64,000 bases of DNA, taken from the IMG/VR virus record IMGVR_UViG_3300043466_001759, positions 1-64,000 of that record. One strand, given 5' to 3'. The position numbers and the translations under genes were made by a program. This document shows positions 1 to 64,000 of this stretch, piece by piece; within the stretch, counting starts at the first letter, position 1, and every line of letters starts with the position of its first letter. The DNA comes from a virus. Below the pieces are notes generated by a model. That model saw only the letters and a program-made list of their open reading frames with translations, was not told the DNA's origin and searched no databases.

Positions 1-350
1 TTCGTCTTCTTCCTTGTGCAGACAATTGCAACGATCTCAGCCATCGTGCGACCCTCGAGATGCGCAGCTACTTCGCGAACAGCTCTCGCTAACGATTTCC
101 ACTGCCTGTCGCTCAGAAGCATATTGTTGCTCGGCCCAGGCCTTCTCTGCTTCCTAAACCAACGGCAAGAATACTTGGCAACCTTGAAGTCGTACGCCGA
201 CACCTTCTTCTGAAGATTGACCTGCACCTTCTCTCTTGCCTCCTTCATCGACAGCTTCTGGAACCAAAAGTCAAAGTCATTCCTAAGAAGCTCTTCCATG
301 ACTTCCTCTGCCGTCGCCTTCAATGCAAAATCTTTTACCTTACCGTTCAT
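1..350 (-). CDS. Hypothetical protein, partial (runs off the window start)
   Basis: Manual translation MNGKVKDFALKATAEEVMEELLRNDFDFWFQK... open to position 1, with GGAG upstream; absent from the ORF track. Confidence 0.7.
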   Translation of the reverse strand, partial: MNGKVKDFALKATAEEVMEELLRNDFDFWFQKLSMKEAREKVQVNLQKKVSAYDFKVAKYSCRWFRKQRRPGPSNNMLLSDRQWKSLARAVREVAAHLEGRTMAEIVAIVCTRKKT

Positions 351-471
351 CGCAAATCTCCCATACCTTAAAAAGACACCAAACAGCAAGAGCCCAACCA
401 AGTGAGTCCATCAGCTGCTCTCCGAATTCAACAACACTACCCATAAACCACAAAGCTCCACTGACAACGTG

Positions 472-741
472 TCAGTCAATACGATACCTAGCCTTCAAAT
501 CATTCAACAGCCTCATCATGTCATCCAGCTTCTTCAAGTAGGACGACTCCACTCCGTAATCCAAAGCCTCTCGAGCCAGCTCTGCCACATCATGGCATGC
601 TTTTTTTAATTCCCCCGTCAGCGCCTCATTCTCGTTCTTTACCATCTCTACGTAAAATGGATCGGTAAACTCTGGTAGCACTGGGAGACGGATCGGCATT
701 CCACAAGAACACCTGTAATTTCTGATATCTACTCGTAACAT
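472..741 (-). CDS. Hypothetical protein
   Basis: ORF 472..798; probable start MLRVDIRN after GGAG. Confidence 0.6.
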   Translation of the reverse strand: MLRVDIRNYRCSCGMPIRLPVLPEFTDPFYVEMVKNENEALTGELKKACHDVAELAREALDYGVESSYLKKLDDMMRLLNDLKARYRID

Positions 742-775
742 CCAAATCTCCAAAAAGCGCCCACATATAACAGCT

Positions 776-1048
776 CTAGCCAGGAATCCCGTAATCATTC
801 AGGTAATGCCTGATCCCATCAGCCAATCCCCTGGACCCATACGTCATAAACAAATGCTCTCCCTCGTCCCAAACAAACTTGCCATCAGCACGTCGAATCA
901 AGCATCCTGACATGTGACAATCCTCCTGACCGTTCTTCCTGACCTCTTCGACCCAAACCGTGTTGTCCGTAAAATCCGTTATAGCAAACACCTCGCCATA
1001 AACCTCGAAGTGATACTCCGTAACGACCCTGTAACCCTCTATAGACAC
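776..1048 (-). CDS. Hypothetical protein
   Basis: 90-aa ORF tightly packed with its neighbours. Confidence 0.65.
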   Translation of the reverse strand: MSIEGYRVVTEYHFEVYGEVFAITDFTDNTVWVEEVRKNGQEDCHMSGCLIRRADGKFVWDEGEHLFMTYGSRGLADGIRHYLNDYGIPG

Positions 1049-1050
1049 GA

Positions 1051-1686
1051 TTACTCAAATCTCCTCTCACGCTCCATGCGAAGCAGCGTATCCCTGGCCG
1101 ACTCTCCCGGCCTCATGTCGTAGCCACAACCGACGCAACCACCTTTCCAGCTCCCTGCTCGCTCTCCAACCTCTGCGCTGAACTCAACGCAAATGCTCTG
1201 ACACTTCATAGCAAACCAAGGTATGTGCCAAAAACACTTTCGTCGCCACTCTCTGCGTTCAACATGAACCTTGGCCGTTACGACCTGAATCTCTCCATTT
1301 CGAAGCATGTACGAATACGGAAACTCCCAGACGTACCTCCTGTCCGGACCACCTTTTTCCCAGCTATGCAAACATGGCTCCCACATCCCTCCCTCTACCT
1401 GAACCATGTGCTTGTCGTTGCGATGATCCCACTGCCATGGCAAGTGAATAAACTTTGCCTTGTTCCCCCAGCAAAGCACAATCGAGTGGCCATCGTCGTA
1501 GTAAACACCCCACTTGTCCAAACACTCCTCGGGTTCCTTGTGCCACCTATCCAAAATCGATAACGGTATCAAATACCCAAACAGATCCAAGCAAAACTCA
1601 TTCTCAAACGACAATAAACCCAAGCTCAACTTAGGCCTGCATCCACGCAACGCAAGCCTTAACCTTCTTCTGTATGTCTCACCCAT
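1051..1686 (-). CDS. Hypothetical Trp-rich phage protein
   Basis: 211-aa ORF with GGAGG RBS; C-terminal EVGERAGSWKGG motif. Confidence 0.75.
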   Translation of the reverse strand: MGETYRRRLRLALRGCRPKLSLGLLSFENEFCLDLFGYLIPLSILDRWHKEPEECLDKWGVYYDDGHSIVLCWGNKAKFIHLPWQWDHRNDKHMVQVEGGMWEPCLHSWEKGGPDRRYVWEFPYSYMLRNGEIQVVTAKVHVERREWRRKCFWHIPWFAMKCQSICVEFSAEVGERAGSWKGGCVGCGYDMRPGESARDTLLRMERERRFE

Positions 1687-2172
1687 AAAAACACCTCCAA
1701 TTTCCTACTGACATCATACCAGCATTGCCCCGTTAACGCAAGTCAATTTTTATTTGTGGGGGGGTGGGGATATTCGACGGGAGTCCCGGCGACGGGGTGG
1801 GGGTCTGGATCGATTCCCGGTCAAGTGATCGCGATCGGTCGCCCACTGACATCGGGTCAGCTGTCCGCGATCGGCCGAGGTGGCATCGCGATCGGCGCCA
1901 TGGCCCAGCACTCGAGCAGCTAGCCACCATGCATCACAGCCTAGCCCTCTGCAGCCTACGTAGCCAAGCAGCCAGCACCAACCATCACAGCACGCAGCGC
2001 CACACAGCCCTCATCGGCGCAGCTACAGCCACCAGCCTTGCACCTCGGATCCGATTCGCATTTCCCGACAATCTGTCAGCAATAGGGCACAATCACGCTA
2101 GACTGCTTATCGAGATGACGATAAGATGTAGTGCCGGGCACTTCGTCCGGACAGTAACCAGGAGCCAGTACG

Positions 2173-2430
2173 ATGAACAGAACAGAACAGCAGATCGAGT
2201 CAATCGCAGAGCTAACCGATCGAGAGATCGCAGACTTCCGCAGGCTTGAGGCACTCCCCGAGGACGCAGTAGGCCTAGGCGACATCGACAAGCCTTCATG
2301 CTGGATAAACGGGCGCGACACAGTCACCGAGCTCGGAATCACCACCGAGAACGGATTCAGCAATCGCGAGATCAGCAATGCCGAATACCGCCACACACTA
2401 GGAACCGCTAAACTCTTTGAGCTAATCTAA
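2173..2430 (+). CDS. Hypothetical protein
   Basis: AGGAG RBS, 85 aa. Confidence 0.7.
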   Translation: MNRTEQQIESIAELTDREIADFRRLEALPEDAVGLGDIDKPSCWINGRDTVTELGITTENGFSNREISNAEYRHTLGTAKLFELI

Positions 2431-2446
2431 CGCGCAGGAAAACACC

Positions 2447-2710
2447 ATGGCCAAGACCAAGAAGTCCAACAACAGCAAGCCAGCACCACTCTCTCAAGAC
2501 GAGATCTGGACGAAGTGGAAAGCAGGAGACATCCACGAGCTGCGAAACACCCTGAACGACATGGCAGAGGGCGAAAACACCTTCTTCGAATACGTCGACG
2601 CCGGAGTCGGGTATCCGTACCCTACGTTCGTTTGCGGTGACGAAGCAGTGTTTGACCGATACCAGAGAGCTCTGATCGAGCGCAGCCAAGCGAGCAGCCT
2701 ATCAGACTAG
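2447..2710 (+). CDS. Hypothetical protein
   Basis: AGGA RBS, 87 aa. Confidence 0.7.
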   Translation: MAKTKKSNNSKPAPLSQDEIWTKWKAGDIHELRNTLNDMAEGENTFFEYVDAGVGYPYPTFVCGDEAVFDRYQRALIERSQASSLSD

Positions 2711-2749
2711 GGGTGAAAACCTATAAAACCCAACGTTTCCGAGGGATCC

Positions 2750-2776
2750 GAGCCACTGGCACCATGTCAGTGGCTC
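2750..2776. terminator. Hairpin between convergent genes
   Basis: gagccactggc-accat-gtcagtggctc inverted repeat (includes a near copy of CTGAC-N5-GTCAG). Confidence 0.5.
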
Positions 2777-2814
2777 TTGTCGTTTCTGGACCGATTATCG
2801 AAAAACCCAGGGTT

Positions 2815-3489
2815 TTACGCATCTCCCGGTAAAAGCATCTCATTCAGCAACCGTCGCACCTCCTCGATCGCGACCTTCTCCCGCTTGACCTCTTCCTCCT
2901 CGGAAGCGATGGATGCTGTGGCTTTTGCGGCGACTTCCACGAACTTTGCGTACGTACGGATCGAGGTTTCCAGCCAGCCCAGGGCAGCCCACGACGGCGG
3001 CGGACCCATGGCTTTTCGCAGGGAAACCACAGTTCCGTTCCCCGTTTCCTTCACCACCATCAACCGATTTGCCTGCACCCAGGAGATTTCTGCCTGGAGC
3101 GAGGCGTTCCCTGGTAGTGGTAGCCAGTTGCTAGGGATCTTATCGAGTCCTGTGATGGATGACTGGTCTATGGTCTCTGTAGGTTGGTTTATTTGTTCTA
3201 TGGGTATCTGCGCTGTAGAACGGATTTCCTTAGGTGACTCCTCCGCGATCGTTTCCCTGGCGATTTGCAGGGGCTGCGATGGTTCCCGGGTGCTTGGAAA
3301 CAACCGATCTAGCTCAGCCCATGCCCAGGCCTCTCCCTCGTTTTTGTCCATTCCTGAGTAAGTGGCTTGTTTCCTGAGTCGTTTCAGGTCTTTTTGAGCG
3401 GATCCCCAACGTTTTTCCTTGGTTAATCGCTGTTGGACTGGGTGTTTTGGCGTATTGCTGCGCGGTTGATCATTTCCAGGTGTTTCCAT
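2815..3489 (-). CDS. Hypothetical protein
   Basis: ORF 2815..3579; likely start METPGND after GGAGG. Confidence 0.7.
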   Translation of the reverse strand: METPGNDQPRSNTPKHPVQQRLTKEKRWGSAQKDLKRLRKQATYSGMDKNEGEAWAWAELDRLFPSTREPSQPLQIARETIAEESPKEIRSTAQIPIEQINQPTETIDQSSITGLDKIPSNWLPLPGNASLQAEISWVQANRLMVVKETGNGTVVSLRKAMGPPPSWAALGWLETSIRTYAKFVEVAAKATASIASEEEEVKREKVAIEEVRRLLNEMLLPGDA

Positions 3490-3518
3490 GGTATTTCCTC
3501 CTTTCGAAAAATTATCGG

Positions 3519-3710
3519 CTATTCGCTGACTCGAAGCTCTAATTTGAGGCACTCTGCGAGCCTGCAGACGACGTCCCAAGAGAGTCCCGACTTACCCCTC
3601 ATCCACTCCGAAACAGAGCTTTGAGGCACTTTTGCGAGCTTGCAGAGCTTGTTTAAGGATCCCATCCTTGCTGCTTCTGCCGCTACGATTTGTTTGAGTT
3701 GTGTGTCCAT
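3519..3710 (-). CDS. XRE/Cro-family HTH transcriptional regulator
   Basis: SLNKLCKLAKVPQSSVSEWMRGK HTH pattern; divergent from the early promoter. Confidence 0.8.
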   Translation of the reverse strand: MDTQLKQIVAAEAARMGSLNKLCKLAKVPQSSVSEWMRGKSGLSWDVVCRLAECLKLELRVSE

Positions 3711-3755
3711 GCAAAGATTGTATCGGAAAATCTATAAAATAACAAACAAGATTGC

Positions 3756-3784
3756 TTGACACCGTATCGGCATGTCGATAGGAT
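3756..3784 (+). promoter_or_regulatory. Sigma70-type promoter for the + strand early region
   Basis: TTGACA-17 nt-TAGGAT with an A-rich upstream element. Confidence 0.7.
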
Positions 3785-3837
3785 TACGCATCTCACCACG
3801 TCGGTGAGACGGTGACACTCACTTGGAGATGAGACAG

Positions 3838-4278
3838 ATGAAGGGTTTTTGGTACAACGTGACGTTCGTTCGGGGCTCCTCCCGCAGGTCTTACGCGGTC
3901 TCGGCCGCCTGCATCGGTAATGCCAAGGCTGCTGCATGGTGCCGTCTCGAGGATACTGAGGGCACTCGCGAAGGGTGGTCACTCGTGATGGTTTCTGAAT
4001 TCAACAGAGGTGAGACCAGCTTCGCTAAGGCAGGAACGCTGGTTGCATGCATTAAAGATGGCGCAAAGCTGTCTGGCAAAGTTATCAGCAATGATAGCGG
4101 CAATCTTCTGATCCAATGGCGAGACTTTCCCCATCCGATTTCGTACACCCCGTTTCAAATCATGGACATGGGGATCACGACTGGCGAGCACACAAACACG
4201 CCGGTTCAAAAAAAGTTCGAGCCAAGTGAGCAAAGCGACTGGTCGTATCGTCGAGCTGAGGCTGGATACGGCCAGTAG
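3838..4278 (+). CDS. Hypothetical protein
   Basis: ORF 3823..4278; GGAG before ATG 3838. Confidence 0.65.
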   Translation: MKGFWYNVTFVRGSSRRSYAVSAACIGNAKAAAWCRLEDTEGTREGWSLVMVSEFNRGETSFAKAGTLVACIKDGAKLSGKVISNDSGNLLIQWRDFPHPISYTPFQIMDMGITTGEHTNTPVQKKFEPSEQSDWSYRRAEAGYGQ

Positions 4279-4332
4279 GCTCGGTGGGGTTAGGCCGAGT
4301 GCGGCGAGGGAATTTTTCTCCCTCGCGTCCCC
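4279..4332 (+). ncRNA. Structured RNA motif copy 1 (putative pseudoknot)
   Basis: gctcgg-t-GGGGTTAGG-ccgagt-GCG-hairpin-GTCCCC; three copies with covariation. Confidence 0.65.
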
Positions 4333-4382
4333 AGCTGACATCGAGTCAGCACAATCATTCAAACGCAAAGGGAATTTTGCAA

Positions 4383-4766
4383 ATGTTAACTAACTTTACA
4401 TCAGCTATCGAAGCTGCAGCAAACGGCCGAAAACGGCTCCAGAAGGCTGGCGAGACTCGTCAGGCGTATTTGTCTCGAGCTCGACGTGCGTGCCGTACAG
4501 TGTTCTATAAACTGGCTGCAGATTGCGAATACAAGCGATGCCACACTAGCTTCCTGGTTCGCGACACTCTACTGGTCGTTGAACAATGGTTTCCAGATCT
4601 CGGGACTTTTGGTGTTGAATACATCCCAGCTGGCCGAGGCGCAAGATCTCCCGAGGTGACGTACCTCAACACTGGCGACACCTACGAGCTAACGATTCTC
4701 TACATTCGAGGACGATTCAGAGTGGGCTGCTGGGGCGATATCGTCGAACGTGGCAACTACAACTAA
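4383..4766 (+). CDS. Hypothetical phage protein
   Basis: C-terminal YLNTGDTYELT...WGDIVE motif; start refined from 4284. Confidence 0.7.
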   Translation: MLTNFTSAIEAAANGRKRLQKAGETRQAYLSRARRACRTVFYKLAADCEYKRCHTSFLVRDTLLVVEQWFPDLGTFGVEYIPAGRGARSPEVTYLNTGDTYELTILYIRGRFRVGCWGDIVERGNYN

Positions 4767-4789
4767 CACGCGACACAGGGGATTCAGAG

Positions 4790-5614
4790 ATGTTTGATAG
4801 CAACGGGTTTGAAATTAAATCTTGCGGTCGATGTGGCGGATCAGGCAGGCACTCGTACTGCGAGAGATACGGTGATCGATGCTTCGAATGTGGCGGAAAA
4901 GGAAACGTTTTCACTAAGCGAGGCGCTGAGGCTCACCGGTTCTTTTCGGATCTTTTCGAGGTTCCTATCGAGACGATCAAAGTAGGTGATTGGGTAAAGC
5001 TTACTGGCTACACAAAGGCGAAAGTCTTAGCAGTCAAGGAAAGCATTCAACGCGGATCATCGAATGGTGTTCCTTACGAGTCGCCGGTTGTCGTGTTGAC
5101 TATCAACACTTCCACAGGACTTCTTCACTCCTCTAACTTCAAAGGATCGACAGTCAAGAAGCTCGAGAGTGAATCGATTCATGCCGAAAGGTTGGTCGCG
5201 GCGATGGAGTATCAAGCGACGTTAACCAAGCAGGGAAAGGTCCGCAAGGTTCGAAAGCCTGTTGTGTTGCTCGACCTCGACAAGTTCCTTACTGGATACA
5301 TCGAATGTGCGCTGTGGTCATCAACCGATGATAACGATGAGCCATTGGACTTGTATGACGAAGACGACATCGATCCAACGGTGCTCGAGACAATGAGAGC
5401 GGACTGCCAAGACTTCATCAAGTCTAACGCAAAGCTGCTTAACGGACTGGACGCTGCACAATGTGGACATGACTTCTGGTTAACCCGCAACAGGCACGGC
5501 GCTGGGTTCTGGGATCGAGGCCTTGGAGATGTTGGTCAACAGCTCACTGAGGCATGTCGACCATACGGCGAATTCAACCTCTACGAAGCTGAAGGGGTGA
5601 TCCATGGCCAGTAA
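4790..5614 (+). CDS. Phage protein with N-terminal CxxCxGxG zinc finger and C-terminal GHDFWLTRNxHGAGFWDR domain
   Basis: CGRCGGSG and CFECGGKG repeats (DnaJ-like Zn finger); conserved-looking C-terminal motif. Confidence 0.75.
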   Translation: MFDSNGFEIKSCGRCGGSGRHSYCERYGDRCFECGGKGNVFTKRGAEAHRFFSDLFEVPIETIKVGDWVKLTGYTKAKVLAVKESIQRGSSNGVPYESPVVVLTINTSTGLLHSSNFKGSTVKKLESESIHAERLVAAMEYQATLTKQGKVRKVRKPVVLLDLDKFLTGYIECALWSSTDDNDEPLDLYDEDDIDPTVLETMRADCQDFIKSNAKLLNGLDAAQCGHDFWLTRNRHGAGFWDRGLGDVGQQLTEACRPYGEFNLYEAEGVIHGQ

Positions 5615-5879
5615 GATCAAACAACTCAAGGAGGCTATTCGACACCCGTACGCATGGCCCGGTGGCTACGAAATTTCGGCAGTTATGAACGATGGGGCGA
5701 GCCTGTGCATGGCTTGCTGCAAAGATAATTTTCGCAACATCGTAGACTCGACTAAGAAACAACTCCGCGATGGATGGCAACTAGAAGCAGTCGACGTCAT
5801 CTGGGAGGGTGATTGTCGATGCGAGCAATGTGGAAAGAACCTAGCAGTTTACGAGGACGATGAAGACGAACAGGCTTGA
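5604..5879 (+). CDS. Hypothetical phage protein (YAWPGGY motif, CxxC pairs)
   Basis: 91-aa ORF overlapping the previous stop. Confidence 0.75.
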   Translation: MASKIKQLKEAIRHPYAWPGGYEISAVMNDGASLCMACCKDNFRNIVDSTKKQLRDGWQLEAVDVIWEGDCRCEQCGKNLAVYEDDEDEQA

Positions 5880-5922
5880 TGGGGTTAGGTCAAGTGCGGC
5901 AGGTCGAGAGGCCTGCGTCCCC
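5874..5922 (+). ncRNA. Structured RNA motif copy 2
   Basis: gcttga-t-GGGGTTAGG-tcaagt-GCG-gcaggtc(GAGA)ggcctgc-GTCCCC. Confidence 0.65.
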
Positions 5923-5966
5923 GATGACACAATGTCAGCAACAAATACAAACAGGAGATCGAGACA

Positions 5967-6935
5967 ATGAGCACATCAACAAAAACCAACACGCTTCGGC
6001 ACTCAATCGTTGTCAGCAAGGGCAACCAGATCACGGACATCAGGATCACTCTAGACGATGACTGCAACAATGGGCACGAAGACTTCTCTATCACAGCTAA
6101 CATCAGAGAGAGAGACTCTCGGGGCATACTGAGAGATGCTGGCGGAGGATGCTGTCACGAGCATATCTTATCACTTCGACCCGAGCTCAAGCCGTTTGTT
6201 GATCTACACCTTTGCACATGGGAAGGGACACCACTTCACTGCGCTGCGAACGGATTCTACTGGCTCGCTGGATACCTGGAGCTGAGTTATGTGGAATACC
6301 ACGGAAGCAGTGGACGCGATGCCAAGACCAAGGAAGAATGCCTGCGGATCTTCAAGGATCACGTTCGATGCACCGATGAGGAGTTGCCAGCACTGCTCGA
6401 ATGCAGGTCGGCCGATGAATTGCGAATTGCCCTCGAAGACCTAGGAGTCGTCACCCGATGGAAAGAGGAAGCTGACGCTGCCATAAGACAACTCGAGACA
6501 TGGACAGGCAGTGAGTTCGAATCTGCAGCAACCCGCAAGGGATGGGCTCCAGTCACCAACGAAGAGCGAGAGATCGCCACAGCTCGCCGTGCATCTGGTT
6601 ACTACACTCCAGAGGCAATTGCAGCTCGAGATGCTGAGAGAGCAGCTGCATTGAAGGCGAAAAAGAGAGCAACGTTGATCGCCAATCACGACAGCAATGT
6701 TCGCAAGTCGAAGAGGTATTTGGAAGTGAAGCTGTTCATTCTCGACAACTTCGACAACGACGTTAATTGCATTTACTACGATCACTGTAACGAGGTGACA
6801 GTAAACTGGACGAGCACCGAAAAGCTGGTAACCAAAGAAGAGTTCGACAACATGGTCGAGGTATTCAAGAACTTCAGGACAGAAAGCCTCCCAGAAGGCG
6901 TGAAGCTCGAATGGCAAGAAAAACCAAAGTATTAG
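5967..6935 (+). CDS. Hypothetical phage protein
   Basis: 322 aa, AGGAG RBS, DDCNNGH and GGCCHE motifs. Confidence 0.8.
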   Translation: MSTSTKTNTLRHSIVVSKGNQITDIRITLDDDCNNGHEDFSITANIRERDSRGILRDAGGGCCHEHILSLRPELKPFVDLHLCTWEGTPLHCAANGFYWLAGYLELSYVEYHGSSGRDAKTKEECLRIFKDHVRCTDEELPALLECRSADELRIALEDLGVVTRWKEEADAAIRQLETWTGSEFESAATRKGWAPVTNEEREIATARRASGYYTPEAIAARDAERAAALKAKKRATLIANHDSNVRKSKRYLEVKLFILDNFDNDVNCIYYDHCNEVTVNWTSTEKLVTKEEFDNMVEVFKNFRTESLPEGVKLEWQEKPKY

Positions 6936-6980
6936 ACTCGGAGGGGTTAGGCCGAGTGCGGCACCTTCGGGTGCGTCCCC
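6936..6980 (+). ncRNA. Structured RNA motif copy 3
   Basis: actcgg-a-GGGGTTAGG-ccgagt-GCG-gcacc(TTCG)ggtgc-GTCCCC. Confidence 0.65.
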
Positions 6981-7024
6981 AACTGACATCGAGTCAGTTA
7001 TCACGTTGCTATGGAACCAAGCGA

Positions 7025-7339
7025 ATGAGCACAACGACAGCAAACAATCACAGCTTCAAGGCCGGAGATATCCTTGTGTCATCATGGGGGTATGGCCAGA
7101 CCAACATTGACTACTACGAAGTGATCAAGGTAACGGCGTCAACCATTAGCATTCGCGAGCTCGAGTGCGACATAACACCAAATGGATTCATGTGCGGTGA
7201 TTCTGCTCCAAGGCTAGGCCAATACAGATCTGATGAGATAAAGACTAAGCGACCAAAGAACGGTTGCGTGAGAATCTCGTCTTATGCATCTGCATGCCTA
7301 TGGAACGGTCAGCCGAAGTACTGCTCGTGGTATGCTTAA
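7025..7339 (+). CDS. Hypothetical phage protein (GDILxSSWGYxQTN motif)
   Basis: Start refined from 6911 to MSTTTAN. Confidence 0.7.
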   Translation: MSTTTANNHSFKAGDILVSSWGYGQTNIDYYEVIKVTASTISIRELECDITPNGFMCGDSAPRLGQYRSDEIKTKRPKNGCVRISSYASACLWNGQPKYCSWYA

Positions 7340-7371
7340 TACGCTCAACAGAAACACACAGGAGATCGAAA

Positions 7372-7617
7372 ATGACTTATCAATATCGAGACTGGATCGG
7401 CGAGATACAGACAGTGGTCGTCAAAGGAGAGGTGATACTATCCAACCCTGACAATCACATCTACCTAGCGAAGCTGTCCATCAATACCTACAGAGTTCAC
7501 TACGGACTCCAGCGCACCTTCCACGGATCTCTCGAGGATGCTGTCGCTGACTTTGGAAACTGTTTTCTACATGCTCAAGGATGCCTTGAGGAGGTGACAA
7601 ATGCAGAAGCGAATTAA
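7372..7617 (+). CDS. Hypothetical protein
   Basis: AGGAG RBS before ATG 7372. Confidence 0.65.
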   Translation: MTYQYRDWIGEIQTVVVKGEVILSNPDNHIYLAKLSINTYRVHYGLQRTFHGSLEDAVADFGNCFLHAQGCLEEVTNAEAN

Positions 7618-7978
7618 CAAGAGACTGATGAGGACAAAGCACGGACACGAAGCATTGGTTGGTCGCCAGCCAGCACAGAACAAGTGTGCATGGTGCGGCA
7701 AATGGATGCTTGATGATCGCCAGTGCCTCACTCCAGAGCAACGTGCGTTTATCATGAGATTCGCTAGCGACAACGGAAGAAGCTGGAAGAAAAAGCTTGC
7801 CGATCAATGGTTTAATGCCGAGGGACCACAAGAATCAATAGCTATTCGCAACAACTTTGGGCCATCGTGGCTGGCGGATTTTAAAATGTCAAAAGCTAAC
7901 GAGATCAATGACGCAAGAGATCTTGTTAATAGAGTCAATAAGAGAACAGAACAGAAAAGCAGGAGATTGGACAAATGA
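7601..7978 (+). CDS. Hypothetical phage protein
   Basis: GGAGG RBS; GRSWKKKL...RNNFGPSWL motif. Confidence 0.7.
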   Translation: MQKRINKRLMRTKHGHEALVGRQPAQNKCAWCGKWMLDDRQCLTPEQRAFIMRFASDNGRSWKKKLADQWFNAEGPQESIAIRNNFGPSWLADFKMSKANEINDARDLVNRVNKRTEQKSRRLDK

Positions 7979-8283
7979 ATCTTTATTTTATCGACATCCA
8001 CGGAAACCTGCTCGAGCACACTAGACTCGACAGGGACGAAGCCAGAGGCCTTGCGCCAGCGAATGGCTGCGACATCCTAGTTAAGAATTCTCGAGGACAC
8101 ATCAACTCGGGCAACTCCAAGAACTACTTCGAGACCATCGAAGAGGCTGTTGCGAATTTCGAGACCAGACAGCTCGAGTTCATCGCGCAATCCGAAAGCA
8201 AACTAGCTCGCGAGCGCAAGGCCTTGGATAACGCAAGATCACTACTGCATCGCAACGCGACTGCTCAATCTCTCGAGGCCTGA
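7975..8283 (+). CDS. Hypothetical protein
   Basis: ATGA overlap with the previous gene. Confidence 0.7.
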   Translation: MNLYFIDIHGNLLEHTRLDRDEARGLAPANGCDILVKNSRGHINSGNSKNYFETIEEAVANFETRQLEFIAQSESKLARERKALDNARSLLHRNATAQSLEA

Positions 8284-8285
8284 CG

Positions 8286-8489
8286 ATGACACAAGAAAGA
8301 CCATGCGAGAGATGCCACAGCAAGCCAGCCAAGAACAAGTACAGGTTCTGCACTGATTGCAACAAGCGAATCAAAAAAGAGATGTCTAGCGATGGATATC
8401 TTACGCCAACAAACTCTTACAGTCGAAGCAATCGAACAAGAGACATGAAAGAAGACCAACACGAGACCAAGTACGGGATCGATGATTAA
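8286..8489 (+). CDS. Small zinc-finger protein
   Basis: CERC...CTDC. Confidence 0.65.
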   Translation: MTQERPCERCHSKPAKNKYRFCTDCNKRIKKEMSSDGYLTPTNSYSRSNRTRDMKEDQHETKYGIDD

Positions 8490-8513
8490 ACACTTTTCAA
8501 CACGGAGATCATT

Positions 8514-8774
8514 ATGGAAAACGAATTAACACCAGAACAGCAACTCGATGCGGCATTGCACGCGGACCTGGAAACCAAAAGGATTATCGATAGATACATC
8601 AGGGCTGAGAAGGCATTCGAGGCAGCTACCGCAGAATGGAACGCCGCGTGCACTGCGATGCGTGAGAATCTTGGGAAGGATGCTCAGTTTGTCGCTAGGG
8701 TTGATTTTGTAACATACCTAGTGAGAGCGAATGCAGGTGCATTTACTGTCGAGAAGGTCAAGGTACTTCACTGA
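8514..8774 (+). CDS. Hypothetical protein
   Basis: GGAG RBS, 86 aa. Confidence 0.7.
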   Translation: MENELTPEQQLDAALHADLETKRIIDRYIRAEKAFEAATAEWNAACTAMRENLGKDAQFVARVDFVTYLVRANAGAFTVEKVKVLH

Positions 8775-8857
8775 CATCGAGACAGCTGGAACACGAGGGC
8801 ATTGAAAACAGTGCCCGACTGTTCACGCTAAACCGATTCAAACTAAGGAGAGTTGTT

Positions 8858-8983
8858 ATGTTGAAATGGATTTTGACTTTGGCAGTTGTGTTGTTCTGTG
8901 GATGCGCAGGACAACGAACACGGATCACACTAACGAGGGTTCATGGCGAACCATCAATCAGTATCGAGCTTGAGGAACGATAG
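8858..8983 (+). CDS. Small putative lipoprotein (41 aa)
   Basis: TAAGGAG RBS; MLKWILTLAVVLFCG/CAGQR signal peptide with lipobox-like cysteine; below the ORF-track cutoff. Confidence 0.65.
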   Translation: MLKWILTLAVVLFCGCAGQRTRITLTRVHGEPSISIELEER

Positions 8984-8987
8984 GAAA

Positions 8988-9197
8988 ATGAGCGACAGAA
9001 ACACTACTGAAAAAAAGACATGCGAATGCGGCAGGGTATCAACCTATTTCGTGTCCCCTAACAATGGCAAAAAGCTGTTGCGAGGCTTTTGCGACTCATG
9101 CTACGAAGATAGATGCCGCAGAGAATCCAACAAACGGCTGGACAGGATCCAGAAGTTTAGAGATCGCAATCAATACGACAGGGAAGATCAATCCTAA
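8988..9197 (+). CDS. Small zinc-finger protein
   Basis: CECG...CDSC; start refined. Confidence 0.6.
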   Translation: MSDRNTTEKKTCECGRVSTYFVSPNNGKKLLRGFCDSCYEDRCRRESNKRLDRIQKFRDRNQYDREDQS

Positions 9198-9206
9198 AGA
9201 ACTAAT

Positions 9207-9379
9207 GGCTTGTCACGGCAATGCCAGTCTAGGCGGGATAAGTCCTGGCGTGACGTGGCAAGGCAAGGCAAGGCAAGGTTTCATGCATCGGCTGAAAAGT
9301 CGGTGCGTGGATTTACTGCGGCCCGGCGAGACGGAGCAAGTCGCGATCGGGCATGGCGTAGCATGACGAGGCAAGGTTT
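9207..9379 (+). ncRNA. Pentamer-periodic guide-like array block A (units 1-2)
   Basis: In-phase 5-mers ggctt gtcac ggcaa tgcca gtcta ggcgg gataa gtcct ggcgt gacgt ggcaa x4 ggttt; hairpin 9282-9309; second unit 9310-9379 ending ggcaa ggttt. Confidence 0.85.
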
Positions 9380-9446
9380 CAACTGCTATCAGCGAGGCAG
9401 TTTTTAAGTTCGCTGAAACATGGTTTTGTGCGTTAAGGATTTCAGT

Positions 9447-10004
9447 ATGAAGAAGGCAATTTGCAAATTACAGTCAGTCAGTCCGTATTCTCAATCGAGG
9501 TACATCCAAGAGAAAAGAACGCGAGACGAAACGCCAGCAGCGTTCGAAGAGCGATCCTGGAAGCAACGGTGCCATTGGAACGAAAATGGCAATCTTTACA
9601 TTCCTCCAATGTCGTTCAAAAACTGCTTGAGTGAAGCAGCAAAATACAAATCCATTCAGATCCCAGGAAAGGGAAAGTCGACATACACCAAACACTTCGA
9701 GGCTGGGATTCTTGTTGTCGAGCCTCTAGTTCTCGACATTACGAAAGACAGTATCCAACACGAATGGCTGCACGTCCCCTCTGACGGCAAGCGTGGAGGA
9801 ACAAAGCGTGTTGAAAAGTGTTTTCCGTTGATTCAGTCTTGGTCTGGCACTGTCGAGTTCTTGGTGTTGGATGAGACTATCACTGAGGATGTTTTCACAG
9901 CACACCTCCAAGACGCAGGGAGCTTTATTGGTATCGGTCGCTTCCGTCCGCGTAACAACGGCTTTTACGGTCGTTTTGAGGTAAAGTCGGTGAGTTGGAA
10001 ATAA
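9447..10004 (+). CDS. Stand-alone Cas7/RAMP-like RNA-binding protein (VIPR-like effector candidate)
   Basis: LYIPPMSFKNCLSEAA resembles the RAMP IPGSSxKG motif; C-terminal Gly-rich loop GIGRFRPRNNGFYGRFEV; TAAGGA RBS before ATG 9447; flanked by the periodic arrays. Confidence 0.8.
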   Translation: MKKAICKLQSVSPYSQSRYIQEKRTRDETPAAFEERSWKQRCHWNENGNLYIPPMSFKNCLSEAAKYKSIQIPGKGKSTYTKHFEAGILVVEPLVLDITKDSIQHEWLHVPSDGKRGGTKRVEKCFPLIQSWSGTVEFLVLDETITEDVFTAHLQDAGSFIGIGRFRPRNNGFYGRFEVKSVSWK

Positions 10005-10007
10005 TCC

Positions 10008-10447
10008 GGCAGGGTTAGGCTTTGCGCGTCGCGGCTCGTTGCGGCGTTGTGCGGCAAGGCAAGACAAGGTTTCATGCATCAGCTGAGAAGTCGGTGCATG
10101 GATTGACCTCGGCACGTCTCGTTGGTGCAGGGCAGGGCCCGGCGTGGCGCGGCTAGGCAAGGCAAGGCAAAGTTTCACATCTGAGGCGAATAGGCTCAGG
10201 TGTGAATTGACCGTGGCACGGCGAGGCATGTTATGACTCGGCGCGGCAAGGCAAGGCGAGGTTTCCTATCTGGGGCGAATAGGCCTAGGTAGGGATTGAT
10301 TAGGGTTTGGCTGGTCGGATCACGACAGGTCGGGGCTCGGCTAGGTAAAGCAAGGCAAGGTTTCACAGCTGGAGCGAACAGGTCCAGCTGTGGATTGGAC
10401 TCGGCATAGTAGGCCGAGGCGGGGCGTGGTAAAGCAAGGCAAGGACT
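10008..10447 (+). ncRNA. Pentamer-periodic guide-like array block B (units 3-7)
   Basis: Five phased 5-mer tracts (10008-10072, 10101-10175, 10205-10264, 10294-10363, 10393-10447) separated by hairpins at 10073-10100, 10176-10204, 10265-10293 and 10364-10392. Confidence 0.88.
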
Positions 10448-10470
10448 TTTTTACAAAGGGAACAAAGGGA

Positions 10471-10947
10471 ATGTTATTTGAAAAATCATCAGACACAAAG
10501 ATCTTAGAGGACACGCTTAGGCAGGTTGCAGTAGGTGACATGGCCACTTACGAAAACCTGTCAAAAGCAATTGGAAGGGACGTTCGAACGTTTGCGATCG
10601 CTGCACTACGTACAGCCCGACACGGACTCATTAAGGAAGGGTTCGTGTTCGGCGTCGAGCAGAATGTCGGACTCGTCAGGCTTAACTCTACAGAGATCGT
10701 CAAGAGCACAGAAATGGATCGAAAGTCGGTGCATCGAAAGGTTAATCGCACACTCAGCAAACTAAGCGTTGCGAAGTACGATGAGCTCGATGACGAGAAT
10801 AAAAGAAAACACGTCACGATGTCAGCGCAGATGGGTGCTCTGGCGATGTTTTCAGCGAAGACGGCAACCACGAAGATTGAATCTAAAGTCACTGGCGACT
10901 CGAAAGTATTGCCAGTCGGCGAAACACTGAAATTGTTTGGTGGGTAA
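10471..10947 (+). CDS. Array-embedded accessory protein, putative N-terminal winged HTH
   Basis: GDMATYENLSKAIGRDV...ALRTARHGLIKEGFVFGVEQNVGLVRL resembles a wHTH; the upstream ORF extension is array sequence. Confidence 0.7.
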   Translation: MLFEKSSDTKILEDTLRQVAVGDMATYENLSKAIGRDVRTFAIAALRTARHGLIKEGFVFGVEQNVGLVRLNSTEIVKSTEMDRKSVHRKVNRTLSKLSVAKYDELDDENKRKHVTMSAQMGALAMFSAKTATTKIESKVTGDSKVLPVGETLKLFGG

Positions 10948-10956
10948 ATACAACAC

Positions 10957-11170
10957 GGCGGGGTTGAGCCGGGCGAGTTAAAGCCAGGAGCGGTGCAGTA
11001 ACGCAAGACAAGGTTGCTTGTCGTGAGCGAATAGGTCACGACAAGTATTACGCATGGCACGTCTTCACTTGAAACGGCGGGGCGATGCGAGGTGGAGCGT
11101 GTCGGAGTAAGTCTCGACAGGTCGCCACAAGGCAAGGTTGCTTACCACGAGCGAACAGGTCGTGGTAAGC
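10957..11170 (+). ncRNA. Pentamer-periodic guide-like array block C (units 8-9)
   Basis: Tracts 10957-11016 and 11046-11140, each followed by a 10-11 bp hairpin with a GCGAAYAGG loop. Confidence 0.85.
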
Positions 11171-11199
11171 ATTTATAGATCTCAATCGGAAAGAACACG

Positions 11200-11829
11200 A
11201 TGGCTAACGTTACAACAACCGACAAGATTCCAGCGTTCTACACACTGGAGAAGATTTACGAGTCGATCGATAAAGTTAACGACAGCTGCGCCGATGGACA
11301 GCGAATTGATTTCTGGATTGCTGGGGGATCCGTTAGCGATCTGGCCAGAGGGAGGCGATTTAAGGACATCGACGTGTTCAGCCCTAAGCCTGTGGAGCTA
11401 GTTGAAAAGCTCTCTAGAGCCTACGGAAAACCGTATTCAGAGATCGTTGGAATGTTTGCTAACTTCCGATTGGGAAAGCATACGGTTCAAATCATAACTG
11501 GATACACACCAGCAAGCGAAGACGAAGTAATCGAGCTATTTGACTTCACAGCTGTTTGCGGGGCGTACTCACCCGATAGATTCGTATGCCACGAGAGATT
11601 CTGGCAAGACAACTGCACGAGGCGATTAGTGATCAATAATTTACCAAAGCCTCTATCGACACTAGATCGATTGGCTAAGTACTGTCGCAAAGGCTTCAAG
11701 CACTGCCCTGTCGGGTTGTCGCGAGTCATAAAAGCCATCGCAGCTGAAAACATCGACTGGGACAACCCTAGTCAAAACATAATCAACTTTTACCCAAATG
11801 GCCACATACGGTTTTTTGGGATCGATTAA
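11200..11829 (+). CDS. Nucleotidyltransferase (Pol-beta superfamily, CCA/poly(A) polymerase head-like)
   Basis: IAGGSVSD...KDIDVF catalytic motif, FDFT, RLAKYxxKGF. Confidence 0.8.
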   Translation: MANVTTTDKIPAFYTLEKIYESIDKVNDSCADGQRIDFWIAGGSVSDLARGRRFKDIDVFSPKPVELVEKLSRAYGKPYSEIVGMFANFRLGKHTVQIITGYTPASEDEVIELFDFTAVCGAYSPDRFVCHERFWQDNCTRRLVINNLPKPLSTLDRLAKYCRKGFKHCPVGLSRVIKAIAAENIDWDNPSQNIINFYPNGHIRFFGID

Positions 11830-11861
11830 TCAACGCTTTATTTTTATTGAAAGGGAAACCA

Positions 11862-12353
11862 ATGCTTGTATTAGGAAGAAAAGTCGGAGAGTCAATCACT
11901 ATCAACGGCGATACCGTGGTAACAGTAAAGAAGCACAGCAGCAAGATCTTTTTGGCGATCGAAGCTCCCGATGACGTATCGATCAAACGAACAGAATTAC
12001 TAACCATAAAAAGAGACGATGAAACAGATATCAAAGCTATCTTACGATTGGATTGTCGCTCTCAGGAATTCCCTAGCGAAGAATGGTTGCAGTCACTCGG
12101 ATTTGTTATCAACGAATCTGAGCATGCTCTTTTTGCTACAGCATTACTGGACGACTTCTCGGGCAATTGCCATCCTGCGCGTGTCGAGCTCAGGCTTATG
12201 CTTTTTGCCGATCAGACTGACGAGTGGGTCACTGACGTTGTGTCATACGATGCAAGTGGGACTGCGTCTTCAGTTGGTCTGGTAAACTCCTGGTGCAAGA
12301 CCAAGGCTGATGTCATTCGACTTGGCAAAGCCCTCGGTCTTAAAGCTTGGTGA
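11862..12353 (+). CDS. csrA: CsrA-like carbon storage regulator domain fused to an unknown C-terminal domain
   Basis: MLVLGRKVGESITINGD...LAIEAPDDVSIKRTEL matches the CsrA consensus. Confidence 0.8.
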   Translation: MLVLGRKVGESITINGDTVVTVKKHSSKIFLAIEAPDDVSIKRTELLTIKRDDETDIKAILRLDCRSQEFPSEEWLQSLGFVINESEHALFATALLDDFSGNCHPARVELRLMLFADQTDEWVTDVVSYDASGTASSVGLVNSWCKTKADVIRLGKALGLKAW

Positions 12354-12416
12354 GTAGAGGAGCCTGCGGAACCGTCTCTTGAGTATCCTAAAAACACACT
12401 GGAGCTACAAGACTGT

Positions 12417-12659
12417 TTAGAACGCATCCGAAACAGCTAATGCTTGTTGCGCCTTAGTCGGCACCCAATCATAGGGAATCAACCCATTTGGCAATCTGAC
12501 TGCAATACCATTGATTCGCCTGCGAACGTACAGATGCTCTATGATTGATCCGTTATTCAGCTCTTTGATGCCGACATCCTCAGGCTCACCAAAAAGTATG
12601 TTTCGCCTTCCATCGATTGGGCCTCCAACAAATTCGGCAGGTGCACTATTCATCATCAA
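12417..12659 (-). CDS. Hypothetical protein (FVGGPxDG motif)
   Basis: 80-aa ORF. Confidence 0.6.
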   Translation of the reverse strand: MMMNSAPAEFVGGPIDGRRNILFGEPEDVGIKELNNGSIIEHLYVRRRINGIAVRLPNGLIPYDWVPTKAQQALAVSDAF

Positions 12660-12846
12660 ACCTTAGCGAGTAAGTCTTTAACCATTCCAGGTATCTTTCC
12701 CCGTCCACTTGGACAATGCTGATCTGCCCTATCCACCATCCACAATCCGAGGTGATATCATGTTGGCCCACCCAGTCATTGGGCACTGAATACTCTACAT
12801 CCCCAACGCAGACCGAGGCATTTTTGCTTGGTAATAATAAAAGCAT
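12646..12846 (-). CDS. Hypothetical protein
   Basis: 66-aa ORF in operon. Confidence 0.55.
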   Translation of the reverse strand: MLLLLPSKNASVCVGDVEYSVPNDWVGQHDITSDCGWWIGQISIVQVDGERYLEWLKTYSLRFDDE

Positions 12847-12860
12847 GTGCTTGCAACGTC

Positions 12861-13418
12861 CTAGTCTTTAGTTGACTTTCGTTGCTGGGCGAATCTCAAC
12901 AGATCCTCAGGCCTGACCCTCCACAGGGCTCTCTGGGCTCCGCTAGGCCTGCAATCGATCGCTGGAAGCTGTTTACTGTCAATCCATGACTGAACAGTCC
13001 TGCGATTCACTCTCATGCGTTCTGCGACCTCCTCTACTTTTAACAGCTCATCGTCCATATACTCGATAACCTCTTCTAACGTGATTCGATTGGGTGCTCT
13101 AGGATTGGTGAGCTCCAAATAAGACTCTAGGTCAAAATCATACAACCTGGACTGTGCCAAGACAGCTAGCTGCCGAGCTTCAGGCCATTTCCTGGCTGAC
13201 CCAAGTTCCTCGTGGGATCGCCTGCAAACCACCAACAAGGCAAAACGCTTGTCCAGAGCCTTTTGCCTATGAACACCTCGACATATCTCGTGAACATCCA
13301 GGTCACTCGTGCGGTAGCCACTAACTTCACATCGCCCACCAACATCCGATCGCAATGCTTCTCGGACTGGCCTAGCTTCGTTATAGCGATTCCTCGCTCG
13401 ATCACTCATACGTTTCAA
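12861..13418 (-). CDS. HNH-like domain fused to an excisionase-type HTH
   Basis: RCEV...DVHEI...VCRRSH, then LLKVEEVAERMRVNRRTVQSWIDSKQLPA...WRV. Confidence 0.7.
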   Translation of the reverse strand: MKRMSDRARNRYNEARPVREALRSDVGGRCEVSGYRTSDLDVHEICRGVHRQKALDKRFALLVVCRRSHEELGSARKWPEARQLAVLAQSRLYDFDLESYLELTNPRAPNRITLEEVIEYMDDELLKVEEVAERMRVNRRTVQSWIDSKQLPAIDCRPSGAQRALWRVRPEDLLRFAQQRKSTKD

Positions 13419-13567
13419 GATGAAATTCCTTCTGAGGGCTGTACCCTATAAGTTTTCCGCACACGCGACAAGTCGTTCTGATCCATCCATGCCGCTTGTG
13501 ATCCGGTCGATCAACCCACAAAGATCGATCGATGGAACACTGGCTTTGCTGACACACAGTCAGTTGA

Positions 13568-13825
13568 CTAGAACGGCATTCCGTCGTCTTCTCGGGGAGG
13601 GGCAGATCGACTTTTGTTCCCTCCCGACTGGGAGTTTTCCTCCTTAGGCGAGAACGCCAGACTCATGAACATCGTGCCTTTGTCCGACTTTTTAACCCAT
13701 GCCGATATCCACATCTCTTCGCCGTTTATCATCCCGCTACCGGTGTAGTCAGGATGCTTAGGCTCTTGCTTCCTTGCGTTCTTGAAGAGACTTCCGTTGT
13801 TGTCTTTTTGTTGATATCCCGACAT
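13568..13825 (-). CDS. Putative small ssDNA-binding protein (DUF736-like)
   Basis: GSLFKN...PDYTGS...ISAW...FMSL with an acidic DDGMPF tail. Confidence 0.65.
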   Translation of the reverse strand: MSGYQQKDNNGSLFKNARKQEPKHPDYTGSGMINGEEMWISAWVKKSDKGTMFMSLAFSPKEENSQSGGNKSRSAPPREDDGMPF

Positions 13826-13826
13826 C

Positions 13827-14231
13827 TTATTCCTCGTCCTCTGTAAATTTTGAATGTGTCTTGGCATTGTGACATTCAAGGCACAAGACCTTTAACTTGT
13901 CCGACTCACAAAACAAAAGTTCTGCAAAAACCTGCAGATCTTGAAAGCTCTTTAATTGACCACATGGATGAATATGATCAACCTGAACTTTTTTACCTGG
14001 GAACCAGCCAGCACAATCAGCGCATTGGTACTCCCACTTTAACCTAGGGTTGTCGCTCTGGTTCGGTCGCTTAGCTGCATCCATCGCTAGTCTTGCGATC
14101 GGCGGCCACCGTCTCGACATCTGCCTTAAACCACTACGCAAGAACTGCCAGAATCTCGCTTCCGTCCATTCATTGCCTGCTCTGGTTCTCGGAACCTTTG
14201 GGTTCTTGACTGCTTTCTTCTTTTTGGCCAA
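13827..14231 (-). CDS. HNH endonuclease
   Basis: CADC...VQVDHI...LKVLCLECHNAKT. Confidence 0.85.
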   Translation of the reverse strand: MAKKKKAVKNPKVPRTRAGNEWTEARFWQFLRSGLRQMSRRWPPIARLAMDAAKRPNQSDNPRLKWEYQCADCAGWFPGKKVQVDHIHPCGQLKSFQDLQVFAELLFCESDKLKVLCLECHNAKTHSKFTEDEE

Positions 14232-14240
14232 TATCGCCTC

Positions 14241-15107
14241 CTATAACGTACACAACAAATCTAACCACGCATTGCCTGACGTCAGCAACTCTCGTATGTC
14301 CTTGTATGGCTTAGGCGGAAAAACCCACGAGGTAGCCAGTTCAGCCGCGACTTTCTTAGCTCCAAACATACCAGGGAAGCAAAATGCACAACCACTACAA
14401 TCCTTCTGGCAACTTGAAATAGTTCCTCGCTTCGACACCACCTCGTCTCGTTCTCCTATGACAATAATCCGTTTCTTACACTGCGCCGCCTCAATCATCT
14501 TCTTGATGAACTCTCCTCCATGAGTATTCGACGATCTTCCTATCGCGCTGAGACAAGCTGACTCGCATGCTGCAACATCGCTTCCTCCTTCCACGATAAA
14601 CAATGGTCCTGGATGCGAATTCCAATTGGAAGTGTAGAACACTCCCGTCGACCCTCCTTGATTGGTTCGCTTGGATCCATCATTGTATCGCCTGACATAA
14701 CCTATGACTCTGCCTGTCTCATCCCGACTTGGCCAACTGGAAAACTCCGCATTGTTCCATTCGTCCCATCCGATCCCAACCCTAAGATCCTCCAGCGAGC
14801 TGACGCTAACTGACAGATTGTCAGCAACTTCACATCTCTTCTGGTGGGCTCTCTCATGGTTAAACATGGCCCGACACTCTCTCGTCCAATCCTCCTTTCG
14901 TTCTACTGGTTTAGGTGGCGGCAGTGGCGGCAAAGGGTTGCTCAGGACATGCAACCAAGCCGATCCGCCATTCCTGTCAGGAGATGGCTTGTCGGACTCG
15001 ACACGCATGCACCTAACAGCTGTCCCATCTGTAGTCCTGGTGCAGTAGTCAGGCTTTCCGCATACTGCACACGGCTCATGTCTTGTGACCCTAGCCCACT
15101 CAGCCAT
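14241..15107 (-). CDS. DNA primase (zinc finger + TOPRIM)
   Basis: CAVCGKPDYC zinc finger; IVEGGSD and IGERD TOPRIM motifs; KDIRE. Confidence 0.8.
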   Translation of the reverse strand: MAEWARVTRHEPCAVCGKPDYCTRTTDGTAVRCMRVESDKPSPDRNGGSAWLHVLSNPLPPLPPPKPVERKEDWTRECRAMFNHERAHQKRCEVADNLSVSVSSLEDLRVGIGWDEWNNAEFSSWPSRDETGRVIGYVRRYNDGSKRTNQGGSTGVFYTSNWNSHPGPLFIVEGGSDVAACESACLSAIGRSSNTHGGEFIKKMIEAAQCKKRIIVIGERDEVVSKRGTISSCQKDCSGCAFCFPGMFGAKKVAAELATSWVFPPKPYKDIRELLTSGNAWLDLLCTL

Positions 15108-15425
15108 TTAGTCCTCTGCTCCGCATGCGGCATCAGCCAGACACAAGGATTCGAATCGAGAATCCCACTCTCGTTCAATAGCCACCCTGGCCATCTCGTC
15201 TAGTTCCCCCCAGATCCAGTGATCGCCTCGATAACGCTCCTCGGTTGAGGTGTCCCATCGCGTGACGCTGACATCGAGCAACTCCGCTTCAGCTGGGCAA
15301 CCTGGATAACCTGAGCCATCTGAATAATATCGAACCATCGGCTCTTCCGGCGTAGCGCAGTAGTCGACAGCAACTTCTAAGCTACTCCTGCCAATATCCA
15401 CTGTAACGTAAACAGTCCCTCGCAT
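15108..15425 (-). CDS. Hypothetical protein
   Basis: GGAG RBS; DGSGYPGCPAE motif. Confidence 0.65.
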   Translation of the reverse strand: MRGTVYVTVDIGRSSLEVAVDYCATPEEPMVRYYSDGSGYPGCPAEAELLDVSVTRWDTSTEERYRGDHWIWGELDEMARVAIEREWDSRFESLCLADAACGAED

Positions 15426-15461
15426 TGCAAATCTCCTGCATAACAACGAAACGAACAGTTA

Positions 15462-15911
15462 TCACGCGCCAGATTTGGGAACCCACCCAACAGGCGCTCT
15501 ATCTGCATACCTTTTTCTTGCCAACCCTACAGCCTGAACACTGCGTCCGATCTTCTCGGAAATCTGTGTGTCAGTCAGCTCTCGATCAAATGCCATTTCG
15601 ATCTCGTAGTCCGACCACCTTCTGTGATCGTTGATCGCATACTGAGTCTTCTGGTAACGACGCTTCTTTTGCAGCTGTCGCTTCTTCAGGGTCTCTGGCT
15701 TCTTCCTGCTCTCCTTTATGCGTTTCTTTCTTAGCTCGGCTCGAACTGGATCCTTCAGCTCTAGCCCCCTTGACCTGCGATTAATCAGTCTGACCCTCTC
15801 CGGATTAGCCTTTCTCCACATTCTCTGATACTCCGCATGTTTCCTGCGTTTCTCTTCGGTGTCATAACGAGCCGGAGCCGTGGACGATGTGTTATCTGAA
15901 ATCATAGTCAC
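15462..15911 (-). CDS. Basic putative DNA-binding protein
   Basis: RRWSDYE...DTQISEKIGRSVQAV, Myb/HTH-like C-terminus. Confidence 0.6.
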   Translation of the reverse strand: MTMISDNTSSTAPARYDTEEKRRKHAEYQRMWRKANPERVRLINRRSRGLELKDPVRAELRKKRIKESRKKPETLKKRQLQKKRRYQKTQYAINDHRRWSDYEIEMAFDRELTDTQISEKIGRSVQAVGLARKRYADRAPVGWVPKSGA

Positions 15912-15913
15912 TC

Positions 15914-17488
15914 CTATTCTTGATACGGATTATGTTCTCGCCCCCAATTGCCTACCGTAAACCCATACAGATCCCTGACGCATCTAGTGCAATCACCGTC
16001 TCCGTATGGAACTGTTCTAAACCACCTGCCAGCCACGAAAAACCTAGCTGGCGTCACAAAGCTAGTCCCTTGCTCTTCTGCCTCTCTGAAAGCAAGCTTC
16101 CACGCCTGCCCCCATGTCCCACCTTTTGAAGCAGCACGGTACAACGACCGAAGCATTATCTGCTCGTTCGTTTTCTTCTTTTTCTCCTTCTTTTCCTTTT
16201 TGTCTTTTTTAACTTCCTTGAGTTCACCTCCAGAGAACTCGAGGCCTTCCGACTTGGTTCCTTTCTTTATTGGTTCGTATCCGCAGCTTCGACACTTCCC
16301 TCCACGATAGATCGCTCCGCATGACGGGCACTCTACAGTGGCGCGTGGCTCGTGAGTCTTTGATGGCCTCTCTCCCCATTCCAGCGTCCATGCCACATCG
16401 TCTTCAAAGAATCCATGCTTACGTATGTTGTTGGCATGATCTAAAACGATGCAATCTTTAACATCAGGATGCACTCGTGAACCTCGACCAACCATTTGTC
16501 TGTAACGAACAACGCTACCGATCGCAGTACACAGCTGGACGCAACCAACGCGAGGTATGTCAGTCCCTCGCTCGATGACACCCACATTGCAAATGTATTG
16601 AATCTCGCCATTGTCTAGTCTGTCAAACAAGTCTTGCCGTTCTTCGTCACCGGTCTCGCCGTCAACATAGTGAGCATCGATTCCATTGTCTCTGAGCATC
16701 TGCATCGCCTCCTGCGCGTGCGAACGTCTCGGAAAAAAACCGATGGTCGCTCTACCTTCGGCCAATCTCTTCCAATCTCGAATCAGGTCGCCAGTGAGCC
16801 CTTCCATAGCTGCTGCAACGCTGTCCTCTGTGTAATCATCACCGCTCTTCTTAAGTAGCTTCAGATTGCCCACAGTGCCCTGAAAATACCTGAATGACGA
16901 TAGATACCCATTGTCGATCAACCATGATGGCGTAGGACCGTTGACGATCTTCTTGAACACCTTGTTCAATTCTTTGTGTTGGGGTGTCGCGGACAGCCCT
17001 AGAACGAATGGCTCACTAAGACCCAGCTCGTTCCTCTTGGCATTGTGCGCAGCTAAGAACGTCCGAAACTTAGAGACTTGCGAATGGATCTCATCGAACA
17101 CTAAGAAGTCGTACGTAAAATCAGTCCTGTAGTCTCTTTTGTCTACATACCAGCTGTTGATAGTATCGATCGAAGCTACCTGCAGCGGCGAGTCTGGAGA
17201 TGTTTCGTATCCAGACATGATCACTCCATGGAACAGCTTGGGATACTCGTTGAACGAATCACTAGCGTTTTGTACAAGTCCCCTGCGATGGACCATAAAC
17301 GCAGCCTTACCAGATTCCGTTGGCTTCTTTGGACGATTTAGATATGACCCCAGAATGAATTTGGAGGTGACTGTCTTACCAGCTCCCGGTGGCATGCACG
17401 CAATCAAATTCCTATGTGTCACTATCTCTCGCCTCAGCTCATCGACCAAGGACTCTTGATAGGGCCTGAGTACTGGTAGCTCGATCAT
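15914..17488 (-). CDS. SF2 DEAD/DEAH-box helicase
   Basis: LRPYQ, PPGAGKT, FDEIH, LSATP, ERGTDIP, QMVGRGSR and a C-terminal Zn ribbon. Confidence 0.93.
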   Translation of the reverse strand: MIELPVLRPYQESLVDELRREIVTHRNLIACMPPGAGKTVTSKFILGSYLNRPKKPTESGKAAFMVHRRGLVQNASDSFNEYPKLFHGVIMSGYETSPDSPLQVASIDTINSWYVDKRDYRTDFTYDFLVFDEIHSQVSKFRTFLAAHNAKRNELGLSEPFVLGLSATPQHKELNKVFKKIVNGPTPSWLIDNGYLSSFRYFQGTVGNLKLLKKSGDDYTEDSVAAAMEGLTGDLIRDWKRLAEGRATIGFFPRRSHAQEAMQMLRDNGIDAHYVDGETGDEERQDLFDRLDNGEIQYICNVGVIERGTDIPRVGCVQLCTAIGSVVRYRQMVGRGSRVHPDVKDCIVLDHANNIRKHGFFEDDVAWTLEWGERPSKTHEPRATVECPSCGAIYRGGKCRSCGYEPIKKGTKSEGLEFSGGELKEVKKDKKEKKEKKKKTNEQIMLRSLYRAASKGGTWGQAWKLAFREAEEQGTSFVTPARFFVAGRWFRTVPYGDGDCTRCVRDLYGFTVGNWGREHNPYQE

Positions 17489-17489
17489 A

Positions 17490-18251
17490 TCAGCTCCACA
17501 GCTTGACAGACTGAGCAACCTTTACCAGACGATCTCTCTCCCTAGCGTTTGGCTTGTGATAGTGATAATCGTCGATCGCTCGGACTAGTTTTGCCCTGTA
17601 CTGATCAGCAAGACTCTTGACCTTCTTGGCCTCGTCTTCTGGAGTGGCCTTAGGCTTTGGCATCTCCTCAGACAACTTCTTGCCGGACTTCTCAGCCTTC
17701 TTTGCGACGGCTCTCTGCTCAGCCTTGGGAAGCTTAGCCAGCTCCTTGATCTTTGTAGTAGGGAGCGATTCAGCAGCTTCCTTAACTTGATCATCAAGCT
17801 TATTGATTAACTCAGTCTTCTCAACGTCTCGATAGACTTGCCTTTCCGAAACTTTAGCTTCCTTGGCTACGATCGCCACAGCATCAGACTTGCTGTGGCC
17901 AATACTCTCTTGGTAGGCCACCATCTCTGCGCGTAACCGAGACTGAACAGAAGCAGTCAAGTTACGTTGGTAGATCGCATCGCGTTTCATGCGATACTCA
18001 ACCTCTTCGATCGTCTCTGCGGTCTCATAGACCTGCTTGACGTCAAACGGAAGCTTGTTCTTCTTGCAAAGCTTGTAACGATGATGACCGTCAACAAGGA
18101 CATCGCCCCACAACCAAAGAGGATTGTACGCACCTCCTTCATCAACCAAGGACTGCTCGAGCCCTGCTAACTGCTCCTCGTCTAGCGGAGGGATCAAATC
18201 TCTCAGCTTATCGACTACTCGTATCTTACCGTTGTATGGTTTCTTGCTCAT
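17490..18251 (-). CDS. ParB-like N-terminal domain protein
   Basis: LIPPL...LEQSL...VLVDGHHRYKLC...RNLT. Confidence 0.8.
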   Translation of the reverse strand: MSKKPYNGKIRVVDKLRDLIPPLDEEQLAGLEQSLVDEGGAYNPLWLWGDVLVDGHHRYKLCKKNKLPFDVKQVYETAETIEEVEYRMKRDAIYQRNLTASVQSRLRAEMVAYQESIGHSKSDAVAIVAKEAKVSERQVYRDVEKTELINKLDDQVKEAAESLPTTKIKELAKLPKAEQRAVAKKAEKSGKKLSEEMPKPKATPEDEAKKVKSLADQYRAKLVRAIDDYHYHKPNARERDRLVKVAQSVKLWS

Positions 18252-18280
18252 GCTATTGCTTTCGCTTGTAAGAATTAACT

Positions 18281-18520
18281 CTACTGCTTGGGCCAATACT
18301 TGTGTATCAGCTCGATAATGTTTTCGACCGCGTGGTTTGTGTTGTCGAGCCTCATTACACTCGCCGTGGCTATGCGTCTAAGGCCTTCATCTAAAGGCTT
18401 TCTAGCTGCTGCGGTCGCATCAAAATTAGCAGCTACCTCCAGGATCTTAACTCTATTGTTTATCTCATTAATGAGAGCCCACTTGGCAGAGTTGAGCTGC
18501 CTTGCTTTGTCATCACTCAT
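18281..18520 (-). CDS. Hypothetical protein
   Basis: Start MSDDK overlapping the upstream stop. Confidence 0.55.
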   Translation of the reverse strand: MSDDKARQLNSAKWALINEINNRVKILEVAANFDATAAARKPLDEGLRRIATASVMRLDNTNHAVENIIELIHKYWPKQ

Positions 18521-19865
18521 CTTCGGTCTCAAGTTCCTCTTCGGCTCCAACCACACGACCGTCCTCGATAATCACTGCACATCGTTCCGCATCGGCATCA
18601 GTGCGGGTAACTAGCTCGATGATTAACTGGAAGTCGTTCTCCTTGACTACAGACTCCAGTGCATCCAGCGTGTCGTTATCTAGATCGCTGCCGTGTTGAC
18701 ACACAAGCAATCTCAACTTGGGATTGAGCGCCATACCAACCTTAACGCTCGCCATGATTCGCTGACTTGTTGACGCCTGCTCGAATGGTAGGCCATTCAT
18801 CAGCAACCCATCCTCATTGAGTTCCATACCCTCCATCGGCCATTCTGCGTTAGCAACTTCCTCGGCTCGCATGTCTTGAATAGCCTTAAGCTTGTCAGTC
18901 AGTTTTTGCCAATCCCCTCGAGACTTCTTAAGCTCGGCTTCGACCTCGTCGTGCTTCTTGTTGGCACGAACTTTTTCATTGACCGAGTCAGCATCTGATA
19001 TCTTCTGCTTCACTGACGTTATATCACTAGCAACGTCAGGAGCCTCAGAAAACTCCTTCTTGGCTTTCTCTAAGCTCTCTTCCGACTTAGCATAGAGCAG
19101 CTTGCTGTAATCCAGGCGAGACTGAAGGTCAGCTATGGATTTCATGAGCTTCCGTTCTTCCTCGTTGATATCCTCCTGCTCGCTTTTGATTTCCTCGATC
19201 TTCCGCTCCAAGTCCTGGCGTTGCTTCTCTTTGTCTTTGAGACCGTCTAACTCGGCCATCAAGTCAGCAACCCTAACTTCTTCAGCTGGAGCACCCTCGT
19301 GTCTTTTCAAACCTTCAAGCTGGGATGCAAGCTTCTTTCCATCTCGCCCCAGGTCGGTGCGTTCCGCAAACACCCGCTTGTATTCGTCATCGAACTTACC
19401 AAGATCCAGTCCAAGCATCTCCTGGACCAGCGTAGCCTTCTCCTTTGGCTTCATTCGCTCGAATGCCAAGGGATCGAATGCTCGCAGGGTGAACAGCCTC
19501 TGAAGCAGCTTACGGGGCTCTGGGGCCTCCTCGCCAGTCGAATCCAGAACACGAAACTCTTCAACAACTGCCCCTGATGGCTTCTGACGCAACGACAGTT
19601 CGACCGTGATAGACTTGGATTCCATCAGCTCCTCGTCGCCAGTGAGCTCGATCGTTACCTTGCCTTTCTTCTGACCCTTTCGAAGAGCGATATCTGGATA
19701 GTCCGAGCCAGACTTGCCGGCCAGTGCCATAATCAGCGCCGTCAATGCTGACGTCTTACCCTGGCCGTTCTTTCCTCCGACCAGGAACAAATGTCGACCA
19801 GCCAAGTCGAATCGAACATCTTTAACACCCAACACGTTGTGGGCTTCGTACTTGATAACCTGCAT
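18513..19865 (-). CDS. SMC/Rad50-like ATPase with coiled coil
   Basis: GGKNGQGKTS Walker A, long coiled coil, QASTSQ signature and GSDLD. Confidence 0.85.
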   Translation of the reverse strand: MQVIKYEAHNVLGVKDVRFDLAGRHLFLVGGKNGQGKTSALTALIMALAGKSGSDYPDIALRKGQKKGKVTIELTGDEELMESKSITVELSLRQKPSGAVVEEFRVLDSTGEEAPEPRKLLQRLFTLRAFDPLAFERMKPKEKATLVQEMLGLDLGKFDDEYKRVFAERTDLGRDGKKLASQLEGLKRHEGAPAEEVRVADLMAELDGLKDKEKQRQDLERKIEEIKSEQEDINEEERKLMKSIADLQSRLDYSKLLYAKSEESLEKAKKEFSEAPDVASDITSVKQKISDADSVNEKVRANKKHDEVEAELKKSRGDWQKLTDKLKAIQDMRAEEVANAEWPMEGMELNEDGLLMNGLPFEQASTSQRIMASVKVGMALNPKLRLLVCQHGSDLDNDTLDALESVVKENDFQLIIELVTRTDADAERCAVIIEDGRVVGAEEELETEDE

Positions 19866-19896
19866 AGCAAATCTCCTCAGAAACAAATCTCAAAAA

Positions 19897-20211
19897 CTAA
19901 ACAGCACTGGCAGCATTCAAGAAAACAAAGACTGCCTCATGCCCAACGCCAAACGGAAAGTCCACAAACCACAGAACAGTGGTTCCAGACATCTTCTGCA
20001 CCGTCCAGAACGGGCAGTCTCTTGATTCAGTCAGAACGCGAAACGTACCACTGACATACACAAACCTGGGAGGATTCTTTAGCTTCTCCTGGTTCTTGTA
20101 CTTCAAGCAGTCGTCATTGAACTTCTTGCGCTCCTTACAAAAGAATCCCTTTTCAATTAACGCATTCTCCATAGCATGCGTCTCAATCTTTAAGTTTTTA
20201 GCCAACGTCAA
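19897..20211 (-). CDS. Hypothetical protein
   Basis: 104-aa ORF in operon. Confidence 0.55.
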   Translation of the reverse strand: MTLAKNLKIETHAMENALIEKGFFCKERKKFNDDCLKYKNQEKLKNPPRFVYVSGTFRVLTESRDCPFWTVQKMSGTTVLWFVDFPFGVGHEAVFVFLNAASAV

Positions 20212-20215
20212 TCCC

Positions 20216-20566
20216 CTATACCCGCTTGATGATTTCTAGCCTCGCCAAGTCCTCTTCTCGGAGAACATAATCCTCTTCAAACAGGTGCTCAGCAAAAAAC
20301 AGGAACAAGCTGGCCTTAGCCCTGTGGTCCTGAATGTCTCGCTCCAAGTCCTTGACTGGCTCAACTGGATCCATGTGGTACGCAGACCTTGAAACAGATG
20401 GCATCATGTTTGCCATCGCTCTATTACCATGCATGGACTCAAGAGTTTTCTTCAACTCTGGTAAACTCGACTCCTTTTCTGCTGCGCGATCACGGTGATA
20501 CGCGGATCTGCTCTTCAAATGTGACGCAAGCTCCTGCCGGCTAACCTTAAACTTCAAACCTTCCAC
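20216..20566 (-). CDS. Hypothetical protein
   Basis: AAGGAG RBS. Confidence 0.7.
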   Translation of the reverse strand: MEGLKFKVSRQELASHLKSRSAYHRDRAAEKESSLPELKKTLESMHGNRAMANMMPSVSRSAYHMDPVEPVKDLERDIQDHRAKASLFLFFAEHLFEEDYVLREEDLARLEIIKRV

Positions 20567-20581
20567 AACTAATCTCCTTGA

Positions 20582-20995
20582 CTATGACTCTAAAACGTGT
20601 GGCACACCTTGCAGGTTAAATGGCAGCATTGCACCTTTGGGCAATACCCACATCCAACGCATGTCGGCCACGTCCACAATCTTCTCTCGCGGTGGAAACA
20701 CCTCCACTGCGATTCGCTCAGGCCAGAAATGATCCTTGATGGCCTGCATGTCGTTCCAGGTGACAGGCTTGTCGTAGCCTCTCTTTTCTGCCTGACTTGG
20801 TTTCTTGGCTGAAGTATGCTTGATCGCAACTCTTAACGTTCCCTCCCAGGGAGTTCCGTTGCAAGCTGGAGTAGCATTACCCCAAACCTGGACGCAGACA
20901 CCGTTCTTACGGTCGACATACGCCATATCTGGGTGTCCTGGAACATTCGCCATGACACCCTCTACCCTCACCAGTTTCTTCGGATCGATCGCCAC
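20582..20995 (-). CDS. Hypothetical phage protein
   Basis: TWNDMQAIKD...AVEVFPP...VDVADMRW motif, common in phages. Confidence 0.7.
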   Translation of the reverse strand: MAIDPKKLVRVEGVMANVPGHPDMAYVDRKNGVCVQVWGNATPACNGTPWEGTLRVAIKHTSAKKPSQAEKRGYDKPVTWNDMQAIKDHFWPERIAVEVFPPREKIVDVADMRWMWVLPKGAMLPFNLQGVPHVLES

Positions 20996-21228
20996 TAGAC
21001 GCCGACCTTATCCATGTCGATTTCCTTCTCGTCAGGCTCCTTGGCCCCAGACGTCTTAACAACGCCTTCGGAGTCAATCCTCGACAACGCCTCATCCAGA
21101 TTCGTAATGTCAGGAAAGAACTGAGTCAGATCCTTAACGATCATCTGCGCGTCAGTCAGCTTGTGAATCTCGGTGCGAGTCAATTTCGCTTTCTTGACGC
21201 CCTTACTTGTATGCAACTGCATAGCCAA
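20995..21228 (-). CDS. Hypothetical protein
   Basis: 77-aa ORF abutting the next gene. Confidence 0.6.
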   Translation of the reverse strand: MAMQLHTSKGVKKAKLTRTEIHKLTDAQMIVKDLTQFFPDITNLDEALSRIDSEGVVKTSGAKEPDEKEIDMDKVGV

Positions 21229-21261
21229 ACCTTTCTTTGAAAAACACTGACACTGAGTCAG

Positions 21262-21483
21262 CTAAAACGGAACACATGCATCATCAAAACTACAATCGAC
21301 ATCATTCAGATCCCACTGAACATTGTTGACAACAACGGTAGCCACCGCTTCCAGGACAGTGAAAGCTTGACCTGGACACAGCCTAGCAAGCCTCTCGGCC
21401 TCTTTTGCCGCATCTGCCTTACTAGCGTGCCTGTAAACAGGCTCGCCCTTACCAAGAACCATCCAGAACTTATCGCGTCCCAT
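21262..21483 (-). CDS. Hypothetical phage protein (FWMV...AxxEAERLA motif)
   Basis: Start refined to MGRDKFW after GAGG. Confidence 0.65.
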   Translation of the reverse strand: MGRDKFWMVLGKGEPVYRHASKADAAKEAERLARLCPGQAFTVLEAVATVVVNNVQWDLNDVDCSFDDACVPF

Positions 21484-21490
21484 GCTTACC

Positions 21491-21625
21491 TCACAGCAAA
21501 ACGGAAAGAACAGCGCAAGACACGACACACACCAACAGAGACATCAAGATCGCAACAGCGCATCCCTTGAACACTGCTAATGGATCTGACGAGAACTGCT
21601 CGTCGTAATCATCTTCGTAGCTCAT
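21491..21625 (-). CDS. Small membrane protein (44 aa)
   Basis: AGGAGG RBS; MSYEDDYDEQF...GCAVAILMSLLVCVVSCAVLSVLL. Confidence 0.6.
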   Translation of the reverse strand: MSYEDDYDEQFSSDPLAVFKGCAVAILMSLLVCVVSCAVLSVLL

Positions 21626-21651
21626 ATCAACCTCCTGAAAACAAAAACCAG

Positions 21652-21726
21652 TGGACGGACAGGACTCGAACCTGCCTCTGCGACATCGCCCAACAGTCGC
21701 CGCTAAACCATCTCAGCTACTCGTCC
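21652..21726 (-). tRNA. Degenerate tRNA / tRNA-like element with an 11-nt anticodon loop
   Basis: GGACGAG TA GCTG-AGATGGTT-TAGC G GCGAC-TGTTGGGCGAT-GTCGC AGAG GCAGG-TTCGAGT-CCTGT CCGTCC A. Confidence 0.65.
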
Positions 21727-21733
21727 GCTTGTC

Positions 21734-22402
21734 CTAAGAGAAACTAAGAAATACCTCCTTAGTCTCGATAGCATCTAAAACTTCCTGGATGTCATCCACT
21801 CCTCGAAGCTTGTTGTTGCCTATAGCGACATCCACCCTTTGCTTGACGGAAGCCAGTTTCTCTAAGCTTGAAGCTGCTGCTATAACAGCTAGCATCTTAT
21901 CCTTCATGGCATTCTGCTCTTTCGACCTCTCTTGCAAGTCCCTGACGTAATCAACATCGTCATACATGCCCATGAACACATCAGAAGAAAATCCCAACCA
22001 AGACAGAGCTTTGGATCGCGTGTTGGTAACAAGCTTTTTCAACGTCTCCTGGCCGCGTGAAAACTTATCGTCATTCATCACCTCGAAAGACGCCTCCTCG
22101 CCACTCACGCTAGGATAGAAGAACTTGGCGGACAAGACGATCGCGTATTCGACGTATGGTCCATCCGTACCGATACCATCCATGCGAATAATCTCGTGCT
22201 TGATATCTCGCAACCCCCACTTATCTCCGTAGGGCCCCCACAGCTTAGTTGCCTGCTGAACCTGCCATTGAGGATCAACGGTAGTAAACTCTCGCTTGCC
22301 GTACTTAACGGGCCTCTGATGGTCAGGGTCGGTAGTCTTTACCGCATCCCAAAGCTTCATGTTCAATGCATACTGCTCTGCTGTCACGATGTCCTTAGAC
22401 AA
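21734..22402 (-). CDS. Rad52/Sak-like single-strand annealing protein
   Basis: VDPQWQ..ATKLWGPYGDKWG, KKLVTNTRSKALSWLGFSSDVFMG; adjacent to an exonuclease. Confidence 0.7.
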   Translation of the reverse strand: MSKDIVTAEQYALNMKLWDAVKTTDPDHQRPVKYGKREFTTVDPQWQVQQATKLWGPYGDKWGLRDIKHEIIRMDGIGTDGPYVEYAIVLSAKFFYPSVSGEEASFEVMNDDKFSRGQETLKKLVTNTRSKALSWLGFSSDVFMGMYDDVDYVRDLQERSKEQNAMKDKMLAVIAAASSLEKLASVKQRVDVAIGNNKLRGVDDIQEVLDAIETKEVFLSFS

Positions 22403-23039
22403 GATCCACCGCCTTTCGAATTTTAGATAAACGAATATTCATCTGACCAATGAACCGAGACACGGCAGCCTCAAGATCTTCGATCATATCCTCGTCGCGA
22501 TTGACGCGAACAACATGCATCCGCAACGGTTCTGGCATCAGAGGGTGAAACGAAACGTAATCAAGCCATTTGCGACCAGTCACCCAAAGACCACCTTGGC
22601 ACTGCCACTGATAATCCTTGTCGGCAATCAAATCGCCCTCGAGAACAGCCAAGTGATTCTCGACTGTATATGGGCACTTGATTTCAACAAGCCCCTCATC
22701 ACCGACCAAAGCATCGGGAGAGTAGCCAACATCCTCGTACTCAGGATGCACACAAAAACCAACGCGGTGGATCGGATGGCTGCCCTCGAGATCCCACTCG
22801 TAAAGATCCCTAGCAGTAGGCTCATGCTCATGACCCCACGCAACAAACTTATTGTTCAGTTCGTCCGAAGGAACGCCAGACAACCTTTCTCCAATAAGCT
22901 TTGTCATGTAACTCAAGGCTGTCTGACTAAGGCCATCGCCACTGCGAGGCTTCGTCATGATTTTACCAAAGCAACTGGCCGTCACCTTTCCCAGCCTAGC
23001 TGCATGCCATTCAGGCGAACCCTGAACTAACTCTCCCAT
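22395..23039 (-). CDS. YqaJ/lambda-exonuclease family protein
   Basis: QGSPEWHAARLGKVTAS, WGHEHEP, YSPDALV, VEIKCP, YQWQCQ. Confidence 0.92.
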   Translation of the reverse strand: MGELVQGSPEWHAARLGKVTASCFGKIMTKPRSGDGLSQTALSYMTKLIGERLSGVPSDELNNKFVAWGHEHEPTARDLYEWDLEGSHPIHRVGFCVHPEYEDVGYSPDALVGDEGLVEIKCPYTVENHLAVLEGDLIADKDYQWQCQGGLWVTGRKWLDYVSFHPLMPEPLRMHVVRVNRDEDMIEDLEAAVSRFIGQMNIRLSKIRKAVDLV

Positions 23040-23094
23040 AGACAAATCTCCATTTGAACTAAGAAACAAACCCGACGCGTAAATAGTAACGAAC

Positions 23095-23126
23095 AAACCC
23101 CAGCGTGCAATAGCATGCTGGGGTTT
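23095..23126. terminator. Intrinsic terminator-like hairpin at the end of the late operon
   Basis: aaaccccagc...gctggggttt inverted repeat downstream of 23153. Confidence 0.6.
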
Positions 23127-23152
23127 TCGTAAGTTTATTTTGGAGTTTTTTT

Positions 23153-24292
23153 CTAGAGGCTTTTTAGCTTCATATCGGCTATTTGCCTTAGGATTGCATC
23201 TGCTTCCCAGTAGCCAATCTTCACCATGGACTCATTGCCGACTTCCAGGCGGAATCTTGGGACTCCACTGCCTGAGACATCGCCAGCAACAATCTCCACC
23301 TCGGCCTTTTGTAAAACTGGCCTATCTCTCTCGTTCCATCTCTTGCACCAAGAACAGAACTCATTCGAGGCTACAACAATCTTAGCCGTAGCAACTGGCT
23401 TGGGATCATCGTTATTGAACTGATCGCCTTCACTGAAGGGAGATATGCCAAACGGATCCTGAACTGCAGTCGGTACAGCATAGAAAGTATGAGACGGATG
23501 TACCGTTGCTAAGTGCTGAGCCCAAGTGACCCAGAAGAATCCACCGTCACCCTGGCTCGTTCCATGGCTTGAGTGTTCTCGGAATTCAAATCGGCCTGCT
23601 CGACGGTTGTATCGAACGTGGTCTAGGTGCTCGCTGTGATTGCCTGGACCTCGATCGCCAATCAACACTCCATCTTTGTCGAAATTCTTCCAATTGCGTC
23701 CTACGTGAATCGCAATAACAACTGGCTTTCCGCTTGCGAGAGCTGCGACAACCTCCTGCTCGCTAGGCGTACCAAACCCCTCGTGCGCTCGAAAACGTAA
23801 CGCTTCCTTGTCCGCAACTGCTGTGTTGTACATGTTACGAAAGATCTGGCCTTCCTTAACAGTCTTACGTGTGGCAATGCCCCTCTCAGTTGCGGCTCGC
23901 AAGTTCTCGCCTAACGTCCCTCCTTTGTCCACACCGTCGTTACAAAGAGAATATAGGTAATCGTCCGACAGTGGAACAAACGGTTGACCGCCTCGATATC
24001 TCGCCTTTTCTACTGCGTACGTTGCTGCACTCGACGCACACTTACCCCATCCATTTTGGTTCTTAGTCAAGTCGCTTCCAAAGTGAGCCATCCCCCCAAC
24101 ATTCTTTTGGTACTCTTCGGACTCAACTATGTCGATAAGCTCCGATCGACTAGGGAGCCCTCCAACCAACTGACCGAATGACATTAACCTTGGCGGATTT
24201 GGATCTGGAAGCAAACCAAGGCAATGAACCGTTCCGTCAGGAGAGACTACCGCCTCTTTGCCATCTTTAATGACGATATCGCATTTACTCAC
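23153..24292 (-). CDS. Papain-like (C1) cysteine peptidase with C-terminal thioredoxin-like CxxC domain
   Basis: NQNGWGKCAS (Q, C), LSDDYLY, DKGG, GNHS (H), SSHG..GDGGFFWV; FCSWCKRW. Confidence 0.75.
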   Translation of the reverse strand: MSKCDIVIKDGKEAVVSPDGTVHCLGLLPDPNPPRLMSFGQLVGGLPSRSELIDIVESEEYQKNVGGMAHFGSDLTKNQNGWGKCASSAATYAVEKARYRGGQPFVPLSDDYLYSLCNDGVDKGGTLGENLRAATERGIATRKTVKEGQIFRNMYNTAVADKEALRFRAHEGFGTPSEQEVVAALASGKPVVIAIHVGRNWKNFDKDGVLIGDRGPGNHSEHLDHVRYNRRAGRFEFREHSSHGTSQGDGGFFWVTWAQHLATVHPSHTFYAVPTAVQDPFGISPFSEGDQFNNDDPKPVATAKIVVASNEFCSWCKRWNERDRPVLQKAEVEIVAGDVSGSGVPRFRLEVGNESMVKIGYWEADAILRQIADMKLKSL

Positions 24293-24968
24293 CTGTCACC
24301 TCCTTCAGGATAGACTTCAACTCCTCTAATGACTTCGGCGCTGCGAATACTCGAAAGTTCTTCGCATCCTGACTGACGATTAACGCTGGCACTTCTTTGG
24401 CGACAGCAAGAAAAGGCTTGGCTTGCTCCTGCTCGTCGTCATAAGCAGCCATCTTAATATTCCGTGTCTCAAGATACTTCCGCGTCTCGATCGACAACCT
24501 AACGTTCGTCTGTTGGATCTGATCGATTGCATCGGCCTGTTCGTAAACCCAGACAACCCAATCCGCCTTTAGTTTCGGATCGGGCTTGGGATCGGGTTTC
24601 GGCTTAGGATCTGGTTTAGGATCGGGAATAGGCGGAACAGGTTTAGGCCCTGCGTCATCCCCCTCCTGAACGATCTTAATTAACGTTGAATCGCCAGTAG
24701 TGATCAGATAGTCACCAGGGGGGGCCGCGAAGATCGTATGCTTCTCAGCCCTTTCGAAATGAGAGTCTGGCAAGTACTCCCATGTAACCACTCCGCCTAA
24801 GACCTTGGCGTATATCGCCTGAACCTTAGCCCCAGGTGGATGGTTGATTTTTATTGGTCGATCACGCTTAGCAACCGAGGGTGACTCCACCTTGTAAACA
24901 GGCGGATCCTGCGAACCTGCTGTTGAACATGCCAACAGCATCATAAAAGCTAACACATACCTAACCAT
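24285..24968 (-). CDS. Secreted protein with PKPDP linker and thioredoxin-like C-terminal fold
   Basis: Signal peptide MVRYVLAFMMLLACSTAG; PDPKP repeats. Confidence 0.7.
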   Translation of the reverse strand: MVRYVLAFMMLLACSTAGSQDPPVYKVESPSVAKRDRPIKINHPPGAKVQAIYAKVLGGVVTWEYLPDSHFERAEKHTIFAAPPGDYLITTGDSTLIKIVQEGDDAGPKPVPPIPDPKPDPKPKPDPKPDPKLKADWVVWVYEQADAIDQIQQTNVRLSIETRKYLETRNIKMAAYDDEQEQAKPFLAVAKEVPALIVSQDAKNFRVFAAPKSLEELKSILKEVTGE

Positions 24969-24998
24969 GACCGACCCTCCAACAAAGACCATAAAATG

Positions 24999-25415
24999 TT
25001 ACAGACCGCTGGCTTCGCCAAGGGTTATCTCGAACCCTTCGTCATCAACGCATACTTGGCTATCACGAACGATATCCAAGATCTCCTTGACGATCGCAAC
25101 AGCCTCCTCGAGGTCGATACAGCTCAGCATGTCCATGAAGCTACAACCCCCCTCAGGGCACTTCTTACACCCATCCAGGAGGGCTACGATCCGCTTACCC
25201 ACCTCCATGACTCGCTTCATCGGGAAGCATCGAAGAAAGCCAAAGATGTCAAGTATGCCGAATGCCAAGTTCGGCTTGTTAAGTCCTGACTCAAGGCTTA
25301 CCGCCAACGCCATAGGCTCGTCGCAAATACCGTCTGGACAGTCGTCATGTCGCTTGACAGTGCTTAGGAAGACCTCGAGAAGCTTAACCAACATCAATAA
25401 AAAAGTTTGCGACAC
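24999..25415 (-). CDS. Hypothetical Cys-containing protein
   Basis: 138 aa, hydrophobic N-terminus, CPDGIC and CPEGGC. Confidence 0.7.
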   Translation of the reverse strand: MSQTFLLMLVKLLEVFLSTVKRHDDCPDGICDEPMALAVSLESGLNKPNLAFGILDIFGFLRCFPMKRVMEVGKRIVALLDGCKKCPEGGCSFMDMLSCIDLEEAVAIVKEILDIVRDSQVCVDDEGFEITLGEASGL

Positions 25416-25499
25416 AATGTCACCTCGTAACTGAAACCATTGAAACTAAAAACTTGACAGACCCATCATACCCCCAAAACCGGAAACCGCCTACCAGTT

Positions 25500-37400: not shown

Positions 37401-40088
37401 GCCACGAATCTGAGCTGTCCTCTCCTTGTCCTCGACAAAACTGCCGTTCTGCATCTTTCCGACACGAACGACTGGAGCCCCTCCACGAGGATGCCAAGCA
37501 TTGTCCAATACGGACTTGTTGACTCCCCTTCCTCCACTCCAGTCTCTTACTCTCGCTGAGTAGTTCTTCCATATCTTGGAACCGAGGCCTTCACCGCCAG
37601 TTGCTCGCCCTGTACTGTCGACCAGCCCAGCACCTTCTGACGTTGTCCATGGATGAGACATGCCGCTAATCATCACGGTAGTGTCGCCATCCTCAAACCC
37701 CATGCCTCGCATCTCTTTTTCCAAGCTCGAGACGCCCTCAATGGTTCTCTTTTCACCAATCAAGTTACTCTTAGATCTTTCGTACTGGTCTTTATACCGA
37801 GCGTCACTCTTTCTTACTGGACCACCCTCAGAGCCTTTAAACAACTCTTGACGTTTCGACTCTATCTCATCTTCTGAGAGCTGATAGGAGTCTGCCGCAG
37901 GAACATCCTTTGCATCGGACGACTTCGCAGCCGACTCAGCCGGAACAGAGGCCTTCTGACTTGGGAACGCCGTTCTTGCCTGTTCCCATTGCTCTCGCCT
38001 TTGATTCTCGTCTGGTGCTTGCGATGCATTGGAGTCATCACCAAAGATGATCTCTGACCACTGCTCGGGACTAGGTGCACTTTCTAAGCCAGCAAATTTC
38101 CGACGTATCTTGTCATACTCTTGCTTGTCTGATGGGTTATCAAACACTGGCTCTTCCTGCTTAGCTACTGACGTTGCGTCAGCTGGCTTTGATCCTGTGC
38201 CTTCACTCGAAGATCGCTGTAGCTCCTCTCCTCCGTCCTTTACTTTCTGATACACATTCCTGGCTGCATCCATACTTGAATGCTCGCTGGAATAGATCTG
38301 CTTACCACTCCCAGTTTCAACAGAACGAACTACCCACTTCTTTCCGTCTTCAGACTCAAAGAGCTCGTGGCGAACACCATTGTCAAGTTCTGTGATTTCA
38401 TCAAGCTTCTTTGCTGGCTTTCCGGCGATCGACACCTTCTCGTCACCGCCGACTGCATCACTTAGCGGCTGGCTTACTGGCTGACCGGTAGGAACAGGCC
38501 CTACTTGGCTTTCGGCCTGGGCTGCTTCTTCTGCGACTGGCTGGACTTCTTGCCTGCCTTGGGCTTGGATTTCCCCGCCTTGAGGCTCGCTTTGGGGTCG
38601 TACGGCATTCTGTTCTCCTTGGTCGACTTCTGGTGGACCAGCAGGCAATGACTGATCAGACGAAGCCTGAGAGGCCCTGTCATTTATGAGTTTCTGTCCT
38701 GCCTCCCACTGCTCTCTCCGGACATTTGCATTGGGAACTGTCTTGTCATCACGAAGACCGGGATCACCCAGTACGATCTTAGCCCACTCGCTACGGCTTG
38801 GGGGCTCTTTAAGGCTTCCTATCTGAATCGATATGTCATCTATTTTTTGTTGGTCTTCAGGACTTACCTCATCAGCCGATTGTTTTGCAACAACCTCTGC
38901 GTCGTTTCCAGTATTGACGTCACCAGTCGGAGCAGGCGACTGGCCGACTGGCGCGATTGCGACCCCTTCAGCAGGCAGCTGATCAACCACTTGATCGTCA
39001 GGAACCTTCCTTCCTGTTCTTTTACCGACAGCGGCAGATAATCCACTTTGTGCACCACTGATTACGCCACCACCTAAAGCACCCGCAGCCGACGCTTCGA
39101 ACCATTTCATCCAGGTTTCTCGATCCGTAATCTTGTGATTCGGATCAACTATCTCTGCATTTATGCTCTGCAGCATCTCCTGGAAGCCCTCCTGGACGCC
39201 TTCCGAGCCAGAGCTCTTTACAGCGTCCCACAGATAAGCAGCTGCCGCTTTATTCCCAGATTGCTTTGCTATTTCGCCAGCGCCTATCTTGTTGATGAAT
39301 TTCATCAAAGACGGGGTCGCTCCAAATGCAACTTCGGATGCTCCAGATACTTGACCTAACAACAGTGCTGTAAAAGGACTGTCGATACCCTTCTCTCTTT
39401 GTTCGCCATACATGCCACCGCCTTCATGTAAAGCTGTGACCTGCTGGGAGGCGACTGCACCGCCAGCCTTTTTAGCTAAAGAATTGTAAACAAGCTTCTT
39501 GGCGGATTCCTCTGCAACTTCTTTTGTAGCTCCTCTGATTACATACTCTTTAGCTATGTCCGCGATCTTTTTCTTAATTGCTGTTTTTCCAAGAAAGCCA
39601 GTGATAGCACCGACAGGAACAGTAGCAACGTCAGCAGGATCAGGACCAGGAACCAACATAGAACCCGCTGCTGCACCAACGATCCCAGTACCAACAGATT
39701 CTGCTATAGATGGAGCTAACTCCCCTAGAGTACCAGCTGCCCATGTTGCCATGTTTCCAGGGCCTGCCATAGCACCTGTCTTTTCATCAGTAGAAAAGAA
39801 GTCTGTGACTGTCTTTGGGTTTTCAGACGCCTGCTCCATTTCCTTCTGATATTTTTTGAAACGTTCTCTAGCTGCAGATTCATTGCCCATTGCGGAGTGG
39901 TACGCGGCAATACCACCGTGATAGGTAGCCTGCGTCTGGTCGATGCCTCGCAGCAAACCTCGATACGCTTCGCTTCTGTTTTTTAAGTTGTCTTGAGTTC
40001 TTACCGCAGACTCTCTCTTGATCCTCATCAAAGAAAGTTGGTCAGCGAACTCTCCGTCGTCCATAACATCAACTTCAGGTGTTGCCAT
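25500..40088 (-). CDS. Giant polyvalent internal virion (ejection) protein, 4862 aa
   Basis: Hydrophobic Gly/Ala N-terminus; HEAFH zincin motif; TMDLWWSR; HDAFGH; GNAT-like block; two ART-like FKKWFGD...YHGT...GYDGV...KSATxNxGxFD domains. Confidence 0.9.
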   Translation of the reverse strand: MATPEVDVMDDGEFADQLSLMRIKRESAVRTQDNLKNRSEAYRGLLRGIDQTQATYHGGIAAYHSAMGNESAARERFKKYQKEMEQASENPKTVTDFFSTDEKTGAMAGPGNMATWAAGTLGELAPSIAESVGTGIVGAAAGSMLVPGPDPADVATVPVGAITGFLGKTAIKKKIADIAKEYVIRGATKEVAEESAKKLVYNSLAKKAGGAVASQQVTALHEGGGMYGEQREKGIDSPFTALLLGQVSGASEVAFGATPSLMKFINKIGAGEIAKQSGNKAAAAYLWDAVKSSGSEGVQEGFQEMLQSINAEIVDPNHKITDRETWMKWFEASAAGALGGGVISGAQSGLSAAVGKRTGRKVPDDQVVDQLPAEGVAIAPVGQSPAPTGDVNTGNDAEVVAKQSADEVSPEDQQKIDDISIQIGSLKEPPSRSEWAKIVLGDPGLRDDKTVPNANVRREQWEAGQKLINDRASQASSDQSLPAGPPEVDQGEQNAVRPQSEPQGGEIQAQGRQEVQPVAEEAAQAESQVGPVPTGQPVSQPLSDAVGGDEKVSIAGKPAKKLDEITELDNGVRHELFESEDGKKWVVRSVETGSGKQIYSSEHSSMDAARNVYQKVKDGGEELQRSSSEGTGSKPADATSVAKQEEPVFDNPSDKQEYDKIRRKFAGLESAPSPEQWSEIIFGDDSNASQAPDENQRREQWEQARTAFPSQKASVPAESAAKSSDAKDVPAADSYQLSEDEIESKRQELFKGSEGGPVRKSDARYKDQYERSKSNLIGEKRTIEGVSSLEKEMRGMGFEDGDTTVMISGMSHPWTTSEGAGLVDSTGRATGGEGLGSKIWKNYSARVRDWSGGRGVNKSVLDNAWHPRGGAPVVRVGKMQNGSFVEDKERTAQIRGVLEEALNFSQAKPSDKKSTDTTSAPKESKKSMGRENKLNAKSSESVPPPSKTGSTPPLLPKSATPPPLKQRTSSGDKSPAQVEAKSSDAVSVEPVRNQEDKDAPQTKRGGDPSEVQTEERREGQTNAQTKAEGQVSPEKPEGQATAGTPSSDSSSSKQKEAPKPPARPKRDSNEASKPKEESRKKAVAEKYLNELSPGQREAIAKSLTESLGTEVTVNDLVNNPGLVDAIVAISPARKSKTKPKKAASSRNRQAAKEDVPKQLGNVTLVSSEELSDDEKQQVKILDKMGVSMRFVNGRDLSLPGLFRPSTMTIWINRNYVTNMNRERGENSKWMTWGLFAHEAFHAMKVGNPEAWNQLYNWVSKHESSKEQDGLKKAGEDYIGDFDRELLSSVRADIKRSGKAVDVDKDVSGQDLLKAALKAGLKYDIFNKDGSLKEKGDLSQKTKDLSDFINEFNSNEDIRQEESLSRYLEDRAGDFDFWNELGNSKPGLLAKIGRWLRKALRFAEPDTLAGQVRLAIESAMESNGISPSSGGRASPARSSENQDSEASRVAEIRESARSATPDEHDALIAIANKHSKRDFVKSDITPSRIKNLKSNGLVVGSKLTPEGLDRLRSWDKKRKQAIAREAKLAGVDPDMAVYGLRVEKNKPWLLTEDIISNGIDTSLIPQDLEARSDSQKNNLKRTKWDVAQWLQSLYKKASGHSLSPNSKHSKSAKARMANQLAKEALHALKMDWAEGAIGWYNEKVTGALDHMADIFPEIVAPGKHQMMFKAALAISSDGQDVLPNFRMAVEIYERWKKTGTLSGWGHRSGVESSLDTMDKLVKKFGWERVEAFLATPLTAAQLSKHGFTVEDGIDPSISISKESFKVGGELVTARVYGSMIFGAKIGSFYNNLNYRFDTITMDLWWSRTIGRLRGKLESVNVENAQKSIDNGLRKNLSDKYLKKFGMSREDVARNDRAALRYARMLKSHNASVFTSTAISSYVSAIKKADELGSIENGSIQQFAPVDPSKLNANEKKFYGQLSEKIGNSKVAGKVSSESIAGMARDAIARRTEVNTTEFKAAKNVVVNAYGLYEIAKSGKDREVQREVAELAIKQVKEVIGKDITKADFQALMWYYEKELWGKLGLSKEIEKLDYEQAAKKVSQEHRASKRDGRRESISSGQRVSPEATGRAQSTVQSGEDAGSGRELDGGEYAGSGADGTRAGVGRQRPESAGDGRGRKDLRKNSPLAGSPSVPGINGPDPEVVAVAERYAKENGIDLKRQAEYVQVDPERAKRIADAYEQMAHAPQDPKVKAAYKELIRQTTAQYKALEDAGYKFWFMDLNVPSNAEYASSPYNALRDLRQNKQMGVFPTSDGFGTSDLDVNDNPLLEDTGIKWPSGGLDGQMKPVTANDLFRAVHDAFGHSLEGAGFRARGEENAWQAHVRLFTGDAVGAITSETRGQNSWLNYGPHGDKNRTAKVEDTTFADQKTGLMPEWTWTEGRAADYSETTDRESTDGTTEKDGSEDRSRKTRERAAVAKRSGREATATIRSRVGSNGRAWSRSEESRTLGGYGVVATYEADAAEWADVGVAAPSFVELQKSEKSASQFTAAINAARESQGKLGASVYVYPEQDYRDMRLFLTEDGKAGFALKDSGEAGVVDIVSVFNTANNAHRGVSYSMMRLAVEEGGNTLDAFDTFLPVLYSANGFRVISRAKWSDEFAPSGWSKEEYSDFNNGEPDVVFMAYDPQRTDIYRHNSGEGKAFDDIDEAVRSQRSAAIENATALDSRDLNSGLRYAIARPELAKELDKGETVTLYRAMTMIDGNLYPPMSSKINDGKKLSLRKPEPVGKWMVAEERPDLVPKTGKYAGKFPLKKPKGTTWAAYAPYFHASPIPLNDQFTASWYNDGVKRPKMVIVEVEVPASEMTSGYQAEGSSKKVGSNKWTAGVVASKLPGGREVVLSRYLRIKRIVPDAEVAKKIADIVNPSRLSIPENTVTPQLRAELEKNGVRISPKGTKGESIRYSPSRQVDSPAFKKWFGDWENDPENSSKIVWNGQPLSLYHGTKRDFNVFEGKAKTSTDGGYYGKGYYFTTDSEGAGRYAGRGDGSRILEVYVDIKNPAIINDTYRDNTADALSMSGGKLDYVDAKVAKVFNDVYDGDPTSHLDPEKSIEITKRLKEAGYDGVIVNQSDLPFAEVVAFDSSQIKSATGNRGTFDKFDPDIRYSPSRQDEMFAKLMKAMEERGLAKPGQSSLPETTGTKYARTEGQRKSVGDSPREWFGPRKVKDRQKKAIAELAANPGRPYEIISEMNAKPRPLTDMEDAILNARIRELKNEGDISGSDRKEWLDLNRTVQRGHSEWGYAGHAAQAELASDFSVEGLTRQHTSHVEADPSPEQIAKYAEMAERIDKLEAETAALAEKLAKEAIARKKAEAASVPKTDPPREKIGTKRATLMKKVADGFAAFQNAWGGGSSGRAAVSRSAITNVNGFGFGTDTLPDPSTVSRDEWLRAYMPLIMKAIPESKLSDEDIAVLGTVFGDENPFKADSKLMRMFSKWTVQSDLQERNWAEGVQALFRDRSRGTRMMLEQIASESGVEFDEDRFSDPSDYKALANSFVKYLPKYVSSNPDIGSEVTNLLDASKVILDPLEYAIKAWEDAQGGAGGSQIDTAAFKKWFGDSKVVDEDGNPLVVYHGTNEKFSVFESGRTSQRSVMLSSFDVETSGFFFSPSEDDARQYGKNVLPVYLSVQNRLMDPKVIGISSRSSEEVKAASAKAFEDAEYILEPMIYEEGGKRWIDTGGGVSNTEVDSDGDWINEIFIDGMIDWHALDNPKVVERMKERGYDGVKVYEENDGSGESWFVVESSQVKSATSNTGDFDKTNPDIRYSPSRQGTDIKSAADSIVNALREMGVSSVLELESQVKANMPNVTLEQMSVIKDAWAESNSKKKVESPIGDDPEPSAIGARAKELMTLAIEAGYGATNETWREVVDVVHAQLSIEVPGISEYDTMQAMSDYGSWRPLNKEEIAVKTRAIRGKTRQSLKIEDTIKAIAQSEEWLKNGVSPEEVARRLRDQNLLPKSTGREQPTPDSIERDLIAEFNKLKKELPVSTESREGQLKSALSTAKTAGKNRLEMLSKDIEALEEAIESRTVLARSVNDRTPLKPDAELASIRSQLEAKRKQRDDLKTEYEKIFPRSKKQRMLSAEQQTQRALKAIEKLKEKLQQVKDGKEVDSTKKPSLVAAEVQSQLKMWQDRLRAARQAAAEAEQGRYDDDGGAIPAQGGRKPMTEEQRLAMAERMLQSQIDDIKADTKSLTDGTWAPAVKGKVPTSSVLESLRAQLADLRKVRDEARKASPVYQAREEAKYWERYRKGQERRLAFWEKRRDEAKSGILPVPRNKRTITEEDILDKNLEIEKIKYEAMYEIEKAKRATWNAGQWMQYGLLEATSLIPKTLMLGMELSFFLRQGFFYSRSHPVRAFMAAVEAIPAVWSQRLALASVESLESRPNAKEYLQAEVEFTKKDGPRAQLEEMYQSAVIRWLENTKTPWLLPFRAWVGAYGAFERGNRTFANIMKADLYDIQKRDTLAAREFFGTNMEWTDSDIKEAGRITNIFSGRGTGLRGGSPWLDFFFLARRWTWSRIQADFILPLQLATPSWIGQWNADRGMRVSLAKLYIQTLMGHATKMAMGYFAYSLLAGDDEEKEPTIEWDPRSSDAWVMKVGETRFKDDGGLMPAVVLASRLLTGTIKTSSGEIKSIYGEDVQYGGKTGADFLINFARYKLGTGPASILEWVSGKDAVGRNIAKEGDPLAVPKHIIGSRLTPLTWKEIAAAEKELGVVSGTLASLEAFFGVSVSTYGPRTEYSGASDEEKKELFDKDLRGMKWDDKDLAYSDSLSGSQKKQARDAQQKKKQSLVYAASANPSRKNYKSDQAYKDAVTSRDEYMKTLKKSGISMTEARRLLIEHWEDNYGSAKETKKGVVVYKEGLSLRLRQLRKVFTN

Positions 40089-40093
40089 TTTAT

Positions 40094-41884
40094 CTAATAA
40101 CCTCTATCTATTGCTTTTGGGCGCTTAGGTTTTTCTTTGTCTTTTTCTGAAGGCACATCACCTAGGACCATTTTGGGAATGTCTTCAGAAAATTGCGAAG
40201 CCAACACTTGCGTATAGACACGCTGCTCCGCTTCTTTAGGTGTCATCTTACCAGCCTCAGCTGTTTTTTTAATAATATCCTCAACACTTGGGACGGCCTG
40301 AAAAGCCCTAACGTAAGCCTTTGGGCTGTACATGCCAAGATCGCCAGCTAACTGATCAAGGGCAACTCGCTGCTTGGTTGGCATGTCCTTCCGGTTTTTA
40401 TATCTATCAGACCGACCGACTGCCTCAAACAAACCCTTGGCCCCACCCGAGAAAGACATGCTAGCGGCTGATGCGATATCATAATCATCGACTGTCCCGT
40501 TCTCTTTTAAGTCCTGTAGCCTATCCAGAATATTTCTCCTTTCTTCTGGAGAGCTAGACATCATTTTTTTCCCCCAAGACTCCACCCTTGTTTTCATAGG
40601 AATTGACTTTTCTTGGTTCTCTAACAATCTGATAGCCTCGGGGTCATTGGCTTCTACCATAGCCCTCAGATTATCTAGTTCTGCGGGGTTTTTCAATTTG
40701 GCTTTGATTTCCGCCTTCTGCTCGTCAGAACCGTTCTCCAAGATGTTGTTCATTCCTGCAATGTCCATACCTGCGGGCTCAGTTGCGCCGCCCTGGCCCC
40801 CCATCTGACCGCTAGATCCAGATGGGGGTAATTGCTGACTCGCTTCGTCGTACTTACCAGACAACGCATTACCCATGAAGTCTCGCTTCCTTTTCATTCG
40901 CCTCCAAGTCTCTCTCTCCATCTCGTCTTCGCTTGCAAACGGCTTGATCTTCCCTGACTCAATGTCTTGCTCAATCAAGCTCCTGGCTTCGGCGCTGTCG
41001 TCGATAAAGGCCTCTTGATTCTCATTGTAATACTGCTGAGCCGAAGGCGGCCCCTGCTGCTCCTGTGGTTGTTGACCTGGGATCAGCTGCTTAAGGGTCT
41101 TGTCGTAGATATCGTCTCCTTCCTTTTGAGCAGACGAATACTTGCCTGTGTTTCTGTCCCTGTAAGAGACATTTCTGTTCATCGCAACATTAGGGTCGTA
41201 GTCAGGAATGCTCATCAATATGGGCACAGCCTTCGCCATCATCTTATCTATGTAGTCCTTCTGCATCGTCTCGTTGAAGTTACCATTCGGAGCAAGGACA
41301 AAGTCCCTGGTGTTTTTAAGATCCAACAGTTTTTTTCTTGTCTCACTATCAAGATCATCTCTTGCAAGGGCAGAATCTACTTGCCCCATGACGCTTGCCT
41401 TCTGCTCCATCGCCTGATTGTAGAGAATTGCAGAATTTTGTCTTTGTAAGGCCTCAGCTCTCACCTTGGCGTCATTATCCCACCCTGCTTGCCGAAATGT
41501 ATTTTGCTGATCCCATCCTGCTTGCCGAAATGCAGTTTCTTCAGCAAGTGCGTCTTTTGCTCTTTGGGTGTCTCTATCAAACACCCTCTGCTCATTCTTA
41601 GTGTTCCTCGTGAACTCAGTATCATTCCGGTCGTTGATCATTTTCATCCGACCTCTGGCTCGCAACTCCTCGTTGATGCCAGCCTGATCTCTCCAGGCAA
41701 CCATACCTATGTCGTGGTTCCTCTGTCTTTCGTTTTCAACGAGATCCTGAGCCATCTTCTGACGCTGCAGCATGAAATCCAAGCCGTACTTTCCGCCACG
41801 ACCGCCACCGCCGCCACCTCCACCACCGCCGCCTCCACCGCCGCCGCCAATTCCTGCTGTATCGTGCCGTAGCGAAATGCCCAT
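40094..41884 (-). CDS. Putative internal virion protein
   Basis: 596 aa, poly-Gly N-terminus, helical Q/R-rich; directly upstream of the giant gene. Confidence 0.7.
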   Translation of the reverse strand: MGISLRHDTAGIGGGGGGGGGGGGGGGGRGGKYGLDFMLQRQKMAQDLVENERQRNHDIGMVAWRDQAGINEELRARGRMKMINDRNDTEFTRNTKNEQRVFDRDTQRAKDALAEETAFRQAGWDQQNTFRQAGWDNDAKVRAEALQRQNSAILYNQAMEQKASVMGQVDSALARDDLDSETRKKLLDLKNTRDFVLAPNGNFNETMQKDYIDKMMAKAVPILMSIPDYDPNVAMNRNVSYRDRNTGKYSSAQKEGDDIYDKTLKQLIPGQQPQEQQGPPSAQQYYNENQEAFIDDSAEARSLIEQDIESGKIKPFASEDEMERETWRRMKRKRDFMGNALSGKYDEASQQLPPSGSSGQMGGQGGATEPAGMDIAGMNNILENGSDEQKAEIKAKLKNPAELDNLRAMVEANDPEAIRLLENQEKSIPMKTRVESWGKKMMSSSPEERRNILDRLQDLKENGTVDDYDIASAASMSFSGGAKGLFEAVGRSDRYKNRKDMPTKQRVALDQLAGDLGMYSPKAYVRAFQAVPSVEDIIKKTAEAGKMTPKEAEQRVYTQVLASQFSEDIPKMVLGDVPSEKDKEKPKRPKAIDRGY

Positions 41885-41929
41885 CTTAAGACTCCTATCA
41901 ATGAAATACTTAATGACTCAGTTTACCAA

Positions 41930-43108
41930 TCAAGACGTTTTTACCCACCTAGTACGGCTGTATTTCCATCCTGAATCTTCAAGACTGTCACGAAAATCCG
42001 AACTTCCCCAGTCAACCAACACACCAAGATTCTCTTGCATCCACAATTTTCCTGACTCCCAGTCTTTTGTGTGCCAATTGACAGGATGATCCTCATGGAA
42101 CAAGAACGGCTTGTGAAGAATATTTAATTTAACACCTAAGCTTCGCATTAACGCTGGAACTGCGTAATCCCAAACTGGATGGCCAATCGCAAACGGAAAG
42201 TCTTTCGGTATTAAAGACGCTTGCCTTGGAGTAAAGCTAAAGGCGTCAAGACCCCATCTGAACTCGCTAACAACATGCGGAAACCCTGGATCACAGTTCC
42301 ACCTGACGCCCACAAACTGATTATCTTCGTCAAACTCCAACCAGTCCTTATGCCCTCTTAATTCGCAATCACTATTAATAACCAGAACTGGCTTATCTAG
42401 CTCTACAGCTGTCCATGCAAGCCTTTGTATCCTTTGCGTCGGATACGCATAGCCCACTGACACTGCGTCATCAACAATCCAATTCAATCCTGGAAAGAAT
42501 GGCGACAACGCATCAATCTCTTCCTTAGTGTTTCTTGCGTACACCTTCAGTCCAAATCTCCGCCAAGAATCAAAACAAGCTTGTTGCCTTGCTCGCGAGT
42601 ACTTACTTGCTGATATAGCTGTGACTACAACTATGTCGTTTCGCTCCTCGTGGACACGACCATCTGGATATCCAAAAACAGCCATCGCCTCATCTAGATC
42701 TAGGTTGTCTTTGTCTAGTTTTTTATTGACCGCTGACTTCAGGCTCCACTTCCATTCGAAAGAGAGTTCATTGCCTAAATGATTCTCCAGCTTCCAGTTT
42801 TTGTAAAATCTATCGCAGTCGCATCCGTACTTCGGAATCTTGGCTTCCCATCGATCTAAATCTTCGTGCGTCTCTACTGCAGTAAAGAGTTCTTCCCACA
42901 ATTCGCGACCGAGCTTTGCTATGTCCTCTCGCCGTTTAACTACGACCCGTCTCGCGGTCCTGTCTTTTGTTGATAGCTGTCCAGGCCCACGATTGTCCTC
43001 CCACGCCTGAAAGAAATCTGGCCGCGTTTGGCAAAGGTGCAACAAATGAGGAGTCTTGTCAACGTTGTGTCGCGTACAGAAACCAGAAATAGAACATTCG
43101 CATCTCAT
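41930..43108 (-). CDS. Cys-rich N-terminus plus glycosyltransferase-like domain
   Basis: VVVTAIS...VLVINSDCEL...GLDAFSF...IGHPVWD. Confidence 0.6.
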   Translation of the reverse strand: MRCECSISGFCTRHNVDKTPHLLHLCQTRPDFFQAWEDNRGPGQLSTKDRTARRVVVKRREDIAKLGRELWEELFTAVETHEDLDRWEAKIPKYGCDCDRFYKNWKLENHLGNELSFEWKWSLKSAVNKKLDKDNLDLDEAMAVFGYPDGRVHEERNDIVVVTAISASKYSRARQQACFDSWRRFGLKVYARNTKEEIDALSPFFPGLNWIVDDAVSVGYAYPTQRIQRLAWTAVELDKPVLVINSDCELRGHKDWLEFDEDNQFVGVRWNCDPGFPHVVSEFRWGLDAFSFTPRQASLIPKDFPFAIGHPVWDYAVPALMRSLGVKLNILHKPFLFHEDHPVNWHTKDWESGKLWMQENLGVLVDWGSSDFRDSLEDSGWKYSRTRWVKTS

Positions 43109-44310
43109 GCTGGAACCAATGTTACCCTGTAGAGAATAGTTGGACACGATGGCAAACATCCCGCTTCAGGGCAGCAATAAGGAATGTAGCCGCTCACTCC
43201 AGGCGTTGCACACGGACCAAAAAAACATTGCAGAGTAGCATACTTATAGACAAGTGATAAAGGCTCACAAGTAGACTCGTCGAAGTCAGGAAACTTGATG
43301 GAAGGAGTTTCGCCAGCATCGTAATCTGGATCGTCCCACTGCAAAGCAATTGATGCTGTTTGATTGTCGACACCGTTAATCAACTGCATAGTTAGCGCTC
43401 TGAACACTCGACCTTCTTCGTCGAAGTTTTCGCAGTTCAACTTAATGGCAAAGGTAGTCGTGCAGATAGTAGCATTTCCACTCAGCCATGTATCACGGTT
43501 GTTGCCAAACAAGTTAAGCAGAATCTCAAAGTCGTTTATCCCGCAAGCTGATGCGTCGACGCTAGCATAGACGAGCTGAAATATCGCCTTCATGCTCGCT
43601 GGAAAACACTCTCTCTCAGGCTCGAACCTGTCCTCTGGCAAAAGACCCTTCAAGCAATAGCACCCGCAGGGAACGCAAGACAGATCATCAATGGCCGTAG
43701 CCCAATACTGCCAATTGTCGAACGCGCCCTCAATGAACGCAAAGTTGCCAACGTCCACGCCTCCAACCACATAGCATCTGCTTCCAGTCCCACCAATGCA
43801 AATTGCCGCAACGGGTATCTGGCCACCGAAACTGCCGATAGACGCTCTGAGCATGACTCCAGGCTGATAACACCCAAACGCATTCACCGAGTCCGCAGAA
43901 GTGGTGCCACCGTAGCTAGCGACTGGCCATGGATGCTCAACACTGTCGGTTGTGGACGGGCCAATCACTGTTACTTTTATTCGTGCTGTCGCCAAATCCA
44001 TGTCGAGCGGCTCGAAAGTTATCTCGTAAGGTGACGTCGATGGATTCCCTGCGCGTATCCGGTACATATCTCGAGATCGCACCTCCTTCAGCTGGAAGTT
44101 AGCGATCCAACTTCCTTCTTCATAGGCAAATGGATGGCAGATGGTCGTCGCAAGAATGCCAGGAGTCCCGTCATCTTTTATGTACTGATCGGTAAGACTC
44201 CAGTTTCCAGATATCTCATGCCACCTCCCAGAAGGAGGATTAGCATCGACCCTGTTGAAGTCATCGAGACCAAGTTCACAGCTAGGACAGCAGCAGCGTC
44301 TAGTGGCCAT
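43105..44310 (-). CDS. Cys-rich putative virion protein
   Basis: MATRRCCCPSC, DDFNR; late-region position. Confidence 0.7.
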   Translation of the reverse strand: MATRRCCCPSCELGLDDFNRVDANPPSGRWHEISGNWSLTDQYIKDDGTPGILATTICHPFAYEEGSWIANFQLKEVRSRDMYRIRAGNPSTSPYEITFEPLDMDLATARIKVTVIGPSTTDSVEHPWPVASYGGTTSADSVNAFGCYQPGVMLRASIGSFGGQIPVAAICIGGTGSRCYVVGGVDVGNFAFIEGAFDNWQYWATAIDDLSCVPCGCYCLKGLLPEDRFEPERECFPASMKAIFQLVYASVDASACGINDFEILLNLFGNNRDTWLSGNATICTTTFAIKLNCENFDEEGRVFRALTMQLINGVDNQTASIALQWDDPDYDAGETPSIKFPDFDESTCEPLSLVYKYATLQCFFGPCATPGVSGYIPYCCPEAGCLPSCPTILYRVTLVPA

Positions 44311-45110
44311 TATGAGCAACTTCTGTAAATGGCCGTGTTAGGATCGCAACATCTATCGTCTGCAGACCAATAACGAACAAGCTTCGTGCATTCTTTGGTT
44401 GTGTCCATAGTTACAGCCCACGATTCATGCGCCCAGATACAGTAGTTCGCTACGTTTATATCAAATATACATCCCTTGCGATCGTGAACCCTGACTGTCT
44501 TTCCTATGATGGCCGTGTTAGACGACTCGATAACCAGAACGTCAGCGTACTTCAAATCAAGCAAGTCGGGATCTGTTTCGACGCCAGTTGCTGACACGAC
44601 GCCAGTAAGAGCGTGATACTCATTGCTGTCAACGAGAAGCCAGTTAACGACGGCGTTGTTGTGATCGTAAAGAATATCGATCCTGTTTTTCAAGTCCTCT
44701 GGCTGACCACCATCTAGGCCATCCTTAGTGATCCCAGGATTCTGGCCCAATCGAGTTTCTATATCGATAGGCGATGGAGGAGTGTACATCGCATTGCCTT
44801 GTGTCGGGAGCAACGCTGGATAAACATCTGACTTTCGATAAACATCTAAGAATCGCTTTCCATACGGTTTCGCAACAGTTATCCCAGGCTTTTCCTCGTT
44901 GCCTTTTTCATAATCGACGAAACGCAACATCCTAGTGTCGAACCCTCGGCACAAGACATAGTTCTCGTAGATATCGTCCTCGGCTATCTGCATAAGAGCG
45001 CAGTACGGCATTACACCGTACATCCTTAGATTGGCATTCTCGCCATGCACCGGATTGAACGGAGGCGGTATCTTAAACTCTGGCGTTGGCCTCCTACGCT
45101 TACGAAACAT
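44310..45110 (-). CDS. Hypothetical virion-region protein
   Basis: 266-aa ORF in operon. Confidence 0.75.
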   Translation of the reverse strand: MFRKRRRPTPEFKIPPPFNPVHGENANLRMYGVMPYCALMQIAEDDIYENYVLCRGFDTRMLRFVDYEKGNEEKPGITVAKPYGKRFLDVYRKSDVYPALLPTQGNAMYTPPSPIDIETRLGQNPGITKDGLDGGQPEDLKNRIDILYDHNNAVVNWLLVDSNEYHALTGVVSATGVETDPDLLDLKYADVLVIESSNTAIIGKTVRVHDRKGCIFDINVANYCIWAHESWAVTMDTTKECTKLVRYWSADDRCCDPNTAIYRSCS

Positions 45111-45120
45111 CGCCTACCTC

Positions 45121-47115
45121 TTAACTAGGTGTTAGCCATCCGCCGCCCGAATCACCGAGCCCAGCGATCATTGTTGCCATGTCTTTCCATTGCGGAGCGA
45201 CATCCTCTCGTCTTTCAACAAACGAATAAAGCCCAATCAACAGCTTATTTCTCTCATCAAGCTGATAAGCCATGAGTTGTCTGTTCTGATCCGCGATCGA
45301 TTGCCAACCATCAAGCCTCTTGATAGCGGTATTCATCTTCTCGAGAATCGCCTTGTGCTTGTGCTCAGCTAACGTGCTAGCATTTTGCATCAGAAGAGCC
45401 GAATATCGCTCCTTGCCAGACAAAAGGCTCTTTAGAGCATCTTGTATTTGCTGGAGCAACGTGTCCCTTTGAGTGATTTCGACTCTGACGACATCTTGAT
45501 TCGAAGCATACTCCTTATCAACACCAGCCAATAGTTGCGACTCCATTTGCTGGACCTGCTCGTAAAGCTTGTGTGTCTCAGTATTCTCCCACTTCCCAAA
45601 CAAGTCTCGCAACTGGTAAACGCGATCGGCCGCCTCTATAGTCCTCTGTCTAACTTCCTGCAGCTTAGCGTACAAGTTCGACTGCATCTCCATCGCCAGC
45701 TTTTCGTTCGCGTCTTTCGCGGTGAAGATCGCCTGCTTGCCAGACAAGACTCTGTTTCGGATCTCCTGTTGAAGTCCGTAAATGTTGCTGACTAGAGAAG
45801 CTTGATACCTAAGGACTTCTTGTTGAACTCCATGCAACTGATTAGAGCCCTCTAGGTTTCTTCCTCTTGTTGCTACTTGCTGCTCGTAAAGCCTATGCTG
45901 ATTCTCAAGCTTCTCTCTCATCAGCCTGTCATTTAACGCTTGGATCCTATCGTCACGGTCTCTGCTGTTCCTGGCCGTAACATCCGAAACTATCTTGGAC
46001 ACAAAAAGGCCCTGGCTAACAAGCCTTTGTATCTGTGCTGCCAAGCTCGCTGCAAACTCCTCGTTTATCCTAGCTAGCTCTTCGCTTCCGAGGTCAACCA
46101 GGAATCCCCTGGCGATCACGGCATGCTGCTCGTAATCTGCAGTAAGGCTACCCAAAATCGATTGATACCGAGCCGCGTGACCGTCAACAAGATCCCCTGC
46201 GTCTCCCTTTATCGTCTCAAGTTCTGACTCCACGTCAGTAAAGTCTGCCTCGATTCGTGTCAGGATGTCAGTGACGTCGGCGACGTAGGTGGTGACGTTC
46301 GCAGTTATCCTGGTGAGGGCATCCTCAATTTCAGCCGCGTGTGCCGTGTAGTTGCTTGCCAGAATTGAGAATTGTTGGTTGTAGTCAACAACGTGACTGT
46401 CAAGCACTGCATCCAGACCTGCTATCTCAGACAACACCTTTGCTAAGTGAGATGCAAAGTTCTGATCCATCTCGGCCAGTCTTAGCCTGTAAGCTGTGAT
46501 GAAGTCCTGAAGGTTGGAGATTTGCTCCGTCAGAAGCGATTCAATCTCGTCTGCGCTGGTGTTGGCATTCACCTCGAGGTCCGTAAGCCTCGTATCCATC
46601 TGCCCAAGAGCATCTTTTGCCTCTGCCGCATCAAGGACCATCTGAGCCCTGTTCTCTGCAATCAGAGTCTCAATCTCGTCCATGTACTGGTCTAGATCGG
46701 CGAGATAAACGCCTGATTGTGCATTCTGGACCGTCGTTTGAGCGTCAAACTGCTCATGCGACGTGTCGATCATCATAGTCCAGTTCCTCAGGATCTCGTT
46801 ATACCTGACCTGATTCGCTGTTCTGGCATCGTTAGCTGCTATGGTGTAAGAGTTACACAAATCCAACAGCACGTCTTGCGGACGAAGCCCATTCCTCTTC
46901 AAGTTGAAGTAATAGGTAGGCGGAGTCGTTGTTCTGTCCAACCTGATGTTGGTTATTTCGTACCCTTGAGCAACGAGCCATCCCATGACGTTCTCGGGAA
47001 CATCTGAAACAGTTTGCTGAGCCCACCAAATATTCAAGGCGGGATTGATAACTCTTGGAAGCCAGAGTTCCGATTGGCTTGGATCCTGCTCTGGTATGTT
47101 AGGAATAGATGACAT
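45121..47115 (-). CDS. Coiled-coil putative internal virion/tail protein
   Basis: 664 aa, extended helical composition. Confidence 0.75.
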   Translation of the reverse strand: MSSIPNIPEQDPSQSELWLPRVINPALNIWWAQQTVSDVPENVMGWLVAQGYEITNIRLDRTTTPPTYYFNLKRNGLRPQDVLLDLCNSYTIAANDARTANQVRYNEILRNWTMMIDTSHEQFDAQTTVQNAQSGVYLADLDQYMDEIETLIAENRAQMVLDAAEAKDALGQMDTRLTDLEVNANTSADEIESLLTEQISNLQDFITAYRLRLAEMDQNFASHLAKVLSEIAGLDAVLDSHVVDYNQQFSILASNYTAHAAEIEDALTRITANVTTYVADVTDILTRIEADFTDVESELETIKGDAGDLVDGHAARYQSILGSLTADYEQHAVIARGFLVDLGSEELARINEEFAASLAAQIQRLVSQGLFVSKIVSDVTARNSRDRDDRIQALNDRLMREKLENQHRLYEQQVATRGRNLEGSNQLHGVQQEVLRYQASLVSNIYGLQQEIRNRVLSGKQAIFTAKDANEKLAMEMQSNLYAKLQEVRQRTIEAADRVYQLRDLFGKWENTETHKLYEQVQQMESQLLAGVDKEYASNQDVVRVEITQRDTLLQQIQDALKSLLSGKERYSALLMQNASTLAEHKHKAILEKMNTAIKRLDGWQSIADQNRQLMAYQLDERNKLLIGLYSFVERREDVAPQWKDMATMIAGLGDSGGGWLTPS

Positions 47116-47130
47116 TTGCTTGGTTCCTTA

Positions 47131-49395
47131 TTACGCAGCAGCAGCTCTAGCTGTCATTTCAAAAACCGTCCAAGTGTTAGCTGCAGAACAAAAACACCTG
47201 ACGCCTTTACTAGCAAGAACGACTACGGCCGCGTTTGTCGCAAGCCCGTTTATCGTTCCGCCAGTTGCAGGATACAACTTAGCCGCAAAAGCGCTATTGT
47301 TTATCACTTCCATTATGTCGCCAGCCGCACCTGTCGGAAGAGCAACCCCCTTAGCAGCGTTGTCCGACGTTATGAACGTTGTATTGGTCGACGCAAGCAG
47401 AGCAGCATCCGAAAATAGAGTTCCAGCAGCAGCCGTAGCCGTAGCAGTCAAACTGGCGTAGGATCCCCATGTTCCATCTCCTTTGAGAAACTGCCTTGCG
47501 TTGTTGCTTAGCTTCGGAAGCAAGCCGTGTCTTGCTGAAGTTGCATTAAGATCCGTGTTGTCATCAGGAGCGGCAAAGTCATCAAGCTTTATGGCCTGTG
47601 CGTCATAAAGATATCGATTGCTCCACAACTGGCCTACAGTTGCCTTGCGATTTGCTCCACCCTCGCTCAAGAGTAGCAGATCATCGTTGGAAACAGTTGC
47701 GTCCGCGAGAACAGTCAAGTCAATGTTACCAGACGTAACGCCTGTCACATAAGCGGCAAAAGCAGCAACATCTAACTTATAGCTGGTCGACCCTCTACGC
47801 ATCCAGATATCATCGCCAGCTTGAACCGCTGGAGTTGCATCCACCTTGCTCCACATCTTATCTTCTATGTAAGAAGATACGTTCGCGATAGTTGCCTTGC
47901 GATTTACTCCTCCATCATGAATCAAGAACAAGTCGTTGTCAGAAAGAGCTGCTGTAGCCAGGGCATTAATATCAATGCTTCCAGCCAAAATACCACTGAC
48001 ATAAGTAGCGAACACGCCAACATCCAACTTGTAGCTCGTTGAGCCACGACGCATCCATATATCATCTCCAGCTAAAACTGACGCTGCGTCAGCCTTGTCC
48101 CACATTTCTGTTTCGGCATAGGATGCTATGTTTGCTGCAGTTATCTTCTTAGGAGTAGTTCCCTCAATTACATAAAACACGTCAGCATCTTCAAGAGGGG
48201 TTAACGCTATCAGTGCCGACACGTAGTCCTCAAAGTCGGCCCAGAGCTTTGTCTCGAGCTCCGCAAGAGTAGCCTTCCTTGCGTTAGAGCCATCTCCAAT
48301 TAACAACAAAGAGCCAGAGGCCAGTGTTGCTGAAGTGAGCCCAGTGAGATTCAAAACATTAGCCTGGATACCATTTAAGATGTACGTCTCAAGCTGATCC
48401 ACTGTCACACTAAGAGTCGTTCCAGCTCTTCCGATCAAAACCTTATCGCCAGTAGCAACGGGATTGCCGCTTGTGGCCGACCAACCTGAAGCCAAGACAT
48501 AGGTAGAAAGCAGCCCTATGTCCAGCTTGAATTGCGTTCCAGATCTGAATATAAGGAAGTCATCACCAACTACAGCTCCTACGGCATCGGCTGCGCTGTT
48601 CTGGGTTCCGACAACGTAAGAAGCAATATTGGCCCCAGTAGCTGTCCTGCCTGTTCCGCTTCTTTCCAGTAAGAACACGTCAGTAGCATTCGTCGCCGCC
48701 CCTAAAGCCGCGTAAGTATCCCAAGCTGCTGACACTGCGTCAGTAGATATCTTAGACTGCATGTAGGCAGCCAAGACTGCAGCAGTAACCTTGCTCGCAG
48801 TTCCACCGTCATTGATGTAAAAAGTATCCCCATCAACAACAGTCCCTGTCGCTACCGATGGCAATGTACCTAGATAGGTCAAGAATTGAGAATGAACACG
48901 ACTGGCAATGCTGGTGAATGTTGTTTTTCGAGCCGTGGTTCCTTGCGCCACCACGTACTGATCGGAGTCCGCAAGCGTTGCCGTTGTCAGCGCTGATATC
49001 TGACTCCCAAGGCTTGCTATACCTGCGTTAATAAACGTACGAACGTTATCAATATCGATTTGCTTGAGAACGCCTCCGTCGACATAGAGGAGCTTGTCTC
49101 CAGAAAGAATTGTAGTCTCGACACCAATAGCCTCGAGCTTGTCTACTATCCAATTGAAGAAGTTCTGCGCCGTAAGGATCTTCTCAACATCCGACTGGAA
49201 CACGTTGAGCTCGTCAGAATCCGCTACGGTCGTTATGACCGAGGCCTGATGAAGCTGATCGATCGTAAACGCAGCCAACAATGCTGCTGTCGCATGCTTC
49301 GATGTCGTACCGTCCAACAACGGCAACTTCTCTGGACCTGTCAGAGTGTCGACAACGAGACCGTTAATCCAGTCTGAAAAAGGAACATCAGGCAT
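47131..49395 (-). CDS. Repeat-rich tail fibre-like protein
   Basis: Multiple xxDxDxhhhxxGGTxxKxT repeats; duplicated AGDDIWMRRGSTSYKLDV. Confidence 0.75.
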   Translation of the reverse strand: MPDVPFSDWINGLVVDTLTGPEKLPLLDGTTSKHATAALLAAFTIDQLHQASVITTVADSDELNVFQSDVEKILTAQNFFNWIVDKLEAIGVETTILSGDKLLYVDGGVLKQIDIDNVRTFINAGIASLGSQISALTTATLADSDQYVVAQGTTARKTTFTSIASRVHSQFLTYLGTLPSVATGTVVDGDTFYINDGGTASKVTAAVLAAYMQSKISTDAVSAAWDTYAALGAATNATDVFLLERSGTGRTATGANIASYVVGTQNSAADAVGAVVGDDFLIFRSGTQFKLDIGLLSTYVLASGWSATSGNPVATGDKVLIGRAGTTLSVTVDQLETYILNGIQANVLNLTGLTSATLASGSLLLIGDGSNARKATLAELETKLWADFEDYVSALIALTPLEDADVFYVIEGTTPKKITAANIASYAETEMWDKADAASVLAGDDIWMRRGSTSYKLDVGVFATYVSGILAGSIDINALATAALSDNDLFLIHDGGVNRKATIANVSSYIEDKMWSKVDATPAVQAGDDIWMRRGSTSYKLDVAAFAAYVTGVTSGNIDLTVLADATVSNDDLLLLSEGGANRKATVGQLWSNRYLYDAQAIKLDDFAAPDDNTDLNATSARHGLLPKLSNNARQFLKGDGTWGSYASLTATATAAAGTLFSDAALLASTNTTFITSDNAAKGVALPTGAAGDIMEVINNSAFAAKLYPATGGTINGLATNAAVVVLASKGVRCFCSAANTWTVFEMTARAAAA

Positions 49396-49397
49396 GG

Positions 49398-50645
49398 TTA
49401 TCGCCACCTTCCACTTGGTTCAATGAAACAACGTGCGCCTTCCCAGGCCCAATCACCACTACTTGCGGACAACAACAGAACCATGAACTTACCTCTAGCT
49501 CGAGGGTAAGACCTATGGTTAGCTCCCGTTCCCGTCCAAACACCACTGCTTTGAATGTTTGCTGGCGTATTGCCTGCTACCAAAGCCTCAATCGCTGCTT
49601 TGGCATTCTGCGTGACCTGCTCAGCTGTATCGGCTACCAAAACTCTCCACGTCACGTTTACCGAGCTCTGAGCTAGGATCCCATGTATCTGAATCAACCT
49701 TCCAAAGGTCGCTCCATCGCCAAGCAAGATCGGCCCCATGGCAACATACGACCCTGTATGCCCAACCTTGAAAGGCCAGAATCCTTGCCTCTCCGTGTCG
49801 AACAACCACGACTCCGAAGCTGACGGAATGCGAATGTACACTCCGCGTGTTTCGTGATCGTACTCAAGAACCGTATCTTCGTCCGTAACGCCAGTCAGCT
49901 GTTCTGGTATCACATCCTCGGAAAGAGCTTGAAGGCCCTCGCCTGATGCTGCAACAGTGTAAAGACCGTGAGACGAAAGGAAGTAGTATCGGTCGAGATG
50001 ATCGCGACACCACGCCTTTGCTCCTACCATCCCTACTCCCCTGGAAATGTTTCTCAGCGATCCATCAGCAGTAGGATCGCCCTGAAGCACCCAAAGAGAA
50101 TTACTAGTAGCTGCCAGCATGTAAGCATCTTTGTGAGGAATTAGTGACACGACGTCAGCGCCGATCTCTCCTGCCTCAGAAAGTTGAATAACAAATGCCC
50201 TGCCCGAGTCACTGACGTCAACACTCAAATCCCAGTTCGTGTAGTCGCCCTGACGACTGGCATATATCAATCCTCCTTCAGGACGAACCAAACGAGCACG
50301 ATACAAGCATTGTGCTGAATGACTCGCTGGAGCATCTGCACCTGGATCCACAAAAGCGGATCCACCGCTCCTGTTAACTGCGACATCAACACCAATGACG
50401 ATCTGATTTCCACTGGAGTCGGTAATTCGATTACCTGACCCATCAGTTAAGTATCGACTTTGTGTTGAAGCTCCTGCTGCAGCTGCTGTCGGCGACCAGG
50501 ATCCTCCTCGAAGCCTACCAGTAAAATCCTCTAGGCGAACATTGAGAGCCCAGGGAGCAAAATAGCGATCGCGACTGCCAGCACTTTGCCGCAGAGACAC
50601 TCGCCTGTTGACTCCCGAGGGAAATATTATCTCTTTGTTCGCCAT
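49398..50645 (-). CDS. Putative tail nozzle/stabilisation protein
   Basis: Beta-rich, IYASRQGDYTNWD, YYFLSSHGLY; position after the adaptor. Confidence 0.55.
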   Translation of the reverse strand: MANKEIIFPSGVNRRVSLRQSAGSRDRYFAPWALNVRLEDFTGRLRGGSWSPTAAAAGASTQSRYLTDGSGNRITDSSGNQIVIGVDVAVNRSGGSAFVDPGADAPASHSAQCLYRARLVRPEGGLIYASRQGDYTNWDLSVDVSDSGRAFVIQLSEAGEIGADVVSLIPHKDAYMLAATSNSLWVLQGDPTADGSLRNISRGVGMVGAKAWCRDHLDRYYFLSSHGLYTVAASGEGLQALSEDVIPEQLTGVTDEDTVLEYDHETRGVYIRIPSASESWLFDTERQGFWPFKVGHTGSYVAMGPILLGDGATFGRLIQIHGILAQSSVNVTWRVLVADTAEQVTQNAKAAIEALVAGNTPANIQSSGVWTGTGANHRSYPRARGKFMVLLLSASSGDWAWEGARCFIEPSGRWR

Positions 50646-50652
50646 ATCAGGA

Positions 50653-51054
50653 TTATGGTGCAGCTACTTGGAGAGTCGTAACAGTTCCGTTAGAAGCAAT
50701 CGTGAAGCCCTTCCAGTTAGTTGCCGATTCGCAAATGGCAATAACCATCATGTTGGCTGCGATCGCCGATTCAGCATCCACGCCAACACCACCGTTAATG
50801 CCGATGGTCGCAGGATTGCTACTTCGAAGCTCACCGCCAGTTGCGGTCCCTGCAAGGACAACAATCCGTCCTGGAACTGGTGGAGGCAAGATCAAAATAT
50901 TATTCGCGCCACCCCAAGTAGGAGTGACCATCATTAAAAAGCGATCATCCGGCATGCGGACGCCTTCAGCAGTCGCAGTCAAAGCAACGTTTCCAGGCCC
51001 ATCAGCCGAGAACGCTTTCAAAACATCATTCAAAATACGATGAGACATCGCCAA
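50653..51054 (-). CDS. Hypothetical virion protein
   Basis: AAGGAG RBS; ILILPPP motif. Confidence 0.7.
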   Translation of the reverse strand: MAMSHRILNDVLKAFSADGPGNVALTATAEGVRMPDDRFLMMVTPTWGGANNILILPPPVPGRIVVLAGTATGGELRSSNPATIGINGGVGVDAESAIAANMMVIAICESATNWKGFTIASNGTVTTLQVAAP

Positions 51055-51066
51055 CTCCTTGAAAAA

Positions 51067-51390
51067 CTAATCTTTTAACGTGTAACCAATTTCACCAGCG
51101 ACATCACCAGTGACTCTCAAAAACATAGCTCCTTGCATTGCTGCAGGGATTGGATGAGCCTGACCAGCCGCGACAGTCTGAACGATAGCCGCCCCTGCTT
51201 CATTGTCGGCCGCCATGTACGGACCTTCTTCAGCTAGGCTTGCATGCCAAGTCAACGAGGTCAAACTTGAGCCAGCAGGAACATAAACAACTCCACTTCT
51301 GGCGTTTTCGTATTTAATCGTTCCGCTACCAGTAACAGCAGTCGCCACCACTAATGATGCCACCGAAACGCTATATGCTTGATTCGTCAC
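51067..51390 (-). CDS. Hypothetical virion protein
   Basis: 107 aa, beta-rich. Confidence 0.7.
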   Translation of the reverse strand: MTNQAYSVSVASLVVATAVTGSGTIKYENARSGVVYVPAGSSLTSLTWHASLAEEGPYMAADNEAGAAIVQTVAAGQAHPIPAAMQGAMFLRVTGDVAGEIGYTLKD

Positions 51391-52631
51391 AATGAGTCCC
51401 CGTTTAATGTTAGTCCGCCTATGCGATGCTCTCGCATCCTGTAATCATAATCGAAAACGCCGAATTTTCCATTCTCTCCCGCAGGAGCATCTGGCCCCAA
51501 AGACGTCGGAGAACTGCGATACTGGTCGTTTCGGATCGCCACTCCTAACATTTCCATGAATCTTTTCTCATGAACATGCTCTCTCTCCTCGAAATTGTGC
51601 TCAGCCGCCGCTAAACAGGCCTCCAAAATGACCTGACTGAGCAATTCCCCTCCGATGGGGTACTGATTTGTGTCATCTAGCATGACAGGCCTCAGGATCA
51701 TCGGGACTCGCATGGTGTATTCAGCGTCAGGAGTAGGGTAGAACGCCAAAACCTTGCGACTTCCAACAGTAGGGTTGAACAATGACGTTCGAACGCTGTA
51801 GAAGCATGGTCGATTAAATTCTGGATTGCTTTCCTCAAGGCTGCGGATCGTGGCATCATGCCTTTGCTTCACTGAGGGGAACCACCGATCGTTTCCAGGA
51901 TAATAGGTCAAGTCACTGTCGTTCGTCACGGCATCAAAGGACGCATCCAAGGCGACCTCAGGATTGCCCAGCTGGTAGTCCGAGGCTGTTGCGATCGTGA
52001 CCGAGGTATTCTCAAGTGTGATCTGGGTGTTACTATCCCTGCTGGCAACTGCATAATGCTTACCATCAACCTTAATTAGTCCGTTGGCGGCCCAGGACGG
52101 AAACACTCCTCCAGTCAGTGTTGCGACTCCTGCTGACACAGTGACAGTACCAGTTGTGTACGGCGCTGTTGTGGTGACATCAACTAAAGGCCTAAAGAAT
52201 GACCACTCGTGCGCAGCGTAGACTCTATGCAGCCCGTCCCTGATGCAATCATTGATATCAGCCTCTTGATCGACCAAGAATCCACTTCGAATACCAAATA
52301 GGTAATGACCAACTCTCTCAAGCAAGCTCGCATAGCTTGTCGTCATTCCCGAAGTAGTAGATCTGGCAAGAAAGTCCACTTCGAAGTGATAGGTAGCACC
52401 ATCGTAGACAAACTCAACATAGGCCGTGTAGGAGACTGCAACAATGTCCTCGAATGCGTACTCGTAGACACCAGCCGATATCCTGGTCATTACAGTACCG
52501 TCAGCAACTACGACATTGTTATTGTCGTTACGCTTGACCCCGTAGGTTCCAGTAGGATCGGACAGTCTTGCTGACGTGACGTCAGTAGGGACTCCATCAA
52601 CCTTGAATGTTTTTCTTACTACTCGAGACAT
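51387..52631 (-). CDS. Putative head-tail adaptor protein
   Basis: INDCIRDGL...HEWSFF, RPCFY...LAFYPTPDAEY...ILEACLAAA pattern of podoviral adaptors. Confidence 0.6.
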   Translation of the reverse strand: MSRVVRKTFKVDGVPTDVTSARLSDPTGTYGVKRNDNNNVVVADGTVMTRISAGVYEYAFEDIVAVSYTAYVEFVYDGATYHFEVDFLARSTTSGMTTSYASLLERVGHYLFGIRSGFLVDQEADINDCIRDGLHRVYAAHEWSFFRPLVDVTTTAPYTTGTVTVSAGVATLTGGVFPSWAANGLIKVDGKHYAVASRDSNTQITLENTSVTIATASDYQLGNPEVALDASFDAVTNDSDLTYYPGNDRWFPSVKQRHDATIRSLEESNPEFNRPCFYSVRTSLFNPTVGSRKVLAFYPTPDAEYTMRVPMILRPVMLDDTNQYPIGGELLSQVILEACLAAAEHNFEEREHVHEKRFMEMLGVAIRNDQYRSSPTSLGPDAPAGENGKFGVFDYDYRMREHRIGGLTLNGDSL

Positions 52632-52632
52632 G

Positions 52633-52920
52633 CTATTCCACAGTTATGCTGCGGTCCTCTACTGTAATGTTTGCTGACGATCCGCCTGACAAATCAAAGT
52701 AGCCTTTCGCAAGACTCCAATTTGCAGGTTGAGAGGCACCTTCAAAGAAGTACCATAAGTCGGAAACTGCTTCATCCAGGCTAGCCGTGTATCGACCAGT
52801 GTTAGCACCTGTCCCCTCTGTGAGAAGGATCCTGTTGGTAGCCCAAGTAGCCAACGACAAGTCAGCAGGGAACGCATAAAGCGTCTGGCCCGATGTGCGA
52901 GCTAAAGAAACGTTTTTCAT
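52633..52920 (-). CDS. Hypothetical virion protein
   Basis: 95-aa ORF. Confidence 0.65.
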   Translation of the reverse strand: MKNVSLARTSGQTLYAFPADLSLATWATNRILLTEGTGANTGRYTASLDEAVSDLWYFFEGASQPANWSLAKGYFDLSGGSSANITVEDRSITVE

Positions 52921-52923
52921 GAT

Positions 52924-53082
52924 TTACTCGGCAGTTGGTTCATCTTGTTTCGCCTCTGCGATCTTTTGCACGAGAGGCATGATCTGTACCGCTGCTTGAA
53001 GACTGTTCGGTGCGTGCTTTACTGCTGAGTCAATACACGCAAGCAGTAATTGCTGTTCGTCTTTTGTGAGTTCGATCTGCAT
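52924..53082 (-). CDS. Small hypothetical protein (52 aa)
   Basis: Manual translation MQIELTKDEQQLLLACIDSAVK...; fills the gap between neighbours. Confidence 0.6.
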   Translation of the reverse strand: MQIELTKDEQQLLLACIDSAVKHAPNSLQAAVQIMPLVQKIAEAKQDEPTAE

Positions 53083-53086
53083 GATT

Positions 53087-53392
53087 TTACTCTACTGTTT
53101 GTTGAGATTCGACCCAAGCCTGCAGCGGCTTAACCGCTGACAGTATCGCCTGATATGCAGCTGCTAACTCAGGCACTTCGTTAATAGCTTGGAACAATCT
53201 AGTTGATGTGATCTGTATCGATCCGTTACCCCAGAACAGCTCACCGTTTTCAGACATTGGAAGAAGTTCGAGATAGACACTTCCTTCCGCTGCCGGATCA
53301 TGGGCGGCTATACGCAGATTGCGAATCCAAATAATAGGAAACGATTTCTGATCTTTTGGCGGTTCAATAATCGGTTCGTCAAAAAAAAGCAT
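53087..53392 (-). CDS. Hypothetical protein
   Basis: Start refined to MLFFDEP. Confidence 0.6.
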   Translation of the reverse strand: MLFFDEPIIEPPKDQKSFPIIWIRNLRIAAHDPAAEGSVYLELLPMSENGELFWGNGSIQITSTRLFQAINEVPELAAAYQAILSAVKPLQAWVESQQTVE

Positions 53393-53394
53393 AA

Positions 53395-53559
53395 TCACGT
53401 TCTCCAGGTTCCTGAAATTCTTATTGTAGGCGATGCTACTTTCCACACGCCACCGATGCGAATATACACCGTTGTTTCTTTCCACACCCCACCAACACGC
53501 ACCCAAATTTTACTAGATGGTGCCGGTGAGCCTTGCGGTGCTAATAAGGTGAGCAGCAT
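53395..53559 (-). CDS. Small tail-fibre-associated protein with xVGGVWK repeats (54 aa)
   Basis: Manual translation ...IWVRVGGVWKETTVYIRIGGVWKVASPTIRISGTWRT. Confidence 0.6.
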   Translation of the reverse strand: MLLTLLAPQGSPAPSSKIWVRVGGVWKETTVYIRIGGVWKVASPTIRISGTWRT

Positions 53560-53560
53560 G

Positions 53561-54997
53561 CTAAATTACCATTTGCCGATACATGAGCGATGAAGTGTTC
53601 ATAAGCATATAGACATAATGGATTTCAGTTGCTCCGTCGTAGTACGTTGCATCAAATGCCGTGTCTCCAACGATTGCAGCACCTTGAGCCACTGGCATGG
53701 TCGTCCAGCCAGTCATGTTTTGATCCGCAATGTCATATTCAAACCACCGGTTGGTTGCTTCTTTTTGGATATAGATTTTATCAACACGGTAGTTGTACTT
53801 GCTGCCAGTCGTAAACGTTTCTGCTGCCGGTGAATACGACACGCCTGACACCCATGTGTTGGCTGCAATGTCGTAGTAATCCAGAACAGCACCGGCACTG
53901 CCTCTAAACGAGAGAATGCGTTGACCGTTAATGATTGTGTTTTCATTAGTCCAAACAGTGTTAGTCTCACCATACACCCAATGAGCGGATAAACCCGCAC
54001 CTGGTGCCGCTGCTCTTGCCGCTACTGGTGACAACGTAGACCAAGTGTTACCACTGATCGAGTAACGATACATCGTGACAGCGTTGTTCCCCATGTAGTA
54101 AATGAAGTCATCATTACCCTCAATCGAATACACTGAAGTTGCATCGGGTTGTGTTGTCCACGCAGCACTCGTAGTAATCACCGTTGCCGTGTTGGAAGCA
54201 ATCGTTCTGATCTGTCCTGCACCCGTACCAGACACAATACGAATCTGGTAGTTGGTCCAAGAGTTGACTGTCCACGCTTTACCTGAATTTGTCAGCGTTG
54301 AAGCACCACCTGCTGTTGCTGTCCCCGTGGCAAATGCTCGATAGTCAGTGTTGATCCAACTCGGAGTAGATACCAACTTTCCATCAGTAGCCAGCGAGGC
54401 AGGCAAGCCAGTATTTACAAGCGTTGTCCAGTTGTTTGTAGCGTAGCAATACTTTTTGAACGATCCAGAAGCAAGTGTGCCAGCACCAACAACGTACCAT
54501 ACCGGAGTCAACATTCTGTACACTGTCGAAGCGGTAAATGCAGACCCTTGCGTTGCTACTGTGATCGTAGCGTTAGCCCCAACAGTGTTGGAAACAATCG
54601 GTAGTGTCACACCTGCATTTGGTCCTGATAATATATGAACCGAATAGCCAGCCAGAGATCGAGCTAGCGTCTGGTTGGTGATAATCGTACTCGTTGTTCC
54701 GCCTGTTGCAGTTAAAGATGCTGCTCCAACAGTTGTTCCTGTTGACCATCCTGCTGCAACACCTGCCGCACCTGCCCCAAACGTGCCAGCCAAAGCAGGC
54801 GAAGGCAACTGTACCCATCCGTCCTCAAACGGACTGTATAGCCAAGCTGTAGTGTTGCCGTTGAGATACAACTGTTGTTGTCGAAAGTGCCTCGACGATG
54901 CGATAAACGCGCCTGCAACAGTCGCACTGGGAGCAGGGGAAAGTTGTTCCCATCGTTTCAGATCAAGTAGTTTTCTATTTCCGTTTGTTGTTGGCAT
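53561..54997 (-). CDS. Beta-propeller/Kelch-like tail or receptor-binding protein
   Basis: Thr/Gly/Ala-rich; YRYSISGNTW and YYDIAANTW repeats; two ISGxxAGxxxxIxSNT modules. Confidence 0.7.
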   Translation of the reverse strand: MPTTNGNRKLLDLKRWEQLSPAPSATVAGAFIASSRHFRQQQLYLNGNTTAWLYSPFEDGWVQLPSPALAGTFGAGAAGVAAGWSTGTTVGAASLTATGGTTSTIITNQTLARSLAGYSVHILSGPNAGVTLPIVSNTVGANATITVATQGSAFTASTVYRMLTPVWYVVGAGTLASGSFKKYCYATNNWTTLVNTGLPASLATDGKLVSTPSWINTDYRAFATGTATAGGASTLTNSGKAWTVNSWTNYQIRIVSGTGAGQIRTIASNTATVITTSAAWTTQPDATSVYSIEGNDDFIYYMGNNAVTMYRYSISGNTWSTLSPVAARAAAPGAGLSAHWVYGETNTVWTNENTIINGQRILSFRGSAGAVLDYYDIAANTWVSGVSYSPAAETFTTGSKYNYRVDKIYIQKEATNRWFEYDIADQNMTGWTTMPVAQGAAIVGDTAFDATYYDGATEIHYVYMLMNTSSLMYRQMVI

Positions 54998-54998
54998 A

Positions 54999-55436
54999 TT
55001 ATGTCACCGATATGTTTCTTCTAAGGTTATCTGCTGTTTGTCGTTCAAAACAAGTCACTTGCGAGTTTGCAGGTTGCCCACCAATACTTGCTTGATTGCC
55101 TACTGTCGTTACATCTTGAATCACCCAAGTTCCCGACCGTGTGACTGCAAGCGTAGCGTTTAAGACTTGTGCATCGACCTGCGCCCTCCCAGTCAGTGGG
55201 CTCACCTGCGTTAATCCGACTGTTCGATTGAGCGATTGAATAGCCATTCGCATAGCTTCAATTGCCTCGATCAATTCACCCATTACTTTTACTGGGTAAG
55301 GGTTGCTATCCGAAGTTTCGTGAGCTACTCCGTCTACACCATGAGTTACCTTAACTCGCTGGTACAAAGCTCCATCTATCTCATCAGCAGCGACTATCGC
55401 TCCTGTTCCTGGGGTGTACCCTACGTTATCTGGCAT
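54999..55436 (-). CDS. Hypothetical virion protein
   Basis: 145 aa, YQRVKV...SNPYPV. Confidence 0.7.
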   Translation of the reverse strand: MPDNVGYTPGTGAIVAADEIDGALYQRVKVTHGVDGVAHETSDSNPYPVKVMGELIEAIEAMRMAIQSLNRTVGLTQVSPLTGRAQVDAQVLNATLAVTRSGTWVIQDVTTVGNQASIGGQPANSQVTCFERQTADNLRRNISVT

Positions 55437-55445
55437 GATCTATTC

Positions 55446-56084
55446 CTATACATATTGCAAGTAAATGTCCCCATCGACCCCGCCGCTTGGTGCTGCTGTA
55501 CCGGAAGTGATGGTTTTCTGACCATCGGTGATTCCGTAGCCAACCAAGGTAGTCGGCGTGCTGGTAATCGTGCTCCACGCTTGATCATGTGCTATCGGAG
55601 TTCTAGCATCGCTTAGTCGGCTGTCATTCCCTTGACAAAACGTATTCGCTGTAGTTCCGAATGATCCTACTTGGATTACCCCTGAAGCCCCAGTAATAAG
55701 CGGCAAGTTGGCTGTCGATCCGATTGCACCGGCATTGGTTATGTTACCGTGAATATGCGAAGCCGGTGTAAACGTAGAAGGAATACCACTCAATGAACCA
55801 TAAGCCCCGTTGAAATTACTGGTTCCTGCTCCGATAGTAGCTCGCGTTGCTTCGGCATCTGCTTGCGTAAGCAAGCCTCTGCCGAATACAGTAGTAGTCA
55901 GCATGGCAATTGCAGTAAGATCCGCATCGACAGGCTGCGCATCAGTAATGCCATAGCCAACGAGCGTTGTAGGTGTGCTGGTAATCGTGCTCCACGCTTG
56001 GTTATGGGCTTCTGGCGGTCTAGTAGGCCAAGTACGAGTGACTATACCTGCGGCATCCTGAGAGACTATTGGATATTCGATCAT
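55446..56084 (-). CDS. Tail fibre repeat protein
   Basis: Two HxQAWSTITSTPTTLVGYGITD repeats; GNDSRLSDARTP; PSGGVDGDIYLQY. Confidence 0.75.
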   Translation of the reverse strand: MIEYPIVSQDAAGIVTRTWPTRPPEAHNQAWSTITSTPTTLVGYGITDAQPVDADLTAIAMLTTTVFGRGLLTQADAEATRATIGAGTSNFNGAYGSLSGIPSTFTPASHIHGNITNAGAIGSTANLPLITGASGVIQVGSFGTTANTFCQGNDSRLSDARTPIAHDQAWSTITSTPTTLVGYGITDGQKTITSGTAAPSGGVDGDIYLQYV

Positions 56085-57757
56085 GCTAGCCTCACAATCA
56101 TGTGGCCGTTATTCGAAGCTGTATTGATCTGCAATGTCTTATTGGTCGTATCGGTTGAGACAAGCGACCCTCGGAATGCCCGAACCGCTGTTGCAGTTAG
56201 ATCTGCCAAGTAATCTGGTAAAGTCACTGACACGTTGCCAGTAGAAGTTGTCCAAGCAAAGTAAACCAGCCAGGAATCCTCGGAACGAACAAACGTCCAG
56301 AAATCTATTCCGCTAACAGGAGGAGTCCAACGCCTATGACTGCGCATCTTGAAGGTACGGAATTGCGACAGAGCGGTGTCAATCGAGAAGTTCATTGGAT
56401 AAAACTTTCGGCTTGTTGGCGCAATTCTCAAAAACTCTTTACAGTGGCTCGTTCTTGTAGCTGGAACAAGATCTCCGAAGGTAGGATCGAAAGCTGCTAA
56501 ATGAGCTGAAGTCCAACCGCTAACAGAACCAGTACCAGGGGCAGCAAACTGAATAACGTGGTCAGGGATCGTACCTGCAATGAGAGTAGCATTTTCCATC
56601 GTCATGTCGGTGCCGCTTGCCGTTGTTAACGGCTGTGGCGTATTGTAGTCTATGGTTGGATTTGCTACACCATTGACCGTTGTTCCAGTGAACGTAATTG
56701 GGGCTATACCAGGAACCCATACGTGTAAGTTTTGGGAGCCAACTAATCCTAGTAAAGGATTGTATTGGATATTCCCAGCATCGTTCATTCGCAGACCACT
56801 AGCAAGGAGTCTTGCGTTATCTTCAATGCTCAGTTGGCACCAAGGAAACCAAGTGTACTGAATCGTCCTCGTCCACATACTGCCTAAAGCCGCATCAGTC
56901 CACCTAGCCGCCGATCCTGTCGTCGTAAAGTAGGTATAGGCGTTTCGCAGATCAGGAACTCGCGTGTACTCAATGATATCGAGCCGTGTTCCATTAACCA
57001 ACCGACCTGGAACGAGGGGTTCTCCGTCGATCAGGAACTCTTGCCGTAAGTCAGCACAAGCTGTAGGGCCGAAGAACGAATCAGTATAAGCCGCAGTCCA
57101 TCCAGATTGGTCTGTCAAGCCATCCATCCCAGTAAGCGTAGAGCCACCAGCAGGTAAGTATCGAGTAAAACCGCTGTCACCAATCAACGTAATTGGTTGC
57201 TGGGCAAGCCAAAAGACTGACGAACTAATAATGTTCGTTACGACATACATCCGACTATCTGAGCCTTGGAATCGCTTTCCGATGTCCGCAGTCGTTAATC
57301 CGTGTCCAGCTTTAGTAACGGAAACAATTTCCATGGAGTGTGCTCCACCAGCCCGCCCGTTACCAGCAGTCAGGTAGCCCATCGTCTCGTCCTGGAATGA
57401 CGCAATCGAAGTGATTGTGGGTGTTCCGCCGTATTCGCTCGTATTGCTGACCGTACCAAGTTCATCGAAGATAAAGCAAGGATTGGTCGTCGTCGCGTTC
57501 CTGCGCATATTGCAGACAAGATCTAACGTCGAGTTGAAAGGCATCCTGACATAGATCTCACCATCACCATTGTCCCACACCCACAAAGTAGGCAACGGGG
57601 TATTAGAGTTGTGCAGCCAAGTTTTCCAGGCTGCTTGCCCCTGAGCCGTTGGAATCGCCGAGGAGCCAGTATTGTTGAGCAATGCAGTATTGGCAGCGAT
57701 TGGGCCAAGACTCCCCCCCTCAACATCAGTATTAACCCCGACGATTATTTGACTCAT
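56081..57757 (-). CDS. Putative tail/receptor-binding protein
   Basis: 558 aa, beta-rich, late region. Confidence 0.7.
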   Translation of the reverse strand: MSQIIVGVNTDVEGGSLGPIAANTALLNNTGSSAIPTAQGQAAWKTWLHNSNTPLPTLWVWDNGDGEIYVRMPFNSTLDLVCNMRRNATTTNPCFIFDELGTVSNTSEYGGTPTITSIASFQDETMGYLTAGNGRAGGAHSMEIVSVTKAGHGLTTADIGKRFQGSDSRMYVVTNIISSSVFWLAQQPITLIGDSGFTRYLPAGGSTLTGMDGLTDQSGWTAAYTDSFFGPTACADLRQEFLIDGEPLVPGRLVNGTRLDIIEYTRVPDLRNAYTYFTTTGSAARWTDAALGSMWTRTIQYTWFPWCQLSIEDNARLLASGLRMNDAGNIQYNPLLGLVGSQNLHVWVPGIAPITFTGTTVNGVANPTIDYNTPQPLTTASGTDMTMENATLIAGTIPDHVIQFAAPGTGSVSGWTSAHLAAFDPTFGDLVPATRTSHCKEFLRIAPTSRKFYPMNFSIDTALSQFRTFKMRSHRRWTPPVSGIDFWTFVRSEDSWLVYFAWTTSTGNVSVTLPDYLADLTATAVRAFRGSLVSTDTTNKTLQINTASNNGHMIVRLA

Positions 57758-57798
57758 ACCTAAACCCCTGGCTTAAGAGCATCCGAACGAAACAACGA

Positions 57799-58122
57799 TC
57801 AGGCGTCTTTTCGATGCCTTTGATTGTCTATTTCGTGCGAATACTGCGTTCCGTCGACATTTATCGTTTCAATACGCTTCTTCAGTGTCGCGATCTCAAA
57901 CTTGTTGACTTCGCAAGCGGCAAAAAGCTCGAACCTATCCCTTTCGCACTTTTCAGCCTTAGTCTCGGTAGCTGCAACTTTTTCTTCCAGCCTTGCAATT
58001 GCTTTCGAGTTTTCGTTTTCACGCATCTTAAACAATGTAGCGACCGCACCTGCTAATACTGACACAATGCCACCTACTCCCGCTAGAACCCACCCTAGTA
58101 ATGACGAGTCGTTTGTACTCAA
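57799..58122 (-). CDS. Holin-like membrane protein (1 TM + coiled coil)
   Basis: LLGWVLAGVGGIVSVLAGAVATLF followed by a charged coiled coil. Confidence 0.5.
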   Translation of the reverse strand: MSTNDSSLLGWVLAGVGGIVSVLAGAVATLFKMRENENSKAIARLEEKVAATETKAEKCERDRFELFAACEVNKFEIATLKKRIETINVDGTQYSHEIDNQRHRKDA

Positions 58123-58189
58123 TTTAGATCGTCTTTCTAATAAAACAGTTTACAAGCCATCCAACCCCTAACCTTTTATTGGATGACGA

Positions 58190-58230
58190 ACAAAAAGAAA
58201 AACGTCCAGGGAGCGATATGCCCCCTGGAC
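58190..58230 (-). terminator. Intrinsic terminator
   Basis: gtccagg...cctggac hairpin followed by a U-tract on the minus strand. Confidence 0.7.
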
Positions 58231-58245
58231 TAAAGAAAACCGCTA

Positions 58246-59097
58246 TTAGAGGTTTTGAGCACAGGCGATCCAGTCAACTTTCATGTTAAGCGCCGACGCA
58301 GATCCAGCGACGTCCTTGATCGCAATAACAGGAGTCATCAAGGTGGTGCTTGGGAACAGAACGCTTGCCACCTGGGATGATGTCAACCGAGCTGGCGCTG
58401 CAGCAGATCCAGCTAGAACGCCGTTCACGAACCACTCAACAGTTTGCGGAGCCGCACGATAACGGAATCCAAGCTTAACGAAACCATTGACCGTCAAGGT
58501 GGCCAAGTTCAGAAGCCTTGTGTTGGTCGAACCGTTTTGAACAGCCTGACCAACAGCTCGATAAGCCCCTGAAACGCCAGAAGAAGCAGCAGACAGCTTA
58601 TTGAAGCCAACAAAGCTAGTGTCAGCCAAAATACCAGTGGTATCAGTCAAAAGACCGTCCGTAGCACCAGCTCCAACAACAGCCAATCCTACGGCCCAGG
58701 AGTGCAAAGCAGTCGTGATGCTACTAACGTTCAATCGAGTTTCGAAAACAAGATCGTTTCCTGAAAACTGGAACGGAGCTCCAAGCCCACGACCCCATTG
58801 AAGGATAGCCTCATCGTTGGCAGCGTTTCCGTCAATTGCCAACTGAATCAAACCCTTTTCAGTCGCGGTGTCGGCGATCTGCTCAACAGTACATCCTGTA
58901 CCTTCTACAATCCGATACGGTCCTTCTGCTGTCGTAGCATGGAACGAGTGAAAGTTGTCATAGAAACCAAACGATGGGTTTCCAGACTGGCTGATAGACG
59001 CTCCACCAGCAGGGCCGAATGATGTTGGAGGTGCAAAACCTCTCCACAACCTTCCAGATGGTAGGTACGGAATATTTAGCTCGTCGTAAGTAATCAC
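58246..59097 (-). CDS. Putative capsid decoration / minor capsid protein
   Basis: Directly downstream of the major capsid gene; beta-sandwich-like. Confidence 0.55.
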   Translation of the reverse strand: MITYDELNIPYLPSGRLWRGFAPPTSFGPAGGASISQSGNPSFGFYDNFHSFHATTAEGPYRIVEGTGCTVEQIADTATEKGLIQLAIDGNAANDEAILQWGRGLGAPFQFSGNDLVFETRLNVSSITTALHSWAVGLAVVGAGATDGLLTDTTGILADTSFVGFNKLSAASSGVSGAYRAVGQAVQNGSTNTRLLNLATLTVNGFVKLGFRYRAAPQTVEWFVNGVLAGSAAAPARLTSSQVASVLFPSTTLMTPVIAIKDVAGSASALNMKVDWIACAQNL

Positions 59098-59164
59098 TTT
59101 GTTTTTTCCTTTTCAAGAAGATTGCGGGATATCTCAGCTTTGGGTGAGCGTTTTCCCAGTAAAG

Positions 59165-59195
59165 TTGGGGGCGATATTTAACGCCTCGCCCCCAA
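59165..59195 (-). terminator. Hairpin after the major capsid gene
   Basis: ttgggggcga...tcgcccccaa inverted repeat. Confidence 0.6.
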
Positions 59196-59227
59196 AGGCT
59201 TTTAAGTTACTGACTCTATGTCAGTAA

Positions 59228-60346
59228 TTACGCAGTTTCCGTCACTGCTTGTGTGCAGTAACCACGGAAGTTAGCTCGACGATTGAAGCAAACCATTTGC
59301 ACCGAATCGTCCATGCAGCGAACGCGAACGTTGCTCATTTCTGGGTGTTGGAACGCTTTTCGCTTACGCATTTGCCGACCAGCAGCGTAGTAAGCTCGGA
59401 ACGTCGACCAGTTAACACCGAGAATGACACCGTCAGTGCGCTGATTGACGCTCGCAGCATTCGTCCAAGCTGGAACCCAGTTCAAAGGAACGCCTCGAAC
59501 GTAAACGTTTCCGCTGTACTTCGCGACATCCTCTCCGATGTTGTCATTGCCCAGCTGCAGCAATTGACGCAAACGTGCCAAAACGCTGTAAGTTGTCAAC
59601 AACTCCCAGTCCATTCGTTTTTGGTCAACAATGTCTGGACGTTGAACAGGAGGAGTGAAGCTACAAAGATCCATCGAAGTGATGACTTCTTCAACAAAGT
59701 CGCTTCGGCTGATCTGAGTGTAGGGGAACGTTCGGTTACGCCATTGTGGGTAATCTCGGCAGGAGATGCCACCAACGCCGTTATTTTGCCATCCAACAGG
59801 CTCAAATCCGTTGAAGCCCTTTGCTGCATTGTTTTCCGAAACGCTATCCTGAGTGGCAGTGATCCACCACAGAAGCGATGCAACAGAGAATGGAGACTGA
59901 GTAGGACCAGTCGGACCAGGACCAAACACCAGATCTTCCATTCCAGTGTAGAACGAGGTCATAAGATCTCGCTCCAGATCCTCGATGTAATCGTAGATCT
60001 GACGTCCACCGGTTCGGAAAATTTCCTCGTCGATGTCGTAGTGGTAGTTGTTAGTGGTCAACGCCCACTTCATTTCGCCTTGATCCAGGGTGTTAACCCG
60101 AGTCGAGGAGTCTCGGTGGTAAAGACCGACCGTCTGGAAGTTGTCGTTGGTGTTAACCTTAACTTTCCACTTGCACTCCGATGTGCTCATGGTGTCTTTC
60201 TTCAGGTTGCCTGAGAAAAGACGTGACGCATACTTGTAATCTTGCAAAGGCAAGGACAAGTCCTGCGCTGCCAAACGATCTTCGCCTGCAAACTTCTGAT
60301 GAATGCTTGCTACGAAGTCGTCAATTTGTTCGATCGATAAAGCCAT
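59228..60346 (-). CDS. Major capsid protein
   Basis: 372 aa after the scaffold; VGGIS...YPQWRN motif typical of P22/T7-like coats. Confidence 0.75.
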   Translation of the reverse strand: MALSIEQIDDFVASIHQKFAGEDRLAAQDLSLPLQDYKYASRLFSGNLKKDTMSTSECKWKVKVNTNDNFQTVGLYHRDSSTRVNTLDQGEMKWALTTNNYHYDIDEEIFRTGGRQIYDYIEDLERDLMTSFYTGMEDLVFGPGPTGPTQSPFSVASLLWWITATQDSVSENNAAKGFNGFEPVGWQNNGVGGISCRDYPQWRNRTFPYTQISRSDFVEEVITSMDLCSFTPPVQRPDIVDQKRMDWELLTTYSVLARLRQLLQLGNDNIGEDVAKYSGNVYVRGVPLNWVPAWTNAASVNQRTDGVILGVNWSTFRAYYAAGRQMRKRKAFQHPEMSNVRVRCMDDSVQMVCFNRRANFRGYCTQAVTETA

Positions 60347-60362
60347 TTGGCAAACCCTTTAT

Positions 60363-61322
60363 TTATGACCTCGAAAGTTCCGCGTAGAGGCGATCCGCTT
60401 CAGTTCTCGGATCATCGCTCGGAGGCAACGGCTTGACCGAGCTTCCACCCAGTCGCAAGTTGCTCATCTTCGAAACTTTTTGAGTTTGTTGTTTAAGTTT
60501 CTTCTTCATGAAATCTTCCGCATAGACCATATTGGCTACGCGACTGACTAACTGATCGGTCAGCTCTACTGGTCGCCCCAGACGCTCCAGACCTATCATC
60601 TGCGCCCTGACTGCAACGTGCAGATCACGACGTCGTTCGAGCTCCTTCTCTGACTCCTTACCAGTCTTGCCAAACAAATCGGCATGACCAAGAGAATCAA
60701 CAAAGCTGTCGAACTTCTGCTCTTCCGTTTGAACGCTAACTTCTTGAAACTTTGACTCTAAAGTCCTGAGACGCGATTCGTAGTGATCTCGCATTCTTTC
60801 GAACTCGCCAACAATCTCATCGTCGTAGATATCCTTGTCTAAGGACACTCTGTAGCGACCATCAGAATCAACAGGTTGCTCTTCTTCCTTTTTGGCAAAC
60901 TGACCTTTCTCGTTGCGAGTCTTGTCATCACCTGTTTCAGAGAGAGCCTTTCGGCCAGCCTCCAAAGCAGTCTTGTCAAAAAGACGTAAAGCTCTATCCA
61001 ACTCTTCGCGACTAGAGAACTCTGCCAAATCAGCATCATTCAGACCGTACGCGGCCACCTCGGCTTTAACCTTATCGTTCACCCACTTCGGGAGAACAGA
61101 TTTATCGCCGGAATTGTCAACGGAACTATCATCGTCAACGGGTTCACTGCTGGAATTATCATCAGCAGATGTTTCGGTTGCTGACGAGGTGTCAGCTACT
61201 ATTTCAGCATCGGACTTTCGCTCACCCATGCGCTCTTGCTCTACTTCCTTGGCAACAGCATCAGCATAGGAAGCGATTTCTTCGCTTGTCATGTTTTCGT
61301 TTAATTCTAATTCTGTACTCAT
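60363..61322 (-). CDS. Scaffolding protein
   Basis: Acidic N-terminus, RNEKGQFAKK motif, lies between portal and capsid. Confidence 0.7.
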   Translation of the reverse strand: MSTELELNENMTSEEIASYADAVAKEVEQERMGERKSDAEIVADTSSATETSADDNSSSEPVDDDSSVDNSGDKSVLPKWVNDKVKAEVAAYGLNDADLAEFSSREELDRALRLFDKTALEAGRKALSETGDDKTRNEKGQFAKKEEEQPVDSDGRYRVSLDKDIYDDEIVGEFERMRDHYESRLRTLESKFQEVSVQTEEQKFDSFVDSLGHADLFGKTGKESEKELERRRDLHVAVRAQMIGLERLGRPVELTDQLVSRVANMVYAEDFMKKKLKQQTQKVSKMSNLRLGGSSVKPLPPSDDPRTEADRLYAELSRS

Positions 61323-61334
61323 ATCAACCTCTGT

Positions 61335-61673
61335 TTAAGCATCTCCATAACCACCATCCATGTCGTGCATGTTCACGCCACGGATCTCATTCAACGTCCG
61401 AATCAACTGATTCCTGCCTCTGCGGCTAGTAATCCTCATCTGGCCGTTATCCATAACCTTTACACCCTGGATGCCTTCTCGTTCGATCATCTTTCGCATC
61501 TCAGGAACTTGGCTTCTAACGCAACCAAGACTGTCAGATATCAACGGATCATGCTCGGTGTACGTGTTAGCTGTCATGGCTGGCCCGTCCAACCAGTTAG
61601 CTTTTTTAGGCATAAGCTTGTCCAGCTCTTCGGCTGTGACGGTTTTGCCTTTGTATTTCCTTGCTATCTTCAT
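61335..61673 (-). CDS. Hypothetical protein
   Basis: 112 aa, overlaps the portal stop. Confidence 0.7.
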   Translation of the reverse strand: MKIARKYKGKTVTAEELDKLMPKKANWLDGPAMTANTYTEHDPLISDSLGCVRSQVPEMRKMIEREGIQGVKVMDNGQMRITSRRGRNQLIRTLNEIRGVNMHDMDGGYGDA

Positions 61674-63460
61674 CCCATTCCCTGTAGCATTGAATTTCGT
61701 TGTTGAGAATTAACTTGCGGCTTACCGCCCATCAATGTTTGTATCAAGGCGTTGTTCCTGGCCTGCTCAGTGCCGCCGCCGCTAACGTTCTTGCGAATAG
61801 TCTCTCGAGTTGTATGAGGAGACTGGCGAATAGAATTTTCATCGCCACCAAGCATCCCGTTGGAGTTAGCGAACGTAATGAACTTTTTAAATTCCGGCCT
61901 GTTCTTCAGTCTGGCAATTTCTTCGACGATAGCTTCGGCATCAAGGGTTGCTCCCGCAGCCTGGAACATTGGCCACAACGGAGCGAGCTCTCGCATAATC
62001 TGAAAGACTTCCTGGAGCTTCTGCTCTGGTGTCGTAAACACCATTGAGTACGGCTCGACTCTGAACTCGTAGTCTTCGAACGCTCCAACTCTGTAGTCTG
62101 GCGTCCAGCTGGATCCGAGGCGAATTCCAGACTTGCCAACCGGAATAGAAGTCTGCAACTCAAGAGTTTGATCCTCCCACATGAGCCTCCCAAGATCCAA
62201 TATGCAGTCAGAAGCAAAGGAGACCACGGCCATCCTCATGTCTGCTACGTTTCTCGATAAGTTGCCATGAATCAACTCTTCTTGGCCCACAGTAGAAGCT
62301 TGAGACCCGAGTCCACCCATAGCTTGAAGGTTTCCTGCAAACCGATCGTATTCACCCTGAAGGAACGTAGACAGGGCCATGTCTCTCTGGTCGACACCGC
62401 CCATCTCATACTGCTTAATCTGCTCAGGAGACTTGCCTTGAATCCAACTGTTCCTTTTTGCCGTCCGCAAATTATTAGCGTCGTTTTCCATTCCAGGTGG
62501 ATAAACATTCACCACTCTATGGGCATCCGAGTCTTCTTCCATGCGACGATGCAATCTATTCTGCAAGTCGTGCATGCCCTTCAGGTTTATCGCTGGAGAT
62601 GTTGGCATGACATTGTCAGGAGTATCACCTAGCGAAAGGAACTTGTATGGCCCTGCTTGTGACCCAACCCAATCTCGCTCTATCAATGGAAGCAAGTCGG
62701 CTTGATCACACGCCATGGTGACAATGGAATTGTTTTCAGCAATCCACACGTCCATCAGCCAAACCATATCTTTCAAGTCGTCATCCTCAGCAGTACCAGA
62801 TTCGGACGCGATGTCTCGAACTGCCCCTGTAGTGTCGTGATGACTTCTGTTTGTTGGCTTAAGCTTTTCCTTTGCTTTTTTGTTGTACCCAGGCTCATCC
62901 ATGACCTTTTCGTAATCTGCGCGATAGCGATGTCCGCAGTATCGCATCTTGGTCAGCTCCTTGGCCGACATGTCAAGAATAAGATCATCCAACGAAACTC
63001 GGTTAAACCATGGCTCACCTGGATCTAACCAAACATCCTCTTCAGATTCCAAAAGACCATGAAAGCGAGTATCAGTGTCTCGCATCATTACAACGCCACA
63101 CCCGATACAAAAGAACGCGTCAAGCAATATTGCTCGGAACGTCTTGTCGAGAGACATGTCGCTAATGAGCTTGTTAAGATTAACCTCAAAACGATTTGCA
63201 AACGCCAACGAAGCATCGTTTGGAGTCGACACCATAACCCTAGGGTTGTTGGCAGCAAGGGCGACGGTATAGATCCGCGCCGTTTGGTTCATCAGATTGA
63301 CCAGAGTCTTATTGTCCGCACCAGACTGAGAGTACCAAGAACCAACATAGTCCTTGATAAGCTCTTTGCGGACTCGACGAAAAGGCTCCAAAGCATCTCG
63401 CGAAGATTTGATTGCTTTGTAGAGTCTAGCTCGTTTTTCGTCGTTAGATAAATCAAACAT
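61670..63460 (-). CDS. Portal protein
   Basis: 596 aa after the terminase; VNLMNQ...NPRV, TVGQEELI, FRVEPYSM. Confidence 0.75.
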   Translation of the reverse strand: MFDLSNDEKRARLYKAIKSSRDALEPFRRVRKELIKDYVGSWYSQSGADNKTLVNLMNQTARIYTVALAANNPRVMVSTPNDASLAFANRFEVNLNKLISDMSLDKTFRAILLDAFFCIGCGVVMMRDTDTRFHGLLESEEDVWLDPGEPWFNRVSLDDLILDMSAKELTKMRYCGHRYRADYEKVMDEPGYNKKAKEKLKPTNRSHHDTTGAVRDIASESGTAEDDDLKDMVWLMDVWIAENNSIVTMACDQADLLPLIERDWVGSQAGPYKFLSLGDTPDNVMPTSPAINLKGMHDLQNRLHRRMEEDSDAHRVVNVYPPGMENDANNLRTAKRNSWIQGKSPEQIKQYEMGGVDQRDMALSTFLQGEYDRFAGNLQAMGGLGSQASTVGQEELIHGNLSRNVADMRMAVVSFASDCILDLGRLMWEDQTLELQTSIPVGKSGIRLGSSWTPDYRVGAFEDYEFRVEPYSMVFTTPEQKLQEVFQIMRELAPLWPMFQAAGATLDAEAIVEEIARLKNRPEFKKFITFANSNGMLGGDENSIRQSPHTTRETIRKNVSGGGTEQARNNALIQTLMGGKPQVNSQQRNSMLQGMG

Positions 63461-63564
63461 CCGGTTGTCACAAAAAACGGCATTTCTGCCTGATTGTTAC
63501 GACCGGGTTCTAACTCCGAATCTTAAATGGCTTCTTACAGAACAACTAACTTTACGTCAGCTGC

Positions 63565-63738
63565 TTACTTTTGGTTTGCAGGTTTAACTGCAGTACTCAG
63601 GTTCAATTTCGCGTGAGACAAGTTTAAAACTGCCTGCGACAAGTGTAACGCCTTCTGGGAATCATGAGCACTGGCAGCAACCATGTCCGCCACCTTACCC
63701 ACTGCCGCATCAATCTTCTCACCGTTGTCTTGGTTCAT
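63565..63738 (-). CDS. Small hypothetical protein (57 aa)
   Basis: Manual translation MNQDNGEKIDAAVGKV...ALHLSQAVLNLSHAK. Confidence 0.6.
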   Translation of the reverse strand: MNQDNGEKIDAAVGKVADMVAASAHDSQKALHLSQAVLNLSHAKLNLSTAVKPANQK

Positions 63739-63781
63739 ATTTTACTTCCAGGTTCTAACTCTGAATCGGACTGACTCAATG

Positions 63782-64000
63782 TCAGTATCTTCTAATTACA
63801 TCTCGTATTCCATAGCTTGGTGCGCCGGAATTACTAGATTTCTGCTCCTGCAGCTCTCGCCACCTGAAGCTTCCATATTCGGGATTCTGCCCTGTTTCTT
63901 CATCATTGTCAACTTTTGCAACTTCTTTATCTTTGGAATAAACAAGCCATACGCCAGCTGAGGAGATCACTCTGTCACCGTGGTTCTTTTCTTTTGCACC
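63782..64000 (-). CDS. Terminase large subunit, C-terminal end (partial)
   Basis: Frame open to the window edge: GAKEKNHGDRVISSAGVWL resembles the terminase nuclease HDDxV motif; upstream of the portal. Confidence 0.6.
   Translation of the reverse strand, partial: GAKEKNHGDRVISSAGVWLVYSKDKEVAKVDNDEETGQNPEYGSFRWRELQEQKSSNSGAPSYGIRDVIRRY

What the first reader, a model, noticed from the sequence alone, without database searches (positions are those of the whole stretch)
11046..11140. Unit 9 dinucleotides decode to a Walker A motif when every third base is skipped
Seen: the variable dinucleotides of unit 9 are TA AT AC TT TT AC GG GA GA GG GT GG AA TC AG GC, followed by the constant tail. Read as codon positions 1-2 with a free third base, they give (Y)-I/M-T-L/F-L/F-T-G-E/D-E/D-G-V-G-K/N-S-S/R-A, e.g. 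ITLLTGEEGVGKS. That is a hydrophobic strand plus the GxxGxGKS P-loop. Inference: the guide recognises a gapped target NNxNNx whose skipped base is the wobble position, so synonymous changes would not allow escape, and it is aimed at a conserved ATPase motif. The guide has mRNA sense, so it would pair with the DNA template strand rather than the transcript. The phage's own P-loops in this window (GGKNGQGKT, PPGAGKT) do not match, which points to a foreign or host target.
Basis: partly seen in the sequence, partly recalled or inferred. Interest (0 to 1): 0.9.

Follow-up and report, generated by a model that had tools for sequence, protein, structure and literature searches.

The report
Phage VIPR guide RNA reading a P-loop
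This stretch is one of nine guide RNAs of a phage VIPR system, an RNA-guided DNA-silencing system described in 2026, and its variable bases most likely spell the ATP-binding loop of a rival element's gene, although no such target gene was found.

Summary
Only the first two pairs (TA, AT) fall in a 10-nt linker, not in the repeat tract.

The locus is a VIPR system, a kind of system already published in 2026 preprints.
- The ORF at 9447-10004 is a homologue of the SUSP1 Vipr protein (profile E 6.9e-9) and has a Cas7-like fold.
- Nine vrRNAs flank it and a conserved winged-helix-like neighbour gene.
- Each vrRNA ends in a covarying 10-bp hairpin.

The published rule is that the NN pairs bind DNA, every third target base is skipped, and the skipped base is usually the codon wobble.

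The Walker A reading (T-[FL]-[FL]-T-G-[DE]-[DE]-G-V-G-K-S-[SR]-A) is unlikely to be chance. P is 7.6e-4 in shuffles of the nine guides, and it is the only case among 216 related guides.

No natural target was found in the phage itself, in viral contigs or in metagenomes. The best extended match was 24 of 28.

Verdict: a new member of a known kind, with a plausible but unproven target.

The parts
9207..9316 (+). vrRNA unit 1: 14 GGY/NN pentamers, then a tail hairpin with a GAAA-type loop
9320..9405 (+). vrRNA unit 2: 11 pentamers, then a different, terminator-like hairpin (9381-9402) with a T-rich run
9447..10004 (+). vipr gene (185 aa read from the ATG at 9447; the longer ORF starts at 9420)
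   Evidence: phmmer hit to PDB 36pp_D, SUSP1 Vipr, E 1.1e-5; profile E 6.9e-9; AlphaFold2 pLDDT 93.8; Foldseek hits to Cas7, Csm3 and Cmr4, best E 2.1e-7; homologues begin at the equivalent Met
10008..10107 (+). vrRNA unit 3
10111..10210 (+). vrRNA unit 4
10215..10299 (+). vrRNA unit 5
10304..10398 (+). vrRNA unit 6
10398..10453 (+). vrRNA unit 7: 9 pentamers, no hairpin tail, ending in ACTTTTTT
10471..10947 (+). candidate vap accessory gene (158 aa) with a winged-helix-like N-terminal half
   Evidence: a homologue lies next to vipr in 61 of 117 related loci; AlphaFold2 pLDDT 90.3 with a1-b1-a2-a3-b2-b3 topology; only weak Foldseek hits, E 0.019 or higher, to GntR, MarR, MecI and H1 domains
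10957..11045 (+). vrRNA unit 8
11046..11055 (+). 10-nt linker TATTACGCAT after the unit 8 hairpin, equivalent to GATTGACNNN elsewhere.
11056..11125 (+). guide tract of unit 9: 14 pentamers with NN = AC TT TT AC GG GA GA GG GT GG AA TC AG GC. The Walker A core comes from 11076-11115
11126..11140 (+). constant end of the repeat tract, CACAA GGCAA GGTTG. All arrays of the clade end in ...CAA GGCAA GG
11141..11169 (+). tail hairpin of unit 9: 10-bp stem and 9-nt loop GCGAACAGG at 11151-11159

Best explanation
Unit 9 is a vrRNA, one of nine guide RNAs of a VIPR (Viral Interference Programmable Repeat) system carried by an uncultured phage of 72.9 kb. By analogy with the solved SUSP1 system, Vipr protomers (gene at 9447-10004) polymerise along the RNA, one per pentamer. 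They hold each GGY-like scaffold triplet and present the two variable bases. These bases pair with two bases of double-stranded DNA, skip one, pair with the next two, and so on. The bound filament blocks transcription.

Read by that rule, the 14 guide dinucleotides of unit 9 (11056-11125) most likely match codon positions 1 and 2 of the strand-plus-Walker-A segment T-[FL]-[FL]-T-G-[DE]-[DE]-G-V-G-K-S-[SR]-A. The gene would be a P-loop NTPase in a foreign element such as a rival phage, satellite, prophage or transposable element. Neither synonymous changes nor most amino-acid changes would then let the target escape.

Shown here:
- the repeat anatomy;
- the Vipr homologue and its fold;
- the conserved neighbour gene;
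- the covarying tail hairpin;
- the absence of a self-target;
- the statistical rarity of the motif.

Inferred from the published systems:
- expression and processing of the RNA;
- filament formation;
- the one-base skip in this clade;
- silencing.

Inferred from the decoding alone: that the target is a Walker A segment.
For: Vipr identity: phmmer E 1.1e-5 and profile E 6.9e-9 to PDB 36pp 'SUSP1 Vipr protein'. The AlphaFold2 model has pLDDT 93.8. Its best PDB folds are Cas7-type RAMPs of type VII and type III CRISPR, E 2.1e-7.

Repeat anatomy: nine arrays of 9-14 qualifying pentamers lie only at 9207-11140 on the + strand of the genome. Over 254 unique arrays (4,104 pentamers) from this phage and related loci, position 1 is G in 86%, position 3 is C in 86% and T in 12%, and positions 4-5 are near uniform.

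Tail: 98.6% of cells are paired, 9 of 10 pairs show compensatory changes, and 0 of 500 shuffles reach this.

Accessory gene: a homologue lies next to vipr in 61 of 117 related loci.

Published rule: one-base skip, wobble alignment, targets on both strands, and a 9-16 repeat range (papers as listed in the report).

Motif rarity: P values as given in the observation check.

Natural sequences carrying the core exist and are mostly real P-loops. Of 72 metagenome loci with an exact ACNGGNGANGANGGNGTNGGNAANTC, 48 lie in frame in stop-free stretches of at least 100 codons with Lys at the K position. The 10 loci I scanned fell in AAA_16+GerE, AAA_22/MuB-like (phrog_296), DnaA-like initiators (phrog_5484), Prim-Pol+AAA_25 and nSTAND3, with some unassigned.

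Precedent: a SUSP1 vrRNA reads codons of a recombinase active site (section 6).
Against: No natural target was found.
- The 9-dinucleotide core gave 0 hits in viral contigs.
- A 12-dinucleotide pattern gave 0 hits in metagenome contigs.
- Among the 72 core hits the best extended match is 24 of 28. After conditioning on 18 exact bases, that is about what chance gives.
- The two half-patterns in viral contigs gave 42 and 16 loci, with a best match of 22 of 28 and no P-loop at 80% or more.

The one-base skip showed no enrichment over 0, 2 or 3 skipped bases in this clade, on the 0.86-0.94 Mb I held.

Three of the first four scaffolds of unit 9 are poor GGY (GTC, CAC, GAA). The residue aligned with SUSP1 D177 is Arg here.

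Each dinucleotide allows one or two residues, only one of nine units gives a recognisable motif, and the motif was picked after looking.
Confidence: 0.7

Rival explanations
1. Unit 9 is a genuine VIPR vrRNA, but the Walker A reading is a coincidence. Its real target is some other sequence: non-coding, in another codon phase, or on the other strand.
For: No target carrying the full guide was found in any collection. The motif was chosen after inspection, and each NN allows one or two residues. Guides of this clade are rich in G-starting dinucleotides (GC 9.8%, GA 7.6%, GT 5.9%, GG 5.7%). Published targets also include non-wobble and non-coding sites (says 'most', not all).
Against: The strict motif has P 7.6e-4 for the nine guides and 0.009 for all 216 guides. 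A T-[FL]-[FL]-T strand precedes it, as in real P-loop proteins. Of the 72 natural occurrences of the core, 48 are in-frame P-loops.
Confidence: 0.2
2. Unit 9 is a degenerate, inactive or decoy vrRNA. It could be a relic with decayed 5' scaffolds, or an RNA that diverts a rival's Vipr, as satellite-borne solo vrRNAs do.
For: Scaffolds 2-4 are GTC, CAC and GAA. Unit 9 is the last unit, lying beyond the vap candidate. Solo and decoy vrRNAs are described in 10.64898/2026.10.15.759431 (abstract).
Against: Its constant end and tail hairpin are intact and covary with the other tails. Internal degeneracy of vrRNAs is reported as frequent. The sequence is identical in contigs of three other lake-water runs (records 8, 20 and 27).
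Confidence: 0.07
3. The pentamer tracts are not guides. They would be periodic protein-binding RNA, like the TRAP sites (triplets with 2-3-nt spacers) or a CsrA sponge, with the NN bases as neutral spacers.
For: A constant triplet plus a variable pair is the TRAP-site layout (recalled, not from a call). A CsrA-like gene lies at 11862-12353 (Pfam E 8.6e-12). This was my working idea.
Against: The adjacent conserved gene is a Vipr homologue. The CsrA-like and nucleotidyltransferase-like genes are found in 0 of 117 related loci, against 61 of 117 for the vap candidate. The same GGY/NN layout is experimentally shown to be a guide in SUSP1 and P. fulva.
Confidence: 0.03

Closest known systems
VIPR systems (Viral Interference Programmable Repeat): SUSP1 and Pseudomonas fulva prophage, type II (bioRxiv 10.64898/2026.04.26.720920 and 10.64898/2026.04.26.720927)
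   Same: A small RAMP-fold Vipr protein. vrRNAs of GGY/NN pentamers (9-16 repeats) with a structured constant 3' tail. vrRNAs lie on both sides of vipr on the same strand. An adjacent small gene is predicted to bind DNA. The system is phage-borne and has no self-target.
   Different: Only distant sequence similarity to SUSP1 Vipr (E 1e-5 to 7e-9). The scaffold here is G-N-Y rather than strict GGY. The tail is a simple 10-bp hairpin with a conserved 9-nt loop, not the pseudoknot described for the SUSP1 clade. There are nine vrRNAs rather than four. The host is unknown. I could not assign one of the seven published types because the supplementary data are closed.
SUSP1 vrRNA4 against the F5 satellite recombinase (bioRxiv 10.64898/2026.10.15.759431)
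   Same: A guide whose read positions fall on codon positions 1-2 of residues in an enzyme's catalytic core, so that escape would damage the enzyme.
   Different: That target is known, conserved over 119 satellites and tested experimentally. It is 6 units long. Here the guide has 14 units, the motif is a P-loop, and the target gene is unknown.
Cas7 backbone of class 1 CRISPR effectors (type VII, Csm3, Cmr4)
   Same: The fold (Foldseek E 2.1e-7), and the principle of a protein filament on a guide RNA that breaks pairing at regular intervals.
   Different: No CRISPR array, no other cas genes, and no spacer-repeat layout. Pairing is 2 of every 5 guide bases to 2 of every 3 target bases, instead of 5 of 6.
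Non-canonical VIPR arrays such as GAC/NN (bioRxiv 10.64898/2026.10.21.760802)
   Same: Relatives of this phage carry GAC/NN (15 loci) or GTC/NN (6 loci) scaffolds next to a Vipr homologue.
   Different: That preprint reports the patterns from a language-model survey. I saw only passages found with 'find' and cannot say whether this clade is among its clusters.

Membership tests
VIPR system | Vipr protein: a minimal RAMP (RRM core, glycine-rich loop, thumb) homologous to described Vipr proteins | tested here: met
   phmmer E 1.1e-5 and profile E 6.9e-9 to PDB 36pp SUSP1 Vipr, including the G-loop GxGxxRPR...GRF. The model has pLDDT 93.8, with best folds Cas7, Csm3 and Cmr4.
VIPR system | vrRNA: tandem 5-nt units with a conserved GGY-like triplet and hypervariable NN, 9-16 units | tested here: met
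   Nine arrays of 8-16 units. Over 4,104 pentamers, G is 86% at position 1, Y is 98% at position 3, and NN is near uniform. Position 2 is G in only 53%, so the consensus is GNY.
VIPR system | Constant structured 3' tail after the repeat tract | tested here: met
   Seven of the nine units share GGTT(T/G)C plus a 10-bp hairpin. 98.6% of cells are paired, 9 of 10 pairs are compensatory, and 0 of 500 shuffles reach this. Unit 2 has a different hairpin and unit 7 has none.
VIPR system | vrRNAs in the intergenic regions flanking vipr, with an adjacent vap accessory gene | tested here: met
   Units 1-2 lie upstream of vipr, units 3-7 between vipr and ORF 10471-10947, and units 8-9 after it. That ORF is conserved next to vipr in 61 of 117 loci. 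Its winged-helix reading rests on topology and weak Foldseek hits only.
VIPR system | vrRNAs are expressed as roughly 100-nt RNAs and bind Vipr | not testable with these tools
   Not testable here: I had no transcript data for this phage (details under Tried and rejected).
VIPR system | Target recognition by the one-base skip rule (NNx) | tested here: inconclusive
   No guide of this phage or its relatives found a target above shuffled controls at any of 0-4 skipped bases. This covered the own genome, 0.86 Mb of related loci, and 216 guides against 0.94 Mb. The held sequence is far too small to be decisive.
VIPR system | No self-target at 80% NN match or more | tested here: met
   For unit 9 the best own-genome match is 21 of 32 at a one-base skip, equal to shuffled guides. 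For units 1-8 at a one-base skip only unit 2 (16 of 20) and unit 8 (13 of 16) touch 80%, which their shuffled controls also reach.
CRISPR-Cas class 1 | CRISPR array of direct repeats and spacers, with further cas genes | tested here: not met
   Tandem and repeat scans show only the 5-nt tracts. Neighbouring ORFs give no Cas families. Rfam gave no hit.
TRAP-type or CsrA-type periodic protein-binding RNA | A cognate TRAP or CsrA protein conserved with the repeats, and GAG/UAG or GGA core motifs | tested here: not met
   A CsrA-like gene is present in this phage but in 0 of 117 related loci that carry the arrays. The core is GNY, not GGA or NAG.

The most novel reading that the evidence does not exclude
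Unit 9 is a motif-directed guide. By reading only codon positions 1-2 of a Walker A box (TG[DE][DE]GVGKS), one vrRNA could silence a whole class of replication or transposition ATPase genes in many unrelated rival elements at once. The MuB-like, DnaA-like and Prim-Pol/AAA_25 families all carry this core in nature. The phage's own ATPases have drifted out of range (15 of 28). That would make VIPR guides broad-spectrum weapons aimed at protein motifs rather than at single genes.
Probability: 0.2. Interest if true: 0.6.

Novelty: new member of a known kind. Interest (0 to 1): 0.35.

Why it matters
The locus adds an environmental (lake-water) phage clade to VIPR. This clade has many vrRNAs per genome, a relaxed GNY scaffold and a simple hairpin tail. 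The clade is large: 141 viral-contig stretches and 20 genome-contig loci encode the Vipr homologue.

If unit 9 really reads a Walker A box, it would be a second, independent case of a vrRNA aimed at catalytic-core codons, after the published recombinase case. It would also be the first aimed at a motif shared by many protein families. That raises testable questions about how many mismatches VIPR tolerates and how a phage avoids silencing its own and its host's ATPases.

The result also shows that the gapped code can be recovered from raw sequence alone. The principle itself, however, is already in print.

Tried and rejected
TRAP-like or CsrA-sponge reading. This was my first idea (triplet plus 2-nt spacer; CsrA-like gene; a weak Anti-TRAP Pfam hit, E 0.0042, below cut-off, for ORF 4790-5614). 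I dropped it after the Vipr hit and the lack of conservation of the CsrA-like gene.

G-quadruplex reading. I rejected it by inspection, because many scaffolds have a single G.

Similarity and family searches. Rfam gathering search of the window gave 0 matches. blastn of 8900-12400 against the phage collection gave no match.

Target searches.
- Window: 0 hits.
- Viral contigs: searches gave 0 hits. Searches gave 42 and 16 loci, with a best match of 22 of 28.
- Metagenome contigs: one search gave 0 hits. One search gave 72 loci, with a best match of 24 of 28 in L138. That ORF has no clear family.
- Own genome at 0-4 skipped bases.
- Related loci.
None exceeded the controls.

The phage's own SbcC-like ATPase family as a possible target. 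Its P-loop shares the GK[ST]-S-A ending with the decoded guide.
- Three close viral relatives match 15-16 of 28.
- The 120 listed homologues carry FLVGG[AKRE]NG[QV]GK[ST]SA, and at most 9 of 14 residues are compatible.
- Of the 147 proteins newly added by the representative search, 143 had a readable P-loop and at most 9 of 15 residues are compatible. Asn is nearly invariant where the guide needs Asp or Glu.
I rejected this family as the target.

Sequencing runs. All 18 listed holders are DNA runs, 17 labelled lake water metagenome and one labelled metagenome, and no RNA holder is listed. Laying four runs showed identical contigs over unit 9 and no variants, so nothing was learned about guide turnover or expression.

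Promoter and terminator scan of 8700-12500: counts were no higher than in shuffles.

Supplementary files of the preprints are closed. Data S3 and S4 of 10.64898/2026.04.26.720920 (natural targets and type assignments) may bear on the type of this locus and on whether P-loop targets are already listed.

'Not in print'. The words Walker, ATPase and P-loop occur 0 times in the main text of 10.64898/2026.04.26.720920 and of 10.64898/2026.10.15.759431. I did not run that word search on the other two preprints. The search for vrRNA, vrRNAs and 'Vipr protein' found 9 papers, of which 6 were listed.

Full report
OBSERVATION. The region 9207-11175 of the window holds nine units on the + strand. Each unit is a run of 8-16 pentamers whose first three bases are semi-constant (consensus GGC, also GTC, GAC, TGC, AGC). 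The last two bases of each pentamer vary freely. The run always ends in ...CAA GGCAA GG. In seven units this is followed by TT(T/G)C, a hairpin and a 10-nt linker (GATTGACNNN or a variant).

Two details need correcting. First, the periodicity in the RNA is 5, not 3. Second, the first two pentamers (11046-11055) are the linker that follows every hairpin. The guide proper is therefore 14 pentamers (11056-11125), and the decoded I/M (and Y) should be dropped.

WHAT THE LOCUS IS. My first working idea was a TRAP-like or CsrA-binding periodic RNA, because a CsrA-like gene lies at 11862-12353. That idea fell when the ORF between units 2 and 3 matched a solved structure named 'SUSP1 Vipr protein' (PDB 36pp; phmmer E 1.1e-5). 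A profile of 28 homologues raised this to E 6.9e-9, with the glycine-rich loop aligned. An AlphaFold2 model (pLDDT 93.8) finds Cas7-type RAMPs of type VII and type III CRISPR effectors as the best PDB folds (E 2.1e-7). The fold library ends on 2026-04-08 and holds no Vipr entry. Homologues start at the Met equivalent to 9447, which gives a 185-aa protein.

THE LITERATURE. A search led to three 2026 preprints on VIPR. In 10.64898/2026.04.26.720920 I read the outline, all of Results, Methods sections 20, 26 and 27, and passages. In 10.64898/2026.04.26.720927 I read the outline and Results part 1. In 10.64898/2026.10.15.759431 I read the outline, sections 6 and 17, and passages. They describe:
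- a phage-borne minimal RAMP protein;
- vrRNAs of 9-16 YNNGG repeats with a constant structured tail;
- recognition of double-stranded DNA in which each NN pairs with two target bases and one target base is skipped;
- skipped bases that mostly fall on codon wobble positions;
- targets on either strand;
- transcriptional silencing of rival satellites, prophages and phages;
- no self-targets.

ANATOMY AND CONSERVATION. The Vipr homologue is widespread. Of 150 pattern-matched stretches in viral contigs, 141 encode a relative, and 80 were kept. Of 101 stretches in genome contigs, 20 encode a relative, mostly in metagenome-assembled genomes of many phyla and some cyanobacteria. Pentamer arrays flank the gene in these loci, on the gene's strand.

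Over 254 unique arrays (4,104 pentamers):
- position 1 is G in 86%;
- position 2 is G in 53% and A in 29%;
- position 3 is C in 86% and T in 12%;
- positions 4 and 5 are close to uniform.

The tail hairpin of seven units forms a 10-bp helix with 98.6% of cells paired. Compensatory changes occur in 9 of 10 pairs, 0 of 500 shuffles are as good, and slid controls give 26-37%. G-U pairs place the RNA on the + strand. Unit 9 as RNA folds with z = -4.9, dominated by this hairpin.

ORF 10471-10947 has a homologue next to vipr in 61 of 117 loci. The nucleotidyltransferase-like ORF (11200-11829) and the CsrA-like ORF have none. The model of ORF 10471-10947 (pLDDT 90.3) has a winged-helix-like topology in its first 70 residues, but Foldseek gives only weak hits (E 0.019 or higher). 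It is a reasonable vap candidate, no more.

IS THE WALKER A READING MORE THAN CHANCE? The strict pattern GxxGxGK[ST], written in dinucleotides, occurs once among 216 guides of 10-30 dinucleotides, and that one is unit 9. Under different nulls:
- within-guide shuffles of the nine guides of this phage give it in 7.6e-4 of trials, either sense;
- draws from pooled dinucleotide frequencies give it in 5e-5;
- draws over the whole set of 216 guides give it in 0.009.
The looser GxxxxGK[ST] gives P 0.02 for this phage, with 0.16 (sense) plus 0.06 (antisense) expected over all 254 arrays. The decoded strand T-[FL]-[FL]-T before the glycine fits a P-loop beta-strand. Allowing for the many motifs a reader might have noticed, I put the chance explanation at about one in five.

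TARGET SEARCH.
- The 9-dinucleotide core gave none in viral contigs.
- A 12-dinucleotide pattern gave none in metagenome contigs.
- The 9-dinucleotide core gave 72 metagenome loci.
Of those 72, 48 lie in frame in stop-free stretches of at least 100 codons with Lys at the key position. The remaining 24 are short frames or have Asn at that position.

I scanned 10 of the 72 against Pfam and an overlapping 10 against PHROGs. They fall in AAA_16 with a LuxR-type domain, AAA_22 / 'DNA transposition protein' phrog_296, 'DnaA-like replication initiation protein' phrog_5484, Prim-Pol with AAA_25, and nSTAND3. Some have no family. Natural near-matching sequences therefore exist and are P-loops. However, the best match over the whole guide is 24 of 28 (L138), and 16 of the 72 reach 23 of 28 or more. 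That is what conditioning on 18 exact bases plus a hydrophobic strand would give.

Two half-patterns in viral contigs gave 42 and 16 loci, with a best match of 22 of 28 and no P-loop among those near the top. The phage's own genome gives 21 of 32 at best, the same as shuffled guides, at every skip length from 0 to 4. Its only strict Walker A in a long ORF, in the SbcC-like ATPase, matches 15 of 28.

Because that P-loop ends in GKT-S-A, like the decoded GKS-[SR]-A, I checked the family.
- Three close relatives match 15-16 of 28.
- In the 120 listed homologues, at most 9 of 14 residues are compatible.
- Of the 147 proteins newly added by the representative search, 143 had a readable P-loop, and at most 9 of 15 residues are compatible. 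Asn is nearly invariant where the guide needs Asp or Glu.
This family is not the target.

THE SKIP RULE IN THIS CLADE. I could not verify it. Neither the nine guides against 0.86 Mb of related loci nor 216 guides against 0.94 Mb with arrays masked show more good matches at one skipped base than at 0, 2 or 3, or than shuffled guides. The amount of sequence is far too small for this to count against the rule.

HOW IT MOST LIKELY WORKS. Vipr protomers coat each vrRNA, one per pentamer, gripping the G-N-Y triplet and exposing NN. The filament scans DNA and pairs NN with two of every three bases of one strand. The stable complex blocks transcription. All of this is inferred from the SUSP1 and P. 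fulva work, not tested here.

Unit 9, with 14 read dinucleotides in mRNA sense, would pair with the template strand of a gene segment encoding T-[FL]-[FL]-T-G-[DE]-[DE]-G-V-G-K-S-[SR]-A. Reading only codon positions 1-2 of a nucleotide-binding loop leaves the target few ways to escape without losing ATPase function. The October 2026 preprint shows the same logic for a recombinase active site.

COMPARISON AND NOVELTY. The locus meets the tested defining features of VIPR: the protein, the repeat code, the tail, the layout and the absence of a self-target. It differs in detail from the studied type II systems: a GNY scaffold, a hairpin tail instead of a pseudoknot, and nine vrRNAs. Scaffold variants such as GAC/NN are already reported (10.64898/2026.10.21.760802, passages only). 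I found no mention of Walker A, ATPase or P-loop targets in the main text of two of the preprints.

VERDICT. This is a new member of a known kind. The specific claim, a vrRNA aimed at a Walker A box, is plausible (about 0.6-0.7), modestly novel and directly testable. It is unproven because no target gene was found.

No RNA run holds the stretch (this says nothing about expression). The host is unknown, so no host pangenome could be scanned. Collection scans accept exact patterns only, so a target with scattered mismatches could have been missed.

Noticed in passing
window 11862-12353 (+): A CsrA-like gene (Pfam CsrA E 8.6e-12 over residues 1-48) with a C-terminal extension of about 110 residues and no family hit. 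It lies just after the VIPR locus and is absent from 117 related loci.
   Followed up: partly
window 11200-11829 (+): A 209-aa ORF with PHROG hits to families of unknown function and a weak nucleotidyltransferase hit (phrog_1614, E 3.5e-5). It lies directly after vrRNA unit 9 and is not conserved with vipr in relatives.
   Followed up: partly
related loci L003, L009, L023, L045, L070, L073, L101, L103, L112, L114 and others; Vipr residues 15, 106 and 165 (185-aa numbering): The middle scaffold base is phage-specific: G in 50 loci, A in 15 and T in 6. Three loci with C are probably read on the wrong strand. In 8-9 of the 15 GAC-type loci, Vipr has S15G, E106L and R165F, and residue 165 aligns with SUSP1 D177 in the G-loop. 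These may be specificity determinants, but phylogeny was not controlled.
   Followed up: partly
window 9377-9405 and 10444-10453: Unit 2 ends in a different, terminator-like hairpin (9381-9402, then a T-rich run) just before vipr. Unit 7 has no hairpin and ends in ACTTTTTT just before the vap candidate. The last vrRNA of each block may carry the transcription stop or a different 3' end.
   Followed up: no
window 9256-9278 and 10127-10261 (tables 5c and 7): In the lake-water runs, other contigs share the constant GGCAAGGCAAGG end and then continue into different GGC/NN tracts or other genes. Other VIPR arrays with the same constant end therefore coexist in those samples.
   Followed up: no
window 25500-40088 (-): A single ORF of 4,862 aa fills a fifth of the genome. 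I did not examine it.
   Followed up: no
window 21650-21728 (-): tRNA-Pro (anticodon GGG), the only tRNA in the window.
   Followed up: no
window 4790-5614 (+): A 274-aa ORF with a Cys-rich N-terminus gives a weak Anti-TRAP hit (E 0.0042, below cut-off) and phrog_1915 (E 1.4e-28). Function unknown.
   Followed up: no
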